Made by a program: the position numbers and the translations under genes | DNA from: an uncultured Acidimicrobiales bacterium | GTDB taxonomy: Bacteria; Actinomycetota; Acidimicrobiia; Acidimicrobiales; SHLQ01 | Assembly: GCA_964610745.1 (NCBI GenBank) | Contig: CAZSYL010000001.1 | Span: forward strand, 43,281 to 107,280 | Direction: 5' to 3' | DNA length: 64,000 nt | The notes under the pieces: generated by a model | The model's database searches: none | Seen by the model: only the letters and a program-made list of their open reading frames with translations | Told to the model about the DNA's origin: nothing | Shown: one piece after another, positions 1 through 64,000 of the stretch | Layout of the letters: every line of letters starts with the position of its first letter | How positions within the stretch are numbered: the first letter of the stretch is position 1

Positions 1-1306
1 CGAGTGGTCCGTCGATGTAGCGATTGTCGCCACCCTGGCGCAGGAGGTTGTCCTCGACAAGCACATTCTTGCCGTCGGTGTTGACGATGTCGCCGCCACG
101 GTTGCTGTGAAAGTGGTTGCCACGAATGATGATGTCTCGGCTGTCGAACGAGAGGCTCTCGATGTCGATACCGAACTGCGGCGACGTGCCGTTCGTATGG
201 TGAATCTCGTTGTTCTCGATCAACACCTGCTGAGCGCCGACGATCGAAATTCCCTGGCGGCGGTTCGTATCCATCTCGCTGTTACGGATGGTGATGTCAT
301 GCACCTCGCCTTGAGAGTTGTTTCCTACGAGCAAGATGCCATCGCCGTTCGCGTGCCGCAGGTGAACGCCATCGATGAGAACGTTGCTGGCTCCCGATTG
401 GACACAGATGAGGTGGCCCTCGTCATGGGCGGTGGCACCATCGTTACGAGGGGTGTAGATGTGTGAGAAGCGATCGCCGGTGATCGTTCCGCCAATGACT
501 GCAGCGTTCGATGCGTTGCCGATGGTCACCGCGCAGTAGTTCCACTTGTCGTTCGTCGCCATGACGATCTCGGCCCGGTCGTCGAGAACGAGGGCCATGT
601 TGTCATGCAGGTGAATGCCGTCGAAGTAGATGTCGTTTCCGACCTCGCCAATGAGGTAGGTCCCTGCGGGAACCTTGACCGTTCCGTACCCTTCGTCGTG
701 GGCCCAGTCGAGCGCTGCTTGAAAGTTTGCGCGAGTCCCGATCGGCGCGGTGCCGTTGTTCGGAATTCCCCATCGGCCGAGCTGCAGGACGTACTCGGGA
801 CCGGTGATGTTCGGCGTTTCGACATCGGGCCAGCTCGGTGGACCCGATGGTGGGGTGATGGGTGGAGCCGCAGTAACTGGGGCTGCTGTAGTTGGCGCGA
901 CGGTGGTGGGGGCATCGGTCGTCGGAGCCGCGGTCGTAGGTGTAACGGTTTCGGTCGGACTGGTGGATGGTTCCGGTGCCGTGGCTGGAGCGGTGGAAGA
1001 TGGTCCGGCGGCGGCAACATCAGGACCCGCAATTTCGACCGCTGCCGGAGCCTCCAACTCGTCGTCAAACTCGGGATCGACTGACTCAGCATCAGCGACG
1101 GACTCGGTGGCCTCTTCCGCACCGACGACGGTGTCGTCAGAAAACGCGACCGCTTCGGTCGGGTCATCTGCACTGCTTTGTTCCAGCGCAGCGTCTGCTA
1201 GATCTTCAACCGCTCCGCATGCGGTAGCGATGAGGCTGATCAGTAGCAGAAGTATCAATCGGTTTGTCCCACCGGACCGCCGATCAATTTCGACAGATTT
1301 TTTCAC
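1..1306 (-). CDS. Secreted lipoprotein with Thr/Pro/Ala-rich linker and right-handed parallel beta-helix (pectin-lyase-like) domain; 3' end runs off the window
   Basis: Not in ORF track (no stop in window). Manual translation from GTG at 1306: MKKSVEIDRRSGGTNRLILLLLISLIATACG (lipobox), low-complexity linker, then AALDWAHDEGYGTVKVPAGTYLIG...GDGILLVG...NRRQGISIVGAQQVLIENNEIHHTNGTSPQFGIDIE, typical PbH1-type repeats. Confidence 0.8.
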   Translation of the reverse strand, partial: MKKSVEIDRRSGGTNRLILLLLISLIATACGAVEDLADAALEQSSADDPTEAVAFSDDTVVGAEEATESVADAESVDPEFDDELEAPAAVEIAGPDVAAAGPSSTAPATAPEPSTSPTETVTPTTAAPTTDAPTTVAPTTAAPVTAAPPITPPSGPPSWPDVETPNITGPEYVLQLGRWGIPNNGTAPIGTRANFQAALDWAHDEGYGTVKVPAGTYLIGEVGNDIYFDGIHLHDNMALVLDDRAEIVMATNDKWNYCAVTIGNASNAAVIGGTITGDRFSHIYTPRNDGATAHDEGHLICVQSGASNVLIDGVHLRHANGDGILLVGNNSQGEVHDITIRNSEMDTNRRQGISIVGAQQVLIENNEIHHTNGTSPQFGIDIESLSFDSRDIIIRGNHFHSNRGGDIVNTDGKNVLVEDNLLRQGGDNRYIDGPL

Positions 1307-1447
1307 GTTTCCATGGCCTTCCAACTCGCTGGCAACCGTGTATCGGACAGAATGTCCAGTTCTTGAGTGAGGAAGTACAAACGGCCCAGCGCAACCTTTT
1401 TTTGCGCGATCCGAAGTTCTGACGCTCGACGCGCCAACATGTTCTCC

Positions 1448-2008
1448 ATGGAGTCGATGCCTTCTCGCACGGCAGTTTTCCCAGGATCGTTTAACCCCTT
1501 GACCGTCGCCCATCTCGCCATTGCCGAGCAGGCGCGCCGAGACCACTCGCTCGATGCAGTCCACCTCGTCGTCTCCGTCGTCGCGCTCGATAAACCCTCA
1601 CCACCGGGCCCACCCCTGGCTGAACGCCTGGCGATCATCGAACGCGACCTCGAGGCCACGCCGTGGCTAACAGTGCACACCACCACACACCAGCTGATCG
1701 CAGACATTGCGCGCGGCTACGACGCCGTCATCATGGGTGCCGACAAATGGGCTCAAGTCAATGACGTGTCGTACTACCGGTCGGCAGCCGAACGCGATTC
1801 GCTGGTCTCGAACCTCCCGGAGGTCATCGTGGCCGACCGGTCCGGATCCAGCGCGCCTGACCACATGCGCCTTGCGACAAACGAAAGGTTCCACGACGTC
1901 TCGTCGACCAAGGCGCGTTTGGGTGATCGTTCGATGATGGCCCCGCACACGTCACAAGCTTGGTATGACGAGAGCAGCGACGACGCGTCGGGTGACCATG
2001 TCAACTAG
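1448..2008 (+). CDS. Cytidylyltransferase-like nucleotidyltransferase (NadD/CoaD superfamily)
   Basis: AVFPGSFNPLTVAH (HxGH-like motif), IMGADKW, VSST; start 1448 or 1457 likelier than 1367. Confidence 0.75.
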   Translation: MESMPSRTAVFPGSFNPLTVAHLAIAEQARRDHSLDAVHLVVSVVALDKPSPPGPPLAERLAIIERDLEATPWLTVHTTTHQLIADIARGYDAVIMGADKWAQVNDVSYYRSAAERDSLVSNLPEVIVADRSGSSAPDHMRLATNERFHDVSSTKARLGDRSMMAPHTSQAWYDESSDDASGDHVN

Positions 2009-2027
2009 CGATATGTCAACTAGCGAT
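1998..2027 (+). repeat. Perfect 15-bp tandem duplication ATGTCAACTAGCGAT x2
   Basis: Read directly at 1998-2012 and 2013-2027; encodes MSTSD MSTSD and the first copy contains the upstream gene's TAG stop. Confidence 0.95.
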
Positions 2028-4010
2028 GTGCCAGCGACCATCGATCGGGCAACGCATGCAAGGTTCGTACGGGTTGTTGCGTGGATGGCGGCTACCTGGA
2101 TGGTGGTGTTGTTGGCATCGATCTCTCCGATCGAGGCTCAGGAGGGTGATCCGGTCAACGACCAGACGTCGGTGACCCCAGAGGCTCAGTTGCTCGTCGA
2201 CCGATTCGCCCCGATCATTGCGGTGCGTCCGCAGGATTCGCCATGTGACACCGACGGTGAGGAGTTCACTCCCGCGGCGATCGACATCGTGCTCGACAAC
2301 CCGCACATGCTGCTTAGACAGGTCGGCCCGGACAACCCCGTCGTCCTCAACGGCCCGACGGCGCAGGACCTGTTCAACACCGGTGGCGCTTTCTTCGTCG
2401 ACTTCCCCGGTGATGCGTTCGAGCCGGGTTGTCTGTACGAACAGGACTTCGATCGCTACAACGAAGGGCGGGACACAACGGTCTACGCTCACGTCGCAAC
2501 CCAGGCAGATGCCCCCGACCAGCTCGCCGTCCAATACTGGTTCTTCTATTACTACAACCGCTATAACAACCTCCACGAGGGCGACTGGGAGGGCATCCAG
2601 CTGCTGTTCGATGTCGGCACCGTAGAGGAAGCCCTCGAAACAACGCCGGTCAGCGTTGGATACTCGCAACACTTCGGGGGAGAAATCGCGCTGTGGGATG
2701 GGGACAAGCTCGAGCGAGAGGATGATCGGGTTGTCGTCTATCCAGCGACAGGCTCACACGCCAGTTATTTTGAGCCAGCGTTGTTCCTGGGCCGCAGCGG
2801 AAGCCAAGGATTCGGATGCGATGCCACGGTCGAGGCGACCGATCGTCTCGACCCGACCGTCGTACTCCTCCCCGATCGTGTGGACGACCCGTCGAGTCCG
2901 CTCGCATGGCTGATGTTCGAGGGTCTGTGGGGTGAGCAGCGGTTTGGTCCGTTCAGCGGAGCCACCGGACCGATCACCAAGCCACGGTGGGACAACCCGG
3001 TCGACTGGCACGACACGCTGCGAACATCGAGCGTGAGTATCCCCGATGGTGCCGAGACGACCACCCCATTCGTCAACGGATTCTGTGAAGCGGTCGCCTT
3101 TGGTTCCGGTCAATATCTGAACGCCATCCAGAATCCGGCGCTCACGGCGATCGTGGTCGGTTTGATCGGGCTCGTGGTTTGGTTTCTCGCCACCCGCACC
3201 GAATGGAACTTCGTCGATCCTTTCCCAATCGTGAAGCGTCGACGGCTCGGCGAGATCGTCATGTCGGCCGCTCGCCTCTACTACCAACACAAGCGCACGC
3301 TCGCAGCCGTAGGGCTGATGTACATTCCGTTGGTCGCCGTATCGACGATCGTGACCACACTGGTTAGTGAAGTCACCACCGATCTTGGTTTCGGGGGCAC
3401 CATCATCACCGCGGCCGTCAGCGGCATTTTGTCGGTCTTTTTCGTGACGATTGTTGCTGGCGCTGTCATGCAGATTCTGTCCAGCCTCCAAGACGACGAG
3501 TCCGGAAACGATCTCACCGCCCTCGATGGCTACCGCTACGTGGCCGAGAACATCAAGGTCATCTGGGGTGCAGCCATTCGGGCGACCGTGATCATCGTTG
3601 GTCTGGCGCTCAGCATCGTCGGCATCCCGTGGGCCATCCGTCAGTACATTCGCTATCAGGTCGCGGTGGCAACCATCGTGCTCGAAGGCGAGACGGCAAT
3701 CGGCTCGCTCAAGCGCAGCAGCGAACTGATACACGGCCGCCGCCGCTGGTGGCACACCGCGCTCGCCGTGCTGTCGATTCAGGCCCTGCTCGCCCTTACC
3801 GGCGCTGTCAGCGGACTGTTGTTTCTCATCGTGGCGAATGGCTTACCGCTCGGGGTGTACTCGGCGATCACCGCAGCAAGTGGAGCGCTGATCGTTCCGT
3901 ATCTCGTCACAACGACCGCGTACCTCTACGGAAACATCATCGCCGAGACGCAGGAGGACGACGAAGCTCACCCGCTCGACACGTCATCGGACGCGGCCGC
4001 GATCGTCTGA
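1998..4010 (+). CDS. Membrane protein: signal/TM segment, Vps62-like extracytoplasmic domain, multi-TM C-terminal domain
   Basis: QYWFFYYYN...HEGDWEGI and YSQH motifs typical of Vps62-related proteins; several hydrophobic helices after about aa 390. Confidence 0.6.
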   Translation: MSTSDMSTSDVPATIDRATHARFVRVVAWMAATWMVVLLASISPIEAQEGDPVNDQTSVTPEAQLLVDRFAPIIAVRPQDSPCDTDGEEFTPAAIDIVLDNPHMLLRQVGPDNPVVLNGPTAQDLFNTGGAFFVDFPGDAFEPGCLYEQDFDRYNEGRDTTVYAHVATQADAPDQLAVQYWFFYYYNRYNNLHEGDWEGIQLLFDVGTVEEALETTPVSVGYSQHFGGEIALWDGDKLEREDDRVVVYPATGSHASYFEPALFLGRSGSQGFGCDATVEATDRLDPTVVLLPDRVDDPSSPLAWLMFEGLWGEQRFGPFSGATGPITKPRWDNPVDWHDTLRTSSVSIPDGAETTTPFVNGFCEAVAFGSGQYLNAIQNPALTAIVVGLIGLVVWFLATRTEWNFVDPFPIVKRRRLGEIVMSAARLYYQHKRTLAAVGLMYIPLVAVSTIVTTLVSEVTTDLGFGGTIITAAVSGILSVFFVTIVAGAVMQILSSLQDDESGNDLTALDGYRYVAENIKVIWGAAIRATVIIVGLALSIVGIPWAIRQYIRYQVAVATIVLEGETAIGSLKRSSELIHGRRRWWHTALAVLSIQALLALTGAVSGLLFLIVANGLPLGVYSAITAASGALIVPYLVTTTAYLYGNIIAETQEDDEAHPLDTSSDAAAIV

Positions 4011-4027
4011 ACGGGTATGGTCGAGTG

Positions 4028-4567
4028 GTGAACACACCTGCCATCGCGGAACTGCTCGACGAATACTCGACAGCCCTTGCCTATACCCATTCTCTCGTCG
4101 TGGATATGTCAGATGATGAGATCCACTGGCGTCCGGTTCCGAAATCGAGCGCAATTGGCTGGCATCTTGGTCACCAGGCTGCCGTCGCCCACTTCATGGT
4201 GCGCAACCTAACCGCCGCCGAGCCTTCCCCCGACCCCTCACTCGACGGAGTAATGGATGGAGCGACCGAGGAAACCCAACGAGGTGACCTACCCCCGGTC
4301 GAGCGAATCGTGTCGTATCGCGACGCGGTCGCCGAACGCGTGCGCTTTTGGGTAAACCGCATCGACAGCGGCGACGTTGGTGCACCTGAACAGCTTCGTC
4401 GGATTGCTGAAAACATGATGATCGCTATCATCAACCACGAGTACCAGCACAGCCAGTGGATTGGTGAGGTCCGCAACGACCAGTTCAGATACGCCCTCCC
4501 CGACCGGCCAACGTCGGACAACCTCGTCACCGTCGATGGCTACCTCATGGTCGGGGTTCGCCCGTAG
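4028..4567 (+). CDS. DinB/YfiT-like family protein
   Basis: WRP..SSAIGWHLGHQA and NHEYQH His motifs; GTG at 4028 lies 6 nt after TATGGT. Confidence 0.75.
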   Translation: MNTPAIAELLDEYSTALAYTHSLVVDMSDDEIHWRPVPKSSAIGWHLGHQAAVAHFMVRNLTAAEPSPDPSLDGVMDGATEETQRGDLPPVERIVSYRDAVAERVRFWVNRIDSGDVGAPEQLRRIAENMMIAIINHEYQHSQWIGEVRNDQFRYALPDRPTSDNLVTVDGYLMVGVRP

Positions 4568-4587
4568 CGACCAGACCTAGTTCACGG

Positions 4588-6237
4588 TTATCTCAAGCTG
4601 CGTCGCATCAAGCCCGAAACGACATCGACGGCAATGGTGACGGCAAACAACGCGAGAATGGTTGCGAGAACGCCATCGAAGTTGAAAGACGAGGTCTGTT
4701 CGTCGAGCCGGCGACCAAGGCCCGCCGCACCGACGACCCCGACGATGACCGTCTCGCGAATGGCCACTTCCCAACGGTAGAGACTCAAACCAACGAAGCG
4801 ACTAGCGACCGTCGGCATGGTCGAAACGAGTAGCGTGCTGACGCCGGTGGCACCCGAGGCAGCGAGGACCCGCGCTGGCCGGTCATCGCTGTTCTCAATC
4901 ACTTCGGCTTGCAGCCGGCCGAGGATGCCCGCGTTGTAGATGCCCAATGCCACCGCGCCTGGCCACAGCCCCGGGAACAGGACGAATACCACAATGAACG
5001 CCCAGACCGGTGGCGGGACCGCGCGGCTGATCAACATGACGAATCGGGTCAGCAGTGAAACCGCCTTGCGCCCGAGCTGATGGACTGCGTCGGGCGGAGG
5101 CCTCCGTGCAAGCACCGCAAGGGGGGCCGCAGCAACGACTGCCAGCGCTATCGACAGAACCGCCAGCGCAATGGTGTCGAGCGAATCGGTGAACAGCTCG
5201 ACGGCACCGCCAGCTCCGATCTGCGGCGGCCACGAATCCTCCACCAGTTGGACAGCGAGCATCCGAGCACGAGGCGCCCACAGTGTGGTCACGTCGATCT
5301 CCAGGCGCCATATCGAGAAAAGAACGCCGATCGTGCACAACGCCAAGCTGGCTTGCATGAAGCGACTTCGCTGTTCGTTCGTCAGCGACCGCTCGCTGCG
5401 CCTCACCGCAGATGACCAGCGGTCGGCGATACCGCTGAGAATCACCAGCGCCCACAGAATCGTCCACATCTGTTCATAGCGCAGCGACTGAAACGATAGG
5501 GCGAGTTGAAAGCCCAAGCCTCCTGCACCGACAATCCCGAGGACCGCAGCGCTTCTCAGGCTGCACTCAAAGCGATAAAACGCGTACGAGACGAGGTCGC
5601 CAAGAGCACCCGGGACGGTTGCGATCAACAGCGCTGTGAGCCGCCCAGCTCCAGCGGCCCGAAGGGCAACCTCCGCTTCGATGGGGACCTCGTCGAGAGT
5701 CTCGGCGAATACCTTGGCCGTCACGGCCCCGAAGGGGATACCGATCGCCAGAATGGCCACCAACGGGTTGAGCCCAAGAATGTTGACCAAGATCAACCCG
5801 AAGACGACCTCGTGCATCGAACGCGGGATGGCAAATATCAAACGCCCGGCAAACCACCCATACCTTCCGATCCGCATCTTTCCGTGCAGCGGGCTCCACA
5901 GCCGCTCGGTCAGGAGGATTCCGCCGATCGAACCAATGATGAGCGCCACAGCGGTCCCGACGAGAGCGAAACCAACCGTCACCGCAGATTCTCGAATGGT
6001 GAGCCGCACCATGTCCCCGCTGAGGTCGGGACGGAACATCGCACCGAAGAAGGCCTGCACCTGAGACCACCCGCGAGTGTTGACGAGTTCGGTTGGATCG
6101 AGGCCTGCGCTGAGAGCGGACAGCGCGAGGATGATCGCTACGCCAATGCCCCATCCACGGCGGTCTTTACGAACCGGCTTCGGCGGTGGTCCCGGTTGCG
6201 ATGCTGTCGGCCTGACCGGCGACGCGAGTGTGGTCAC
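4588..6237 (-). CDS. phnE: PhnE/PtxC-type ABC permease, two fused permease domains
   Basis: Two copies of the EAA-like loop and YRFECSLRSAAVLGIVGAGGLG / YRWEVAIRETVIVGVVGAAGLG. Confidence 0.85.
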   Translation of the reverse strand: MTTLASPVRPTASQPGPPPKPVRKDRRGWGIGVAIILALSALSAGLDPTELVNTRGWSQVQAFFGAMFRPDLSGDMVRLTIRESAVTVGFALVGTAVALIIGSIGGILLTERLWSPLHGKMRIGRYGWFAGRLIFAIPRSMHEVVFGLILVNILGLNPLVAILAIGIPFGAVTAKVFAETLDEVPIEAEVALRAAGAGRLTALLIATVPGALGDLVSYAFYRFECSLRSAAVLGIVGAGGLGFQLALSFQSLRYEQMWTILWALVILSGIADRWSSAVRRSERSLTNEQRSRFMQASLALCTIGVLFSIWRLEIDVTTLWAPRARMLAVQLVEDSWPPQIGAGGAVELFTDSLDTIALAVLSIALAVVAAAPLAVLARRPPPDAVHQLGRKAVSLLTRFVMLISRAVPPPVWAFIVVFVLFPGLWPGAVALGIYNAGILGRLQAEVIENSDDRPARVLAASGATGVSTLLVSTMPTVASRFVGLSLYRWEVAIRETVIVGVVGAAGLGRRLDEQTSSFNFDGVLATILALFAVTIAVDVVSGLMRRSLR

Positions 6238-6995
6238 GTTGGATCGTCGAGTTCGTAGAGCGCGGTCAAAAGCCCTTGCGTTACCTGAGACGCCTCAAGG
6301 TCGAACTCGACTCGCCCGTTTCGAAGAGCGATGACACGGTCGAAGTGTTCGACTGCGAGTTGAGCATCGTGCACGCTCACGATCACGGCGCGACCACTTC
6401 CCTGTTCGACAGTCTTCGTGAGCGACGTCATTACCGAGTCCGACCATGCAGGATCGAGCGCACCAACGGGTTCATCGGCGAGGAGTAGATCGGGCGACTG
6501 GAACAAGGTGCGGGCAATCGCCGTCCGCTGCTGCTGTCCACCGGAGAGCCTGTCCGTCCGATCCCAGATCTTGTCGTCGATCCCAAGTTCCGCCAGTACG
6601 TCCGATATCTCTGCGACAGGTCCGGGCCGGAACACGACCTTCGCTGCGTGCAGCGCGGACGTCTGTCCCAGGCGGCCCGCCGCCACGTTGCTCGCCACCC
6701 GCAACGGCCCGACCAGCGAATAGTCCTGAGTTACAAAGCCAATGCGTGAACGAACGTCGCGCATTGACCGCCGGGCGAGTTCACTCGTTGTGACTCCTAG
6801 GACTCGAATTGAACCCGATGTTGGATTGGTGAGCCCGGCAGTGAGGCGAAGCAGTGTTGTTTTGCCCGCTCCTGATGGGCCGATAAGAGCAACCCGTTCT
6901 CCCGCTCCGATCGTCAGCGTGAGATCGTCGACGGCGACGGTGTCGCCGTAGCGGACCGTCACTCCATCAAGCGAGAGAACCGGATCAGTCGTCAA
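6234..6995 (-). CDS. phnC: PhnC-type ABC ATP-binding protein
   Basis: GPSGAGKT, LSGGQQQR, LLADEP; TTG start at 6995 overlaps the end of the binding-protein gene. Confidence 0.85.
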   Translation of the reverse strand: MTTDPVLSLDGVTVRYGDTVAVDDLTLTIGAGERVALIGPSGAGKTTLLRLTAGLTNPTSGSIRVLGVTTSELARRSMRDVRSRIGFVTQDYSLVGPLRVASNVAAGRLGQTSALHAAKVVFRPGPVAEISDVLAELGIDDKIWDRTDRLSGGQQQRTAIARTLFQSPDLLLADEPVGALDPAWSDSVMTSLTKTVEQGSGRAVIVSVHDAQLAVEHFDRVIALRNGRVEFDLEASQVTQGLLTALYELDDPT

Positions 6996-7938
6996 TCTGA
7001 CCAATATCGCGACCGACAGCCTCGATGCTCGAATAGTTCCCGTTCTCGGTCTCAATAAACGTGTCAGCACCGAAGAACTCAAGAAGAGTCAACTCCTCAG
7101 GCACGTCAGGATCGAGATTCATCAATGCACTGACGATGCTCGCCCGAAGATCGGAATCGACCTCGGGGCGCGCCACCCAGTGGTAGTCGAAGTACGCGGG
7201 CGTTTCGAAGATGACCTGCACCTGATCAAGATCCACCTCACCAGCTTCGACTCGGGCCTCCCACACTTGGGAGTTGAGCGCGCCAACCTCAAAGGTTCCG
7301 GCTTCGACCAACGCGATGGTTGCATCGTGCGAACCGCTGAATCCGGGCTCTCCGTCAAAGTCTTCAAGGCCGACGTCGGCTTGGTTCAGGAACGACTGTG
7401 GCATCAGTCGCCCCGAGGTGCTCGAGTCCGAACCAAATGTGAACGTATGACCTGCCACGGCACTGAGTCCGGCAACATCGTCGAACGGCTCAATCCCCGA
7501 ATCGGTCGTTGCGATGAATACCGAGGTGAACTCCTGATCGATATCGCGCTGGGCGATCGCTTCAGCCCCGTCGACTCGAAGACGTGCTTGTACGCCGGTG
7601 AGGCCGCCGAACCAGACAACGTCGAGGTCACCGACACCGAAGCCGGTCACCGCGGCTTCGTACTCGGTCACGGGTTCATAGACGACCTCGATACCGATCT
7701 CTTCGGCCAGGTAGTCCGATAGGAGCTCGTAGTTTCGTGCCAAGACCTCTGGGTCCTGGTCAGGGATTGCCCCAACAACGAGGGGTCCCTCGAAGGCAAC
7801 ATCTGTCGCTGCCTCGGCTTCGGCACCTGAATCTCCATCAGCACTCGCCGTGCTATCTGACGATGCGCAAGCCGAGATGAGCAGAGCAAATAGGGCAGCG
7901 AGCGCAACTAGGTGTCGTGAACGACGCATTCCGGGCAT
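6985..7938 (-). CDS. phnD: PhnD-family substrate-binding lipoprotein (resembles the clade annotated as putative selenate-binding)
   Basis: Lipobox LLISAC; GAIPDQDPE, FTFGSDSSTSGRLMP, FSGSHDAT, YFDYHW motifs. Confidence 0.8.
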   Translation of the reverse strand: MPGMRRSRHLVALAALFALLISACASSDSTASADGDSGAEAEAATDVAFEGPLVVGAIPDQDPEVLARNYELLSDYLAEEIGIEVVYEPVTEYEAAVTGFGVGDLDVVWFGGLTGVQARLRVDGAEAIAQRDIDQEFTSVFIATTDSGIEPFDDVAGLSAVAGHTFTFGSDSSTSGRLMPQSFLNQADVGLEDFDGEPGFSGSHDATIALVEAGTFEVGALNSQVWEARVEAGEVDLDQVQVIFETPAYFDYHWVARPEVDSDLRASIVSALMNLDPDVPEELTLLEFFGADTFIETENGNYSSIEAVGRDIGQIDD

Positions 7939-8063
7939 CTGTGGTCCTCGAATTCGTTGGGGGTGGTGTTAAGGAACGAAGAACACTATAGGTATGTACC
8001 GCCTAGAAACTCGTTCGGAACCGACTGTCGAGAGAGCAAATTTACCGTCGTCTCACCTTGGGT

Positions 8064-10889
8064 CTAGTCCTGAAGTCTGGGAAAACGAGCACGCAATTCG
8101 ATCGCGAATTGACCGGGGTTGTTCTTCCACATCGTTTGGTACGCGTCGGCAGTTCTCCAGCCCAAACGGCGCAATGAGAGTTCCCGGTCGATGTGCACCT
8201 CCGCCTCTGGGCCCCGTGGGCCGCAATCGATCGCCACCGCGTGCGCACCTCGTCCCGCCACCACATCGACGACGTGGCGTCCCACTCGGTAGCCGACGCG
8301 AACAGGAATGCCCTGGTCGGTCAGCGCATCGGCAACCCGACGGACCCATGGATCTCGTATCTCCACGTCCGCGGTGAGGTCGCTCAGTGGTTCGGCCCAC
8401 TGCACGTACTCCCCCGCCAGACCGGGCGGCTCTGACCTCGACGTGACGACGACAAGTTCTTTCCGAGCTCGGGTCACCATGACGTTAAAGAGATTCCGCT
8501 GATTCACAAAGCGCCATGCTGAATCAGCTTCCTCTGCACCGACGGCAAGAGACGCGACCAACACGTCGCGCTCGTCGCCCTGATAGCTGTGAACAGTGCC
8601 GACCCTCAGTCCGTACGCGTCGATCTCTTCGAGTCGGTACTTCTCCAGAATCGCTTGCTCGATCGCATCGGCCTGAGCCCGAAACGGCGAGATTAGCCCG
8701 ATGCTGCGCGAACCAGTCGCCGCATACTGCTCGACCAACCGAAGGCACTCCCCGACCTCGACTTGATTGACTCTGTTCGTGTCTCGAGAACCGTCAACGA
8801 CTGCAACATGGATATGGTCAGCGGCCTCATTTGCTGGATGACGGGTTGCCACATGCAGTTCGCCGCCGTAGAAGCGCCGCGACGAGAACTCGATCAGGTG
8901 TGGGACGGAGCGAAAGTGCTCATCGAGAACCTCGACCGGCACCTGTGCGGCAGCAATATCGAACGTCGAGACGCTACGTGGATTGAGGAGAGCGGGGTCG
9001 GTCTGGAAACGTTTCGCCGCGCTCTCGACAACTTCATTGCTCACATATGAGGTATGACCAAGTTGATTTGGATCGCCGCATACCACCGTCCGTTTCGCCC
9101 GCACCAAAGCGTTAGCCGCGTTCATCTGATCGATCTGCGCCGCCTCATCGAGGATTGCAATGTCGAAGAGTCCAGCCACCTCGGGGAGGACTTCGTCAAC
9201 GTCACGTACGGACCCGACCCATAGTGGTGCAGCGCGAGTGAGCGCTCCCGGGTCGAGAGCTGCGAGCGCTCGTCGGCGAGCACTCCGATTCGTCGCGACC
9301 GCGCTCGAGATCTGGGCGAGCGTACGTTTCTCGTCGCGCCCAAGACCAGAGATCCATTGATCGGTCAACTGACGCCCGCGCAACTTCGCGGCCTGGTCTT
9401 CTTTGCTCGCCAGGTCGTCTAACCGGGGCGTCAACGACATACCTCCAGCCGCGATCAACCGAAGCGCATCACGTTTCCTCGTGAGCTCGTCGAGCCGGAC
9501 GTGGGGATCGTCGGTCGGACCGAGACGGCCCCGTAACAGAGCGAGACGTTTCCGGTGACCGAACTTGAAGAACCCCGGGTTGGCTGCGCGTTCCACTTCG
9601 AGTCGGAGCTCGTCGAGGTCGCCAGCACGGTCGAGTTCGGCCACAACCTCGATGCGATAGCTCGGGTCCCGCTCGACTTCGAGTGCCTCCAGTTCCAATT
9701 GCAGCGATCGGCTCGCCGACGTCAACCCGCGAGAATGGTCGTCGCTCGCTGCCGTTGACCGACCGGGCACATCGTTGCGCGAGATCAGTTCAGACAGTTC
9801 CGCGGCAAGACGATTTCCGTGCCGGGACCCGCCAAAGGTCACCGGTGTTGGACCAGGAGTAGCCGAAAAGTGTTCGACTAGAACGTCGACCGCATGCGGC
9901 GACCCGGCAACCACTAAGACAGATTCGCCTCGGGCGACGGCATCGCGGGCCACGACCGACAGCACATGCGATTTGCCCGTTCCGGGAGCACCCGAAATGA
10001 CCGCCACATCACTTCCGCCCGCCCGACCAGCGACCGCTCGCTGCCGAAGGCTCAGCGGACGAAGACGTATGACCTCGCGTTCGCGAACAGGCTCGATCTC
10101 ACCCTCCCCATACACCTTGCCAAACGCGGTGTCTTCTAGGCCTTGCAGCATTGAAAGGCTGAGCAGACTCGACTTGCGAGTTCCGGCGCTGGCTGGCTTA
10201 TCCAGGTAGAGGCCGCACCCCAGGTGCATGCTGATTCCCTGCTTGCTGCGCTCGGCCGTCGGCGTGCTCGCGTGAGCGGGGAAGGTGTGAGAAACTTCGA
10301 TGCCCACGGCTTTGGCCACTTCGCTGGACCATGTAAGCAAATCCTCAGAAGCGTCGGACAGCTTTCCGCCGTCGACGGGTGCACCTTCCAGCAGAGCGTC
10401 CTCTAGGTCGTCATCTCTAACGAGCGATGTGATTTCAATATCACCAGCCCTGATCAGTCGGCTTTGACTCGAACCCGTGAGTGATCTCAGCACGCCCACA
10501 GCGGCCTCGGCGGTGGTGTCTGCCGCAACAAAGTCCCTGGTCATCGGCACGCTCATCGCCGGAAAACAGAACTGGGTACTTTCGCCTTCGACATCGACGA
10601 CGCCGGCGAACCACACGCATCCAAGGCGAATCAGCTGTTCGCCCGGATGCAGCGCGGCCTTGGACAGCAGCCGCCGCATCGGTCGCTGAAACGCGGCGGA
10701 AATAGACGAAAGTCCATCGGCCGACTTCCACGGTTCGATGGAGCCATCCCCATAAGCCCCTGGATCGAAGAATCCCAGGGCAGCGTCGGTGAGCCAGGTA
10801 AACGTGTCTGCGGCCACCAAATCGGTTCTCACGCCCGGTCCGCCACCTGACATGGCTGCGAGTGTCCGCAAGACATCTTCAGATTTCAC
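8064..10889 (-). CDS. SF1 (DNA2/NAM7/UPF1-like) helicase with C-terminal Vsr/MTES_1575-like domain, paralog A
   Basis: GAPGTGKS, DEAAQ, GDPNQL, EHFRS, ISPFRAQ, TVHSYQGDE, FNVMVTRAR; C-terminal VGYRVGRHVVDV...AIDC...LRRLGW. Confidence 0.85.
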   Translation of the reverse strand: MKSEDVLRTLAAMSGGGPGVRTDLVAADTFTWLTDAALGFFDPGAYGDGSIEPWKSADGLSSISAAFQRPMRRLLSKAALHPGEQLIRLGCVWFAGVVDVEGESTQFCFPAMSVPMTRDFVAADTTAEAAVGVLRSLTGSSQSRLIRAGDIEITSLVRDDDLEDALLEGAPVDGGKLSDASEDLLTWSSEVAKAVGIEVSHTFPAHASTPTAERSKQGISMHLGCGLYLDKPASAGTRKSSLLSLSMLQGLEDTAFGKVYGEGEIEPVREREVIRLRPLSLRQRAVAGRAGGSDVAVISGAPGTGKSHVLSVVARDAVARGESVLVVAGSPHAVDVLVEHFSATPGPTPVTFGGSRHGNRLAAELSELISRNDVPGRSTAASDDHSRGLTSASRSLQLELEALEVERDPSYRIEVVAELDRAGDLDELRLEVERAANPGFFKFGHRKRLALLRGRLGPTDDPHVRLDELTRKRDALRLIAAGGMSLTPRLDDLASKEDQAAKLRGRQLTDQWISGLGRDEKRTLAQISSAVATNRSARRRALAALDPGALTRAAPLWVGSVRDVDEVLPEVAGLFDIAILDEAAQIDQMNAANALVRAKRTVVCGDPNQLGHTSYVSNEVVESAAKRFQTDPALLNPRSVSTFDIAAAQVPVEVLDEHFRSVPHLIEFSSRRFYGGELHVATRHPANEAADHIHVAVVDGSRDTNRVNQVEVGECLRLVEQYAATGSRSIGLISPFRAQADAIEQAILEKYRLEEIDAYGLRVGTVHSYQGDERDVLVASLAVGAEEADSAWRFVNQRNLFNVMVTRARKELVVVTSRSEPPGLAGEYVQWAEPLSDLTADVEIRDPWVRRVADALTDQGIPVRVGYRVGRHVVDVVAGRGAHAVAIDCGPRGPEAEVHIDRELSLRRLGWRTADAYQTMWKNNPGQFAIELRARFPRLQD

Positions 10890-10969
10890 GCCCGGCCCTC
10901 GTCCTCACCGGCGTTGTCGTCTTTGCGTGCCCTATCAGCCGATGTTGCATCCAGATCCAGAATAGGTCG

Positions 10970-13579
10970 CTAGTACCGCAGCGGCGAACTTTGAGTCAGC
11001 GCGGAGAGTTCTGCGACCAACTCATCCAAACGACCGTCCCAAGCAGACCGGAAGGCGTCGGCGGTCACCCAACCCGTCCGCCGCAGAGTGAGTGCGCGAT
11101 CGATGTGCGCGGACGGGCCATCGGTGTGTGGAATACAATCCACAGCAACAGCAGACTTCCGACCTCCGATGACGAGATCGACGATGTGGCGCCCCGCGCG
11201 ATAGCCGGTACGCACTGGGATCCCTGAGGAGCGAAAGGCATCGGCCACCTGTCGGGTCCATGGATCGGCAACATCTTCGTCGCGGACGAGATCGACCAAT
11301 GGCTCCGTCCAGCGAACGTACTCGCCCGCCAATCCGGGTGGAGCCGAGGATGACGTAATCAAGGTCGAGTGGAACCGGGAGCGAGTCACCATCACGTTGA
11401 AAAAGCGCGGATCGTTCACCACGGTCCAGGCCGAGTCTTCCTCGCCACTACCAACACCAAGCGAGATGATCATCTGGTCCCGTTCGCGCCCTTGAAACTG
11501 GTTGATATCGCCGACGAGAATTCCGAACTTCGCGATATCTTTCGGCGAGTACCGTTCCTGAACGGCAGCGTTAAGCGACGCAGCCTGCGCAGGGAATGGC
11601 GTAACCAGCCCAATGCTCCGGTCGCCCACTTCGACATACCGCTCGAGCACACGAAGGCATGCCTCGACCTCCACCCGATTCACGCCGTCGGGCGCTCGCT
11701 CGCCATCGACGATCACCAGGTCGATGTGGTCCGCTGCTTCATTGGCGGGGTTTCGAGTCGCGGTGAATAGTCCACCGTCATAGAAGCGTCGGGAAGAGAA
11801 CTCGATCAGATGCGGCGCCGAACGAAAGTGCTCATCGAGAACCTCGACCGGGACTTTGGCAGCAACCGCATCGAACAACGATTGGTTCTGCACGTCGAAC
11901 TTCACCTTCGACGTGCGGTGTTTTTTCATTGCTTCAGCGAGTTGTGCATCTGTCGGAGCCCGGTCGATCCCGATCTGGGCCGGGTCGCCGCATACCAAAG
12001 CCCGACGTGCGCGCACGAGGACGTTGGCCGCGCGCACCTGATCGATCTGTGAAGCCTCGTCGAAGATCACAAGGTCGAACATCGCCAGGTAGGGCGGCAG
12101 TACATCATCGACGTCGTCGATGGAACCAACCCAAAGTGGGAGCGCCGCGGTAAGGACCTTTGGAATGAACCACCCGAACTCGCGCCGTCGCTCAACCAAC
12201 GAAAGCTCAGCTATTTCGCCGATCTTGCTCAGAACCTTCTTGCGAGGCTTGTCGAGGGTTTCAATCCAATGGTCGGTGAGTAGTTCTCCGGCAACACGAG
12301 CAGCCTCGCCTTCACCAGCGACGAGATCATCGAGAGCTATGTCGAGCGAATCTCCGAGGACCTTCTCGTAGGCGCTAGCGGTCGGGTCGACAACATTGTC
12401 TTCGTAGAGCGAAGCAATCGCGTTTCGGATCGCCTGTCGCTTTTCATCGTGTGCAGCGGCGCTAGCTGATTCTTCAGAAGTGACACCGGCTGATCGAGCG
12501 ATGCGTTCAGCGACCCGAGCGAGCTCCTTGCTGAGCTTGGTTGCATACTGTGCCCCGCCGAAAGCCACCGGCGGAGGTCCTGGCGTATCGAAGAAGTGTT
12601 CGAGGAGCGCATCCACTGCGTGGGCTGAGCCTGCAACGACTAGCACCGATTCACCTCGGGCCACCGCGTCCGCAGCGATCGCGGAAATGATGTGAGTCTT
12701 GCCTGTTCCTGGAGCACCGGACAGCGCCGCGAGCGGAGCGCCGGCGATCCTCTCAGCAATGGTGCGCTGACGTTCGCTGAGCGGCCGAAAGGCCATCAAC
12801 GGCTGACCGGAGCGGTCGGGCTCATCAGGTTCCCGATCAGACTTTGCGCCGTACAAGGTGTTGAACGCAGTGCCACCTACCGACGACAGACCGTCGAGCG
12901 CATTGAGGTCGAAGCCGGCGTTGTCAAAGGCTGACTTCTTTATCCCATATCCACCGTCGACGAGCACCGTCCCGATATGTGCGGAGATCGTGTCCTTGTC
13001 AATGTGCGACGCCGGGCTGTCGTAGCGAATCTCCGAGACCTCAAACCCACTCGCTCTCGCAAAGTCATCGATCCAGGCACGCAAGGCCTTCTCGTCCTTG
13101 ACCCACTTCGACGGTGAGGTGAGCCGGCCGAACCGAAGATGTCTTGTCGTGTTCCAACCGAGCTCAGTGGTCAGCCGCCGCGCCAGTTCCCGTTTGGCAT
13201 TGCCCGAAACAACGCCGGCGAGGACAGGCTCCTCGAGGTTCCCGATTGAGGTCGTAGTGCCAGGGGGACGTCCAAGTCGCACCGTGACCGCCGGAAAACA
13301 GACGCGCTGGATCTCGGAATCAATCGTGACCGTACCAGCGAACCAGATCCACCCGAGCGAAGTTATTCGCCGGCTGAGCCCCCGTTTGAGCACAACGAAC
13401 TCCGGATAGGAGAAGGCCTGTCGACCGGTGGACGCAAACGTTTCACCCAGATCGTCGAGAGCAAAAAAGTAACCGGGCGCCACGCCCGCGTTCGACAACG
13501 ACGCAAGCGTCCGGAAGACGTCGACGGTCGTGACCGGCTCGGCGTTCTCGAAGGCCTCGCGCAGCTTCTCGAACGCCAT
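10970..13579 (-). CDS. SF1 helicase with C-terminal Vsr/MTES_1575-like domain, paralog B
   Basis: GAPGTGKT, DEASQ, GDPAQI, EHFRS, VTPFPAQ, QFQGRE, FNVMVTRSR; C-terminal TGYRAGRHIVDL...AVDC...LRRTGW. Confidence 0.85.
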   Translation of the reverse strand: MAFEKLREAFENAEPVTTVDVFRTLASLSNAGVAPGYFFALDDLGETFASTGRQAFSYPEFVVLKRGLSRRITSLGWIWFAGTVTIDSEIQRVCFPAVTVRLGRPPGTTTSIGNLEEPVLAGVVSGNAKRELARRLTTELGWNTTRHLRFGRLTSPSKWVKDEKALRAWIDDFARASGFEVSEIRYDSPASHIDKDTISAHIGTVLVDGGYGIKKSAFDNAGFDLNALDGLSSVGGTAFNTLYGAKSDREPDEPDRSGQPLMAFRPLSERQRTIAERIAGAPLAALSGAPGTGKTHIISAIAADAVARGESVLVVAGSAHAVDALLEHFFDTPGPPPVAFGGAQYATKLSKELARVAERIARSAGVTSEESASAAAHDEKRQAIRNAIASLYEDNVVDPTASAYEKVLGDSLDIALDDLVAGEGEAARVAGELLTDHWIETLDKPRKKVLSKIGEIAELSLVERRREFGWFIPKVLTAALPLWVGSIDDVDDVLPPYLAMFDLVIFDEASQIDQVRAANVLVRARRALVCGDPAQIGIDRAPTDAQLAEAMKKHRTSKVKFDVQNQSLFDAVAAKVPVEVLDEHFRSAPHLIEFSSRRFYDGGLFTATRNPANEAADHIDLVIVDGERAPDGVNRVEVEACLRVLERYVEVGDRSIGLVTPFPAQAASLNAAVQERYSPKDIAKFGILVGDINQFQGRERDQMIISLGVGSGEEDSAWTVVNDPRFFNVMVTRSRFHSTLITSSSAPPGLAGEYVRWTEPLVDLVRDEDVADPWTRQVADAFRSSGIPVRTGYRAGRHIVDLVIGGRKSAVAVDCIPHTDGPSAHIDRALTLRRTGWVTADAFRSAWDGRLDELVAELSALTQSSPLRY

Positions 13580-13601
13580 ATGCTGCCCTATCCGCGTCGC
13601 A

Positions 13602-15452
13602 TCATCGTCGCAGTTGCGACACGTCGCGCACAGCGCCTCGGTCGGCCGAAGTGGTCATGGCGGCATAGGCCTGCAGTGCTTGGCTCACCACGCGATCACG
13701 GTCGACGGGCGTGTATGCGTCCTCCCCGCGTTCCTCTTGTGCGTGACGGCGTTCGGCCAGCACGTCGTAGGGAACATCGAGGGTGATCGAGCGATGCGGA
13801 ATGTCGAAGGTGATCATGTCGCCATCTTCGACGAGCGCGATCAGTCCGCCATCGGCAGCTTCTGGAGAACAGTGTCCGACCGACAGGCCCGATGTTCCCC
13901 CCGAGAAGCGTCCGTCGGTGAGGAGCGCACAAACGTCGCCGAGGCCACGACTCTTGATGTACGTCGTCGGGTACAGCATCTCCTGCATACCCGGGCCACC
14001 CTTGGGTCCCTCGTAGCGCACGACGATGACGTCGCCCGCCTGTGCTTCTTCGAGCACGCCCACCATCGCGTCTTCTTGTGACTCATAGACACGGGCGGGA
14101 CCGCTGAACTTCCAGATCGATTCGTCGACGCCCGCAGTCTTGACGATGCAACCGTCTTCGGCGAGATTGCCAAAGAGCACGGCGAGTCCGCCTTCTTCGG
14201 AGTAGGCGTGCTCAGCATCTCGGATACACCCGTTCGAACGATCGTCATCGAGGGTGTCCCAGCGGGTTGCCTGGCTGAATGCGACCTGAGTTGGAATTCC
14301 CGCTGGGCCTGCACGCCAGAAGGTCTTGACCTCTTCGGACGGATCGAGCGCGATGTCCCATTGGTTGAGCGCCTCATTCCAGTCGTTCGCGTGGATCAGC
14401 GATGTCGAAGTATCGATGATTCCGCCTCGGGCCAGTTCGCCCATGATCGCAGGGATACCGCCGGCTCGATGCACATCCTCGACGTGGTACTGCTCGACCG
14501 ATGGTGCAACCTTGCACAAGTTCGGCACCCGGCGGCTCAGCTCGTCGATGTCGCTCATGGTGAAATCGACTTCGCCCTCTTCGGCCGCGGCGAGCAAGTG
14601 GAGGATCGTGTTTGTCGACCCGCCCATCGCAATATCGAGTGCCATGGCGTTGGTGAATGCGGTCTTGGTGGCGACGCTGCGCGGCAGGACCGAGTCGTCA
14701 CCCTTTTCGTAGTAGCGCTTCGAGATGTCGACGATAAGGCGGCCCGCCTCGAGGAACAGCCGTTCGCGGTCCGCGTGCGTGGCGAGCGTCGTGCCGTTGC
14801 CGGGTAGCGACAAGCCGAGCGCTTCGGTCAGGCAGTTCATCGAGTTCGCAGTGAACATGCCAGAGCAGGAACCGCAGGTTGGGCAGGCGGAACGCTCGAT
14901 GTTGAGCACGTCATCGTCGCTGACCCGAGTGTCGGCGGCCTTCATCATCGCGTCGACAAGGTCGACCTTGACCTCAACGCCAGCGAGTTTGGTCTTGCCC
15001 GCTTCCATTGGACCACCTGAGACAAAGACCGCTGGAACATTGAGTCGCATCGCGGCCATGAGCATTCCTGGCGTGATCTTGTCGCAATTCGAGATGCAGA
15101 CGATGGCGTCGGCTTTGTGGCCGTTGACCATGTACTCGACGGCGTCCGCGATGAGCTCACGACTCGGGAGGCTGTAGAGCATCCCGGAGTGACCCATTGC
15201 AATACCGTCGTCGACGGCGATCGTGTTGAACTCTTTGGCTACGCCGCCGGCGGCTTCGATCTCCCGAGCGACGAGTTGGCCCATGTCCTTCAGGTGCACG
15301 TGGCCAGGAACGAACTGGGTGAAGCTGTTCGCCACTGCAATGATCGGCTTGTTGTCGAAGTCTTCGTCGGTCATGCCGGTCGCACGCCAGAGCGCCCGTG
15401 CGCCCGCCATGTTGCGACCACCGGTTGATTCGTGTGAGCGATAGTTGGCCAT
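13602..15452 (-). CDS. ilvD: Dihydroxy-acid dehydratase
   Basis: [65 protein letters not shown]. Confidence 0.97.
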
Positions 15453-15461
15453 ATTCGAATT

Positions 15462-15812
15462 CTAGGGTAGTGCCACCTCGTTGACCTCGGTCGGCGCGTC
15501 CTGGTCGGCTCCTCCGTTCGGTGGAGATGGCTGGAGTAACCCTTGAAGTGCTTCTGCGTGAGCGTTGAGTGCAATCGCACCTTCGCTGGTCATGGCAAAC
15601 CAGGAGGTCCGGGTCTTGCCCTTCCCCGTCCGAGTTGAGGTGGCATAGCCCGCGTCGGTAAGCACCTTCAGCTGCTTCGAAAGGTCGGAGTCACTCAGCT
15701 GCAGCTGGTCACGAAGATAGCCAAACTCCACCTTCTTCGCTGCCGACAGGATTCCCATTGCGGCCAACCGCTTCGGCACAGTGAGGTGTGGGTCGAGGTC
15801 TTCGAGGCTCAT
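15462..15812 (-). CDS. Winged-helix transcriptional regulator (MarR/ArsR-like)
   Basis: LDPHLTVPKRLAAMGIL...EFGYLRDQLQLSDSDLSKQLKVLTDAGY; ATG at 15812 overlaps upstream stop (ATGA). Confidence 0.8.
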   Translation of the reverse strand: MSLEDLDPHLTVPKRLAAMGILSAAKKVEFGYLRDQLQLSDSDLSKQLKVLTDAGYATSTRTGKGKTRTSWFAMTSEGAIALNAHAEALQGLLQPSPPNGGADQDAPTEVNEVALP

Positions 15813-16267
15813 GAGCCGACCAACTGAACTCGTCGACGTTTCAGCATCAGTCGTTGCACCGAGAAGACCGCTACGGTGAACGCGAATCCAACGATTGCCC
15901 CCACTGGGGCGAGTTCGAAGCCCAACCATTCTGGGCGAAGAACAGCAACGACCCAGTACGCCGCAGCTGTGCCGAGTGCGATCAGGTTCGACATGAGTCG
16001 CCGTCGGCCTAAACGAGCACCGGCCAGCGGTTCGATTCGCCGGCTTTGCACCTCGTGGAAAGAGATGACAGCGCTGATCAGGGGCCCAACGACACTACCG
16101 AGCGGAAAATCACCGCTGAAGAACAAGGCGAATGAAGTGAACATGACCGCTGTCGCAGGAACCTGCCACCACGGTCCAGCATCGAAGAACAAGTCCGCTC
16201 GAGCTGTTGACTGAGCCCGACCCAGCGCTGCAAGTGCCGCCTCGGGATCTACGTTGCCCACACTCAC
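15809..16267 (-). CDS. Hypothetical membrane protein (about 4 TM)
   Basis: 152-aa ORF with hydrophobic segments, translationally coupled to the regulator. Confidence 0.7.
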   Translation of the reverse strand: MSVGNVDPEAALAALGRAQSTARADLFFDAGPWWQVPATAVMFTSFALFFSGDFPLGSVVGPLISAVISFHEVQSRRIEPLAGARLGRRRLMSNLIALGTAAAYWVVAVLRPEWLGFELAPVGAIVGFAFTVAVFSVQRLMLKRRRVQLVGS

Positions 16268-16362
16268 GTCGCAGCCACCCGACGTCTATCGGCAAGTCGG
16301 CCAAGGCCAACTCGCATCCACGAGATCTGCCCGTTGTGTTGAGTCTCGTTTGTATTTTCCAT
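16264..16362 (-). CDS. Putative 32-aa leaderless small protein MENTNETQHNGQISWMRVGLGRLADRRRVAAT
   Basis: ATG 6 nt after TAAGTT of a TTGACG-N17-TAAGTT promoter; its TGA overlaps the GTG of the next gene (GTGA); below the ORF-track cutoff. Confidence 0.55.
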   Translation of the reverse strand: MENTNETQHNGQISWMRVGLGRLADRRRVAAT

Positions 16363-16397
16363 ACTGGAAACTTACCCATAACTTTCCAGTTCGTCAA
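16354..16397 (-). promoter_or_regulatory. Sigma-A-type promoter (TTGACG-N17-TAAGTT) overlapped by palindromic operator
   Basis: -35 at 16392-16397, -10 at 16369-16374; inverted repeats TTTCCA-tac-TGGAAA (16356-16370) and ACTGGAAA-N12-TTTCCAGT (16363-16390). Confidence 0.7.
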
Positions 16398-16445
16398 GTA
16401 CAAGTTGTTGTCCATCTTCTCGAGGTTCGGTACTAGGTTCAACGG

Positions 16446-17375
16446 ATGCGTAAGTTCCTGATCGATACCGACACCGCTAGCGACGACGCGGTGGCCATGT
16501 GTATGGCATTCCGCCATCCCGACATCGACGTCGTTGCGTGCACGGTCGTGGCAGGCAATGTGCCGCTCGATCAGGCTGTGCAAAACGCGTTGTATACCGG
16601 CGAGCTTTGTGGCGCTGATGTACCGATCTACGCCGGCGCCCCGGGCCCGATGCTTCGGGACCTCGGCACAGCTCAGGACGTACACGGCGAAGACGGGTTG
16701 GGCGACATTGGCCTGCCCCTATCGGGCCGCACGCCTGCGGTTGGCTGGGGTCCCCAGGTCATCATCGATACGATTCGCGCTCACCCTGGCGAGATAACCC
16801 TCGTTGCGATCGGTCCACTCACCAACGTGGCCATAGCGTTGCTGATGGCACCCGATATCGCGACGCTCGTCGAACGGGTGGTGATCATGGGCGGGACGGG
16901 AGAACATGGTCCCGGTAACGTCTCCCCGAGCGCTGAGTTCAACTTCTGGGTCGACCCCGAAGCAGTGCGCGTCGTGCTGCGCTCTGGAATGCCCCTCGAA
17001 TTCGTTGGCTGGGACATCTCCATCACCAGCGCGGTTGTGACGAACGAACGCCAGGACCAACTCCGGTCGCTCGGCGAGCTCGGCAACTTCGCCGTCGATA
17101 TTCAAGCCACCCTCCAGAACTATGCATGGGAGGAGACGAGACTGGCCGGGCCAGACTTCCCTGACCCGATCGCGATGGCACACGCGATCGACCCGTCGCC
17201 TGCGACGATGGAACATCTCGGCGTCGATATCGCAATCGGCCCTGAACCCATGCGCGGCACGATCATCGTCGACCACTACGGGTTCGCGCAGATTCCAAAG
17301 AACGTGCACGTTGTTGCGGACTATCCAGAGGACGCGTTCTTCACCATGCTCTACGACCTGCTCGGCGACCGTTAG
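16446..17375 (+). CDS. Nucleoside hydrolase (inosine/uridine-preferring family)
   Basis: DTDTASDDAVA (DxDxxxDD), HGEDGLGD, IGPLTN, AEFNFWVDPEA. Confidence 0.92.
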   Translation: MRKFLIDTDTASDDAVAMCMAFRHPDIDVVACTVVAGNVPLDQAVQNALYTGELCGADVPIYAGAPGPMLRDLGTAQDVHGEDGLGDIGLPLSGRTPAVGWGPQVIIDTIRAHPGEITLVAIGPLTNVAIALLMAPDIATLVERVVIMGGTGEHGPGNVSPSAEFNFWVDPEAVRVVLRSGMPLEFVGWDISITSAVVTNERQDQLRSLGELGNFAVDIQATLQNYAWEETRLAGPDFPDPIAMAHAIDPSPATMEHLGVDIAIGPEPMRGTIIVDHYGFAQIPKNVHVVADYPEDAFFTMLYDLLGDR

Positions 17376-17385
17376 GGCACTCCGG

Positions 17386-17565
17386 TTAGTCGAGGTGGCC
17401 GTTCATGCGACGGAACTTCTCGTCGAGGTCTTGAGCCTCGACGCGCGCCATTTTGGCGAAGCTGGCCTCGACCAGCTGTTGGAGGAGCCGGTTCAGGGCT
17501 ACGCCGCCGAGCGTGAGGGAAATTGCCAACAACATCATCGCCGCCACGAACTCGATCAGCATCAT
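17386..17565 (-). CDS. Small hypothetical single-TM protein (59 aa)
   Basis: MMLIEFVAAMMLLAISLTLGG hydrophobic start followed by an amphipathic tail; AT-rich upstream region. Confidence 0.5.
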   Translation of the reverse strand: MMLIEFVAAMMLLAISLTLGGVALNRLLQQLVEASFAKMARVEAQDLDEKFRRMNGHLD

Positions 17566-17620
17566 GCTTTTGTTATCGGTCCGTAATGAAAAAGTTAAAC
17601 AACCTTTTTTGAGTATTTCG

Positions 17621-18328
17621 TCACTGTTCGGCTGACAAGCGAGACCGAGAAGAATCACACACCCACCTTTGATGGGCGGCGTTGGTCACGAAATTCTCGA
17701 TCACCGAGCTCGCGGTGGCGAATCCGCGCTGCGGATCGTCGGTGGTGTGTCCAAAGATCACGCCGAGCAACACCCCGTCGGTGCTCCACACACCTGCGCC
17801 GCTATCTCCATCGGTGCTGACGAGATCGAGCGAGAACGCCTCCCGTTCGTGGCGTTCTGAGCCCAGTACCTCCTGGATCCGGATCGGGCGGACCTCGACG
17901 ATCGATGTCGTCATGTCCACACCGACATCGGCAGCCTGGCTCGTGGACACGACGACCTCCTCGCCGATAACAGCCTGACCGTAGAGAAGTGTTCCCTGCT
18001 GATCGGGTACATCAGGTGCGGTCAGCTCCACGAGCCCCAGGTCGTTCTCGACGTCGAGAGCTACAACAGAGCCAGCGAACGGGGCACCGTCGACCACGAC
18101 GTCTATCCGATCGCTCTGACCCACGACGTGCCCAGATACGAGCACTCGTCCATCGTCGAGAATGATGCCCGTCCCCGCCGTTTCTTCAGCGAAGCCGCAT
18201 CCGCTGACCGAAATCGGAACGGTCCGCTCCGATGGAATGAGGCCCACGACCGCCTCATCGGTGGTCGCGCTCCTCGCGCACGAGGTCGCGAGGAGCCCCA
18301 CGGCCAAGAGAGCCATGACGAACCTCAT
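17621..18328 (-). CDS. Trypsin-like (S1) serine protease lipoprotein
   Basis: Lipobox LLATSC; catalytic triad motifs VSGHVV, NDLGLV, GDSGAG. Confidence 0.8.
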   Translation of the reverse strand: MRFVMALLAVGLLATSCARSATTDEAVVGLIPSERTVPISVSGCGFAEETAGTGIILDDGRVLVSGHVVGQSDRIDVVVDGAPFAGSVVALDVENDLGLVELTAPDVPDQQGTLLYGQAVIGEEVVVSTSQAADVGVDMTTSIVEVRPIRIQEVLGSERHEREAFSLDLVSTDGDSGAGVWSTDGVLLGVIFGHTTDDPQRGFATASSVIENFVTNAAHQRWVCDSSRSRLSAEQ

Positions 18329-18329
18329 G

Positions 18330-18767
18330 TCAGCCAATGATTGCCTGCATGTCCTGCTCACAGGACTTCGGCACGGTGTAGACCTGGCCATCGATCGACC
18401 AATCTGTGGCCAACATCGTATTTCCAGACGAGCTGATCTGGCTTGCGGTGAGATCATCTCTGATCACCCGACGGGCCACCCGTCGAATAGGTGATCCCGC
18501 AAAGAGCACGAGAGACTCCGCTGTTCGAGCCAGTACGAAATACCGGGTCGATGAGCCGGCAGCGACAAGCGCCAGCAGAAACGCGATCGCGGCAAGATCG
18601 GCGGTATCGAAGTCAAACAGTTGACCAATGAGCAGGACCGCAACGGCCGTGCCCACGACAAAAGCCAACCAGAGGTGGTGACGCCGCCACATATAGACAG
18701 CGTTCTCGACCTTCTCGTCATCACCGAGGAGGTCTTGAGCGGAACGAAGGAGCAATGCTCGTCTCAC
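18330..18767 (-). CDS. Hypothetical 2-TM membrane protein
   Basis: 145-aa ORF, GGAG SD before GTG, two hydrophobic helices, abuts the protease gene. Confidence 0.65.
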   Translation of the reverse strand: MRRALLLRSAQDLLGDDEKVENAVYMWRRHHLWLAFVVGTAVAVLLIGQLFDFDTADLAAIAFLLALVAAGSSTRYFVLARTAESLVLFAGSPIRRVARRVIRDDLTASQISSSGNTMLATDWSIDGQVYTVPKSCEQDMQAIIG

Positions 18768-18799
18768 GCCACTATCTCCAACACGTCCGTCATGCCATA

Positions 18800-18845
18800 C
18801 AGGATGGGCCGAATCGTCGCCCTGTGCGCGATTCGGCCCGTCCTG
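18800..18845. terminator. Long hairpin downstream of the TRAP operon
   Basis: CAGGATGGGCCGAATCG / CGATTCGGCCCGTCCTG 17-bp stem with one G-U pair, about 20 nt past the dctP stop. Confidence 0.65.
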
Positions 18846-18864
18846 ATGGAAGGGGAACTAGTGA

Positions 18865-20127
18865 CTAGAGGTCGCCAGACAGTTGGTTCAACATCGACAG
18901 CTCGGCGGTGCCATGCCACTGACCGACCGCGTCGCGGTACTCACGCCATGGGCCGAGGATTGCTGCAAAGTCCGGATCGGCTGCCGCAAATTCATCCAAC
19001 AAGCCCTCGGTGGTCTCCCGCGCTGCGTCCATGACGTCTTGGGGGAACTCGCGAAGCTGCACACCCTGATCGATGAGTTCTTGGAGTGCAATTGGTTGCA
19101 CACGGTCATAGAACATCATCGTGTCGAGGTACGACAGCTTGCCGGCCAGTTCGAGTGCCGTCTGGAAGGCCGGTGGCAGAGCGTTGAACGCATCGAGATC
19201 GACGAACACGTCGAGCGCTGCACCCGGCTCCCACCAACCTGGGAAGTAGTAGAACTCGCCGGCTTCGCCGAGACCGAGGTTGTTGTCGTCGAAGGGACCA
19301 ACGAACTCTGCTGCGTCGATTGCACCGGTCTGCAATGCCTGGGCGATTTCGCCCGCTGCCAGAACCTGTGCGTTTACTCCCAGCTCACTCATTACCGCGC
19401 CGCCCATGCCTGGGATACGCATCGTGAGACCTTGAAGGTCATCGAGCGAGTTAATCTCGCGGTTGAAGAAGCCACCCATCTGGGCACCGGTGCTACCAGC
19501 CGGGAAGTTGATGAGGTTGAAGTTCTCTGCGTAGTAGGCGCGCAGCGTTGAAAGGCCACCGTTCTCCCAGAGCCATGATGCCTGCTGGCGGAACGTCAAT
19601 CCGAATGGGATCGCGGTTCCAAAGAGCCATGGCTCGCCGAGGCCACGGAAGAAGTACGAGGCCGTGTGACCTGCCTGTACAGCGCCCGCCTGGATGACGT
19701 CGATGACTTCCAGGCCGCCGGCGAGGTCGCCAGCCTGGAAGGTGTTGATGGTGAAGTTGCCTCCGGTGAGCAGACCAACGTTGCGGGCAAACGCGAGCGC
19801 ACCCGAGTTGTTGTCTTCTGCGCCGAACAGCGTCGAGAGGCCAGCTGGCCAACTCGTCGTCATATCCCACTCGACCGTCTCGCCGTCCTGAGCATCGAGC
19901 TCAAGTGGTGCGGCTGATGTCGACGCACTTCCGTCTTCGGCCGCCGTTGCAGCCGTCGTGTCCGGGCTCTCGCCTCCTGCATTGTCCGTTGCGTCGCTTG
20001 CGCACGCTGCCAGAACCGCACTGCCACCGAGAGCTCCGGCGACCGTCAGGCCTGATTTTGCGAGAAATGAACGACGCCCAGCGCTAGTACTGAGATCGTC
20101 TTCCCCTTCGATGATGTCTTCTTCCAC
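18865..20127 (-). CDS. dctP: TRAP transporter substrate-binding protein (DctP/TakP-like) with Tat signal
   Basis: GRRSFL twin-arginine motif; WDMTTSWP, LTMRIPGMGGAVM, IDAAEFVGPFDD, PGWWEPG. Confidence 0.88.
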   Translation of the reverse strand: MEEDIIEGEDDLSTSAGRRSFLAKSGLTVAGALGGSAVLAACASDATDNAGGESPDTTAATAAEDGSASTSAAPLELDAQDGETVEWDMTTSWPAGLSTLFGAEDNNSGALAFARNVGLLTGGNFTINTFQAGDLAGGLEVIDVIQAGAVQAGHTASYFFRGLGEPWLFGTAIPFGLTFRQQASWLWENGGLSTLRAYYAENFNLINFPAGSTGAQMGGFFNREINSLDDLQGLTMRIPGMGGAVMSELGVNAQVLAAGEIAQALQTGAIDAAEFVGPFDDNNLGLGEAGEFYYFPGWWEPGAALDVFVDLDAFNALPPAFQTALELAGKLSYLDTMMFYDRVQPIALQELIDQGVQLREFPQDVMDAARETTEGLLDEFAAADPDFAAILGPWREYRDAVGQWHGTAELSMLNQLSGDL

Positions 20128-20189
20128 TTTCTCCCCCTCCTAGGGTTGTTTGAATACGCCGTAGGGCGCATGCACTGACGACAATCCGG

Positions 20190-21521
20190 TCAAACGAGCC
20201 ACGTTGCGATTCCGGGGATGAACGCTACGAGCAGCAGCGCGAACCCCTGAAGGAACATGAACGGGATGGCTCCCTTGTGGATGTCGGCGGTTTTCACTTC
20301 CGGCGGCGCCACGCTCTGCAAATAGAAGAGCGAGAAACCGACCGGCGGCGAGATAAAGGCCATGTTGAGGTTAATGGCCATAAGAACGGTGAACCAGATG
20401 AACTCTTCCTCGGTGAAGTTCAGTGCGAGCATCGCTGGCACGAAAATCGGCACCACGATGAAGGTGATTTCGAGAAACTCGAGGTTGATTCCGAGAATGA
20501 AGACGGCGATCATCGCGACGATGACGAAGCCGGTCTTGCCACCACCGATTCCTGACAGCCAGGCCGTTGCTTGTTCCTGACCGCCTAGGCCTTCGAAGAC
20601 CACGCTGAAGAACGACGAAGCAAAGAGCAGCGTCATGACCAGGATCGTGATGTTCGCGGTGGACTTCGCAGACGCCCAAAGCATGTCTCGGCCGAGCGAA
20701 CGATTGAACAGCGCGAGCAACATCGCACCGAGCGCACCGACCGCCCCTGACTCGGACGGTGTCGCAATACCGGCAAAGATCGAGCCGAGCACGGCACCGA
20801 TGAGCAGGAGTGGAGGCACAACTGCAGACATCGTCTCCTTCAGCAGTGCCGAACCGCGCATCGATCGCTCTTCGGGTGGCAGCGCAGGTGCTGCCTCGGG
20901 CCGGATGAATGCAACGAAGAGCGCATAGGCCACATACAGACCAGCACACAACAGACCAGGGAGTAGGGCTCCGCGGAAGAGGCCGAGGATGGAGATGTTC
21001 ATTTGCTGGGCGAGCAGGATGAGCACGAGCGATGGAGGCACGAGCTGGGCCAGCGTGCCCGACGCCACGATGGCTCCGGTTGCCAGCTTGTGGTCATAGC
21101 CGAGGCGCACCATCGTCGGCAACGACAAGATGCCCATCACGATGACCGTTGCAGCCACGACACCGGTAGCGGCAGCAAGGAGCGTGCCGACGATGATTAC
21201 CGCCGCAGCGACACCGCCGCGCAGTGGTCCCATCAACATGCCAACCGTTGTGAGTAATCGTTCAGCCAGTCCCGATTTCTCGAGAATCGCGCCCATTAAC
21301 ACAAAGAACGGCACCGCGAGCAGTGTCTGATCACTGACGGCGCTGAACCAGTTCGAGGGCAGCAGGTTGAGCCTCCCCGGCTCAAACGTGTCTGTCAGGT
21401 CTCCCAACACAGAAAAGACCAGCCCGGTGACACCGAACGAGAACGCCACGTTGTAACCGATAAGGATCATGATCATAAAGATCACGAACATTGAAAGTGC
21501 GAAGAATACGCCTAGGTCCAT
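20190..21521 (-). CDS. dctM: TRAP transporter large permease
   Basis: [39 protein letters not shown]. Confidence 0.92.
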
Positions 21522-21527
21522 GCTGAC

Positions 21528-22208
21528 TTACTCGACTCGGTAGGGGGTGGAGCGTTCGAGGCGGCCCGACCGGCCAGCGACGGTCAGCGTGGACTTGATG
21601 ATCTCCGAGATCACCTGAAGGATGAAGAGGCTAAACGCGAGAATCAGCACGGACTTGAGCGGCCACCGAGCCAAGCCGTTCGGGTCAGGAGATGTCTCGC
21701 GCGAGTTGATAGAACGCTCGACGAAGGGCCACGTGACCTGCAGTGCCACGACGCTGAAGGCGAGCAAACCCCAGTGAAAGAGCAGATCCACGGCTGCCTT
21801 CTTCTTCGGCGAGAAGTCGGCGTACCAGAAGTCGACACGAGGGTTGACACCATCTCGGATACCGACCGCAAGCCCCAACAACGCAATGAGCGCAAAGAGG
21901 TACCACTGACCTTCGATCCACAGGTTGCTGGTCAACTGCCGTCCAAGTCCTCGGCCGAGGTAGCGAAGCACCACGTTGAATATGCCGACGAGGAACACCG
22001 CAAAGACCAGCCCTTGCGAGATCCGACCGAAGAATCCGGAGATGGCATCGATGCCCTTTGAGAAAACCAGCGCAACTCGCCACAGGCCGGTCGCGGGTTT
22101 CTCCGGCTCGATCTCGACGAGGTTGGCATCCTCATCGAGGAGCGCTTCAGCCTCGCGCAGGGCCTCTTCGTCAACATCGAGGACTCCCCCGACATCTTCG
22201 TTTTCCAC
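21528..22208 (-). CDS. dctQ: TRAP transporter small permease
   Basis: EGQWYLFA, PRVDFWY, 4 TM; first gene of the Q-M-P operon. Confidence 0.85.
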   Translation of the reverse strand: MENEDVGGVLDVDEEALREAEALLDEDANLVEIEPEKPATGLWRVALVFSKGIDAISGFFGRISQGLVFAVFLVGIFNVVLRYLGRGLGRQLTSNLWIEGQWYLFALIALLGLAVGIRDGVNPRVDFWYADFSPKKKAAVDLLFHWGLLAFSVVALQVTWPFVERSINSRETSPDPNGLARWPLKSVLILAFSLFILQVISEIIKSTLTVAGRSGRLERSTPYRVE

Positions 22209-22400
22209 AAAGCCCCCCGACTTCCGTTCGATTTGAGCCGATGCTGTTCAGCTCTCAGGACTTATCCACTATCCACTGTGTCATCCGACACGGTCCAACT
22301 CGAAAACGGCTTTTCCTTGAAACGCCCTTTTTCACCGTTCACCGACATCGCTTCTTGCGATAAGCGGTAGACGAGCGACACGATCGGTTGCCCCCTGTCT

Positions 22401-23150
22401 CTAAGGAGTGCCCATCGAGCTGGTCAAACGAGCGGTCAAATCGCTGGCATACCGTCGACTAACCGGTAGCTCCGTGCCGCCTCCTAGGCAGACACTGCGC
22501 CCCTTGGGACCCGAGCGAACCTCGTCGATGGCCGACAGCCGAACCGCAAAGCTTCGGTGCACCCGCACAAACCCGTGCGGCGCCCATTCGTTGGTTAACC
22601 GAGTCATGGTGTCGCGCACCAAGTAGGACTCGTCGACCACGTGCACGCGAACATAGTCACCACACGATTCGAGGTGCGAAACCTCGGAAGGACCGAGAAG
22701 TAGTTGGCGACCCCCGCGCGCCTGCACCGCAATGCGACAAGACTGCGGAAGCACCTCGGATGGCTCTGCTGCACCACTTCGGGCCGTGATCGCCCGCCCG
22801 ATGGCACGACGCAACCGGTCGGCGGCGACCGGTTTGCGAAGATAGTCAACAACGCCGAGGTCGAAGGCATCTGACGCTGGTGTATCGAAGGCCGTCACGA
22901 ACACGATCGCCGGTGGATCTTCAAAACGACCGATCATGCGGGCGACGTCAAGACCATCGAAATCCGGCATCGAGATATCGAGGAACACCACGTCCACACC
23001 GTTGCCCGTGTCGGCATTTCCGAGCAGCTTGAGTGCCTCGGCTCCGCCACTCGCTTCGCAAATGTCACCAATGTCAGCCTCGCGTTGAAGCATCCACACC
23101 AGGTCATGGCGTGCTGGTTTCTCATCATCGACGACCAAGGCAGATAACAC
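22401..23150 (-). CDS. LytTR-family response regulator
   Basis: VVDDE, FLDISMP, VFVTAF, DYLRKP; C-terminal FVRVHRSFAVRL and LPVSRR. Confidence 0.92.
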   Translation of the reverse strand: MLSALVVDDEKPARHDLVWMLQREADIGDICEASGGAEALKLLGNADTGNGVDVVFLDISMPDFDGLDVARMIGRFEDPPAIVFVTAFDTPASDAFDLGVVDYLRKPVAADRLRRAIGRAITARSGAAEPSEVLPQSCRIAVQARGGRQLLLGPSEVSHLESCGDYVRVHVVDESYLVRDTMTRLTNEWAPHGFVRVHRSFAVRLSAIDEVRSGPKGRSVCLGGGTELPVSRRYASDLTARLTSSMGTP

Positions 23151-23239
23151 GGCCCCGACGATACTCGCCTATGGGGCGGAACGACTAACGGCTAGCATCT
23201 CGGCCGGTTGAGTGGTGACATGGAGATGAGGAGAGTCAC

Positions 23240-23644
23240 ATGGCCGACCAGGCAGACGCAGAACGGCGACGGATCGTCCTCCATCCGCGCACCGCTGCTG
23301 CTCGCCGCGTGGATCGACGCCGAACCTATGGCAGCCATGTCCGCGGTTTCAGCGTGCAAAACGATGACGTTTTTGAGCTGGTCTATGCGCAACGCCGCTC
23401 CGCGATCAGATATTTGCTGATACTCACCGCATCCATTGCGGCCGCAATCGGAGCCCTAGTGCTCATCCCAGGTTTTGTAGACGTCACCGTTCGCGGCGTT
23501 CCGGTGCCATGGATCCTCTTCGGGCCCGCATTGTTGTTCGAGATCGTCGTTCTTGCGTGGCTCCACGACCGAGCATCATTGCAAACAGAGAAGACATGGA
23601 CCGACGAGCACAAGCCCGCTGAACACAAGGGCGATATCCAATGA
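23240..23644 (+). CDS. Small 2-TM membrane protein (DUF485-like partner of solute symporters)
   Basis: GAGGAG SD; two TM helices; stop overlaps the symporter start. Confidence 0.65.
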   Translation: MADQADAERRRIVLHPRTAAARRVDRRRTYGSHVRGFSVQNDDVFELVYAQRRSAIRYLLILTASIAAAIGALVLIPGFVDVTVRGVPVPWILFGPALLFEIVVLAWLHDRASLQTEKTWTDEHKPAEHKGDIQ

Positions 23645-25341
23645 TCCCGATCGCAGCGGTTGCGTTTGTCGTCATATCGACATTGCTTCTCGGCACCACA
23701 GGGCTCCGGTTTGCGCGGACCACGTCGAATTTCTTTGTAGCGTCACGATCCGTCCATCCGGTCTGGAACGCGTTCGCCGTATGTGGCGAGGCAATGTCAG
23801 CAGCGAGTTTCCTTGGAGTGCCGGCGCTGATCTTCGTCTTTGGCTTCGAGATCCTCTGGACGCTCGTCGGCTGGACCATCGGGTTCCTCCTGCTCTCACT
23901 GCTGATTGCCGCCCCCATCCGTCGCTTTGGTTCGTACACGATTCCGGAGTTCATCGAAGGCCGTCTCGACAGCCCGCAACTCCGTCGGGTCGTCGCGATC
24001 ATGGTGATCCTGGTGAGCTGGTTTTTCTTTCTTGCGCAGTTGAAGGGTGCCGGCGTCGTCACCCAGTCGCTTCTCGGCACTCCTTACTGGGTGGGGGTTG
24101 CGGCGGTTGCGATCCTTGTCTCCATCAACCTCAGCGCTGGCGGCATGCGTGGCATCACCTTCGTCCAAGGTTTCCAGTTCTTCTTCATCTTCCTCGGAAT
24201 CCTGATTCCCTTTGCGGTGGTGAGCACCTTCTGGTTCCGCGGCGACTTGGATCCAATCATCACCGACTCCGCGCCGATATTCACCGAGGCGACCATCGTC
24301 GAGTACCCAAACGACGTGACGATCGTTGTCTCCGAATCAACCGAGGTCGTGGTGACCGGCCTCGTAAATAGTGACGTTTCGGGCGCGATCCGATTGGACG
24401 CCGGTGAGCACACCATCGCAGCCGGTACGGCGATCCAGTGGCCGGCGAACGCTCCTGCGCCCCATAACACTGTGATTGAGCCGGTGAGTGGCGAAGAATG
24501 GGCTCGACCACTCGGCGAGAGCAGCGCTGGTGGTGGTCATCCCCTGTATTTCTCGTTTGCACTCGTGCTGGCGAACATGTTCGGCATCATGGGCTTGCCT
24601 CACATCGTCGTTCGGTTCTACACCAACCCCACCGGTCGCGAAGCTCGACGAACCAACCTGATCGTGCTCGCGCTGATCGCCCCGTACTACGCGATGATCC
24701 CACTGTTTGGCGCAGCCAGCCGCGTGCTCAGTCCAGGTCTGCTCGGTTCGGGAAATACCGATGCTGCCACGGTTTCGATCGGGGAAAGACTGATCGAAGG
24801 CACAGGTGGTGAGCTGATCACCGCTGTCGTATCAGCAGGCGCGACCGCCGCGTTTCTTTCGACCTCTTCGGGTCTGCTCATCGCAATGGCGGGAGCGGTC
24901 AGCCATGACCTGATGTCGGCGGGAGTTCGCCAGTTCCGGTCCGCGGTGTGGGTCGTTGCTGGCGCGTCCATTCTCGTCGCACTCGCCGTGGAGAACACCG
25001 ATATCAACGTGCTGATCGGTTGGTCGACCTCTATTGCTGCCTCGTCGATCGCCCCGCTTCTCGTCCTTGGGATCTGGTGGCCGAAGCTCACCCGACGAGG
25101 TGCCCTCGCCGCAATCGTGATCGGCGGAGGTGCCAGCACCGCTGCGGTGCTCATATCCATCTTCGGCCGGATCGACTCGGGATGGCCGCTCGCAATCCTC
25201 GGGACGCCTGCCGTGTGGAGCGTCCCCCTTGCCTTTGCGGTCGGAATCGGTGTTTCGCTCCGAGATCAGGACCAGGTCGCCGATCTTGGATACAAATTTG
25301 CGCTCATGCACGTACCCGACCGATTCGATTCGAACCAATGA
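23641..25341 (+). CDS. Sodium:solute symporter (ActP-like cation/monocarboxylate)
   Basis: FFVASRSV..VWNAFAVCGEAMSAASFLG, GLPHIVVRFYT, AAFLSTSSGLL. Confidence 0.88.
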   Translation: MIPIAAVAFVVISTLLLGTTGLRFARTTSNFFVASRSVHPVWNAFAVCGEAMSAASFLGVPALIFVFGFEILWTLVGWTIGFLLLSLLIAAPIRRFGSYTIPEFIEGRLDSPQLRRVVAIMVILVSWFFFLAQLKGAGVVTQSLLGTPYWVGVAAVAILVSINLSAGGMRGITFVQGFQFFFIFLGILIPFAVVSTFWFRGDLDPIITDSAPIFTEATIVEYPNDVTIVVSESTEVVVTGLVNSDVSGAIRLDAGEHTIAAGTAIQWPANAPAPHNTVIEPVSGEEWARPLGESSAGGGHPLYFSFALVLANMFGIMGLPHIVVRFYTNPTGREARRTNLIVLALIAPYYAMIPLFGAASRVLSPGLLGSGNTDAATVSIGERLIEGTGGELITAVVSAGATAAFLSTSSGLLIAMAGAVSHDLMSAGVRQFRSAVWVVAGASILVALAVENTDINVLIGWSTSIAASSIAPLLVLGIWWPKLTRRGALAAIVIGGGASTAAVLISIFGRIDSGWPLAILGTPAVWSVPLAFAVGIGVSLRDQDQVADLGYKFALMHVPDRFDSNQ

Positions 25342-26444
25342 GTCGTCGTCGTGGGGCAAAACGTTTCCTGGGTAACGAGGCGACATCACAGACCGCAACT
25401 CTGGATCTTCTCAGTTCGTTGAACCACCTCTCCCTCGTGATCCGTGGTGGCTTCGATTCACGCGCCGCCACCGAGATCGCCAACACGGCCCAGCTCGCGC
25501 TGGACGCGAGCGCTGTCGCGGTAACGAGCGACACTGATCTGCTCGCCTGCGTCGGCATGGAGCCCGAGGTCTGGGACTCTGCGGTTCGCGAGCAGACAAC
25601 CGCCGTTGTCGAGGGCCGGCGTGTGAGCCAGCCAACCGTCTACCAGTTGGTCACCCACCGCGGCGAGAGCGAGGTTGCTGCAGCTCCCCTCTTGTTCGAA
25701 GACGTCGTCATCGGCACGATCCACGTCATTGCCAATGCTGGCGGTTCACGACTTAGCGAGCTCACCGAACTCGCCAGATTCGTTTCGAGCCAGCTGGAGC
25801 TGACCGAGCTCGAACAATCGCGTGCATATGCCGCAGAAGCCGAACTGCGAGCGTTGCGAGCTCAGATCTCACCACATTTCGTCCACAACTCGCTGACGGC
25901 CATCGCCGGCCTCGTAAACACTGACCCGGTGGTGGCCCGCGATCTCATCGTGACGTTCGCCGAGTTTCTCCGAGCCAGCTTTCGAACCCAAACCGACCTG
26001 ACGACAGTCGCCGAGGAGCTTCGACTCGTAGAGGCATACCTCGAGCTCGAAAAGGCCCGCTTTGGTAACCGTTTTTCGGTTTCGCTCACTATTTCGCCGG
26101 AGTCATTGCCGGTTCGACTCCCGTTTCTGAGCTTGCAGCCCCTCGTCGAGAACGCGATCCGCCACGGCCTCGAATCACGAGCAGGTGATGGCCAACTCCG
26201 GATTGTCGCCGAGAACGCGGGTCCTGAAATCGCCATTTCGGTCGCTGACGACGGTGTCGGTATCGACCCAAAGCAGCTCGAGCGAGCTCTAAGCGGCCAA
26301 GACTCGTCGAGCCATGTCGGGATCCTCGCTGTAGACACCCGACTTCGGTCCACATTTGGCGATGAGTACGGCCTGACGATCGAGACGGGCGAGAACGCTG
26401 GAACCGAAGTCATGATTCGTCTGCCTAAATATCACGCGGGTTGA
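25338..26444 (+). CDS. LytS/YehU-type histidine kinase, apparently soluble (GAF-like + His_kinase + HATPase)
   Basis: LRALRAQISPHFVHNSL, LQPLVENAIRHG, VADDGVG, GTEV; no obvious TM segment. Confidence 0.88.
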   Translation: MSRRRGAKRFLGNEATSQTATLDLLSSLNHLSLVIRGGFDSRAATEIANTAQLALDASAVAVTSDTDLLACVGMEPEVWDSAVREQTTAVVEGRRVSQPTVYQLVTHRGESEVAAAPLLFEDVVIGTIHVIANAGGSRLSELTELARFVSSQLELTELEQSRAYAAEAELRALRAQISPHFVHNSLTAIAGLVNTDPVVARDLIVTFAEFLRASFRTQTDLTTVAEELRLVEAYLELEKARFGNRFSVSLTISPESLPVRLPFLSLQPLVENAIRHGLESRAGDGQLRIVAENAGPEIAISVADDGVGIDPKQLERALSGQDSSSHVGILAVDTRLRSTFGDEYGLTIETGENAGTEVMIRLPKYHAG

Positions 26445-26508
26445 CCGAATTCCCGATGGGACCATTCGCCCTATACAGAAAGTGACCAAATATGGTCGAA
26501 ACTGTTGT

Positions 26509-26910
26509 ATGGGCATTGATCGCCGAATGTTTGAACGAACCGATGTTGCCGTAAAGGGCGAGCTGCTTTGGCAGCTCAAACTCCGCAGTGGCTTGGTCAA
26601 AACCAACCGCGTTGAGATCACAACGATCGACCTCTCGGTCGATGGCGCCCGCGTGTCGACCAACAAGAAGACGCGCCTGCCTGTCGGAGCATCGGTCATG
26701 TTGACGTTCAACGGCGAGCGGAGTCCCGCTCGTGTCCGAGCACTCCTTCCAGACCCGGACAACAAGCGCGGCAAGCTACTGCTCCTTCAGTTCGATGAGC
26801 CAAACGCAGCCTTCCTTCGAGTCATCGATCAGTGGATCGACGCCGGCAAGGGCGGCAACCGCTTTAAGACTGAATACTGGCGTCACCAGCAGGTCCAAGA
26901 AGCCTCATAA
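26509..26910 (+). CDS. PilZ-domain protein
   Basis: RRMFER (RxxxR) and DLSVDG (DxSxxG) c-di-GMP-binding motifs. Confidence 0.75.
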   Translation: MGIDRRMFERTDVAVKGELLWQLKLRSGLVKTNRVEITTIDLSVDGARVSTNKKTRLPVGASVMLTFNGERSPARVRALLPDPDNKRGKLLLLQFDEPNAAFLRVIDQWIDAGKGGNRFKTEYWRHQQVQEAS

Positions 26911-26914
26911 CCCT

Positions 26915-26960
26915 GAAATTTGTAGGTCGAATCACGCCGAGCGCGTCACCTGCAGATTTC
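26915..26960. terminator. Hairpin between convergent PilZ and thiolase genes
   Basis: GAAATTTGTAGGT / ACCTGCAGATTTC 13-bp stem with two G-U pairs. Confidence 0.5.
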
Positions 26961-26964
26961 TTCG

Positions 26965-28170
26965 TCAGTCGACGTGGACGAGAATGGCGTCGCCTTGACC
27001 GCCGCCGCCACACAGGCCTGCCGCGCCGATGCCACCGCCGCGTCGGCGCAACTCGTGCATCAGCGTGAGGGTGATCCTGTTTCCCGACATGCCCAAGGGA
27101 TGGCCGACAGCGATTGCACCACCGTTGACATTAACCAGCTCGTCAGATACACCGAGCTCGGACATTGCGCCGAGGCCGACCGCCGCGAAAGCTTCATTGA
27201 TCTCATAGAGCGAAATGTCCCCCATATCGATCCCCGCACGAGAAGCGGCCTCGGCAATGGCACGTGATGGTTGGTGGATGAGCGAGCAGTTGTCCGGTCC
27301 GGCGACCATGCCGTAGCCGAGCACGGTCGCAAGAGGTTCAATGCCGAGATCGTCAGCCTTTGCTCGCGACGTGACGATCATCGCCGACGCACCATCGGAG
27401 AGCTGAGAGGCGTTGCCGGCCGTGATGGTCCCGTCGGCTACAAAAGCGGCACGCAGCTTGCCGAGCGACGCCGCATCGGTGCCTTCTCGGACACCTTCGT
27501 CGTCTTCGAAGATGAGAGGATCTGTCTTGCGTTGCGGGACCTCAACCGCAATCGTCTCACTACGGAGCACCCCATCCTTGATAGCGCGAGCAGCGCGATC
27601 GTGGGACTGTGCGGCAAATGCGTCCTGATCCTCTCTTGGGATGGAGTCTGCCGAGGCGTACACATCGGTCGCCTCGCCCATAAGTTTGGATTCGACGGCA
27701 CAAGTCAGTCCATCGAACTGCAACGAGTCGACGAGCTCTCCGTTGCCGTATCCGTAGCCGGTACGACTCTTCATGAGCAGGTGAGGGCTGTTGCTCATCG
27801 ACTCCATGCCGCCGGCAACAGCCACCGTTGCCTGGCCTGTCTGGATCTGCATCGCCGCGAAGTTGATTGCCTGCATCCCCGAGAGGCAGACCTTGTTCAC
27901 CGTGGTGGCATTTACGGTCATCGGGACGCCACCCTGTAGCGCAGCGTTACGTGCACCAGACTGACCTTCGCCCGCGGTCAGCACGTGCCCCATGACGACC
28001 GAATCGACCTGGTCTCCGGACACGCCCGCACGCTCGAGCGCCCCAGCGATTGCCTTGCCGCCGAGCTCGACTCCACTAAAGCCGCTCAACGAGCCGTTGA
28101 ATCGACCAATCGGTGTTCGTGCTCCCTCGAGAATGACGACGTCTTCTGCGGACTTGTTGATCTCGGTCAT
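26965..28170 (-). CDS. Acetyl-CoA C-acyltransferase (thiolase)
   Basis: NKVCLSG, YEINEAFA, VNVNGGAIAVGHPLGMSG, LCGGGGQG. Confidence 0.95.
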   Translation of the reverse strand: MTEINKSAEDVVILEGARTPIGRFNGSLSGFSGVELGGKAIAGALERAGVSGDQVDSVVMGHVLTAGEGQSGARNAALQGGVPMTVNATTVNKVCLSGMQAINFAAMQIQTGQATVAVAGGMESMSNSPHLLMKSRTGYGYGNGELVDSLQFDGLTCAVESKLMGEATDVYASADSIPREDQDAFAAQSHDRAARAIKDGVLRSETIAVEVPQRKTDPLIFEDDEGVREGTDAASLGKLRAAFVADGTITAGNASQLSDGASAMIVTSRAKADDLGIEPLATVLGYGMVAGPDNCSLIHQPSRAIAEAASRAGIDMGDISLYEINEAFAAVGLGAMSELGVSDELVNVNGGAIAVGHPLGMSGNRITLTLMHELRRRGGGIGAAGLCGGGGQGDAILVHVD

Positions 28171-29192
28171 GATGGTGGCTCCTCAGGTTGCTTTAACAAT
28201 AGGTCGAGCAGATTGACGCTCGCGTCGTTCGGCGCGAGGTCGGATCGCTCCGTTTGAGCAAGAATGTCGAGCCCGGCAGGTGAGTCGATCAGCGCGTTGG
28301 CGGCCATGGCCAGGCGATGTTCGACCCGAGCTCGTATCTCGGTTCGAAGCCGATAACTTCGACGGCTTTGACGCAAACCCGACGTGTCGAGGTGCGCGAG
28401 GTGATCTACCGCGGCTGCCCAAACATCGGCAGTCCCATCGCCGTGAAGCGCAGACGCCATGATGATCGGTGGGCGGTAACCCGTGTCGGACTCCTGGCCA
28501 GTCAGGTGGCTGAGGTCCAACATCAAATCGAGGTCGCGGCGCACATCGTCGGCTCCGGGACGGTCGGCTTTGTTGACCACGAACAGGTCGGCCACCTCGA
28601 GCAGGCCCGCCTTGTTTGCCTGAACCGAGTCGCCCATGCCTGGGGTCATGACCACCACGGCGGTGTCAGCTGCACCGACGACATCGACTTCGACTTGACC
28701 AACACCCACGGTCTCGATGATGACCGGGTCATAGCCGACGGCGTCGAACAGTCTGACCGCTAGTGGGACCGCTAGAGCGAGACCACCCGAGTGCCCTCGG
28801 GTGGCCATTGAACGGATGAAAGGAAGTGGGGACGAACCGGCGATTGCGGGAGAATCACGCGTGTCTGCGTCGATGCGTACACGATCGCCAAGGATCGCTC
28901 CACCGGTAAGCGGTGACGATGGGTCGACGGCGAGAACGGCCGGTGACTTGCCAGCAACGACGAGATCGCGAACCAGTTGTCCGACGAGTGTCGACTTTCC
29001 CGAGCCAGGCGAACCGGTGATGCCGATGATGTGGGCCGAGCCCGAGTCGCCGTGGATCAGTCCGCTTAGTTCGTCGGCTCCGGGTCCACCGCGTTCGACG
29101 AGGCTGAGGAGACGGCCGAGCGAGCGGCGCTCACCTGAGCGAGCTTGTGCGTATAGGTCGGCGATGTTCGAACGCACGTCAACGCTTGGCAT
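28167..29192 (-). CDS. meaB: MeaB/ArgK acyl-CoA mutase-associated GTPase
   Basis: GITGSPGSGKST, VDPSSP..GGAILGDR, FIRSMATRG, IETVGVGQ, NKAD; start 29192 or 29177. Confidence 0.92.
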   Translation of the reverse strand: MPSVDVRSNIADLYAQARSGERRSLGRLLSLVERGGPGADELSGLIHGDSGSAHIIGITGSPGSGKSTLVGQLVRDLVVAGKSPAVLAVDPSSPLTGGAILGDRVRIDADTRDSPAIAGSSPLPFIRSMATRGHSGGLALAVPLAVRLFDAVGYDPVIIETVGVGQVEVDVVGAADTAVVVMTPGMGDSVQANKAGLLEVADLFVVNKADRPGADDVRRDLDLMLDLSHLTGQESDTGYRPPIIMASALHGDGTADVWAAAVDHLAHLDTSGLRQSRRSYRLRTEIRARVEHRLAMAANALIDSPAGLDILAQTERSDLAPNDASVNLLDLLLKQPEEPPS

Positions 29193-29598
29193 GGACAGCG
29201 TCGCGAACGGATGCAGCGACACTCTCAGCCGAAGCTCCCGGACCGAGCACAGCGGCCACGCCGGCAGCTGCGAGGGGTTCGAGGTCCTCGTCGGGGACGA
29301 TGCCGCCCACGATGACAGGAGTGTCGAGCCCGGCGGCATTGACCGCTTCGACCATTGCTGGGGCAAGGGTCATGTGGCTGGCGTTGTGCATCGAAAGGCC
29401 AATGGCGTCAGCATCTTCTTCTTCGGCCGCGGAGATGATCATGTCGGTGGTCTGGCGTAGCCCGAGGTAGATAACTTCCATCCCTGCGTCCCGAAGGATG
29501 CGTGCAACGACCTTAATGCCGCGGTCGTGCCCGTCGAGGCCGAGCTTGGCAAGGATGATTCGAATCGGTGGGTTGTCGCTGGTTGAATCGGCGGCCAT
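29179..29598 (-). CDS. icmB: Cobalamin-binding small subunit of acyl-CoA mutase (IcmB-like)
   Basis: KLGLDGHDRG (DxHxxG), IGLS, VIVGG. Confidence 0.85.
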   Translation of the reverse strand: MAADSTSDNPPIRIILAKLGLDGHDRGIKVVARILRDAGMEVIYLGLRQTTDMIISAAEEEDADAIGLSMHNASHMTLAPAMVEAVNAAGLDTPVIVGGIVPDEDLEPLAAAGVAAVLGPGASAESVAASVRDAVHAKR

Positions 29599-31277
29599 TA
29601 GAGCACGACCTTCTCGACGTAAGTGCCAAACACCTTCTCCATCGCCATCGATACTTCTTCGAGCGTGGCGTAGGTCTTGACCGCAGCGATGATCGACGGC
29701 ATCAGGTTGACCTCGGGATTAGCCGCAGCCGCCGTTACTGCGTCGAGTGCGGCACGGACATCGTCGTCGTTGCGTTGCATCTTCACATCAGCGAGGCGCT
29801 TGCGCTGGTATTCCTCCACCTCTGGACCGATTCGCAAGATGTTCTGCTCGCCGTCGTCGCCGTCGGTGAATTCGTTAACGCCGACGATGACACGAGAACC
29901 GTTGTTGACCTCTCGCTCGAAGCGATACGCCGAGTCGGCGATCTCGCTGACGAAGTAACCGTTGTCGATTCCGGCATAGACACCTTCGAGGATCGAGCCA
30001 TCGCCCAAATCGTCGAGATGGGCAAAGATCGCCTCGGCTTGTCGTTCCATCTCGTTGGTCATCCACTCGACGTAGTCGGATCCGCCGAGCGGATCGATCA
30101 CGTCCGCGGCGCCTGTCTCATGGGCTACGATCTGCTGGGTCCGAAGCGCGATTCGAGCAGCCTTTTCGGTAGGCAATGCCATGGCCTCGTCGAAGCTATC
30201 GGTGTGGAGGCTCTGGGTTCCGCCGAGCACACCTGCGAGCGCCTGGATAGCGACACGAGCAATGTTGATCTCGGGTTGTTGCGCGGTGAGTGAGACGCCA
30301 GCGGTTTGTGTGTGAAAGCGACAGAGCATGGAACGTTCGGCCTTGGCGCCATACCGCTCCTTCATCCAGCGAGCCCAGATTCGTCGAGCTGCACGCAGCT
30401 TGCCGATCTCTTCAAAGAAGTCGCTGTGGCTGTTGAAGAAGAAACTTAGGCGGCCCGCAAATTCATCGACGTCAACCCCCGCAGCGACCGCGGCTTCGAC
30501 ATATGCGAAACCGTTGGCGAGGGTGAAAGCGAGCTCTTCGGCGGCCGTGCTGCCCGCCTCCCGAATGTGGTAACCGCTGATCGAAATCGGGTGCCACTTC
30601 GGCATCTCCTCCGACGTGAACTTGATCATGTCGGTGATGATGCGGACGCTCGGCCGTGGCGGATAGATGTACTCCTTCTGGGCTTGGTACTCCTTGAAGA
30701 TGTCGCTCTGGATCGTTCCGGCGAGATCGTTGAGATCGACACCATTCTCTTCGGCTACAGCGATGTACATGCCAAGGATGACCGCAGCGGGACCATTGAT
30801 CGTCATCGATGTTGACACCGATGCGAGGTCGACGTTGGCGAACAGGTCTCGCATGTCGGCGAGGGTGTCGACGGCAACGCCGCAGTGGCCAACTTCGCCA
30901 AGCGCCCAGGGGCTATCGGAATCTCGACCCATCAGGGTGGGCATGTCGAACGCGGTGGACAGGCCGGTTCCGCCGTTGCGGAGGATGTCTTGGAACCGAG
31001 CGTTGGTATCTTCGGCCGTTCCGAATCCGGCGAACATCCGCATGGTCCACAGACGACTGCGATACATCGATGGATACACACCGCGCGTGTACGGGTACTC
31101 CCCCGGGTATGGGCCAGGGCCGTAGATCGGCTCGACCGGCACTCCCGACATCGTTGTGAAGGGAGCGTCACGCAGGTTCGATGCGTCGTAGCGCTCTTTC
31201 CATGCTGCGTACTCGGGCGATGCACGCCACGCCTGCTCTTCGGCACTGCTGGCGTTGTGGCTTGTTTCGTCAGTCAT
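29598..31277 (-). CDS. icmA: Acyl-CoA mutase large subunit with isobutyryl-CoA mutase signature
   Basis: WTMRMFAGFG (Phe at MCM Tyr89 position) and IFKEYQAQKE (Gln at MCM Arg207 position); ISISGYHIREAG. Confidence 0.8.
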   Translation of the reverse strand: MTDETSHNASSAEEQAWRASPEYAAWKERYDASNLRDAPFTTMSGVPVEPIYGPGPYPGEYPYTRGVYPSMYRSRLWTMRMFAGFGTAEDTNARFQDILRNGGTGLSTAFDMPTLMGRDSDSPWALGEVGHCGVAVDTLADMRDLFANVDLASVSTSMTINGPAAVILGMYIAVAEENGVDLNDLAGTIQSDIFKEYQAQKEYIYPPRPSVRIITDMIKFTSEEMPKWHPISISGYHIREAGSTAAEELAFTLANGFAYVEAAVAAGVDVDEFAGRLSFFFNSHSDFFEEIGKLRAARRIWARWMKERYGAKAERSMLCRFHTQTAGVSLTAQQPEINIARVAIQALAGVLGGTQSLHTDSFDEAMALPTEKAARIALRTQQIVAHETGAADVIDPLGGSDYVEWMTNEMERQAEAIFAHLDDLGDGSILEGVYAGIDNGYFVSEIADSAYRFEREVNNGSRVIVGVNEFTDGDDGEQNILRIGPEVEEYQRKRLADVKMQRNDDDVRAALDAVTAAAANPEVNLMPSIIAAVKTYATLEEVSMAMEKVFGTYVEKVVL

Positions 31278-31302
31278 GAACTCCCCCATCAATTCGTTCG
31301 TG

Positions 31303-31845
31303 CTACTTGTTTGCTCGCAGCGATCCGGACACGTTGTCACCTGCCGAGCCGCGCACTTCGGCTAGCTCGGCATTCAGTTGCTGAAGCTGATCATCTTCGA
31401 CTTCGCCCATCCCCCAGCGAATTGCTTCGAGCGCAGCGGTTGCTTCCGCGTGCCGGTCACGTCCGGTCGTCGTGAGCGTGGCCAACGTCGCCCGTCGGTC
31501 ATCGGGATGAGGCGTGCGCTCGACGAGTCCGTCTCGTTCGAGACGGTCGATCGTGCTCGTGACACTCGTTGGGTGGACCTGCAATCGTTCGCCCATACGC
31601 GCCATCGCCATAGAGCTGTTCCGGGTGAAGCTCAACAATGCAAGCGCCTCGTACCGGCTGAACGTGAGTGAGAGCGGAGTCAACGCTTGATTGATGCGAC
31701 CGAGGACGATTTGGTGTGCTCGGGCAAGTGACGTTGCCGAAACCATCGCCTCGACCTCACCAAGCCCAGTGTCGATCCAGTTCCTACGAGCCTCGGCTAC
31801 CAAGTCCATGCCCGTGCCGGACTCATGCGAATTCGTATCTCCCAC
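31303..31845 (-). CDS. MarR-family regulator
   Basis: LQVHPTSVTSTIDRLERDGLVERTPHPDDRRA; GTG 6 nt after TATCTT. Confidence 0.9.
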   Translation of the reverse strand: MGDTNSHESGTGMDLVAEARRNWIDTGLGEVEAMVSATSLARAHQIVLGRINQALTPLSLTFSRYEALALLSFTRNSSMAMARMGERLQVHPTSVTSTIDRLERDGLVERTPHPDDRRATLATLTTTGRDRHAEATAALEAIRWGMGEVEDDQLQQLNAELAEVRGSAGDNVSGSLRANK

Positions 31846-31869
31846 AACTTCAAGATAGCAGGATCATCC

Positions 31870-31891
31870 AATAGTCGGATGTCCTACTATT
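31870..31891. promoter_or_regulatory. Palindromic operator AATAGTCGGA-TG-TCCTACTATT between divergent marR-icm and carotenoid oxygenase promoters
   Basis: 9 of 10 arm positions pair; lies over the expected -35 zones of both promoters. Confidence 0.7.
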
Positions 31892-31922
31892 TCTAGGTCC
31901 GGTGTTCGAGTAGCGTCCGTTC

Positions 31923-33230
31923 ATGACGATCTACGACGCCTCCCCGTATCTCGATGGAAACTTTGCGCCGGTCACCGAAGAGCTCACGGCCACCGACCTG
32001 GTGGTGACGGGTTCGATCCCCGCCGAACTCGAGGGACGTTTCGTCCGCAACGGGCCGAACCCGCGCACGATTCCCAAGGTCGACAAACACCACTGGTTCC
32101 TGGGCGAAGGAATGGTGCACGGGATCCGCCTTGGTGATGGCAAGGCGCAGTGGTATCGGAATCGTTTCGTCGCTCCTGAAGGATCGGACATCTTTGGCCC
32201 AAACACTCACGTGGTCGGCCACGCCGGCAAAACGTTGGCGATTGTCGAGGGCGGCCCGCTGCCGGTCGAGCTCGACGAGGAGTTGAACTTTGTTGGCACG
32301 ACCGACTTGGGTGGGTTGCCGTCTGGGTTCAGCGCACATCCCAAGCTCGACCCGATCACCGGTGAGCTTCATGCGGCGGCGTATCACTGGCCCGACCAGG
32401 TCGACAAGATTCACTACGTCGTCGTCGATGCCGGGGGCCTGGTATCGAAGTCGATCGCAATCCCGGCGCCGAAGATGCCGATGATTCACGACATGGCTCT
32501 CACCCAGAACTACGCCGCGATCTTCGATCTGCCCGTTGCGGTCAACATCGAGATGGCCATGGAGGGCTACACCTTTCCCATGGCCTGGGACCGAGAGTAT
32601 GAGCCTCGAGTCGGATTGATCCCACGGACGGCGGCGACGAGCGACGACATCATCTGGTGCGAGGTAGATCCGATCTGGGTGTACCACCCAATGAACAGTT
32701 ACGACCGCGAAGACGGCGCCGTCGTTATCGACGTCTGCGAATACGACTCGATGTTCGACTCCGATCGCAACGGCCCGCTTCGCGACTCGCCCCCTCGACT
32801 GTCGCGTTGGGTTGTCGATCCGTCTACGAAGAGGGTCTCCCGGGAGACCCTCGATGATGCCACGCAAGAGTTCCCGAGGGTTAGTGACGACGTGGCCACT
32901 CTCCCCTACCGCTACGGCTACACGTCCGGCGGCGATGAGTCAACGCTCGACTGGTTCGCCACGACGATCAAGCACGATCTCGATACCCAGAGCCGAACCG
33001 TCCGAGCGCACGGAGATGGTCGCGAACCCGGCGAGCCGGTGTTCGTGCCACGCGAGGGGGCAACCGCCGAAGACGATGGCTGGTTGATGATGTACGTCTA
33101 CGACCGAGGTCGCGACTCAACGGACTTTGTGATCCTCGATGCAACCGACATCACCGGTGAGGAAGTTGCCCGAATCGAGCTGCCTCAGCGAGTTCCCAAC
33201 GGCTTCCACGGCAGTTGGATTTCTGACTAG
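31923..33230 (+). CDS. Carotenoid oxygenase (RPE65/CCD) family dioxygenase
   Basis: RNGPNP, HWFLGEGMVHG, four Fe-ligand His (SAHPK, MIHDM, VYHPMN, GFHGSW), EFPRV, GEPVFVP. Confidence 0.93.
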   Translation: MTIYDASPYLDGNFAPVTEELTATDLVVTGSIPAELEGRFVRNGPNPRTIPKVDKHHWFLGEGMVHGIRLGDGKAQWYRNRFVAPEGSDIFGPNTHVVGHAGKTLAIVEGGPLPVELDEELNFVGTTDLGGLPSGFSAHPKLDPITGELHAAAYHWPDQVDKIHYVVVDAGGLVSKSIAIPAPKMPMIHDMALTQNYAAIFDLPVAVNIEMAMEGYTFPMAWDREYEPRVGLIPRTAATSDDIIWCEVDPIWVYHPMNSYDREDGAVVIDVCEYDSMFDSDRNGPLRDSPPRLSRWVVDPSTKRVSRETLDDATQEFPRVSDDVATLPYRYGYTSGGDESTLDWFATTIKHDLDTQSRTVRAHGDGREPGEPVFVPREGATAEDDGWLMMYVYDRGRDSTDFVILDATDITGEEVARIELPQRVPNGFHGSWISD

Positions 33231-33652
33231 CTCAGCCGTTCAGCGATCTTCTCCGCTTCTCCCGCAATACCCGACTTCAGGAGCGAGTTGAGAGTGATCG
33301 CAACCGGCTTAGTCATAAACGACGTTGCCTTGGCGCTGACATCGACCATGATCGTCGTTGGAGTAGACGTCGGTGCAGGACTTCGCAGCACGAGATCGAT
33401 ACTGATCTCCAGGCCCTTCTGTGCGCCTCGAATCTGCATGGAAGGCTTCTTCGCCTGCACTGAAGCCTCACCGTCTACCCGGCCAAGGGCAGTGTCGACC
33501 GAGAACTCGAAAGAGGTCAGGTTGCCCTTCGGGTCGTACGTGGCGTTGCAGAGATTCTCGATTTCAGCGACACCCTCCCACGTCGACAGTTCCTGCAGTC
33601 GCGGCCATGCGTCGTCGACCGACACATCCACGTCCAGCGAGGTCTTGGCCAC
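33227..33652 (-). CDS. SRPBCC/CoxG-like protein
   Basis: VDVSVDDAWPRLQELSTW N-terminus, 141 aa, coupled to the crotonase gene. Confidence 0.55.
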   Translation of the reverse strand: MAKTSLDVDVSVDDAWPRLQELSTWEGVAEIENLCNATYDPKGNLTSFEFSVDTALGRVDGEASVQAKKPSMQIRGAQKGLEISIDLVLRSPAPTSTPTTIMVDVSAKATSFMTKPVAITLNSLLKSGIAGEAEKIAERLS

Positions 33653-34431
33653 TACTTGCCCTGCCAGTTAGGCGCACGCTTCTCGGCAAAGGCGGTCGCT
33701 CCTTCGCGTCCATCTTCTGAGGAGAAAACCACGTCGTACCAGTTCTCGCGTTGATACTCCCAGAACTCAGCTTCGGTACGGCCCTGCATCTCGCGGATCA
33801 TGTCCTTGCTGGCCATGAGCGCCAGCGGAGCATTTTGCGCAACCTGCTCGGCTAGCTCGAGTGCCGCATGGAGCGCCTCGCCCTTCGGCGTGACCTCGAC
33901 AACGAAACCGTAGCCGTGTGCTTCCTCGGCGGTTATTGGCTTGGCGGTCAGTGCCATCTTCATCGCCACGGCATATGGGACGACGCGAGGCAGGCGGAGG
34001 AGGCCGCCAGCGCCTGCGAAGAGACCAACACCAGCTTCGGGGATCCCGAACTTTGCGCCCTCGCTCGCAACGATCAGATCCGTGGCCAATGCGAGCTCGA
34101 GACCGCCTGCGAGCGCGAAACCTTCGACCGCCGCGATCATTGGCTTCTTCGGCGCCTGTTCGGTGAGGCCACCGAAGCCTCGGCCGGGAATGCTCGGGAA
34201 GTTGCCTTTGACGAAGGCCTTAAGGTCCATACCTGCACAGAAGCCACGACCGTTGCCGGTCAATACACCCACCGAAAGCTCGGGGTTACTGTCCAGCTCG
34301 TCGACGGCCGCAGCCAGCGCCTGGGCAAGTTCCTGGTTCACGGCGTTCATTGCTTCGGGACGGTTGAGCGTGATCACAAGAACCCGCCCCCGAACCTCGG
34401 TCAGCACTTCAGCTTCAGCTGCTTCAGACAT
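33652..34431 (-). CDS. Enoyl-CoA hydratase/crotonase
   Basis: ITLNRPEAMNA, FCAGMDL, ALAGGLELALATD, FGIPE. Confidence 0.93.
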   Translation of the reverse strand: MSEAAEAEVLTEVRGRVLVITLNRPEAMNAVNQELAQALAAAVDELDSNPELSVGVLTGNGRGFCAGMDLKAFVKGNFPSIPGRGFGGLTEQAPKKPMIAAVEGFALAGGLELALATDLIVASEGAKFGIPEAGVGLFAGAGGLLRLPRVVPYAVAMKMALTAKPITAEEAHGYGFVVEVTPKGEALHAALELAEQVAQNAPLALMASKDMIREMQGRTEAEFWEYQRENWYDVVFSSEDGREGATAFAEKRAPNWQGK

Positions 34432-34440
34432 CGGTGACTC

Positions 34441-35223
34441 CTACTTTGGTGGGAGGCGGACGCCGGCGTCGATGCGCACGGTTTCGCCATTCATATAGCT
34501 GTTGGTTAGCAGCTCGCTCACTAGCGTGGCGAGTTCGTCGGCGTATCCGAGACGCTTCGGGAACAACACGCTCTGGCCCAGGGTGTCCTTGAACTCCTGA
34601 GGATCACGACCACCAGCGGCCATCTTGTCGTAGATCGGAGTGTCAAACAATCCTGGTGCCACCGTATTTACGCGCACACCAACGGCGCTCAGGTCGCGAG
34701 CGATCGGCAGGGTCATTCCGGCAATTCCCGCCTTGGTTGCCGAGTAGGCAGCCTGTCCAATCTGTCCATCGAAGGCAGCAACTGAGGCAAAGTTGACAAT
34801 CGAACCACGCTCGCCGTCCTCCAGCGGATCGGTCTTGCTCATCGCTGCTGCAGCGAGTCGAGTCGAGTTAAACGTGCCAATCAGGTTGATCCGGACCACG
34901 GTTTCGAAAGCTTCGAGATCGAACGGGTCACCGTTGCGGTTGACGGTCCGCATGGCGTGCCCAACACCGGCGGCGTTGACCGCCGCTCGCAGTGGACCCA
35001 TCTCGCCGGCGGTGTCGATAGCCACCTGCATCTGTTCCGCGTCCGCCACGTCGGCCTTGACGAACATGCCACCGAGCTCGGTCGCCGCAGCGTTTCCGGC
35101 TTCTTCATTCAGGTCTGCGATGAGCACCTTCGCGCCCCCAGTCGCCAACTTCTGTGCGCACGCGAGACCAAGGCCCGAAGCCCCTCCGGTTACCAGTGCC
35201 GATGCGCCATTGAGATCCAACAT
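34441..35223 (-). CDS. SDR, type II 3-hydroxyacyl-CoA dehydrogenase-like
   Basis: TGGASGLG, NFASVAAFDGQIGQAAYSATK, NGETVRIDAGVRL. Confidence 0.9.
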   Translation of the reverse strand: MLDLNGASALVTGGASGLGLACAQKLATGGAKVLIADLNEEAGNAAATELGGMFVKADVADAEQMQVAIDTAGEMGPLRAAVNAAGVGHAMRTVNRNGDPFDLEAFETVVRINLIGTFNSTRLAAAAMSKTDPLEDGERGSIVNFASVAAFDGQIGQAAYSATKAGIAGMTLPIARDLSAVGVRVNTVAPGLFDTPIYDKMAAGGRDPQEFKDTLGQSVLFPKRLGYADELATLVSELLTNSYMNGETVRIDAGVRLPPK

Positions 35224-35290
35224 GTTCTAAACCTTTCCTGCCGATCAGCTGTCTGACCGTGCGAGTGATCATAGGGCTTAGCCTTGCGAG

Positions 35291-36628
35291 ATGCGTTTAC
35301 GGATAACCGAGCTCGACCGGGAGATCGCCAAACTGGCAATACCGGCTCTCGGCGCCCTTATCGCCGAGCCTCTCTATGTACTCGTCGACACGGCCGTAGT
35401 CGGCCGTTTCCTCGGCACCAACGCATTGGCGGGTCTGGCCGTAGCCAGCCAAACGCTGTTGACACTGCACGCCGTCATGGTCTTCCTGGCGTACGGCACG
35501 ACCGCTGCGGTCTCTCGCTTGCTGGGCGCAAACCAATCAGTCCGCGCTGCACACCACGCCATCCAGGGACTATGGCTCGCCGTGGGATCTGGAATTCTGC
35601 TGAGCCTGCTGGCTTGGGCTTTTGCTGACCCGATCCTCGCGTTGATCGGCGAGACGAACGACGGCAACGCCGAAGCCGTACTGGGCCAAGCGCGGACGTA
35701 CTTCATCATCAGCCTGTGGGGCTTCCCACCGTCCTTGCTCGTGTTGAGCGGGGTCGGCTATCTGCGAGGCTTGCAGGACACGACCCGTCCGCTCATCGTC
35801 GCTGTCGTGACCGCAGTGATCAACCTGCTGATCGAACTCGTCCTCATCGTCGGTCTCGACTTTGAGATCGGCGCCTCGGCTCTGGCCACAGTGATCGCCC
35901 AATGGCTAGCGGCGGCGACCTACCTGTACTGGATTGGGCGCGACGTACGTTCTCACGGTGTCCCCTTCGGACCGGAGTTCAAAGAGATTTTCCGCCTGCT
36001 GCGCGTGGGCGGAGCACTGTTCGTTCGTACCGCGGCGTTGCGAGGCAGCTTTACCGTCACGGTGGCGGCGGCGAGCAGGATTAGCACCGAGGCACTGGCC
36101 GCGCACGAGATCGCCTTTCAGTTCTTCATCTTCACCGCCCTCGTCCTCGACGCGGTCGCGATAGCGGGCCAAGCGATCATCGGCCGGTTCCTCGGCGCGC
36201 ACGACCGTGAGGGCGCTCGCGCGTCAAGCCAACGAGTGCTTCTCTGGGGGGTGCTCGTCGGTGTCGTGACACTCGTGATCTTTGGGGCGGGCGCGACGTC
36301 GCTCCCCAACCTGTTCACCAACGATCCCGCTGTTGCCTCCCTCGCCGTCATCGCAATGATTCACCTGGCGCTCATGCAGCCGTTGAACGGCGCGGTTTTC
36401 GCAGTCGATGGCATCCTCATCGGTGCAGGAGATCAGACCTTCCTCGCGTGGGCAATGGCTGGGGCAGCCGTCGTGTTCATTCCGCTCGCACTCGCGGTTC
36501 CGGCACTCAGCCTGGGTCTTGGCTGGCTGTGGGGAAGCATGTGGGTTCTGATGGCAGGACGAGCTGTCGCGCTGTTGTGGCGACTGCGGTCAGAATCGTG
36601 GCTCGTGCTTGGCGAACACCTCAACTAA
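35291..36628 (+). CDS. MATE family efflux transporter (DinF-like)
   Basis: LAIPALGALIAEPLYVLVDTAVVG, GYLRGLQDT, LAAHEI. Confidence 0.92.
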   Translation: MRLRITELDREIAKLAIPALGALIAEPLYVLVDTAVVGRFLGTNALAGLAVASQTLLTLHAVMVFLAYGTTAAVSRLLGANQSVRAAHHAIQGLWLAVGSGILLSLLAWAFADPILALIGETNDGNAEAVLGQARTYFIISLWGFPPSLLVLSGVGYLRGLQDTTRPLIVAVVTAVINLLIELVLIVGLDFEIGASALATVIAQWLAAATYLYWIGRDVRSHGVPFGPEFKEIFRLLRVGGALFVRTAALRGSFTVTVAAASRISTEALAAHEIAFQFFIFTALVLDAVAIAGQAIIGRFLGAHDREGARASSQRVLLWGVLVGVVTLVIFGAGATSLPNLFTNDPAVASLAVIAMIHLALMQPLNGAVFAVDGILIGAGDQTFLAWAMAGAAVVFIPLALAVPALSLGLGWLWGSMWVLMAGRAVALLWRLRSESWLVLGEHLN

Positions 36629-36660
36629 CCGAGGCCGCTGAAGGGTGTGGTCGCGATCGA

Positions 36661-36879
36661 CTAGCTGGCGAGTTCGATGGCGGCTGTAGCTTCGCGGAGA
36701 CGCATCTCACCCATGCCAACGATGCGCCACCATTGATGGCCTGTCGATGACTGGATCCGTACTCGACTACCGGGACGCATCCCTGGAAGCGAGGTCAGCC
36801 AGACCCGACGCAACTCACCATCGCGAACGATGTTGGTCTTCACTTCGAGCTCAAGATATGACGGCTCTGAATTCCTCAT
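36661..36879 (-). CDS. Small hypothetical protein (72 aa)
   Basis: MRNSEPSYLELEVKTNIVRDGELRRVWL...; ATG 8 nt after TACGGT; the longer 201-aa ORF call crosses the palindromes and is probably an overextension. Confidence 0.5.
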   Translation of the reverse strand: MRNSEPSYLELEVKTNIVRDGELRRVWLTSLPGMRPGSRVRIQSSTGHQWWRIVGMGEMRLREATAAIELAS

Positions 36880-36943
36880 GACCCGGCACCGTAGGCGCGC
36901 CCTCAACCAAGGTGTTAATCCATTCGTAACGTTTTCGCGCGTG

Positions 36944-36983
36944 TGGGGTCGTACCCCTTTCGCGCGAAAGGGGTACGACCCCA
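36944..36983. repeat. Perfect 40-bp palindrome (REP-like) TGGGGTCGTACCCCTTTCGCGCGAAAGGGGTACGACCCCA
   Basis: Self-reverse-complementary over all 40 nt. Confidence 0.95.
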
Positions 36984-37053
36984 AAGCCTTGAGTGCCCCT
37001 AGCCACGGCGGTTTTGCGCTCCTGGCCGTGCGCTTGGACCAATACCGACCACG

Positions 37054-37089
37054 AAGGGGTCTGACCCCTTTTTCGAAAAAGGGGTCAGA
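37054..37089. repeat. Second REP-like palindrome: GGGGTCTGACCCC core, 30-bp perfect palindrome at 37060-37089
   Basis: TCTGACCCCTTTTTC/GAAAAAGGGGTCAGA; same GGGGTCnnACCCCTTT...AAAGGGGT plan as the first copy. Confidence 0.9.
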
Positions 37090-37127
37090 GCAGGTTACGG
37101 TTCGTAATAGTTGCCCGAGGGTGAGGC

Positions 37128-38591
37128 TCAGCCTTTTCGGGAGTTGAGGATCTGCGCGACGACCTTGCCGTCGGCCTGGCCTTTGGTGGCCTTCATGATC
37201 TGGCCGGTGAAGAAGCCTGCCATCTTCTTGGCGTTGCCTTCGTCGCCTTCGCAGAAGCGAGTCCACTCGTCGGGATGATTCGCGATCAGCTCATCGACCA
37301 TGCCATCGAGTTCGCTGGTGTCCATTGCTTCGAAGCCCTTCGCCGCCGCGATGTCGGCTGCGCTATCTCCGGACTCGACCATCTCTGCTAGCACCGTCTT
37401 GGTCTGGGTCGATGTGAGGTCGCCACCGGTTTCCATTTGCACCAGCCCAGCGAACGATTCAGGGGTCAGCTTGCCCAAACCACCAGCGAGATTGTTGTCC
37501 ATGTGCACCACAACGCGAGCCCCGTCGCCGCCCGCCGCGATCGTATCGAGCGCAAATTTGGCATGACCACGATCGACGATGAGCCCCGCATCGGGTGCGG
37601 AAATTCCGGCCGCTTCGGCAAGCGCTGCACGCTGCGCACCCGGCAGTTCTGGGATAGACGCATCGATGTCTTCGAGCTCGCTTTCCGATGGCACGAGCGG
37701 GGTGAGATCAGGCTCGGGGAAGTACCGGTAGTCTTCTTCGTTTTCCTTCGACCGACCCGAACGGGTGCGACCTGCCTCTTCGTCCCAATGACGGGTTTCC
37801 TGGATCGGGCGCTCCCCGGTGCCGTAGAGGTCGATGTGACGATTCGCTTCGTGAGCGATCGCACGACCGAGCGAACTGAGCGAGTTGATGTTCTTCACTT
37901 CGCATCGCGTACGGAGTTCATCTGAGCCTCGTGGACGCACCGAAACGTTCGCGTCGACGCGCATCGAGCCCTCTTCCATCTTTGCGTCACTCACGTCGAG
38001 CGCCAGCACGATGCCTCGAAGCTCGCTCACATACGCTTTCGCTTCTTCGGCCGTGCGGATATCGGGACAGCTCACAATCTCAAGCAGTGGAACGCCAGCC
38101 CGGTTGTAATCGATCAGCGAGTACTTTGCCGACGAGATCCGACCGTCGCCGCCAACGTGAGTCGACTTTCCCGTGTCCTCTTCGATGTGAGCCCGTTCGA
38201 TATTGATCCGCACACCTTCTGGTGTATCGAGGTATCCATCCTCGTTCGTCGGCTGGTCGTATTGCGAGATCTGAAAATCCTTCGGCATGTCCGGATAGAA
38301 GTAGTTCTTGCGTGCCATCACCGATGGTTTCACCGTGCAATTGAGAGCGCGGCCGAGACGCATGGCCGAGGTGACCGCCTCTTCGTTCATCACCGGAAGC
38401 GAACCCGGCAAACCCAAACATGTTGGACACACATTGGTGTTCGGCTCGGAGCCGAACTGATTCGGACAGCCACAGAACAACTTGGTCTTCGTAGAGAGCT
38501 CAACGTGCACTTCGAGGCCTACCACGAGTTCCCACTCGTCGGGAATGGATGGTTCATGAACGTCAGGACCGCGGTCGACTGTGTGATACAT
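37128..38591 (-). CDS. gatB: Asp-tRNA(Asn)/Glu-tRNA(Gln) amidotransferase subunit B
   Basis: VGLEVHVEL, CPTCLGLPGSLP, RKNYFYPD, HIEEDTGK, YRYFPEPDL. Confidence 0.97.
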   Translation of the reverse strand: MYHTVDRGPDVHEPSIPDEWELVVGLEVHVELSTKTKLFCGCPNQFGSEPNTNVCPTCLGLPGSLPVMNEEAVTSAMRLGRALNCTVKPSVMARKNYFYPDMPKDFQISQYDQPTNEDGYLDTPEGVRINIERAHIEEDTGKSTHVGGDGRISSAKYSLIDYNRAGVPLLEIVSCPDIRTAEEAKAYVSELRGIVLALDVSDAKMEEGSMRVDANVSVRPRGSDELRTRCEVKNINSLSSLGRAIAHEANRHIDLYGTGERPIQETRHWDEEAGRTRSGRSKENEEDYRYFPEPDLTPLVPSESELEDIDASIPELPGAQRAALAEAAGISAPDAGLIVDRGHAKFALDTIAAGGDGARVVVHMDNNLAGGLGKLTPESFAGLVQMETGGDLTSTQTKTVLAEMVESGDSAADIAAAKGFEAMDTSELDGMVDELIANHPDEWTRFCEGDEGNAKKMAGFFTGQIMKATKGQADGKVVAQILNSRKG

Positions 38592-40060
38592 CACGCACCT
38601 CCATTTGCTGCTCGTTCGAGCTCTGCGGCGACCTGAAACATCACGACATCGCCCATCAACGGCCCGAGTACTTGAATGCCGATCGGCAAGCCATCATCGC
38701 CGGTACCGAACGGCACGGACATTGCGGGCTGTCCTGCAAGGTTGCTCGGAATCGTCGTGACGTCGTTGACGTACATCGCCAGCGGATCCGCGGTCTTGTC
38801 GCCGAGCGCAAACGCGGTCGTTGGCGACGTCGGTGCAAGCAACACGTCAAAGTCTTCGTACGCTGCGTTGAATTCGGAAATCACCCTGGTCCTGATGCGC
38901 TGCGCGCTGTCATAGAAGGCATCGCCGTATCCGGCCGACAACCCATAGGTGCCCAGCATGATTCGCCGCTTTACCTCGTCGCCGAAGCCTGCAGTGCGGG
39001 TTGCGGTGTTCATGAGCGCAGTGTTTGGCCCATCGACGCGCAACCCGTAGCGAACACCATCAAAGCGAGCCAGGTTCGACGAAGCTTCGGCAGGAGCGAT
39101 GACGTAGTACGCCGAGAGGCAATGGACGGCCGACGGAACAGAAACCTGATCGACCGTCGCTCCAGCGGCGCTCAGCGAGTTCGCGGCGACACCCAAACGC
39201 GCAATGACGTCATCGGAGATGCCGGGAATGACCTCACCAGCCATCTCGGTGATAACACCGACCCGCAGTCCATCGACACCGACATCAAGCTTTGAGGAGA
39301 CGGGTAATGCTGGCTGGTCGGCGGAGGTGGCATCGAGAGGATCGTGTCCAGCAATTGCTTCGTACACCGCCGCGGAGTCGGCGACCGTTGTAGAGAACGG
39401 GCCAATCTGATCGAGACTCGAACTGAATGCGACCAAGCCATAGCGAGATACCGCACCGTAGGTGGGCTTGACCCCGACCACGCCACACAGCGAACCGGGT
39501 TGACGGATCGATCCGCCGGTGTCTGAACCAAGCGCTATCGGCGCGAAGCCAGCAGCGACCGCAGCTGCACTTCCACCACTTGAGCCGCCGGGCACCTTCG
39601 CGAGATCCCACGGGTTCTTGGTCGGTCCGAACGCCGAGTTCTCGGTGGACGAACCCATTGCGAACTCATCGAGGTTGGCTTTGCCGACCATGATTGCACC
39701 GGCGGCTTCGAGACGTTCGACAACCGTTGCGTCATACGGCGGCTGCCAGCCGTCGAGGATCTTTGAGGAACAGGTGGTGGCAATTCCCCTGGTGCACATG
39801 TTGTCCTTGATCGCCACCGGCACACCGGCAAGCGCTCCGACATCCTCGCCAGCCGCAATACGCTCATCGATGGCTGCGGCGCGCGCCGTTGCATACTCTG
39901 TGGTCACCTCGTTAAACGCATGGACCGACGGCTCGTGTTCGCCAATACGGTCGAGGTGCGCCTCGACAACAGACGCTGCGGTCTGCTCGCCTGATCGAAC
40001 GGCTTTTGAAATCGAAGCCGCATCGCCGAACACGCCTGGTGCTGCGCTGGATTCGGTCAT
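38591..40060 (-). CDS. gatA: Amidotransferase subunit A
   Basis: PVAIKDN, PGGSSGGSA, GSDTGGSIRQP, NLARFDGVRYG, EVKRRIMLGTY. Confidence 0.97.
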   Translation of the reverse strand: MTESSAAPGVFGDAASISKAVRSGEQTAASVVEAHLDRIGEHEPSVHAFNEVTTEYATARAAAIDERIAAGEDVGALAGVPVAIKDNMCTRGIATTCSSKILDGWQPPYDATVVERLEAAGAIMVGKANLDEFAMGSSTENSAFGPTKNPWDLAKVPGGSSGGSAAAVAAGFAPIALGSDTGGSIRQPGSLCGVVGVKPTYGAVSRYGLVAFSSSLDQIGPFSTTVADSAAVYEAIAGHDPLDATSADQPALPVSSKLDVGVDGLRVGVITEMAGEVIPGISDDVIARLGVAANSLSAAGATVDQVSVPSAVHCLSAYYVIAPAEASSNLARFDGVRYGLRVDGPNTALMNTATRTAGFGDEVKRRIMLGTYGLSAGYGDAFYDSAQRIRTRVISEFNAAYEDFDVLLAPTSPTTAFALGDKTADPLAMYVNDVTTIPSNLAGQPAMSVPFGTGDDGLPIGIQVLGPLMGDVVMFQVAAELERAANGGA

Positions 40061-40365
40061 TGTGCTTCTCCAAGTGCTGGCGGCACCTTGAAGCGGCCAT
40101 CCTCAACGTCGGGAGCCTGAGCGAGCACTTCGTCTCTGTCGAGTGGCGGTGTGATCTCATCTGGACGCATCACGTTGACCAGCCCAAGAGGGTGATGTGT
40201 CGGCTCGATTCCATCAAGTTCGAGGCGGTGCATTTCGTGCGCATTGTCGATCACCGCAGCCAACTGCGGAGTGAACAAGTCGATCTCCTCATCGGAAAGG
40301 TTGAGCAGTGCGAGCTTCGCAACATGGGCTACGTCGTCTCGAGACAGCGATTCTGGTTCGGCCAT
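40057..40365 (-). CDS. gatC: Amidotransferase subunit C
   Basis: DVAHVAKLALL, NVMRPD, FKVP; upstream of gatA. Confidence 0.93.
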   Translation of the reverse strand: MAEPESLSRDDVAHVAKLALLNLSDEEIDLFTPQLAAVIDNAHEMHRLELDGIEPTHHPLGLVNVMRPDEITPPLDRDEVLAQAPDVEDGRFKVPPALGEAQ

Positions 40366-40375
40366 TCCGAAGAGG

Positions 40376-40804
40376 TTAGCCAGCGGTAATGGCTGCTAGA
40401 CGAGAAGCGATCTCTTTTGCGATCGCAATTTCGTCAGGATCGGTCGGAGGCTGCGCTCCAGCAAACCCCATAACCTTGGCCACATCGCCAGTGATGAGGA
40501 ATTTGCCCAACATGAAGGCCTCCATCACCTTGGCTGGGTCACGGTCGACGAAGAGCGTGTATGCCGTCTCGTAGTCGGTAGTTACGGTGACTTCAGGGTC
40601 ATTGAGATGCCCTTCGTCAATAGTCACCGCGCCAGCCGTCGTATCGACGTGGCCTTCGATATCACCATCTCCAAACGGCGGATCGGTGACCACGACGTTC
40701 GCCTTCACGGGCTCGACCTCGCTCGCCGATCGTCCTTGGAACTCGTCACGAATCGCTCGAGCTTCGGCGATCCACTCGGGAGAAAGGAAGAGATGTTGTG
40801 CCAC
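40376..40804 (-). CDS. SCP2 sterol-carrier-like protein
   Basis: FLSPEW start, AFMLGKFLITGDV C-terminus. Confidence 0.75.
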   Translation of the reverse strand: MAQHLFLSPEWIAEARAIRDEFQGRSASEVEPVKANVVVTDPPFGDGDIEGHVDTTAGAVTIDEGHLNDPEVTVTTDYETAYTLFVDRDPAKVMEAFMLGKFLITGDVAKVMGFAGAQPPTDPDEIAIAKEIASRLAAITAG

Positions 40805-40820
40805 GACGCTGATGCTACCG

Positions 40821-42866
40821 CTAGGTGCAGTCGCTCATGAGCACCTGCACCACGTTGCCGGGCTGCAAGGTTGTCGGCGACGGCGGATCGGTGCCCACAA
40901 CAGCACATGAGGCAAACTCGCCACCATCTTGCCCGTTGGGGCCAACAAGCTCGGCGAGGAAACCAGCACCATCGAGTAGGTCAAGGGTGTCGGTCAGTGA
41001 GAGTCCCGAGGTCGACGGAATCACGACCGGGTTCGGTCCTTGAGAAATGGTGACCTCGACCTGTTCACCGCGTTCGATCGAGGTGCCCGGAGCTGGTACC
41101 ACCGAAACAAGGTTGCCTTCGATGACTTCATCATCGAATGCGTCGATCCGCACAACACCGAGACCAGCCGCTTCCAGATCGAGAATCAGCTGCTCTGCAT
41201 CGGTTTGCTCATTGACCGCCGGTATCACACGGCTCTGCGGCCCCTGCGACACAACCAGGTTCACCATGGCGCCCTCGGGTAGTTCAAGTGCATCCACCTC
41301 GATGGACATGACGTTGCCTTCGCCTACATCTTCACTGTTGACGCGTTCGACTTCACCAACGACCAGTCCAATCGCTTCGAGTGTCGCACCGGCTTGGGCC
41401 TCGCTGCGTCCGAGCAAGTCGTCCTCGGGAACGCGAACTAACGGGAGCCCCAGCGATACCCAGTAGCTGAGCTCGGCGCCCTGCTCGAGTGCCGTACCCG
41501 GTTCAGGGTCGGTGCGAATGACCGATCCCTGCGCGATGTTTGAGTCTCGTTCGAGCTTCTCCTCGAGAACCCATGTGGTCCCGAGTTCATCGAGGGCCGC
41601 CTCGACGGTCAGGCCAGCAACATCGGGGACGCTGACGACGGCGATGTTGTTGCCCGAGACCTGTTGGAACGCGAACCAACCAATCGCAGCGATCACGATG
41701 ACCGACAGGAGCAACACGGGCCAACGTCGAGCTGGCTCGTCACCGGTATCGACGACCGGGACTTCGGCGATGGTCGTCCGATCAGCAACATCGGTGATCG
41801 TCGCATCCGGGTCCGCGGACGGGTCGACCCCAGCGATCCCCACGTCCTCTCCGGCGGTCGAGGGCTTGGACACGCGTGTCCCGGCGATCATCCCAGGGGT
41901 GGCCGATTCGGCCGATGACGGTTCGAAGACCTCATCGACTGAGACGCCCTCGCCACTCACATCGTTGTCGGGCAAACCAACGAGTGGCAGTTTCGCGGGA
42001 CGAGGCATGCCCTTGGCTGCGCCGAGCAGGCCAACTCCGGCATCGTGCGAAGTAGGCCGCGCCGCGGGGTCGCGTTGGGTCATCTGACGAAGGACCTCGC
42101 CCAATGCCTCGGGAACGTCGGCTGGAATTGGTACGTCGCTTTCTACTCGCGCCGTCAACGTCCCAAGGAGCGTGTCGGCCGAGAACGGCACCGACCCGGA
42201 CAATGCCTCGATGAGAACCAGGCCGAGCGAGTAGACATCCGAGGCCGCGGTCAGACGCAGCCCTTGCGCTTGTTCGGGCGACGAGTAACGGGCGGTGCCC
42301 ACGAGAGTTTTCCCGGGCTCGGTCCATCCCGACTCGGCCAGCGCCCGGGCGAGCCCAAAGTCGGCAACCTTCAACGTTCCTTCCTCGGTGAACATAAGGT
42401 TCGCTGGTGTGACGTCGCGATGCACAAGACCCTGCCCGTGTGCGTAATGCAAGGCACGGCATGCGTCGATCCCGAAAGCGATCACCTGACTCGGCGAGCA
42501 GACAGCTCCTTCGTCGAGCATCTCTCGAAGCGACCCTCCTTCGAGAAGCTCCAGAACAAGAAACGGCACGCTGCCGCCACCGAGGTCGGCGGCCTCATCT
42601 TCGCCCCAGTCATGAACTGACATGACGTTCGAATGACTGAGCGATGCCGCAGAACGGGCCTCTTGGGCAAACCGATCGAGAAAACCCTGATCGCTAGAAA
42701 GTTCGCGATGCAGGACTTTCACGGCGACGTTTCGTTGAAGCGAGGTGTCTTCGGCCTCAAAAACAGTCGCCGACGAGCCACGACCGATGCTTCGAATCAG
42801 TCGATAACGGCCGCTGAGTTCGACACCGGGGCCGACACGCGCGGCTGAAGGATGGGTTGAGGCCAC
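40821..42866 (-). CDS. PknB/Stk1-type Ser/Thr kinase with TM and about 4 PASTA domains
   Basis: IGRGSSA, VAVK, HRDVTPAN, DFGLA, SPEQ; TM RWPVLLLSVIVIAAIGWF; PASTA repeats (VPDVAG, VPEDDLLG, IPAV, IPSTSG). Confidence 0.92.
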   Translation of the reverse strand: MASTHPSAARVGPGVELSGRYRLIRSIGRGSSATVFEAEDTSLQRNVAVKVLHRELSSDQGFLDRFAQEARSAASLSHSNVMSVHDWGEDEAADLGGGSVPFLVLELLEGGSLREMLDEGAVCSPSQVIAFGIDACRALHYAHGQGLVHRDVTPANLMFTEEGTLKVADFGLARALAESGWTEPGKTLVGTARYSSPEQAQGLRLTAASDVYSLGLVLIEALSGSVPFSADTLLGTLTARVESDVPIPADVPEALGEVLRQMTQRDPAARPTSHDAGVGLLGAAKGMPRPAKLPLVGLPDNDVSGEGVSVDEVFEPSSAESATPGMIAGTRVSKPSTAGEDVGIAGVDPSADPDATITDVADRTTIAEVPVVDTGDEPARRWPVLLLSVIVIAAIGWFAFQQVSGNNIAVVSVPDVAGLTVEAALDELGTTWVLEEKLERDSNIAQGSVIRTDPEPGTALEQGAELSYWVSLGLPLVRVPEDDLLGRSEAQAGATLEAIGLVVGEVERVNSEDVGEGNVMSIEVDALELPEGAMVNLVVSQGPQSRVIPAVNEQTDAEQLILDLEAAGLGVVRIDAFDDEVIEGNLVSVVPAPGTSIERGEQVEVTISQGPNPVVIPSTSGLSLTDTLDLLDGAGFLAELVGPNGQDGGEFASCAVVGTDPPSPTTLQPGNVVQVLMSDCT

Positions 42867-42899
42867 TGCAACACGCTACCCCCGCCATACGCTTGAGTC

Positions 42900-43328
42900 A
42901 TGGCAAAGAAAGAACGAGCAATCGTGTCTCTCGCGATTGCGTTCGGCATCGTGATCCTCGGTCTCGGTTTTGTGAACGGGGCGGAGGACGGCGAGGACAT
43001 TTCCGTCACGCAGAACCCCGCAATTGATGCCCTGATCCCGGACCGTGAGTCGGAGATCCTCCAGGGCGACCAGGTCGGCATCGACCTTGCCGAGGGATAC
43101 CAGGGAGCGCTGACGATCGAGACGAGCGACGGGCGCAACATTCCCATCCCTACAGACGAGATTGACGAGAACTTCCAAAGCGGCCTCGGCCAGTTCCTCT
43201 TCCGCCCCGGAGAAGGCAAAGTGCTCGACGCTCTGCCGCCACAATCCAACTGTGTCACCGCCACATACTGGCCCCAGGTAAACCCTGAGGATTCCCAAAC
43301 CATCCGCTGGTGTTTCGAAGTCACGTGA
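42900..43328 (+). CDS. Hypothetical exported/membrane-anchored protein
   Basis: N-terminal hydrophobic anchor; ATG 6 nt after TACGCT. Confidence 0.7.
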   Translation: MAKKERAIVSLAIAFGIVILGLGFVNGAEDGEDISVTQNPAIDALIPDRESEILQGDQVGIDLAEGYQGALTIETSDGRNIPIPTDEIDENFQSGLGQFLFRPGEGKVLDALPPQSNCVTATYWPQVNPEDSQTIRWCFEVT

Positions 43329-43501
43329 CCGATAGGGCCTCCGGCCCGATTCTATCGACCACGTGACTTCCGCTGCTTTCGCCGCAGGCGAGATCCGAGC
43401 CTGGCGGCTCTCGACTCGCGCTGCGGTGGGCTAGAGGCCGCGCCCGCTCTTCGACGGGGGTTTTTGTGATGACTTTCCGACCGTATAGGGGGTCTAATCG
43501 G

Positions 43502-45538
<2,037 letters not shown>

Positions 45539-45570
45539 TTATCGCTGGGGTGTGACCTACCCTGAAAGGG

Positions 45571-46488
45571 ATGACTGCTGCAGCGACCACCACAGAAACG
45601 AAGATCGCCATTCGCGATCTCGAACTGTGGATTTTCCGCGTCGTTTGGCTCATCCTTCCGTTCACGACGTTTCCACTACTGACCCGTGCGCTCGATCAGG
45701 GCGGCCGGGGTCTTGAGCTCGGCGGAACCATCGGCATCTGGGTGATCTGGGCCGCCCTGCTAATCGCCTCGATGGTTCCTCGGACCGAGACCCTCACCGC
45801 AGCCCGCATCATTGCGCCATCGGCCTTTGTCGCTGTTCTCGCCGCGGTCATAAGCCTGCTCGATGAAGGCACCGTCGACCTCGTACTCGTTCTCGCGATC
45901 GTCGGTTCGGCCACAGCTGCACTGCTCGTCTTTCGACCTGCCGTTTCCGACGCATTCGTCGACGGATCGTCCTATGGCGACGAGACACGATTCCTGCTCA
46001 GTACGCCCGGCGCAATCATGGCTGGTCCCATCCAACTCGTCTGGGCAACGATCGCCCTCGGCGCCACTGTGGGCCCCATTCTGTTGCTCGCCGAACGATG
46101 GATCCTGGGCGGCATCCTTCTGGTGGTTGGTTGGCCGCTCGCGTACTTTGCCCTCCCGGTGCTCCATCGTCTCTCATTCCGCTGGCTCGTGCTCGTCCCC
46201 GCGGGCCTCGTCGTGCACGACAAGACAGCACTTCGCGAGCCGCAGCTGTTTCGCAAGGAAAGCATCACGGCCCTGGGCCCAGCGCCCGTCGAGACGACCT
46301 ATGAAGACCTCACGCTGAACGCCCTCGGCCTGGCGCTACGCGCCGAGCTGATCGAACCATCAAAGATCGTCAGAAACGACCGCGGAACCGATGTTGCGCT
46401 CACCGATATCGGCGGTTTCCTCGTCAGCCCGAATCGGCCGGGTAAAGTTATCTCCGAAGCAAAAGAGCGCGGCTTTCGAATCGGGTAA
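45571..46488 (+). CDS. Hypothetical multi-TM membrane protein
   Basis: About 6 TM helices plus a soluble C-terminal domain; ATG 7 nt after TACCCT. Confidence 0.7.
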   Translation: MTAAATTTETKIAIRDLELWIFRVVWLILPFTTFPLLTRALDQGGRGLELGGTIGIWVIWAALLIASMVPRTETLTAARIIAPSAFVAVLAAVISLLDEGTVDLVLVLAIVGSATAALLVFRPAVSDAFVDGSSYGDETRFLLSTPGAIMAGPIQLVWATIALGATVGPILLLAERWILGGILLVVGWPLAYFALPVLHRLSFRWLVLVPAGLVVHDKTALREPQLFRKESITALGPAPVETTYEDLTLNALGLALRAELIEPSKIVRNDRGTDVALTDIGGFLVSPNRPGKVISEAKERGFRIG

Positions 46489-46515
46489 CCCGATACTCAG
46501 CAGGATCAGCTTGCA

Positions 46516-47211
46516 CTACGACTCGATCGTGATTTTGGTCCAGGCTCCAACGTTGAACGCTGTTCCGGGGATCAGGCTGAACGGCGTCCCGGCCTTCAGC
46601 GGATCGCTGGACCCGTCGAGATAGGTTCCGTTGGTCGAGTCGAGGTCGGTAATCGTCCAACCGCTGCTGCCTCGGTGCAAACGGCAATGCCGCGAGGACA
46701 CCGCAGGATCGGTTGCCGGAGAGTCGTCGCCGAATACCGACGAAAGGTCGATCTCGGGGAAGATCCCACGGCTTTCGCTGTGCCGACCGATCAGAATGTC
46801 CGTTGGTGGCAGTTCGATGCGCGCCGGCTCGGGCAGCGCATCGGGAGCGTCGACGCCAGTAAAAGCCATCCGCTCGAAGAACTCGAGATCAACCTCGACG
46901 ATCGCGACACCAGCTTGAGCTGCCGAGACGGGCGAGGCCAACCCACCAGAGATCTCCTCGCCCGGGAGCGTGCCGGAGAGAAAGTCGTATCCGCAGTTTT
47001 CGCAGAACACGTCGCCCTCGGTGTGTGATTCAGCACAGTTCGGACACGTCGGACCAACACCGGTGGACGCTGCTATCTCACCGGTCTGCGACGCAGCAGG
47101 CGGTGGTGGTGGAGCTTCGCTGCCGCCATCGATCTGAACGCCACAGATCGAGCAGTAATCGTCCCATTCTGACTCGTGACCCTTTGGGCACGTTACGTCA
47201 GCGACCGCCAT
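46516..47211 (-). CDS. Zinc-ribbon + FHA domain protein
   Basis: CPKGH..YCSICG, CPNC..FCENCG; FHA residues IGR, VSSRH, STNGT. Confidence 0.9.
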   Translation of the reverse strand: MAVADVTCPKGHESEWDDYCSICGVQIDGGSEAPPPPPAASQTGEIAASTGVGPTCPNCAESHTEGDVFCENCGYDFLSGTLPGEEISGGLASPVSAAQAGVAIVEVDLEFFERMAFTGVDAPDALPEPARIELPPTDILIGRHSESRGIFPEIDLSSVFGDDSPATDPAVSSRHCRLHRGSSGWTITDLDSTNGTYLDGSSDPLKAGTPFSLIPGTAFNVGAWTKITIES

Positions 47212-47214
47212 CTT

Positions 47215-48498
47215 CTAGTCCTCTCGCTGCACCCGGACGGTCCGTGTTGAACGAACGTCGAGCGCCATTTCATCGGCCTGTTCGACGGTCCGCTTCAGTC
47301 GAACGGTGCCGGTCTTTGGGTCCTCTACGTCGACGACCTTCTGCAGTAGACGTACGGTTCCTTCATTGCCAGCTTCATGAGCGATCTGAACGGCGCGACC
47401 GAGCTTCATCGTGGCCTCTTGTTCATCTCCAGACTGGCGAGCGGCAAGGCCCGTGGCGATGGCGTCAGCCAGCTCGGCCTGACCGGTGTAGTGCGCGACC
47501 TCACGATTGATGCGGGTCGACAACGCATCGTCGTTGGTCCAGATCGCCCGGACGAGCGCGACCGGTTCAGCTTCGCCATTGATCGCGAGCATCACTCGGG
47601 CAGCGAGGCGCTCATCACCGATCGCTCCGGTCGGGATACGAACGCGCACGTGATAGTCGCGGCTCTCACCGTCAGCCCAGGAACCGAGTGGGTAGTCCTT
47701 CGAAAGCGCGTCGACGGCCACTGCTTTGTCGGTGAGCTCATCGAGGTTCGGCGACACCTGCCGCACGAACTCGATCGTCGAACCCTTTGGTGTCCACAAC
47801 CGAAGCGCCACGTTCGTGACCTGCTTCGCCATCGTCTTCTGGGTCAGTGCCCGGAACTCGGCCTCCATTTCGGAGGGGTGCGCAATGATGTCGGTCGTGC
47901 CGAGCAGTGCATTGGAGATCTTACGTAGCTCATCGGGTTCCCAGTACACCCCAAGACCACGACAGTCGCATTCGAAGAGGCCGACCGACTGGGCAATTGC
48001 CGCGTCGAGCTCCCACGGTTCTTCATGCTCGTTGCGGCCATCGGTTAGGAGGATGACGTGGGCGACCGAGTTGGAGTGGCCCTGAATGAGCGAAGCCGCT
48101 CCTCGAAGCCATGAGCCGATCGCTGTGCCACCATCGGCGTGGATGCGCGATGCGGCGTCGATTGCCTCGGCTCGAGTCTTGGCGTTGGCCTCGATCAGCT
48201 GTCCCGACGGTGGGTAGAGCATCTTGGCTTCGTGGTTCCCGGCAATCACGGCGAACAAAACACCGTCGCTGAGTGTGTCGATAGCGACCTGCGTTGCGGT
48301 TCGGGCCGCCCGAATCTTTGCTCCACCGTTCTCGTTCATCGAGCCGGAGACGTCGACCGCGATCACCTCGACGGTCGGTTCGTGCACCTGGGGACTTGCA
48401 CCGCCTTCAACCGCGGTCACGGTCACGACGGCATCGACCACATCACCGCCCTCTGGCAGGTACTCGTTCTGAAAGACGCTGGCGTCGAACTGGGTCAC
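47215..48498 (-). CDS. vWA domain protein
   Basis: MIDAS DVSGS, GGT, LLTDGRN. Confidence 0.9.
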   Translation of the reverse strand: MTQFDASVFQNEYLPEGGDVVDAVVTVTAVEGGASPQVHEPTVEVIAVDVSGSMNENGGAKIRAARTATQVAIDTLSDGVLFAVIAGNHEAKMLYPPSGQLIEANAKTRAEAIDAASRIHADGGTAIGSWLRGAASLIQGHSNSVAHVILLTDGRNEHEEPWELDAAIAQSVGLFECDCRGLGVYWEPDELRKISNALLGTTDIIAHPSEMEAEFRALTQKTMAKQVTNVALRLWTPKGSTIEFVRQVSPNLDELTDKAVAVDALSKDYPLGSWADGESRDYHVRVRIPTGAIGDERLAARVMLAINGEAEPVALVRAIWTNDDALSTRINREVAHYTGQAELADAIATGLAARQSGDEQEATMKLGRAVQIAHEAGNEGTVRLLQKVVDVEDPKTGTVRLKRTVEQADEMALDVRSTRTVRVQRED

Positions 48499-48632
48499 GT
48501 CACTCTCCTCACATCACCGATCGGAAGCCGGGTGTTGGGCCATCTTAGGTTGAGCCGTTCGACCGGCCCGCGAATTTCGATTCGGCATTCGCTCCGTTCC
48601 GCTGAAGAGTTGGAAGTCGTAGAGCTCGATCC

Positions 48633-48655
48633 TATAGTTAGCCGAGTGGCTAACT
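48633..48655 (+). promoter_or_regulatory. ArsR operator/promoter 1: TATAGTTAGCC-gagt-GGCTAACT
   Basis: 8-bp inverted repeat AGTTAGCC/GGCTAACT overlapping the TATAGT -10 and the GTG start. Confidence 0.8.
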
Positions 48656-48996
48656 TACTTACCGGCAAGCTGAGCGAAGAGGAGTTGGATCGACTGTTCC
48701 GCGCCCTCTCCGACTCGACCCGTCGCTCGATGCTGCGCCGACTAGCGACAAAGCCTATGACCGTCGGAGAGCTTGCCGAACCGTTTGAGATGTCAAAGCC
48801 TTCAATCTCCAAGCACCTCAAGGTACTCGAACGAGCCAACCTCCTCCGGCGAGACATCGACGGAAGGGTGCACCACTGCCACCTGGTCGCTGGCCCGCTC
48901 AACGAAGCAGCCCAGTGGCTACAGCACTACGAGAAGTTCTGGAACGAAAAGCTCGACGCCCTCGATGCGCACCTGACCGGAGGTGACGATGACTGA
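48646..48996 (+). CDS. ArsR/SmtB-family regulator
   Basis: LFRALSDSTRRSML, LAEPFEMSKPSISKHLKVLERANL. Confidence 0.92.
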   Translation: MANLLTGKLSEEELDRLFRALSDSTRRSMLRRLATKPMTVGELAEPFEMSKPSISKHLKVLERANLLRRDIDGRVHHCHLVAGPLNEAAQWLQHYEKFWNEKLDALDAHLTGGDDD

Positions 48997-49450
48997 TCAA
49001 GAGTTGGGAGTCGTGCACTTGGAACGGGTGATCGACTCGCCGGTCGAAAGGGTATTTCACGCCTGGACGACCCCCGGCGAACTCATGCAGTGGTTTGGCC
49101 CCGACGGCTGCGTAGTTGACGCCGCCGAAGCCGACGTCGCTGTCGGAGGTCGCTATTCAATATCGATGACCGTCCCCGGCGGCGAACAGGTACACCACTT
49201 CGGCCAATACCTAGAGGTCGACCCACCGACTCGACTGGTTTTCACCTGGGTTATCTCCAACCAACCATGCGAGGGAAGCCAAGGTAGCGAGGCGAACACC
49301 AAGGTCACCCTCGACCTGGTCAGCGTTGGAACGAGCACGAACTTGTCACTCCTCCACGAACAGCTGCCGAGCGCAGATGCCGTCAAGGGTCACCGCATTG
49401 GCTGGAGCGGCTCGCTGCTCCGCCTATCGAAGCACCTCACTTCCACCTAA
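48989..49450 (+). CDS. SRPBCC (AHSA1-like) protein
   Basis: ERVFHAWTTPGELMQWFGP, RLVFTW, HRIGW; GGAGG SD before ATG at 48989. Confidence 0.88.
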   Translation: MTDQELGVVHLERVIDSPVERVFHAWTTPGELMQWFGPDGCVVDAAEADVAVGGRYSISMTVPGGEQVHHFGQYLEVDPPTRLVFTWVISNQPCEGSQGSEANTKVTLDLVSVGTSTNLSLLHEQLPSADAVKGHRIGWSGSLLRLSKHLTST

Positions 49451-49493
49451 GCGCGGGCGACCACCCCACCAATTACCAATTCCGCTATGACCA

Positions 49494-49515
49494 TATAGTT
49501 AGCCATTCGGCTAAT
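49494..49515 (+). promoter_or_regulatory. ArsR operator/promoter 2: TATAGTTAGCC-attc-GGCTAAT
   Basis: Near-identical to operator 1, 20 nt upstream of the second SRPBCC gene. Confidence 0.8.
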
Positions 49516-49535
49516 GATAAGAAACGGAGACAACA

Positions 49536-49964
49536 ATGTCAGCCATCGCCCACCGGGTCGAAATCGAAGCGCCACCCGAGGGGCTCTTCGATGCCCTCGT
49601 CAATCCAGCACAGCTGACGAGGTGGTGGACACTCGCGCAGCACAGCGAGACAGACCCGACCGTTCTAGAGTTCCTCTTCGGCGAGGACCATGTCGTCACG
49701 ATGAAAGTGGAAGAGGAAGCACGAGGCGAGCGCTTGGTCTGGCAGTGCCTCTCCGGCCCGTGGGCAGACAAGGGCCAATTCGAATTTGACCTCGAGACAA
49801 TCGACCGCGGCACCAATCTTCGCTTCACTCATCATGGCTGGACCGAGATGGACGACTTCTTCCGCCATTGCAATAGCAAATGGGGGTTCTTTCTCGCGGT
49901 CAGCCTGAAAGGCCTACTGGAGCGTGGCGTTGGTCAACCAAGCCCCCATGACCCTGCGATCTAA
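49536..49964 (+). CDS. SRPBCC (AHSA1-like) protein
   Basis: LTRWW, FTHHGW, CNSKWGFFL. Confidence 0.85.
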   Translation: MSAIAHRVEIEAPPEGLFDALVNPAQLTRWWTLAQHSETDPTVLEFLFGEDHVVTMKVEEEARGERLVWQCLSGPWADKGQFEFDLETIDRGTNLRFTHHGWTEMDDFFRHCNSKWGFFLAVSLKGLLERGVGQPSPHDPAI

Positions 49965-49974
49965 GCACCGATGG

Positions 49975-50919
49975 TCAGGACGGCGCGATGACGACCGTGG
50001 TGTTGTCGTGGCCACCCTGTTCGTTCGCAAAAGCTGCGAGGGCCTCGACGAGCTCGAGCGATGTTTCGACTTCGGCGTCGAAACGGCTGATGAGAGCGGC
50101 CAGCTCTTCGGCTTCGGGGACGTACTTCCATAGACCGTCGCTGCAGCTGAGAAGCCGACCGCCCGCGTCGTGCTCGAACGCCTGAATGCTCGGGGTGGTG
50201 TCACCGGCATCACCGCCGAGCCAGCGCGAGATGCTCGGTCCAATTACATCGTCGACGGTGAGTTGGGTCACGACCAACTCCGAACCGGACTCATCGTCGG
50301 GGTCGTCCTGCACCCAATACGCGCGACTATCGCCAAGCCACGCCGTCCAGGAACGCATGAGCGTCGGGTCGCTCGGATCGGGACGAAGGACCGTTGCAAC
50401 AAAGGTCGTTGAAGCCGGACCCTCTCCCCCGGGCTTGAGCTCGACCGACGCCGCCTTCTGTTGCGCAGCCGCGGTTGCCTCGGCCAGCGCTGCCTCAATA
50501 TCGGTAACTCCCGCGTCAAGTGAATCGACGAGCGAATCGCGCGCCGCCTTTGCTGCCAGCAGCGACGCCTGTTCGGGGAAATCGGTTGTCGACACGCCGT
50601 CGCACACCACGACGACGACGGAATCGCCGGATTGCCCGATCGCAAAATGGTCTTCGTTCTGATGATGGCGTTTTCCGCGGCCGGTCACCGCAGCTAGCTC
50701 ACCGAGCACCTCGACGAGGTGATCGCGCTCCGCTGGCTGCTTGCGGCCACACATACTGCAGTAGCCATCAAAGATCTCCGCGTGAAGTGCACCACAGTCG
50801 ACACACGGTGGGCCATCGACCGCACTGTGTTCTCCAGCGAAGTCCGCGCCGCATGCCTCACACCACTTCGCTCCTGGCGCACCCAGCTCACCACACGCTG
50901 GGCAGATCTGGGCGCTCAT
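49975..50919 (-). CDS. Double zinc ribbon + PP2C-family Ser/Thr phosphatase
   Basis: CPAC..WCEAC, CVDC..YCSMC; NED, VCDGVS, WLGDSR, SDGLW, GGHDN. Confidence 0.9.
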   Translation of the reverse strand: MSAQICPACGELGAPGAKWCEACGADFAGEHSAVDGPPCVDCGALHAEIFDGYCSMCGRKQPAERDHLVEVLGELAAVTGRGKRHHQNEDHFAIGQSGDSVVVVVCDGVSTTDFPEQASLLAAKAARDSLVDSLDAGVTDIEAALAEATAAAQQKAASVELKPGGEGPASTTFVATVLRPDPSDPTLMRSWTAWLGDSRAYWVQDDPDDESGSELVVTQLTVDDVIGPSISRWLGGDAGDTTPSIQAFEHDAGGRLLSCSDGLWKYVPEAEELAALISRFDAEVETSLELVEALAAFANEQGGHDNTTVVIAPS

Positions 50920-53549
50920 CGAAATGACGGTACTCGGATAGCGTTTGCCTTATCGACAAACGCGAAACGTTCGTCATCAGTCGCCACAAGTTTGGCCATG
51001 TTTCGGTACCCCTCTTCCAGGCTCGTCCGGAGTCCCACCGCGGTCAGTGGATTGCCGAACACCATCGTCTCGGGATCTTCGTTGAGCACACCGTCGTCGA
51101 TACCAGCAAGAGCCCGCTCGAGCACCTCGTTCGCGAGCTGCATTCGTTCGCGTGCGTCGATGCGTGCCGAATCGATTCGACGTGAAGCATTGGAAAGGTC
51201 AGCGGGAGTAGGTGGCGCGTCCTCCACGTACTGGGTGAGCACCCGCGCCGTCGCGACCTGAGCATCGGTGTAGGTAGCCGAACTCGTCGGCACCGCACCA
51301 TATGCATCGACAGCACCCTGCCGATCGCCGCCTGCGACCCGGCACCGAGCCAGGCCGAACGCGGCAGACACATAGGTTGGATCGACCGCAATGACCTCGG
51401 CATAGAGGTCGGCGGCACGTGGGAAAGCTCCGGCGGATTCGGCAGCCATCGCTGTTGCCAGCTTCGGAGCGAGCTCCCCGGGGACCTCCGTCCACACCGA
51501 CGAGAACCCTTCCGCCGCAGCCTCGGGCTTGCCATCACGCATTGCCTGGACTGCCTTGAACCACGTGACACGCCAATTCCACAAATCGGTGTGTGCCACG
51601 GCGTCGAGGATGTCTCCGGCTGACTGGCCAGCCTCGATCATCTCACGTGCCCGACGGAGTCGCACCTCGACCGAATCGGCCGCCGTGCCTGCAGCCAAGC
51701 CGCTCTCGATCAACTTGAGAGTCGCCTGCGGATCGGTCTCGGGTAGATCGGTGAGGAAAGTCGCGCCCGGGTCTGTCGGGTCAATCTTCGGCACCGGAAG
51801 CGCCCGATAGTCGGCAAAATTGTCGGTGTCGTCCAGCAGCAACAGGCCGGCAAGTCGGTCACCACCAAACAATGAGCTCGTCATTGGCTTGGGCGTCCGT
51901 TCCTGTCGAGCCACGATCTCGCGCAGAACACCCAGCAGCTGCTCGGCCATCTCGCCAGCGGTCTGAAACCGATCGTCTGGGTGAGCAGCCGTTGCTTTGA
52001 GCAGGAACCGGTAAAGCGATTCATATCGATCGAAGAGCGGTTCCTCGGCGGGTGGAGGAATTTCGTATTGATAGGTTCCCGTATGGAAGACGAAGTTCAG
52101 CGACATCACCGCGAGCGTCCGTCCGACGGTAAAGAGATCCGACGCGACCGACGGCCCCATAGAAGCCACCTCTGGCGCTTGGAAGCCCTGGGTTCCAAAG
52201 ATCGCCGCCGAGTCATCGTCGGACTGCATCACTCCGCCGACGTCGATCAGCTTCACGGTGTCACCGACCGCCATCATGTTGGCTGGCTTGAGATCGTTGT
52301 AGACCAGGTTCTGATCATGGAGATAACCAAGCGCTGGCAGCACTCCGAGCATGTAGGCAATCGCTTGAGTGATCGGAAGCGGGTCGGGCTTGCCGCCATT
52401 GTGCTTCCGACGATCTTTCAGTTTCTGATTGAGCGACTCACCACCCACGTACTCCATCACGATGTAGCCAGCGCCAGCCCAGGTCACGAAGTTATAGATG
52501 TTGACGATGCTGCCGTGCTCGATCCGAGCGAGGAACTGTCGCTCCGCCACCGCAGATGCAACGGCGTCGACGTCGTCCTCGTTGAGCAACCCCTTTAGGA
52601 CCACCCACCGGTTCGAGACGGCGGTGTCCTGACCGAGGTAGATCCAGCCCATGCCACCGTGGGCGATGGGACCAAGGATCCGATACTGCCCGCCGACGAG
52701 GTCACCTGCGTTGAGTTGTGGCGTGTTCGTAACGAAGTCGAACGGGGTACGGCAGTTTCCACAAAAGCCCGTGACACGACCGGGTTCGCCTCCGTGACCC
52801 CGCCCCACCGGCTGTCCGCACGCCGAGCAGAAACGCTCGTCCTCAGGCTTCTCGCCGAGCACGCTTCGGATCTTCTCCTCGTCCATGACGGCCTGGCTGG
52901 GGTCCCCCGCAACGGTCGGTGGAACGAGAACAAGTCCTGCTCCGAGTTCCGCTCGAGTCGTGGTAGTTCGTGATGTGCGCGTGCGGGCGCTCGCTGGAGT
53001 TCCCGACGATATGAGCCGACGCGAGGTTTCTGGCGCAACCGGCGCAGCGATCGTTGCATGTGCGGTTGAGCTAGTACCGGGAGCTTCGCCCGAATCGGCC
53101 GCAGCTGGTTGGGCCGCGGGTTGAAGGCCACACGTGTTGCAGTAGCCATCACCAGCAATCTGTCCATCACACCCTGGTGCAGTGCACGCCCCGCCAGCCA
53201 CAGCTGCGACCTTGCCACCATGCTCATGAGCTGGCGCTGGAGATTTGGCGCTTTCGCTCGATTGGAGGCCACACGTATTGCAATAGCCGTCGGCTGCAAT
53301 GTGGCCGTCGCAACCAAGCGCTGTGCATGCCGGACCCGCTGGCTCCGATGCCGGAGCGGGAGCCACTCGTGGCAGCGGAGCGGCACCAAGACCGGTGAAT
53401 CCCGGGGGTGGAGGCTGTCGATGTACACCGCTTGGTGGCGGCGGGGCTGACGCGGACGGCGCGGCAGGGACCCCTGCATAGCCGCAGGTATTGCAGTAGC
53501 CATCGGCGGCAATCGACCCACCGCAGCCGGAACGTGTGCAGGCGCTCAT
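50916..53549 (-). CDS. PknG-like Ser/Thr kinase (Cys4 repeats, rubredoxin-like module, non-RD kinase, TPR C-terminus)
   Basis: GPIAHGGMGWIY, VVLKGL, YNDLKPAN, FCSACG..FCGNC, helical C-terminus ending VDKANAIRVPS. Confidence 0.88.
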   Translation of the reverse strand: MSACTRSGCGGSIAADGYCNTCGYAGVPAAPSASAPPPPSGVHRQPPPPGFTGLGAAPLPRVAPAPASEPAGPACTALGCDGHIAADGYCNTCGLQSSESAKSPAPAHEHGGKVAAVAGGACTAPGCDGQIAGDGYCNTCGLQPAAQPAAADSGEAPGTSSTAHATIAAPVAPETSRRLISSGTPASARTRTSRTTTTRAELGAGLVLVPPTVAGDPSQAVMDEEKIRSVLGEKPEDERFCSACGQPVGRGHGGEPGRVTGFCGNCRTPFDFVTNTPQLNAGDLVGGQYRILGPIAHGGMGWIYLGQDTAVSNRWVVLKGLLNEDDVDAVASAVAERQFLARIEHGSIVNIYNFVTWAGAGYIVMEYVGGESLNQKLKDRRKHNGGKPDPLPITQAIAYMLGVLPALGYLHDQNLVYNDLKPANMMAVGDTVKLIDVGGVMQSDDDSAAIFGTQGFQAPEVASMGPSVASDLFTVGRTLAVMSLNFVFHTGTYQYEIPPPAEEPLFDRYESLYRFLLKATAAHPDDRFQTAGEMAEQLLGVLREIVARQERTPKPMTSSLFGGDRLAGLLLLDDTDNFADYRALPVPKIDPTDPGATFLTDLPETDPQATLKLIESGLAAGTAADSVEVRLRRAREMIEAGQSAGDILDAVAHTDLWNWRVTWFKAVQAMRDGKPEAAAEGFSSVWTEVPGELAPKLATAMAAESAGAFPRAADLYAEVIAVDPTYVSAAFGLARCRVAGGDRQGAVDAYGAVPTSSATYTDAQVATARVLTQYVEDAPPTPADLSNASRRIDSARIDARERMQLANEVLERALAGIDDGVLNEDPETMVFGNPLTAVGLRTSLEEGYRNMAKLVATDDERFAFVDKANAIRVPSFR

Positions 53550-54763
53550 GACCGTCCACCATAGGTGGTCAGCTCCGCCGCGAACCGTTCCATCAGATCC
53601 TTCGCACGACCGAGGTCGGTCGGTGAGATGAACAGCTCATCGTGAGCCTGCTGACCAATGTCGGTGACCTCCTGCGGGAGATCGGAGATCATCGACGCCT
53701 TGACCCGATACGCGCGCAGAAGACCACGCAGGTCAGCACGTTCACTCAAAGGAGCATCGTTGACTCGCAACGCCTTCTCCAGTTGGCTTCGGAGGCGCTC
53801 CGCGGCCGTCATCCATTCATCGACAACAGCGCGCGCCTCGCGCCAGTCGTCGCCGTCTCCAAGCTCGGCGAATCGGCGGGCCCGATGTGCAAGCCCATTA
53901 CGACCATCGATAACCGCGGTCGAGGGCACTCGAATAAGGCCGCCCACCGGTATCACCTTGGCCTCAGCCTTCGAATACGCCGCCGCAGCGCGTGCTCGCA
54001 GAACTCGTAGCTCCGCGATCAGTTCGTCCGCCCGAGCCAGATCCTCACCGAGCGAACCGTGCGCATGAGCAAGCGCTCCCGACGCCCGGGCGGCTGCTGC
54101 GACCAGCTTGTCGAGATCCGGTCCGACATTGCCAGAGAGACTGAGTGGATCATCAGAAACCGATGCGCGGACCGCTGCGAGCCGTTGACTGGCCATCTTG
54201 ACCTCGGGAACACTCACGTCGAGGCGATCGCACAACGCGTTCGCCCGATCGAGCGTCAGCGTGGCAGCTTCGATCCGCGGCATGAGGTCGCTCCAGACCG
54301 CATCGACCTCAGCAACGATGTCACGCACTGGTTCATAGACCGCTCGGAACAGTTCGATCAGTCCATCACAATTGGTCTCATAGGTAGCCGGATCGCCATC
54401 TGCATCGACGAGTCTGCTGTGCACGGTTGCTGGCAGCCCATCGGGCACGGTGGCGAGAGTGATCGAGATCGTGTCGCCGGTCAGCAACTGATGTATCTCT
54501 CCGGCGTGACTGGTGAACATGGTCGTCTCTTCGATCAGCTGATCAACCGTTTCGATCTGATCGCGCAGTCGTCCAAGCCATCCCCACAAGATCGGAGCCG
54601 ACGCCACCGTCTCGTTGGCGCGGTCGCCGGTCACGCCATACATGTCACCAGCGGCGAGCAACCGATAGGTCGCGTGTTCGTCCAACTCGTACAAGCTGTT
54701 CGACCACTGTTCGATCACGGCTTTGTAGTGGGCTCGTCGCGCTTCACTATCGGTGGAAATCAC
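53546..54763 (-). CDS. Conserved-type helical hypothetical protein upstream of the PknG-like kinase
   Basis: Long alpha-helical ORF ending LRGLLRAYRVKA..TDLGRAKDLM; GTG at 54763 lies 6 nt after TACGCT; stop overlaps the kinase start. Confidence 0.7.
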   Translation of the reverse strand: MISTDSEARRAHYKAVIEQWSNSLYELDEHATYRLLAAGDMYGVTGDRANETVASAPILWGWLGRLRDQIETVDQLIEETTMFTSHAGEIHQLLTGDTISITLATVPDGLPATVHSRLVDADGDPATYETNCDGLIELFRAVYEPVRDIVAEVDAVWSDLMPRIEAATLTLDRANALCDRLDVSVPEVKMASQRLAAVRASVSDDPLSLSGNVGPDLDKLVAAAARASGALAHAHGSLGEDLARADELIAELRVLRARAAAAYSKAEAKVIPVGGLIRVPSTAVIDGRNGLAHRARRFAELGDGDDWREARAVVDEWMTAAERLRSQLEKALRVNDAPLSERADLRGLLRAYRVKASMISDLPQEVTDIGQQAHDELFISPTDLGRAKDLMERFAAELTTYGGRS

Positions 54764-54816
54764 ACTCAAAGCGTAGGACACACCCTTGAAGCTTCCGTGT
54801 CTTCTACGATGACGGC
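54764..54816. promoter_or_regulatory. Back-to-back leaderless promoters
   Basis: TACGCT (minus, 54770-54775) and TACGAT (plus, 54805-54810), each exactly 6 nt from a GTG. Confidence 0.7.
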
Positions 54817-56085
54817 GTGACCGAGCAAGCGTCTGTGCCAGCAAAGTCGAGACAGACACCAACAATTCTCTACACGTGGGCGGCGGCTATTGCCCTCATG
54901 CTCGCAGTCGCGGCAGCTCTGAGCTTTCTCGCTGTCCAGACGATGGAATCCACGAGCTCTCGGATCGAGAACAATACGGGTCCAGTTCTCATTTCGACAC
55001 AGGGGCTTGTCGCCAGTCTGGCCGAGGCCGATGCAGCAAACACCGCTGTGTTTCTCTCCGGAATCGACGGCGGTGATGAAGACGTGTCCCAAAGACGCCT
55101 CTACGAATCTGCGATCGCACGAGCTCCTCAGCAGATCGAGGACATCTCGGCTGGCATCGGCGACGACACCGCCACTCACGATGCGCTGAAAGACGTTGCC
55201 CAACAGCTGGTCGAGTATGCCGGGGTCGTCGAACAGGCGCGCTTGTCGAACACGAACGGTCTCGCTGGAGCAGACGACCTGTTGTCAGCGTCGCTCGAAC
55301 TCACCGGCGGGTCGAACGGCATGTTGGTCAATGCCGACGAGGTCACCGAGAGAACCCAACAACAATTCAACGACGATCTGTCCGCAGGACGAATACTCCT
55401 GACCCTCGCACTGGTCTCGCTGGTCCTCAGCCTCGCATTACTTTTCGTTGCTCAGATGCGGCTCCGATACCTGACAAAACGCTTGATCAACTTTGGCCTG
55501 GCCGCTGCGACGCTCGCTGTCGTGTCGCTAACCATCTGGCTACTCCTCGCCGGCTTTGGACGCACGATCGACCTCGACACAGCTCGAGACGAAGGTTTCG
55601 GCGATATTGCACTAAGCGCGCAATTGCAGACTGCAGCGTTCGATTACAAGACCCGCGAGACCGGCGCGATTATTCGCGAACGGGGCGAAGAACTCCCCGA
55701 TCCTGCAGTCCTCGACGAGATCGACGCCACGTTCGCACAGCTCGTGGCCGCTTCTGATTCTGACCGTGAGTCAGCACTCATCACCGAGCTTTCGACCCGC
55801 TGGGAACGGTACCTTCAGATCAGTGGCGTCATCTCCGCCCGAGTGGCCCAGGGAAACTTTGACGAGGCTCGTGACGAGGTTGGCGGCGAAGGCAACCAGA
55901 CGTTCAACGGCTTTAACACGACGCTCGAAGCACTCAACCTCACCAACCAGGAACAGTTCAACGCATCGGTCGCAAGCGCAGCCGCCCGTCTCCGGTGGTT
56001 GAGTTTCGCGACCATCTTGCTGCCGCTATTCGCTGCAGCATTCGCATGGCTTGGATACCGACCCCGAATCAACGAGTACTTTTAG
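54817..56085 (+). CDS. GlnX-like membrane protein (TM + duplicated extracytoplasmic helical bundles)
   Basis: TM, then GPVLISTQGLVASLAEADAANTAVFLSG..RRLYESAIA, central TM hairpin, second bundle, final TM; architecture and motif recall mycobacterial GlnX. Confidence 0.6.
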   Translation: MTEQASVPAKSRQTPTILYTWAAAIALMLAVAAALSFLAVQTMESTSSRIENNTGPVLISTQGLVASLAEADAANTAVFLSGIDGGDEDVSQRRLYESAIARAPQQIEDISAGIGDDTATHDALKDVAQQLVEYAGVVEQARLSNTNGLAGADDLLSASLELTGGSNGMLVNADEVTERTQQQFNDDLSAGRILLTLALVSLVLSLALLFVAQMRLRYLTKRLINFGLAAATLAVVSLTIWLLLAGFGRTIDLDTARDEGFGDIALSAQLQTAAFDYKTRETGAIIRERGEELPDPAVLDEIDATFAQLVAASDSDRESALITELSTRWERYLQISGVISARVAQGNFDEARDEVGGEGNQTFNGFNTTLEALNLTNQEQFNASVASAAARLRWLSFATILLPLFAAAFAWLGYRPRINEYF

Positions 56086-56091
56086 GACGCC

Positions 56092-57288
56092 GTGGCCTCT
56101 TTCCTTGGTTCTTCGCCGCTCGATCGTCCAACGAGACGCACCATCCGTTCTCGTCGCGCCTTCCTGTCCAGGGTTGGCGTGCTCGGAGCTGGGGCGTTCC
56201 TGACCAGCTGCGGCACTGATGGGATAGCGATCGAACGACAGCCGACGCTCGATCAGGCACTCAACGTGATCAACTGGGCGGAGTACATTCCGCCCGACGG
56301 AACCGATTCCTTCCTTAGCCAGACACGTCTGGAAAGCGTGAACTACCGCGAAGACTACGTCGACAATGTCTCGGGCTTCTCCGACATCATCGAACCGCAG
56401 CTCAGCGGCGGAGGCGTTCCGGACTTCGATCTGATCGTACCGACCCAATGGTTGGCAGGTCGCATGATCGAGAACGGTTGGGTCGAGGCCCTCCCCCTCG
56501 AAGTCATCCCCAATCACGCGAACCTCGACCCTCGCTTCATGACCAGCGACTTCGACCGAGGCTCTCGGTTTCAGATGCCATGGCAGGGCGGCATGACCGG
56601 CATTTCGTACAACCCGGCGGCCACGGGCGGTCCCATCACATCGGTGACAGACCTGTTCGACCAATCCAACCCCGCGCTGCGGGGCCAGGTCGGACTTATC
56701 GGCGAAATGCGCGAAGCGGTTGGCCTAGCGATGCTCGCGAACGGCGACGACCCGGCCCGCCCGAATCCGCAAACTGCTAACGCCGGTCTAGAACTGCTCA
56801 TCGAGCTCGCCGAGGCTGGCCACTTCCAAAGCGTCGTGTTCGACGACTTCGTCGGCGAGCTGACCGCAGGGCGACTCGCCGCCACCATGGCGTGGTCTGG
56901 GCAGGCGGCCGCGTTACAACTCGAGTCACCCCAGTTTGAGTTCGTCATCCCAGATGAAGGCGCGATCTCCTGGTTCGACACGATGGTCATTCCCAAGAAC
57001 GCGATCAACTTCGGTGGAGCAGCTGCCTGGATGAACTGGGCCTACGACCCAGATGTCGCCGCTCAGATCTCGGCATTCAATCTGTATGTCTGTCCGGTTC
57101 TCGGCACGCAGGACTCACTCCGTGCTCTCGGAGGTTTTGAGGCCACACTCGCGGACAACCCGCTGATCTTCCCCGACACCGAGACTCGAAACCGCCTCTT
57201 CACCTGGGGTGCGCTCGACCTCGATGCCGAGCTCGCAATCGAAGAACGCTTCGACGCACTCACCGAACAGATCGGCTTTGCCAATTAA
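56092..57288 (+). CDS. PotD/PotF-type polyamine-binding lipoprotein, Tat-exported, orphan
   Basis: SRRAFL..LTSC; LNVINWAEYI, IPNHANLDP, PWQGGMTGISYN, WSG, EGAISWFDTMVIP. Confidence 0.85.
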   Translation: MASFLGSSPLDRPTRRTIRSRRAFLSRVGVLGAGAFLTSCGTDGIAIERQPTLDQALNVINWAEYIPPDGTDSFLSQTRLESVNYREDYVDNVSGFSDIIEPQLSGGGVPDFDLIVPTQWLAGRMIENGWVEALPLEVIPNHANLDPRFMTSDFDRGSRFQMPWQGGMTGISYNPAATGGPITSVTDLFDQSNPALRGQVGLIGEMREAVGLAMLANGDDPARPNPQTANAGLELLIELAEAGHFQSVVFDDFVGELTAGRLAATMAWSGQAAALQLESPQFEFVIPDEGAISWFDTMVIPKNAINFGGAAAWMNWAYDPDVAAQISAFNLYVCPVLGTQDSLRALGGFEATLADNPLIFPDTETRNRLFTWGALDLDAELAIEERFDALTEQIGFAN

Positions 57289-57308
57289 CTTCAGGATTCG
57301 AGGATGCT

Positions 57309-58658
57309 GTGCATGACTTTGATGAGGAGACCGAAGCGCTTGCGCAGAAGATCTTCGATTACGCCCGAGCCCGCACGCGACTGGACCCAATACCGCTCAA
57401 CTTTCCCAAGACCGAAGCTGAACTCGACGAGCTCTGCGGCGAGATGATCACCAGTGAGGGCATCGGTGGCGAGAGGGCGCTCGACTTGTTTGCCAAGGTT
57501 TTGGAACCAGCGTCCCTTTCGGTCGACTACACAAAGTATCTCTCGTTCGTCCCCGCCGCTCCGACCGAATCAGCGGTCTTATTTGATCTAGTGGTCGGCG
57601 CAGTATCGATCTACGGCGGTTCGTGGTTAGAGGGAGCGGGGGCGATCTATGCCGAGAACACAGCCCTCGACTGGCTACGCCAGATCGCCGGAATGCCCGA
57701 TGGCTCAGGCGGGGTGTTCGTGTCGGGTGGCACGATCGGCAATCTCTCGGCACTCGTCGCGGCCCGCCATGCAGCGGTGCTGCGCCTCGGCGAGAACCGT
57801 CCCAACCGATTCGCGATCCTTGCCTCTCGGGAATCCCACTCGTCGATCGAGGCCGCTGCACTGGTGATGGACTGCGAGGTAGTCCTGTGCGATACCGACG
57901 AGCACCGTCGCATGACCGGTGACGCCGTAGCCGCTGCTCTGGACGAACACGGAGACAGGATCTGTGCGGTCGCGGCGACATCTGGCACGACCAACCTTGG
58001 CATCATTGATGACCTCCGATCCATCGGCGAGGTGTGCCGAGAGCGAGGCGTGTGGATGCACGTCGATGGGGCCTATGGCGGAGCCGGGCTCGCGAGCTCA
58101 CGAACGAGGGGACTCTTCGACGGCCTGGGGCTCGCGGACTCATTCATCGTCGATCCGCACAAGTGGCTGTTCGCCCCGTTCGACTGCTGCGCACTCCTCT
58201 ACCGTGACCCCGGTCGGGCGGTCGAAGCTCATGCTCAGCACGCCGGGTATCTCGCGTTCCTCGACAGCCATGGTGACAAGAATCCATCTGACTACGCCAT
58301 CCATCTGACCCGCCGTGTGCGCGGCCTCCCGTTCTGGTTCAGCCTCGCCACCCATGGCACACAGGCCTACGAAGCAGCTGTCGATGTCACCCTCGACCTC
58401 ACCGACGCAGCTGCCGAGATGATCCGCGAGGCAGAGCACCTCGAGCTCGCCCACGATCCGAACTTGTCGGTCGTGGCGTTCCGTCGTATCGGCTGGGATG
58501 CAGACCAGTATCAGGCCTGGAGCGAGGAGGCTATGAACAGCGGGCTCGCCTTCGTCACTCCGTCGAGGCTCGACGGCGAGCCGATCTACCGGTTCGCTTT
58601 CGTCAATCCGCGCACCACTACCGACGAGATCGCGGAAATTATCGAGGCGCTCCGCTGA
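57309..58658 (+). CDS. Group II PLP-dependent amino-acid decarboxylase
   Basis: GVFVSGGTIGNL, SHSSI, WMHVDGAYGG, DSFIVDPHKW (PLP lysine). Confidence 0.9.
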   Translation: MHDFDEETEALAQKIFDYARARTRLDPIPLNFPKTEAELDELCGEMITSEGIGGERALDLFAKVLEPASLSVDYTKYLSFVPAAPTESAVLFDLVVGAVSIYGGSWLEGAGAIYAENTALDWLRQIAGMPDGSGGVFVSGGTIGNLSALVAARHAAVLRLGENRPNRFAILASRESHSSIEAAALVMDCEVVLCDTDEHRRMTGDAVAAALDEHGDRICAVAATSGTTNLGIIDDLRSIGEVCRERGVWMHVDGAYGGAGLASSRTRGLFDGLGLADSFIVDPHKWLFAPFDCCALLYRDPGRAVEAHAQHAGYLAFLDSHGDKNPSDYAIHLTRRVRGLPFWFSLATHGTQAYEAAVDVTLDLTDAAAEMIREAEHLELAHDPNLSVVAFRRIGWDADQYQAWSEEAMNSGLAFVTPSRLDGEPIYRFAFVNPRTTTDEIAEIIEALR

Positions 58659-58673
58659 GCCGTCCGAACAGCC

Positions 58674-59716
58674 TCAGGTAGCGATTGCCCCACCGATAAC
58701 GGTTGCATCAGAACCATCGCCGTCGTAAAACACCAGACTCTGCCCCGCGGCAATACGATCGCGGGGTGCAGCCCAGGTAACGCGGTCATCGTGCACAGTC
58801 GCTGACAAAGCAGTGCCATGTGCACTTGCCTGCACCAGCGCCTCGCCCGTGAACGGCTCGAGCGCCCAAACCGGCTGAACGAATCCGGTCTCGTCATCCT
58901 TGAGCGACCGGCGCGGGCCAATGGTGACAACCGATTCTGCAAGGTTCACATCGACCACAAACTGAGGTTCGCTCATACCCGACACGTTGAGCCCCTTGCG
59001 TTGGCCCACGGTCACGAGTTCGGTCGCGGGGACCTCGCCCACTTGAGTCCCGTCTTCAGTGACGATGACACCGGGAGTCAGACCTCCGCGAGCGCCAAGA
59101 AAAGCTTCGCGTCCCCCGTCCTTGGTGATGAAGCAGACATCCTGGCTGTCGGGTTTGCCTGCGGTAAGCAGACCTCGGCGCTCAGCCTCGGCGCGCAGGT
59201 CAGGTTTGTTCCAGCCGCCGATTGGCAGGAGCACCCGCGAGAGAACATCCTGACCAAGCATGTGAAGCACGTAGCTTTGGTCCTTGAGTGGGTCGATGCT
59301 TCGTTGCATTCGAAACGTGCCGTCGTCGAGCGTTGCGATGCGTGCGTAGTGACCCGTGGCTATCCGGTCGAAGCCGAGCACCGCTGCCCGTTCAAAGAAG
59401 AGATCGAACTTGATGTGGCGGTTGCATTCGATGCACGGATTCGGCGTTCCGCCCGTGCGGTGGGTATCTACGAAAGGATTGACGACGTGTCGATCGAACT
59501 CTTCGCCGAAGTTGAACACGTGATGTTCGATGCCGAGTTGGTTCGCAACCCAGCGCGCATCGTCCACATCGGACACGGAGCAGCAACCCGAATCGGACTT
59601 GCCTCCCCAGAGCTTCATGGTCACCCCAACAACGTCGAAACCCTCGTCCTGCAACAAGGCGGCAGCCACCGAGGAGTCCACTCCGCCGGACATACCGACG
59701 AGAACGCGCTCAGCCA
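58674..59716 (-). CDS. mnmA: tRNA 2-thiouridylase
   Basis: VGMSGGVDSSV, NPCIECN, ATGHYA, KDQSY, KPDSQDVCF. Confidence 0.96.
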
Positions 59717-60831
59717 TGGGGAGCTCCTCGGAGTTGCGCGACCGCTGCGGGGATGAGTTGCAACGCTTCGTCGATGTCCTCGTCGGTGCTCGACCAGCCG
59801 AGGGAGAGGCGAAGCGGCGCAGCATTGCTTGCGTCGATGCCCATTGCGGTCATGACGTGCGACGCACCCTGGGCACCGCTCGCGCACGACGACGCGGCCG
59901 AGCACGAAAGGTCGTGCTCGTCGAGGAGGAAGAGCAGCGGTTCGCTCTGTACGCCTGGAATCGAAATGTGGACGATGCCCGGGACGCGAAGCTCGGGAGC
60001 AACTGTTGGCTGGACGCCATCGACCGACGACATCAACCCGTTGAGGAGACGGTCGGCGAGGCGACCAATGCGGGCGAGGCGGTCGGTTTGGTCATCGAGC
60101 GATGCCTGAACTGCAGCGGCGAATCCGACGATGCCGGCAACGTTCTGGGTGCCAGCCCGACGGTCACGTTCCTGACCTCCGCCGACAAGCATCGGGGCGG
60201 GCATGGCGCCATCGCGAACGACGACAGCGCCAACTCCTTGGGGCCCTCCGAGCTTGTGCCCCGTGATCGACAACATGTCTACGCCTACCGTGACCGTAGG
60301 CAAATCGAGCCAGGGCAAGGCCTGTACAGCGTCGGAATGCACGAGCGCGTTGGGCGCGATCTCGTGGACAACATCGGCAATCTCAGCGATTGGTTGACGA
60401 ACTCCGGTCTCGTTGTTGACCGCCATCACCGAGACAACCTCGGTTTCAGGTGTGCATGCAGCCTTAACTGCATCGGGTGCGACAATCCCGTTGGAATCGA
60501 CCTCTACAACAAGCGCGCCTTGCCTCTGAGCGGGTTCGAGTATTGCGGGATGCTCGATCGAGCTCACGACGACGCGACCAGCTTGATGTCCCCGACCAAT
60601 GGCGAGATTGTCCGACTCGGTCCCACCCCCAGTGAAAACCACCTCGCCCCGTTCAAAACCGGTCGCGACAGCAAGGACGGCTCGCGCCTCATCGAGCGCC
60701 TGGCGGGCTCGACGGCCAGCGCGATGCGATGCGGTCGGATTCGCGTGTCGCTCGGCAAACCACGGGAGCATCGCGTCAAGGGCTTCAGGGCGCAGCGGTG
60801 ATGATGCTGCATGATCGAGGTACGCGGGCAC
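59710..60831 (-). CDS. iscS: Cysteine desulfurase (IscS/NifS-like)
   Basis: YLDHAASSP, HSDAVQ, TGHKLGGP, SAASSCASG. Confidence 0.9.
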   Translation of the reverse strand: MPAYLDHAASSPLRPEALDAMLPWFAERHANPTASHRAGRRARQALDEARAVLAVATGFERGEVVFTGGGTESDNLAIGRGHQAGRVVVSSIEHPAILEPAQRQGALVVEVDSNGIVAPDAVKAACTPETEVVSVMAVNNETGVRQPIAEIADVVHEIAPNALVHSDAVQALPWLDLPTVTVGVDMLSITGHKLGGPQGVGAVVVRDGAMPAPMLVGGGQERDRRAGTQNVAGIVGFAAAVQASLDDQTDRLARIGRLADRLLNGLMSSVDGVQPTVAPELRVPGIVHISIPGVQSEPLLFLLDEHDLSCSAASSCASGAQGASHVMTAMGIDASNAAPLRLSLGWSSTDEDIDEALQLIPAAVAQLRGAPHG

Positions 60832-60840
60832 GCGTCCAGT

Positions 60841-61608
60841 CTATTCGATCGCGAGTTGAGCCAAACCGCCCTCTCGGAGCTGGCGTGCGGCCAGGACCGA
60901 GACCAGGTACGCCTCGGGCATGAGTCCGTAAAGACTCCGATGACCGAGCGACTGGGCGGTCGAAGCAGCCAACTGTGGACCGAGCTCTGCTCGGGCCGCC
61001 GACGAAAGTTCCGTGGTCCGCAGCAGGAAGGATCGGATCAGGCGTTCCTGGTCCGGGCGAAGTTTCGCAACATCCATGTCCGCCACGATGTGCTCAGCGC
61101 CCATCGGCGGGGTGAACGGAACAGCGGGGACGTGCGAGATCGATCGTGGGTCGATGATGACGAACGTTCCTGCGGCAAAGTCCCCGAGGCGCTGTGCACG
61201 GCGAGTGAACATGACCGCGACTATCGCGACCGATCCGAACGAGATGATTATGTCGACCAGCTGAAACAGCGACCGAATGAAAGCTTCTCGAAAACCGATC
61301 GGACCAGCCTCAAGAGTGACGGTTCGCAACCCCAGCGCAAGTTTCCCCACCGTACGACCGCGGAAGAACGTCTCGCTCACGATCGGATACCCAAAGATCG
61401 TCAGAAATCCGAAGATGAACTGGCCCACGACGGCAGCCGTGCCACCCAACAGCCCGATCAACTCGAAGCCAATCGCGAATGCGACGAGGACGAGCGCAAT
61501 GTCGATCAGACGAGCTACGCCTCGGTGACCCACCCCGGCCACCTCGAGGTCGAGTACGACCCCTTGAGGCGTCACGATGCCACGTCCGGCGGTGATGACC
61601 GCTGTCAT
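60841..61608 (-). CDS. RDD family protein
   Basis: IVTPQGVVLDLEVAG..RGVARLID, GRTVGK, RLGDFAAGT; start 61608 or 61647. Confidence 0.88.
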   Translation of the reverse strand: MTAVITAGRGIVTPQGVVLDLEVAGVGHRGVARLIDIALVLVAFAIGFELIGLLGGTAAVVGQFIFGFLTIFGYPIVSETFFRGRTVGKLALGLRTVTLEAGPIGFREAFIRSLFQLVDIIISFGSVAIVAVMFTRRAQRLGDFAAGTFVIIDPRSISHVPAVPFTPPMGAEHIVADMDVAKLRPDQERLIRSFLLRTTELSSAARAELGPQLAASTAQSLGHRSLYGLMPEAYLVSVLAARQLREGGLAQLAIE

Positions 61609-61676
61609 CGGCGACAGCCTGACTGGGGCACATGGTGGTCCACTCACACCACGCTAGACCCGCTACCGTTGGATAC

Positions 61677-62690
61677 GTGGGAAATCTCGACAACTACGTT
61701 CTTGCGAATACACCCGAATGGGAACGACTCGAAGCGCTCGTCAAGAAGGCTGGAGTTCGCGGTGGAGGCCTCGAAGACCAGGAGCTGGACGAGCTCCTGG
61801 CGCGTTATCAGCGGACCTCAGCTCACTTGTCCCACGTGCGCAGCACCTACGGCGACCCTCAGGTCACGGCTCGACTCACCCGCGTCGTTGCCTCATCACG
61901 AGCTCTTATCTACGGCGCTCAGCCCCGCGCTGGAGGTGCGCTTCGGAGTTTCTTCACCAGCACCTTTCCCGCGGCGGTGTGGAACGCGCGGGTGGCCATC
62001 TTCATCTCGGCTCTCGCCTTCTTCCTCCCAGCAATCGCGACCGGTGTATGGATTGCGAACTCACCGGCAGCCATTGATGCCTTTGCCCCAGAGGCGCTTC
62101 GCGAGGCGTACATCAACAACGATTTCGAGGCCTACTACTCGTCAGCTCCAGCAGCTGAGTTCTCAACTCAGGTACTGATCAACAATATTCAGGTGTCGTT
62201 CCTGGCGTTCGTCTCTGGCATTGCGTGGTCCGTGCCAACAATTGGCATTCTTGCGTTCAACGGTGCGAACGTGGGCCAGGCCGCAGGCCTGTTCCACGAC
62301 GCTGGCGAGGCTGGACGATTCTGGGGCCTGATTCTTCCCCACGGACTGCTCGAGATCAGCGCGATCGTCGTGGCAGGCGGAGCTGGCATGAAGATGGGCT
62401 GGGCCCTTGTGGCGCCGGGAGACCGAACCCGTTCCCAAGCCTTGGCCGAGGAAGCCGGACGAGCAGCATCGATCGTCATCGGTCTTATGGTGGTCTTTAT
62501 CATCGCCGGGCTCATCGAGGGCTTTGTCACACCAGCACCTCTTGAAACCTGGGTGAGGATATCGATTGGGGTAACGGCCTTTACCGCCTTTGCCGCCTAT
62601 GTCTTGGCATTGGGTCCGGCGGCTTCTGCGCAAGGGCACACCGGCTCGATCCGAGAGAGCGTCCGGGTCATCCCCAACGCGGAGACCTGA
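61677..62690 (+). CDS. Stage II sporulation protein M (SpoIIM/DUF95)-like membrane protein
   Basis: NNIQVSF, ILPHGLLEI, AGLIEGFVTP; GTG 7 nt after TACCGT. Confidence 0.88.
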   Translation: MGNLDNYVLANTPEWERLEALVKKAGVRGGGLEDQELDELLARYQRTSAHLSHVRSTYGDPQVTARLTRVVASSRALIYGAQPRAGGALRSFFTSTFPAAVWNARVAIFISALAFFLPAIATGVWIANSPAAIDAFAPEALREAYINNDFEAYYSSAPAAEFSTQVLINNIQVSFLAFVSGIAWSVPTIGILAFNGANVGQAAGLFHDAGEAGRFWGLILPHGLLEISAIVVAGGAGMKMGWALVAPGDRTRSQALAEEAGRAASIVIGLMVVFIIAGLIEGFVTPAPLETWVRISIGVTAFTAFAAYVLALGPAASAQGHTGSIRESVRVIPNAET

Positions 62691-62733
62691 CCTTCATCTA
62701 TCTCCGCGCAATGGCACCTAGCTCTGTGCGACT

Positions 62734-64000
62734 CTAGAGCGCCCCGCGACTCTTGACGTCGAGATAGTGATCCATCAGTCGAGGAGCGAGCTTGCCGGGC
62801 GGGGCATCGATCACGGTCGCTCCGGTCCGACGAATGTCGGCGATGGCTCGGCGCCGTGCCGAGAGTGACGCAGTGGCCGCCGCATGGCGATGGGCCGACT
62901 CGGGATCGGACGGGATTTCTCTCGCCCATTTCTCGACCTCGGGATCAAGTACGCTCGCAATCACTACCACATGGGATCGGGTGAGCAACGGGAGGGCCGG
63001 AAGGAGAAATTCGCCGATTGTCTGTTCGACCAACTCGGTGTGGATGATCAACATCGTGCGACGGGAGAATCGCAGCAACACTTCGGTGAAGGCCCCGTGA
63101 TAGTCGCTCTCGGCGAGCTCGGGCTCGATGTCATACATCGAGTTGGTGACTCGGCTGAGCTGTGTCGACTGCGCCGATGCGGGCACTGCGGTGCGGACGT
63201 TGTTATCAAAGACCAACAATCCGGTTCGATCTCCAAGACCTGTGGCCACCGTTGTGACCGCCATGATGGCGTCCATCGCGTGTTCGACCCGGGGTACGTT
63301 CGCCACCTGACCAGCCATGAGCCGACCGTTGTCCATGATGTTGATGACCGTCTGGTTCCGTTCGGTTCGATAGGTACGAACGATCATGCGGTTGGCACGG
63401 GCCGTCGCTGACCAATCGATCTTTCGAAACTCGTCGTCAACGGTGAAATCACGAAGTTGCTCAAACTCGGAGCCTCCGCCACGCATCCGGGCGGAGCGCA
63501 GCCCCAAGTCCAGGCGGCTCCGACGCAAACGCAGTTCGGCCTCTGCACGACTGGGGAAACGAGGAAAGACTCGAAGCTCTTCAGGCTTCCATCGCGCTTG
63601 CTGGCGTCCAGCAAATCCGAGTGGACCCAGAAGCCGCACGACTAGCTCGCCCACCTCGAAGCGTCCTCGACGCGTCGGTACGATATCGGTCTCGATGGTT
63701 GCAGTTCGCCCTGCACCGAGTCGCAAATCGATTCGTCGGGTCGCCACGTTGAGCGAGGGAGCAAAGTCGTCGGCGAAGCGTAACGACACCGGGCGCCGAG
63801 AGCGATTGGAGACGAGCCACGACGCAGTGCCCTGCCGATCGAGCGCGACCGACTTCGGGAGCTTGCGTTCGATCATGATCAGTGAAGGATCGGGCGTGAG
63901 CATCCAGTCGATGAGCCACACCGCAAGAACGACAACAAAAACGCCGATGAGTGCCAGCCATGGCTGGCTGATCGTGAGTAGCACCGCTGGTGACAGCAAC
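62734..64000 (-). CDS. DUF58 (vWA-like, MoxR-associated) protein; 5' end probably beyond the window
   Basis: GGGSEFEQLRDF..GD-type motif, IDWSATAR, DNGRLM. Confidence 0.88.
   Translation of the reverse strand, partial: LLSPAVLLTISQPWLALIGVFVVVLAVWLIDWMLTPDPSLIMIERKLPKSVALDRQGTASWLVSNRSRRPVSLRFADDFAPSLNVATRRIDLRLGAGRTATIETDIVPTRRGRFEVGELVVRLLGPLGFAGRQQARWKPEELRVFPRFPSRAEAELRLRRSRLDLGLRSARMRGGGSEFEQLRDFTVDDEFRKIDWSATARANRMIVRTYRTERNQTVINIMDNGRLMAGQVANVPRVEHAMDAIMAVTTVATGLGDRTGLLVFDNNVRTAVPASAQSTQLSRVTNSMYDIEPELAESDYHGAFTEVLLRFSRRTMLIIHTELVEQTIGEFLLPALPLLTRSHVVVIASVLDPEVEKWAREIPSDPESAHRHAAATASLSARRRAIADIRRTGATVIDAPPGKLAPRLMDHYLDVKSRGAL

Follow-up and report, generated by a model that had tools for sequence, protein, structure and literature searches.

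A PotD/PotF-family lipoprotein linked to GlnX and PknG in Acidimicrobiales: a candidate amine-sensing variant of the GlnH–GlnX–PknG pathway

Introduction

Signalling through PknG in Mycobacterium and Corynebacterium is described by the GlnH–GlnX–PknG model (PMC6069109, PMC9769921, PMC8546545), and in a 2021 review GlnH/GlnX/PknG was the only characterised Ser/Thr kinase system stimulated by a binding protein (SBP) (PMC8050422). The published GlnX combines four transmembrane (TM) helices with two ectodomains of ~150 aa, each a four-helix bundle; its cytoplasmic loop is short and its C-terminal tail very short (PMC9769921). Two further systems are of interest for comparison. In the NspS–MbaA systems of Vibrio cholerae and Sinorhizobium meliloti, a PotD-family protein serves polyamine sensing, not transport (PMC5646818, PMC8079147, PMC9993111). 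In Sulfolobus acidocaldarius, ArnA, a zinc-ribbon and FHA protein, is paired with the vWA protein ArnB, whose C-terminal helical domain carries Ser/Thr sites (PMC6509490, PMC12852372; structures 5A8I and 8S05).

The locus analysed here lies in a window of 64 kb, the whole stretch of DNA that was read, from an uncultured marine Acidimicrobiales bacterium. As in the GlnH–GlnX–PknG–GarA/OdhI system, the gene for an SBP lipoprotein adjoins that of a GlnX with four TM helices, a four-helix bundle in each of its two ectodomains, and a conserved cytoplasmic loop and C-terminal R-x-x-E-Y tail; PknG is soluble and combines rubredoxin, kinase, and TPR domains, and a GarA/OdhI-like FHA protein is encoded elsewhere. 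However, the SBP is of the PotD/PotF type (SBP_bac_8) with a polyamine-type pocket, whereas GlnH is an SBP_bac_3 protein whose pocket takes Asp/Glu; the GlnX comes from a different subfamily; the unit also includes a PLP decarboxylase; and a helical protein, a PP2C phosphatase, a vWA protein, and a zinc-ribbon-FHA protein join the kinase, none of which is carried by any of the seven Mycobacterium-like glnX–glnH–pknG loci examined. The orphan SBP_bac_8 protein of the PotD family encoded beside a membrane signalling protein recalls NspS–MbaA, but the partner there is a GGDEF-EAL enzyme with c-di-GMP as output, while GlnX lacks any enzymatic domain, and PknG is presumed to deliver the output as Ser/Thr phosphorylation. 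The FHA–vWA pair resembles ArnA–ArnB in architecture, including, by analogy, its control by a Hanks-type kinase and a phosphatase; nevertheless, similarity at the sequence level is limited to the FHA partner (E ~1e-10), and the archaeal output is archaellum expression. Our preferred reading, which the evidence favours by a modest margin, is a variant of the SBP–GlnX–PknG pathway with a PotD/PotF-family lipoprotein instead of GlnH, sensing a polyamine-like amine outside the cell; ligand, substrate, contacts, and phosphorylation are all inferred. In the literature searched, neither a published description of the PotD-type variant nor a paper on the wider cassette (helical protein, PP2C, vWA, FHA) was found.

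Organization of the locus

The features of the locus are as follows.

46516-47211, (-) strand: protein with zinc ribbons and an FHA domain (Pfam FHA 43 bits, plus zinc ribbons)
47215-48498, (-) strand: vWA protein with a VWA_3_C helical tail (Pfam VWA_3, VWA_2, VWA_3_C)
~48640-49964, (+) strand: insert with an ArsR-type regulator and two AHSA1/SRPBCC genes (Pfam AHSA1 91 and 40 bits)
49975-50919, (-) strand: PP2C Ser/Thr phosphatase with an N-terminal double zinc ribbon (Pfam PP2C_2; NCBIfam Stp1-type 68 bits)
50916-53549, (-) strand: PknG-family Ser/Thr kinase (Pfam PknG_rubred 63, Pkinase 91, PknG_TPR 229 bits)
53546-54763, (-) strand: hyp405, a conserved, all-helical cytoplasmic protein of 405 aa without a Pfam match
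54764-54816, no strand: divergent intergenic region between the two arms, 53 nt (sequence read directly)
54817-56085, (+) strand: GlnX-family transmembrane transducer of the PotD-linked subfamily (NF058618 216 bits; PF28326)
56092-57288, (+) strand: PotD/PotF-family lipoprotein (Pfam SBP_bac_8 and SBP_bac_6)
57309-58658, (+) strand: group II PLP-dependent amino-acid decarboxylase (Pfam Pyridoxal_deC 195 bits)

ORF calls and domain searches recovered all eight genes of the original prediction, with its gene order and coordinates and with gaps of exactly 53 nt between the arms, 6 nt between GlnX and the PotD-like gene, and 20 nt between the latter and the decarboxylase. The leftward arm held only in part: its genes were right, but the rightward ArsR and two AHSA1 genes that break it between PP2C and vWA had been missed. 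This insert is missing from that position in all related loci and is considered lineage-specific and outside the conserved module. The claim that the window contains no PotA/B/C genes held for the permeases, as none of the PotB/C type was found in the 64 kb; the sole ABC ATPase match is an unrelated gene (~6300-6983), ~40 kb away. Overlaps of 4 nt join hyp405 to PknG and PknG to PP2C (the PP2C start lies over the kinase stop codon), and translational coupling of hyp405 to the kinase is inferred from sequence alone. A consensus scan found no sigma-70-like promoter in the 53-nt divergent region.

The membrane transducer is a GlnX homologue

Homology and architecture together identify the membrane protein as a genuine homologue of GlnX. 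It matches NCBIfam NF058618 (transduce_GlnX) over model positions 1-412 of 413 (216.4 bits, E 7e-64), which is below the subfamily cut-off of 250 bits, and the precomputed Pfam entry PF28326 (Sensor_actino) is listed for an identical protein. Alignment by hhalign to a GlnX alignment that takes in bona fide mycobacterial GlnX gave a probability of 100% (E 7e-66). Four TM helices (22-40, 193-211, 226-244, and 392-410) separate ectodomains of 152 and 147 aa, a cytoplasmic loop of 14 aa, and a C-terminal tail of 12 aa. The AF2 model (pLDDT 90) is all-helical with two four-helix bundles, one of which can be superposed on the sensor domain of HK9 (3VA9, TM-score 0.80), and both topology and model agree with the published GlnX model. 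In the domain search its matches are only of the 4HB_MCP_1/CHASE3 type, without an enzymatic domain. Conservation extends to the cytoplasmic loop and to the RINEYF tail at the C-terminus.

The PotD-linked GlnX is ~25% identical to the GlnH-linked one and represents a distinct subfamily, found only with a PotD-like binding protein. When the two subfamilies are compared, the loop and tail are best conserved (~40% identity), and the ectodomains share only 17-26%. This comparison makes it likely, by inference, that the loop and tail face the kinase and the diverged ectodomains face the binding protein.

The lipoprotein has a polyamine-type pocket

The lipoprotein matches PotD, PotF, and SpuD/E-type structures in the PDB with E values of 1e-23 to 1e-29. 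In its pocket, 26 orthologues show conservation of W62, E64, Y65, T118, W120, E205, E208, W268, W294, D296, and Y332, with Leu at the E64 position in three of them. With E. coli PotD/PotF as the reference, 10 of the 14 ligand-contact positions have the PotD or PotF residue and three others differ conservatively (S to T, Y to W, D to E); Gly occupies the position equivalent to PotD Q327. It is inferred, without binding data, that the protein keeps the acidic and aromatic pocket of polyamine binders and not one for amino acids. The equivalog cut-offs are far from met (PotD 95.5 versus 582 bits; PotF 89.9 versus 636 bits), and therefore the ligand could be another cation. Tat export is inferred from the conserved RRxFL motif and lipobox Cys. 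The only Pot-type transporter of the genome is a complete PotABCD operon on a separate contig (C69), whose own PotD is 27% identical to the lipoprotein of the locus.

Conservation of two sensor modules on one cassette

Of 26 genome loci found through GlnX, 25 have the PotD-like gene directly after GlnX, and in the remaining one the contig ends too early. The decarboxylase comes next in each of the 23 loci with sequence long enough. Kinase-arm genes adjoin in 22; three loci are uninformative and one has the arm ~18 kb away. Such an arrangement is far beyond chance. Across ~30 loci spanning 34-68% GlnX identity, GlnX, the PotD-like gene, and the decarboxylase are contiguous wherever sequence suffices, with one exception, in which a mobile-element-like insert lies ahead of the decarboxylase. 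The linkage is kept in Acidimicrobiia, in a Nitriliruptoria MAG, and in MAGs of other Actinomycetota; in distant relatives, a single co-directional array contains all eight genes. No permease gene was found beside the PotD-like gene in the ~30 related loci, and their neighbourhoods contain no conserved gene beyond the eight. The sensor triad stands apart from the kinase arm in two genomes: the one with the ~18-kb separation, and a second with no kinase-arm gene within the 5.4 kb read upstream.

The same cytoplasmic cassette (hyp405–PknG–PP2C–vWA–FHA) occurs with GlnX–GlnH (SBP_bac_3) and without a decarboxylase at 13 loci of other Acidimicrobiia and four of large-genome actinomycetes. These loci share the five cytoplasmic genes in the same order and a GlnX-family transducer; however, their SBP is of the GlnH type and their sensor genes lie 5', whereas the PotD-type sensor genes lie 3' or in a divergent arm. 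The decarboxylase occurs strictly with the PotD-type sensor and is missing from all GlnH-type cassettes. Two alternative sensor modules exist on one cytoplasmic cassette. The original prediction proposed that the receptor had been swapped for a polyamine or amine binder, which is supported, but not as an in-place swap, since the GlnX subfamily differs too and the co-directional form has the sensor pair at the opposite end of the cassette.

It had also named three outcomes that would count against it besides an unrelated membrane protein. The first, that the lipoprotein binds Glu/Asp, is not indicated by the PotD/PotF-type pocket, albeit without binding data. The second, that it serves a PotABC transporter elsewhere, gained no support, yet shared use of the distant PotABC, which has its own PotD, remains possible. 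The third, that the linkage is not conserved in relatives, is contradicted by the survey of GlnX neighbours for PotD versus GlnH, in which the GlnH type appeared in separate cassettes. The GlnX assignment itself, which had rested on architecture and a short motif, held on hhalign, topology, and AF2.

The kinase and its candidate targets

The kinase is shown by homology to be a full-length PknG homologue with all three domains: M. tuberculosis PknG (2PZI) aligns with its residues 202-874 (E 2e-130), through rubredoxin, kinase, and TPR. Three zinc ribbons precede the rubredoxin-like domain at the N-terminus, and the sequence contains two CxxC pairs and the lysine of VVLKG. It is the sole gene with PknG_TPR in the genome. 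In the kinase tree, the PotD-linked kinases were not recovered as a single clade. A hyp405 homologue lies upstream of PknG in PotD-type and GlnH-type cassettes alike; hyp405 has no family in Pfam, NCBIfam, or PADLOC, and its AF2 model (pLDDT 91, long helical bundles) has no PDB match at E < 0.001.

In the FHA protein, the signature residues G142/R143, S172, H175, and N194 are invariant in 12 orthologues, and the family profile matches ArnA nearly over its full length (5A8I, E 2.8e-10; 8S05_C, E 1.7e-10). The vWA protein matches 4FX5 over its full length (395 bits), with an intact MIDAS motif (D49, S51, S53, T125, and D153 invariant) and an invariant C-terminal R416-S417-T418-x-T420-V421. No ArnB-type chain is among its matches at E <= 0.01; the domain order is comparable to that of ArnB. 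Elsewhere in the genome, a GarA/OdhI-like protein (151.5 bits, cut-off 200) with garA-type neighbours and an E-T-I-S motif is a candidate PknG substrate, as inferred from sequence and neighbours without phosphorylation data.

The decarboxylase

The decarboxylase contains the DPHK motif with the Schiff-base lysine, and its nearest structures are DOPA decarboxylase 7XIN, DfoJ 5O5C, and Trp decarboxylase 4OBU. Its top NCBIfam match is the L-2,4-diaminobutyrate (DABA) decarboxylase; this identity was not supported, as the score is 198 bits versus a cut-off of 900 and the genome has no diaminobutyrate source above cut-off. No DABA transaminase (Dat family) above cut-off was found in the genome, the best match being a GABA-transaminase-like gene. 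Three group II decarboxylase paralogues in the genome all have the same unspecific matches. Because the genome carries an agmatinase–PotABCD cluster and the GABA-transaminase-like gene, polyamines are plausible nitrogen sources, with breakdown using 2-oxoglutarate.

Proposed mechanism

It is proposed that the Tat-exported lipoprotein binds a polycationic amine, a diamine or triamine as inferred from the pocket, in the extracellular space and would dock onto the two four-helix-bundle ectodomains of its co-evolved GlnX subfamily. By analogy with the published model, the GlnX cytoplasmic loop and R-I-N-E-Y tail would relay the signal to the TPR domain of the single PknG, which may phosphorylate FHA-read targets. 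The first would be the GarA/OdhI-like protein, tuning the 2-oxoglutarate/glutamate node; the second, the co-encoded vWA protein, on which the zinc-ribbon-FHA protein would recognise the S-T-x-T motif in the manner of ArnA/ArnB. Resetting the switch would fall to the PP2C phosphatase. The presumably co-transcribed decarboxylase may tie the sensor to amine metabolism, either making an amine of the same class inside or balancing synthesis against external supply.

Alternative explanations

The strongest alternative is an autocrine or quorum circuit, in which a diamine formed by the decarboxylase from a basic amino acid exits the cell and is sensed by the PotD-like protein and GlnX, so that PknG reports the population's own amine and not a nutrient. 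We regard this as possible. It is supported by the exclusive presence of the decarboxylase with the PotD-type sensor, by its nearest named relatives, among them group II enzymes that form diamines (DABA decarboxylase RhbB and the desferrioxamine-biosynthesis decarboxylase 5O5C), by the acidic and aromatic pocket, as for di- and triamines, and by the precedent of V. cholerae, where norspermidine is sensed via the PotD-like NspS (PMC5646818, PMC8079147). However, no exporter gene is conserved in the module, the substrate of the decarboxylase cannot be assigned, with no DABA transaminase above cut-off, and the three genomic paralogues share the same unspecific matches. The earlier suggestion that the decarboxylase makes the sensed amine is contradicted by nothing and stays a possibility, without substrate data.

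A bolder reading, tentative as a joint claim, is that GlnX is a general plug-in adaptor connecting SBP classes to PknG via its loop and an R-x-x-E-Y-COOH tail docking in the TPR domain, that in this lineage the decarboxylase diamine is released and sensed back, and that the output is an ArnA/ArnB-like FHA–vWA pair. If true, this would be a Ser/Thr-kinase-based amine quorum or homeostasis circuit.

That the lipoprotein is mainly an extra SBP for a PotABC importer elsewhere, its adjacency to GlnX having no role in signalling, seems unlikely. ABC importers can take several binding proteins, the genome has a complete PotABC transporter on another contig, and the triad lies away from the kinase in two genomes. 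On the other hand, the PotD-like gene is always right after GlnX and never beside permeases in the ~30 loci, the distant transporter has its own, only distantly similar PotD, and this GlnX subfamily is confined to loci with a PotD-like protein.

Triads of kinase, PP2C, and vWA with zinc ribbons resemble the TerY-P arrangement, and the kinase domain matches PADLOC kinase models, but a TerY-P-like stress or anti-phage switch, with the membrane pair as an anchor or a trigger on envelope damage, is very improbable, as those matches are generic and restricted to the kinase domain, the kinase is a full-length PknG homologue, and the cassette lies on the chromosome in a single copy, with synteny kept over deep lineages, in contrast to the patchiness of defence islands. 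PADLOC gave no match for vWA, FHA, hyp405, GlnX, or the SBP, and weak, non-system-specific ones for PP2C (31 bits) and the decarboxylase (~22 bits).

Implications for PknG signalling

Returning to the pathway-variant reading, the relay appears modular: one kinase cassette is found with either of two unrelated classes of SBP, and each class is paired with a GlnX subfamily of its own. This suggests that different outside sensors can feed into the PknG pathway. The PknG field has yet to establish how GlnX transmits the signal, a problem that the subfamily comparison renders testable. Polyamines are an important form of marine dissolved organic nitrogen; marine Acidimicrobiia may sense them and link them to the 2-oxoglutarate/glutamate node. 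The three-gene glnX–glnH–pknG operon of Mycobacterium and Corynebacterium looks like a reduced form of the wider cassette.

Organization of the locus

The locus consists of eight conserved genes arranged in two divergent arms. The gene of a 405-aa helical protein without family match is referred to as hyp405, and the name also covers its homologues located beside PknG in other loci.

Genes of the locus and of its insert (window positions)
46516-47211, minus strand: protein with zinc ribbon and FHA domain
47215-48498, minus strand: vWA protein with a VWA_3_C tail
about 48640-49964, plus strand: ArsR-type gene and two AHSA1/SRPBCC genes, lying between the PP2C and vWA genes in opposite orientation
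49975-50919, minus strand: PP2C phosphatase with zinc ribbons
50916-53549, minus strand: PknG-type kinase with three N-terminal zinc ribbons (PknG_rubred 63 bits, Pkinase 91 bits, PknG_TPR 229 bits)
53546-54763, minus strand: hyp405, 405 aa, no family match
54817-56085, plus strand: GlnX-like membrane protein
56092-57288, plus strand: PotD/PotF-like binding protein
57309-58658, plus strand: group II PLP decarboxylase

The gaps of 53, 6 and 20 nt given in the original prediction, the first between the arms and the others within the rightward one, proved exact on re-reading. In the leftward arm, the hyp405, PknG and PP2C genes overlap by 4 nt at each junction. The ArsR/AHSA1 insert, a detail that the original prediction had not mentioned, is present only in the genome containing the window and in none of the relatives; judging from the gene layout, it must uncouple transcription of the vWA–FHA pair from that of the kinase genes. 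No PotB/C-type permease was found in the window, and the only PotA-like match there, to an ABC ATPase about 40 kb off, is unrelated. The sequence of the locus was found in marine metagenome DNA runs only, with no coverage in three metatranscriptomes of the same study, and the promoter/terminator scan of the locus was uninformative, the organism being high-GC. A 305-aa membrane protein without family match, encoded at 45571-46488 on the plus strand, is convergent with the FHA gene; its position is kept in the window's clade (L004, L007-L011, L024, L025) and not in the distant loci.

Conservation of the PotD-type linkage

The linkage was surveyed by a pattern scan with one genome per species, which yielded 26 loci in Acidimicrobiia, one Nitriliruptoria MAG and other Actinomycetota MAGs. 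The GlnX gene is followed by the PotD-like gene in 25 of the 26, the last contig ending too early, and the decarboxylase comes next in all loci long enough to show it (23/23). Kinase-arm genes adjoin in 22 of the 26 loci; of the remainder, three are truncated and one has its kinase on the same contig at a distance of about 18 kb. In the more distant relatives (GlnX 34-40% identical) the eight genes are co-directional, in the order hyp405–PknG–PP2C–vWA–FHA–GlnX–PotD-like–decarboxylase, while the two arms are inverted relative to each other in the window's clade. The all-against-all comparison of 12 loci revealed no further conserved gene nearby. An independent look-up of decarboxylase homologues (65-68% identical) again placed them within Sensor_actino–SBP_bac_8–decarboxylase triads.

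Two loci deserve a comment. In L048 (G239:C149, 3400-6300), two inserted ORFs separate the decarboxylase from the PotD-like gene, and one of them resembles, by eye only, a mobile-element gene of the HNH-endonuclease/DUF222 type. The whole module is also present in L007 (JBLIMK010000044.1), labelled Verrucomicrobiales, with 52-85% identity to Acidimicrobiia and a position inside them in the kinase tree; this contig is likely mis-binned.

The GlnX family was detected in 22 of 401 sampled genomes of the phylum and in 18 of 401 sampled Acidimicrobiia genomes. Among 16 fetched Acidimicrobiia loci, 13 are of the GlnH type (GlnX with GlnH, an SBP_bac_3 protein) with the full cassette, one is of the PotD type and two are too short to classify; the second PotD-type carrier among the 18 genomes is the one containing the window. 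The arrangement GlnX–SBP_bac_3 protein–hyp405 homologue–PknG–PP2C–vWA(–FHA) was found in four genomes of 7-10 Mb, probably Streptomyces-like, and seven Mycobacterium-like loci consist of GlnX–GlnH–PknG only. Neither a decarboxylase nor a PotD-like gene is present in any GlnH-type locus. Since GlnH-type and PotD-type loci both carry the cassette, they can be described as one cytoplasmic cassette with two alternative sensor modules. Besides a full GlnH-type cassette, one Acidimicrobiia genome (G641; L082, L091) contains another GlnX–GlnH pair, whose GlnX is split into two adjacent matches (C1:403578-403868 and 403897-404874), possibly by a frameshift or as a pseudogene.

Assignment of the membrane protein to a separate GlnX subfamily

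The NCBIfam GlnX subfamily model matches the membrane protein over model positions 1-412 of 413 (E 7e-64) with 216 bits, below the curated cut-off of 250, and an identical protein carries the precomputed Pfam assignment PF28326 (Sensor_actino). For a profile comparison, 27 relatives of the window GlnX were set against 13 GlnH-linked GlnX proteins, the first member of the latter set reaching 867 bits, above the cut-off of 780, with the equivalog model of mycobacterial GlnX. The two profiles were aligned by hhalign over 405 columns with a probability of 100% and E 7e-66. By hydropathy, the protein has four TM helices, two ectodomains (152 and 147 residues), a cytoplasmic loop of 14 residues and a tail of 12, in agreement with the experimentally supported topology of Corynebacterium glutamicum GlnX (PMC9769921). 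In the AlphaFold2 model (pLDDT 90, pTM 0.79) the protein consists of helices only and forms two four-helix bundles, one of which superposes on 3VA9, a solved four-helix-bundle sensor domain, with a TM-score of 0.80. The fold search with the whole model gave no significant global match (TTYH proteins, E about 4e-3, TM-score 0.2); the sole match was the local one to the four-helix-bundle sensor. On the profile, hhalign, topology and model evidence together, the protein is identified as a GlnX homologue belonging to a separate subfamily. It is single-copy in its genome.

When the two GlnX subfamilies are compared, identity is highest in the cytoplasmic loop (39.5%) and in the C-terminal tail (40%), which has the common motif G-x-x-x-R-[IL]-x-E-Y-x-COOH, and lowest in the second ectodomain (16.6%). 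Such conservation inside and divergence outside is what would be expected if the inner segments face the same kinase and the outer ones different binding proteins. All GlnX homologues, PotD- or GlnH-linked, end with R-[IL]-x-E-Y-[RFWH]-COOH a few residues past TM4 (56050-56085 in the window). It is plausible, as an inference from sequence, that this free C-terminal peptide is a ligand of the PknG TPR domain; the peptide is not discussed in the literature that we consulted on GlnX and PknG.

The binding protein and its predicted ligand

The lipoprotein belongs to the families SBP_bac_8 and SBP_bac_6, and the solved structures closest to it, with E from 1e-23 to 1e-29, are without exception those of polyamine-binding proteins, namely PotD, PotF and polyamine transport proteins of Pseudomonas. 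The residues taken as the ligand contacts of PotD and PotF agree with the E. coli sequences of PotD (13/13) and PotF (11/11). In the alignment, the pocket positions W62, E64, Y65, T118, W120, E205, E208, W268, W294, D296 and Y332 are kept in the window lipoprotein and 26 orthologues, except that at position 64 many orthologues have Asp and three have Leu. An aromatic box with four acidic residues would suit a di- or triamine and not Asp/Glu, although this is inferred from sequence alone, without binding data. In nearly all orthologues a lipobox cysteine comes after a twin-arginine motif (RRxFL); C. glutamicum GlnH is also a lipoprotein (PMC9769921).

One Pot-type transporter is encoded in the same genome, on contig C69, where it adjoins agmatinase and lies near a GABA-transaminase-like gene. 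It has its own PotD, 27% identical to the window lipoprotein. The region C69:2186-10740 (L049) comprises the GABA-transaminase-like gene (492 bits, below the cut-off of 507), a C45-family acyltransferase/hydrolase, GNAT, agmatinase and PotA-B-C-D, and it is likely a unit of polyamine/agmatine uptake and breakdown.

The decarboxylase is predicted to be active, as it has a Pyridoxal_deC domain together with the Schiff-base lysine motif. Its nearest named relatives are the diaminobutyrate decarboxylase model of NCBIfam (198 bits, cut-off 900) and, in the PDB, DOPA decarboxylase (7XIN), a desferrioxamine-biosynthesis decarboxylase (5O5C) and tryptophan decarboxylase (4OBU), none of them at orthologue level. 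No diaminobutyrate transaminase above cut-off was found in the genome, and its other group II paralogues gave equally unspecific matches, leaving the substrate unresolved by any of these four approaches. Conversion of a basic amino acid to a diamine would fit the lipoprotein pocket, but this is an inference without substrate data.

The kinase and its putative partners

Residues 202-874 of the kinase match Mycobacterium tuberculosis PknG (2PZI) with E 2e-130, and the genome (94.6% complete) has one copy of a PknG_TPR gene. A kinase phylogeny was run to ask whether the PotD-linked type has one origin; the tree, which includes one mis-extracted sequence (L038), is poorly resolved, and it is compatible with a single origin without demonstrating it.

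A GarA/OdhI-like FHA protein is encoded on another contig of this genome (C12:34924-35286, minus strand; L029:1480-1980) and, with 151.5 bits, falls short of the cut-off of 200. It has E-T-I-S where GarA/OdhI has the phospho-acceptor motif E-T-T-S, and an additional N-terminal zinc ribbon. Its gene neighbours are a MerR-type gene and another that, judged by eye, resembles the Rv1829/DUF151 bifunctional-nuclease family. These neighbours are reminiscent of the mycobacterial garA region.

The vWA protein matches the structural-genomics entry 4FX5 with 395 bits; its MIDAS motif is intact and its C-terminal R-S-T-x-T-V-x-V is invariant. The FHA protein keeps all residues of the phosphothreonine-binding signature, and its profile matches Sulfolobus ArnA over nearly the full length (E about 1e-10). 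In Sulfolobus, ArnA uses its FHA domain to bind the vWA protein ArnB at the latter's phosphorylated C-terminus (PMC6509490). The ArnA/ArnB analogy is only half supported at the sequence level, since the vWA sequence profile retrieved no ArnB-type chain.

The AlphaFold2 model of hyp405 shows long helical bundles (pLDDT 91), without a significant match in the PDB (best EzrA, E 0.29). In PotD-type and GlnH-type cassettes alike (L002-L027, L037-L040, L081-L085), the gene upstream of PknG and translationally coupled to it encodes a conserved protein of this kind, with about 400 residues; no homologue was found in the Mycobacterium-like loci. The reading of the locus as a defence system found no support in PADLOC, which gave generic kinase-domain matches, two weak, non-specific ones and nothing specific.

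Proposed mechanism

It is proposed, as the most likely mechanism, that the lipoprotein would bind an extracellular polycationic amine and that the signal would be relayed via this GlnX subfamily to PknG, the putative targets of which are the GarA-like protein and the vWA/FHA pair; PP2C would reverse the phosphorylation. When polyamines are broken down via GABA transaminase, 2-oxoglutarate is consumed and glutamate is formed. Polyamine availability might be coupled to the GarA-controlled 2-oxoglutarate node, which would parallel the logic of mycobacterial Asp/Glu sensing. The decarboxylase may make the sensed amine, or else it may balance internal synthesis against external supply; the closed loop of amine production and sensing suggested in the original prediction is regarded as possible but not as likely. 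What that prediction had observed, a PknG-type locus with a polyamine-type binding protein in place of GlnH, was confirmed, and its interpretation is supported as far as sequence analysis reaches, the ligand, the substrate and the protein contacts being inferred. From sequence alone, this conserved and intact locus appears to be a new form of an established signalling system.

In the literature searched, no paper was found on a polyamine-type binding protein together with GlnX or PknG. According to a 2021 review (PMC8050422), no Ser/Thr kinase system stimulated by an SBP has been characterised apart from GlnH/GlnX/PknG; the polyamine-sensing SBP system listed there is NspS–MbaA, with c-di-GMP output.

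Zinc ribbons of the CxxC...CxxC type open the kinase (three), the phosphatase (two) and the FHA protein (two), and the GarA-like protein has one; a common docking role for them is possible.
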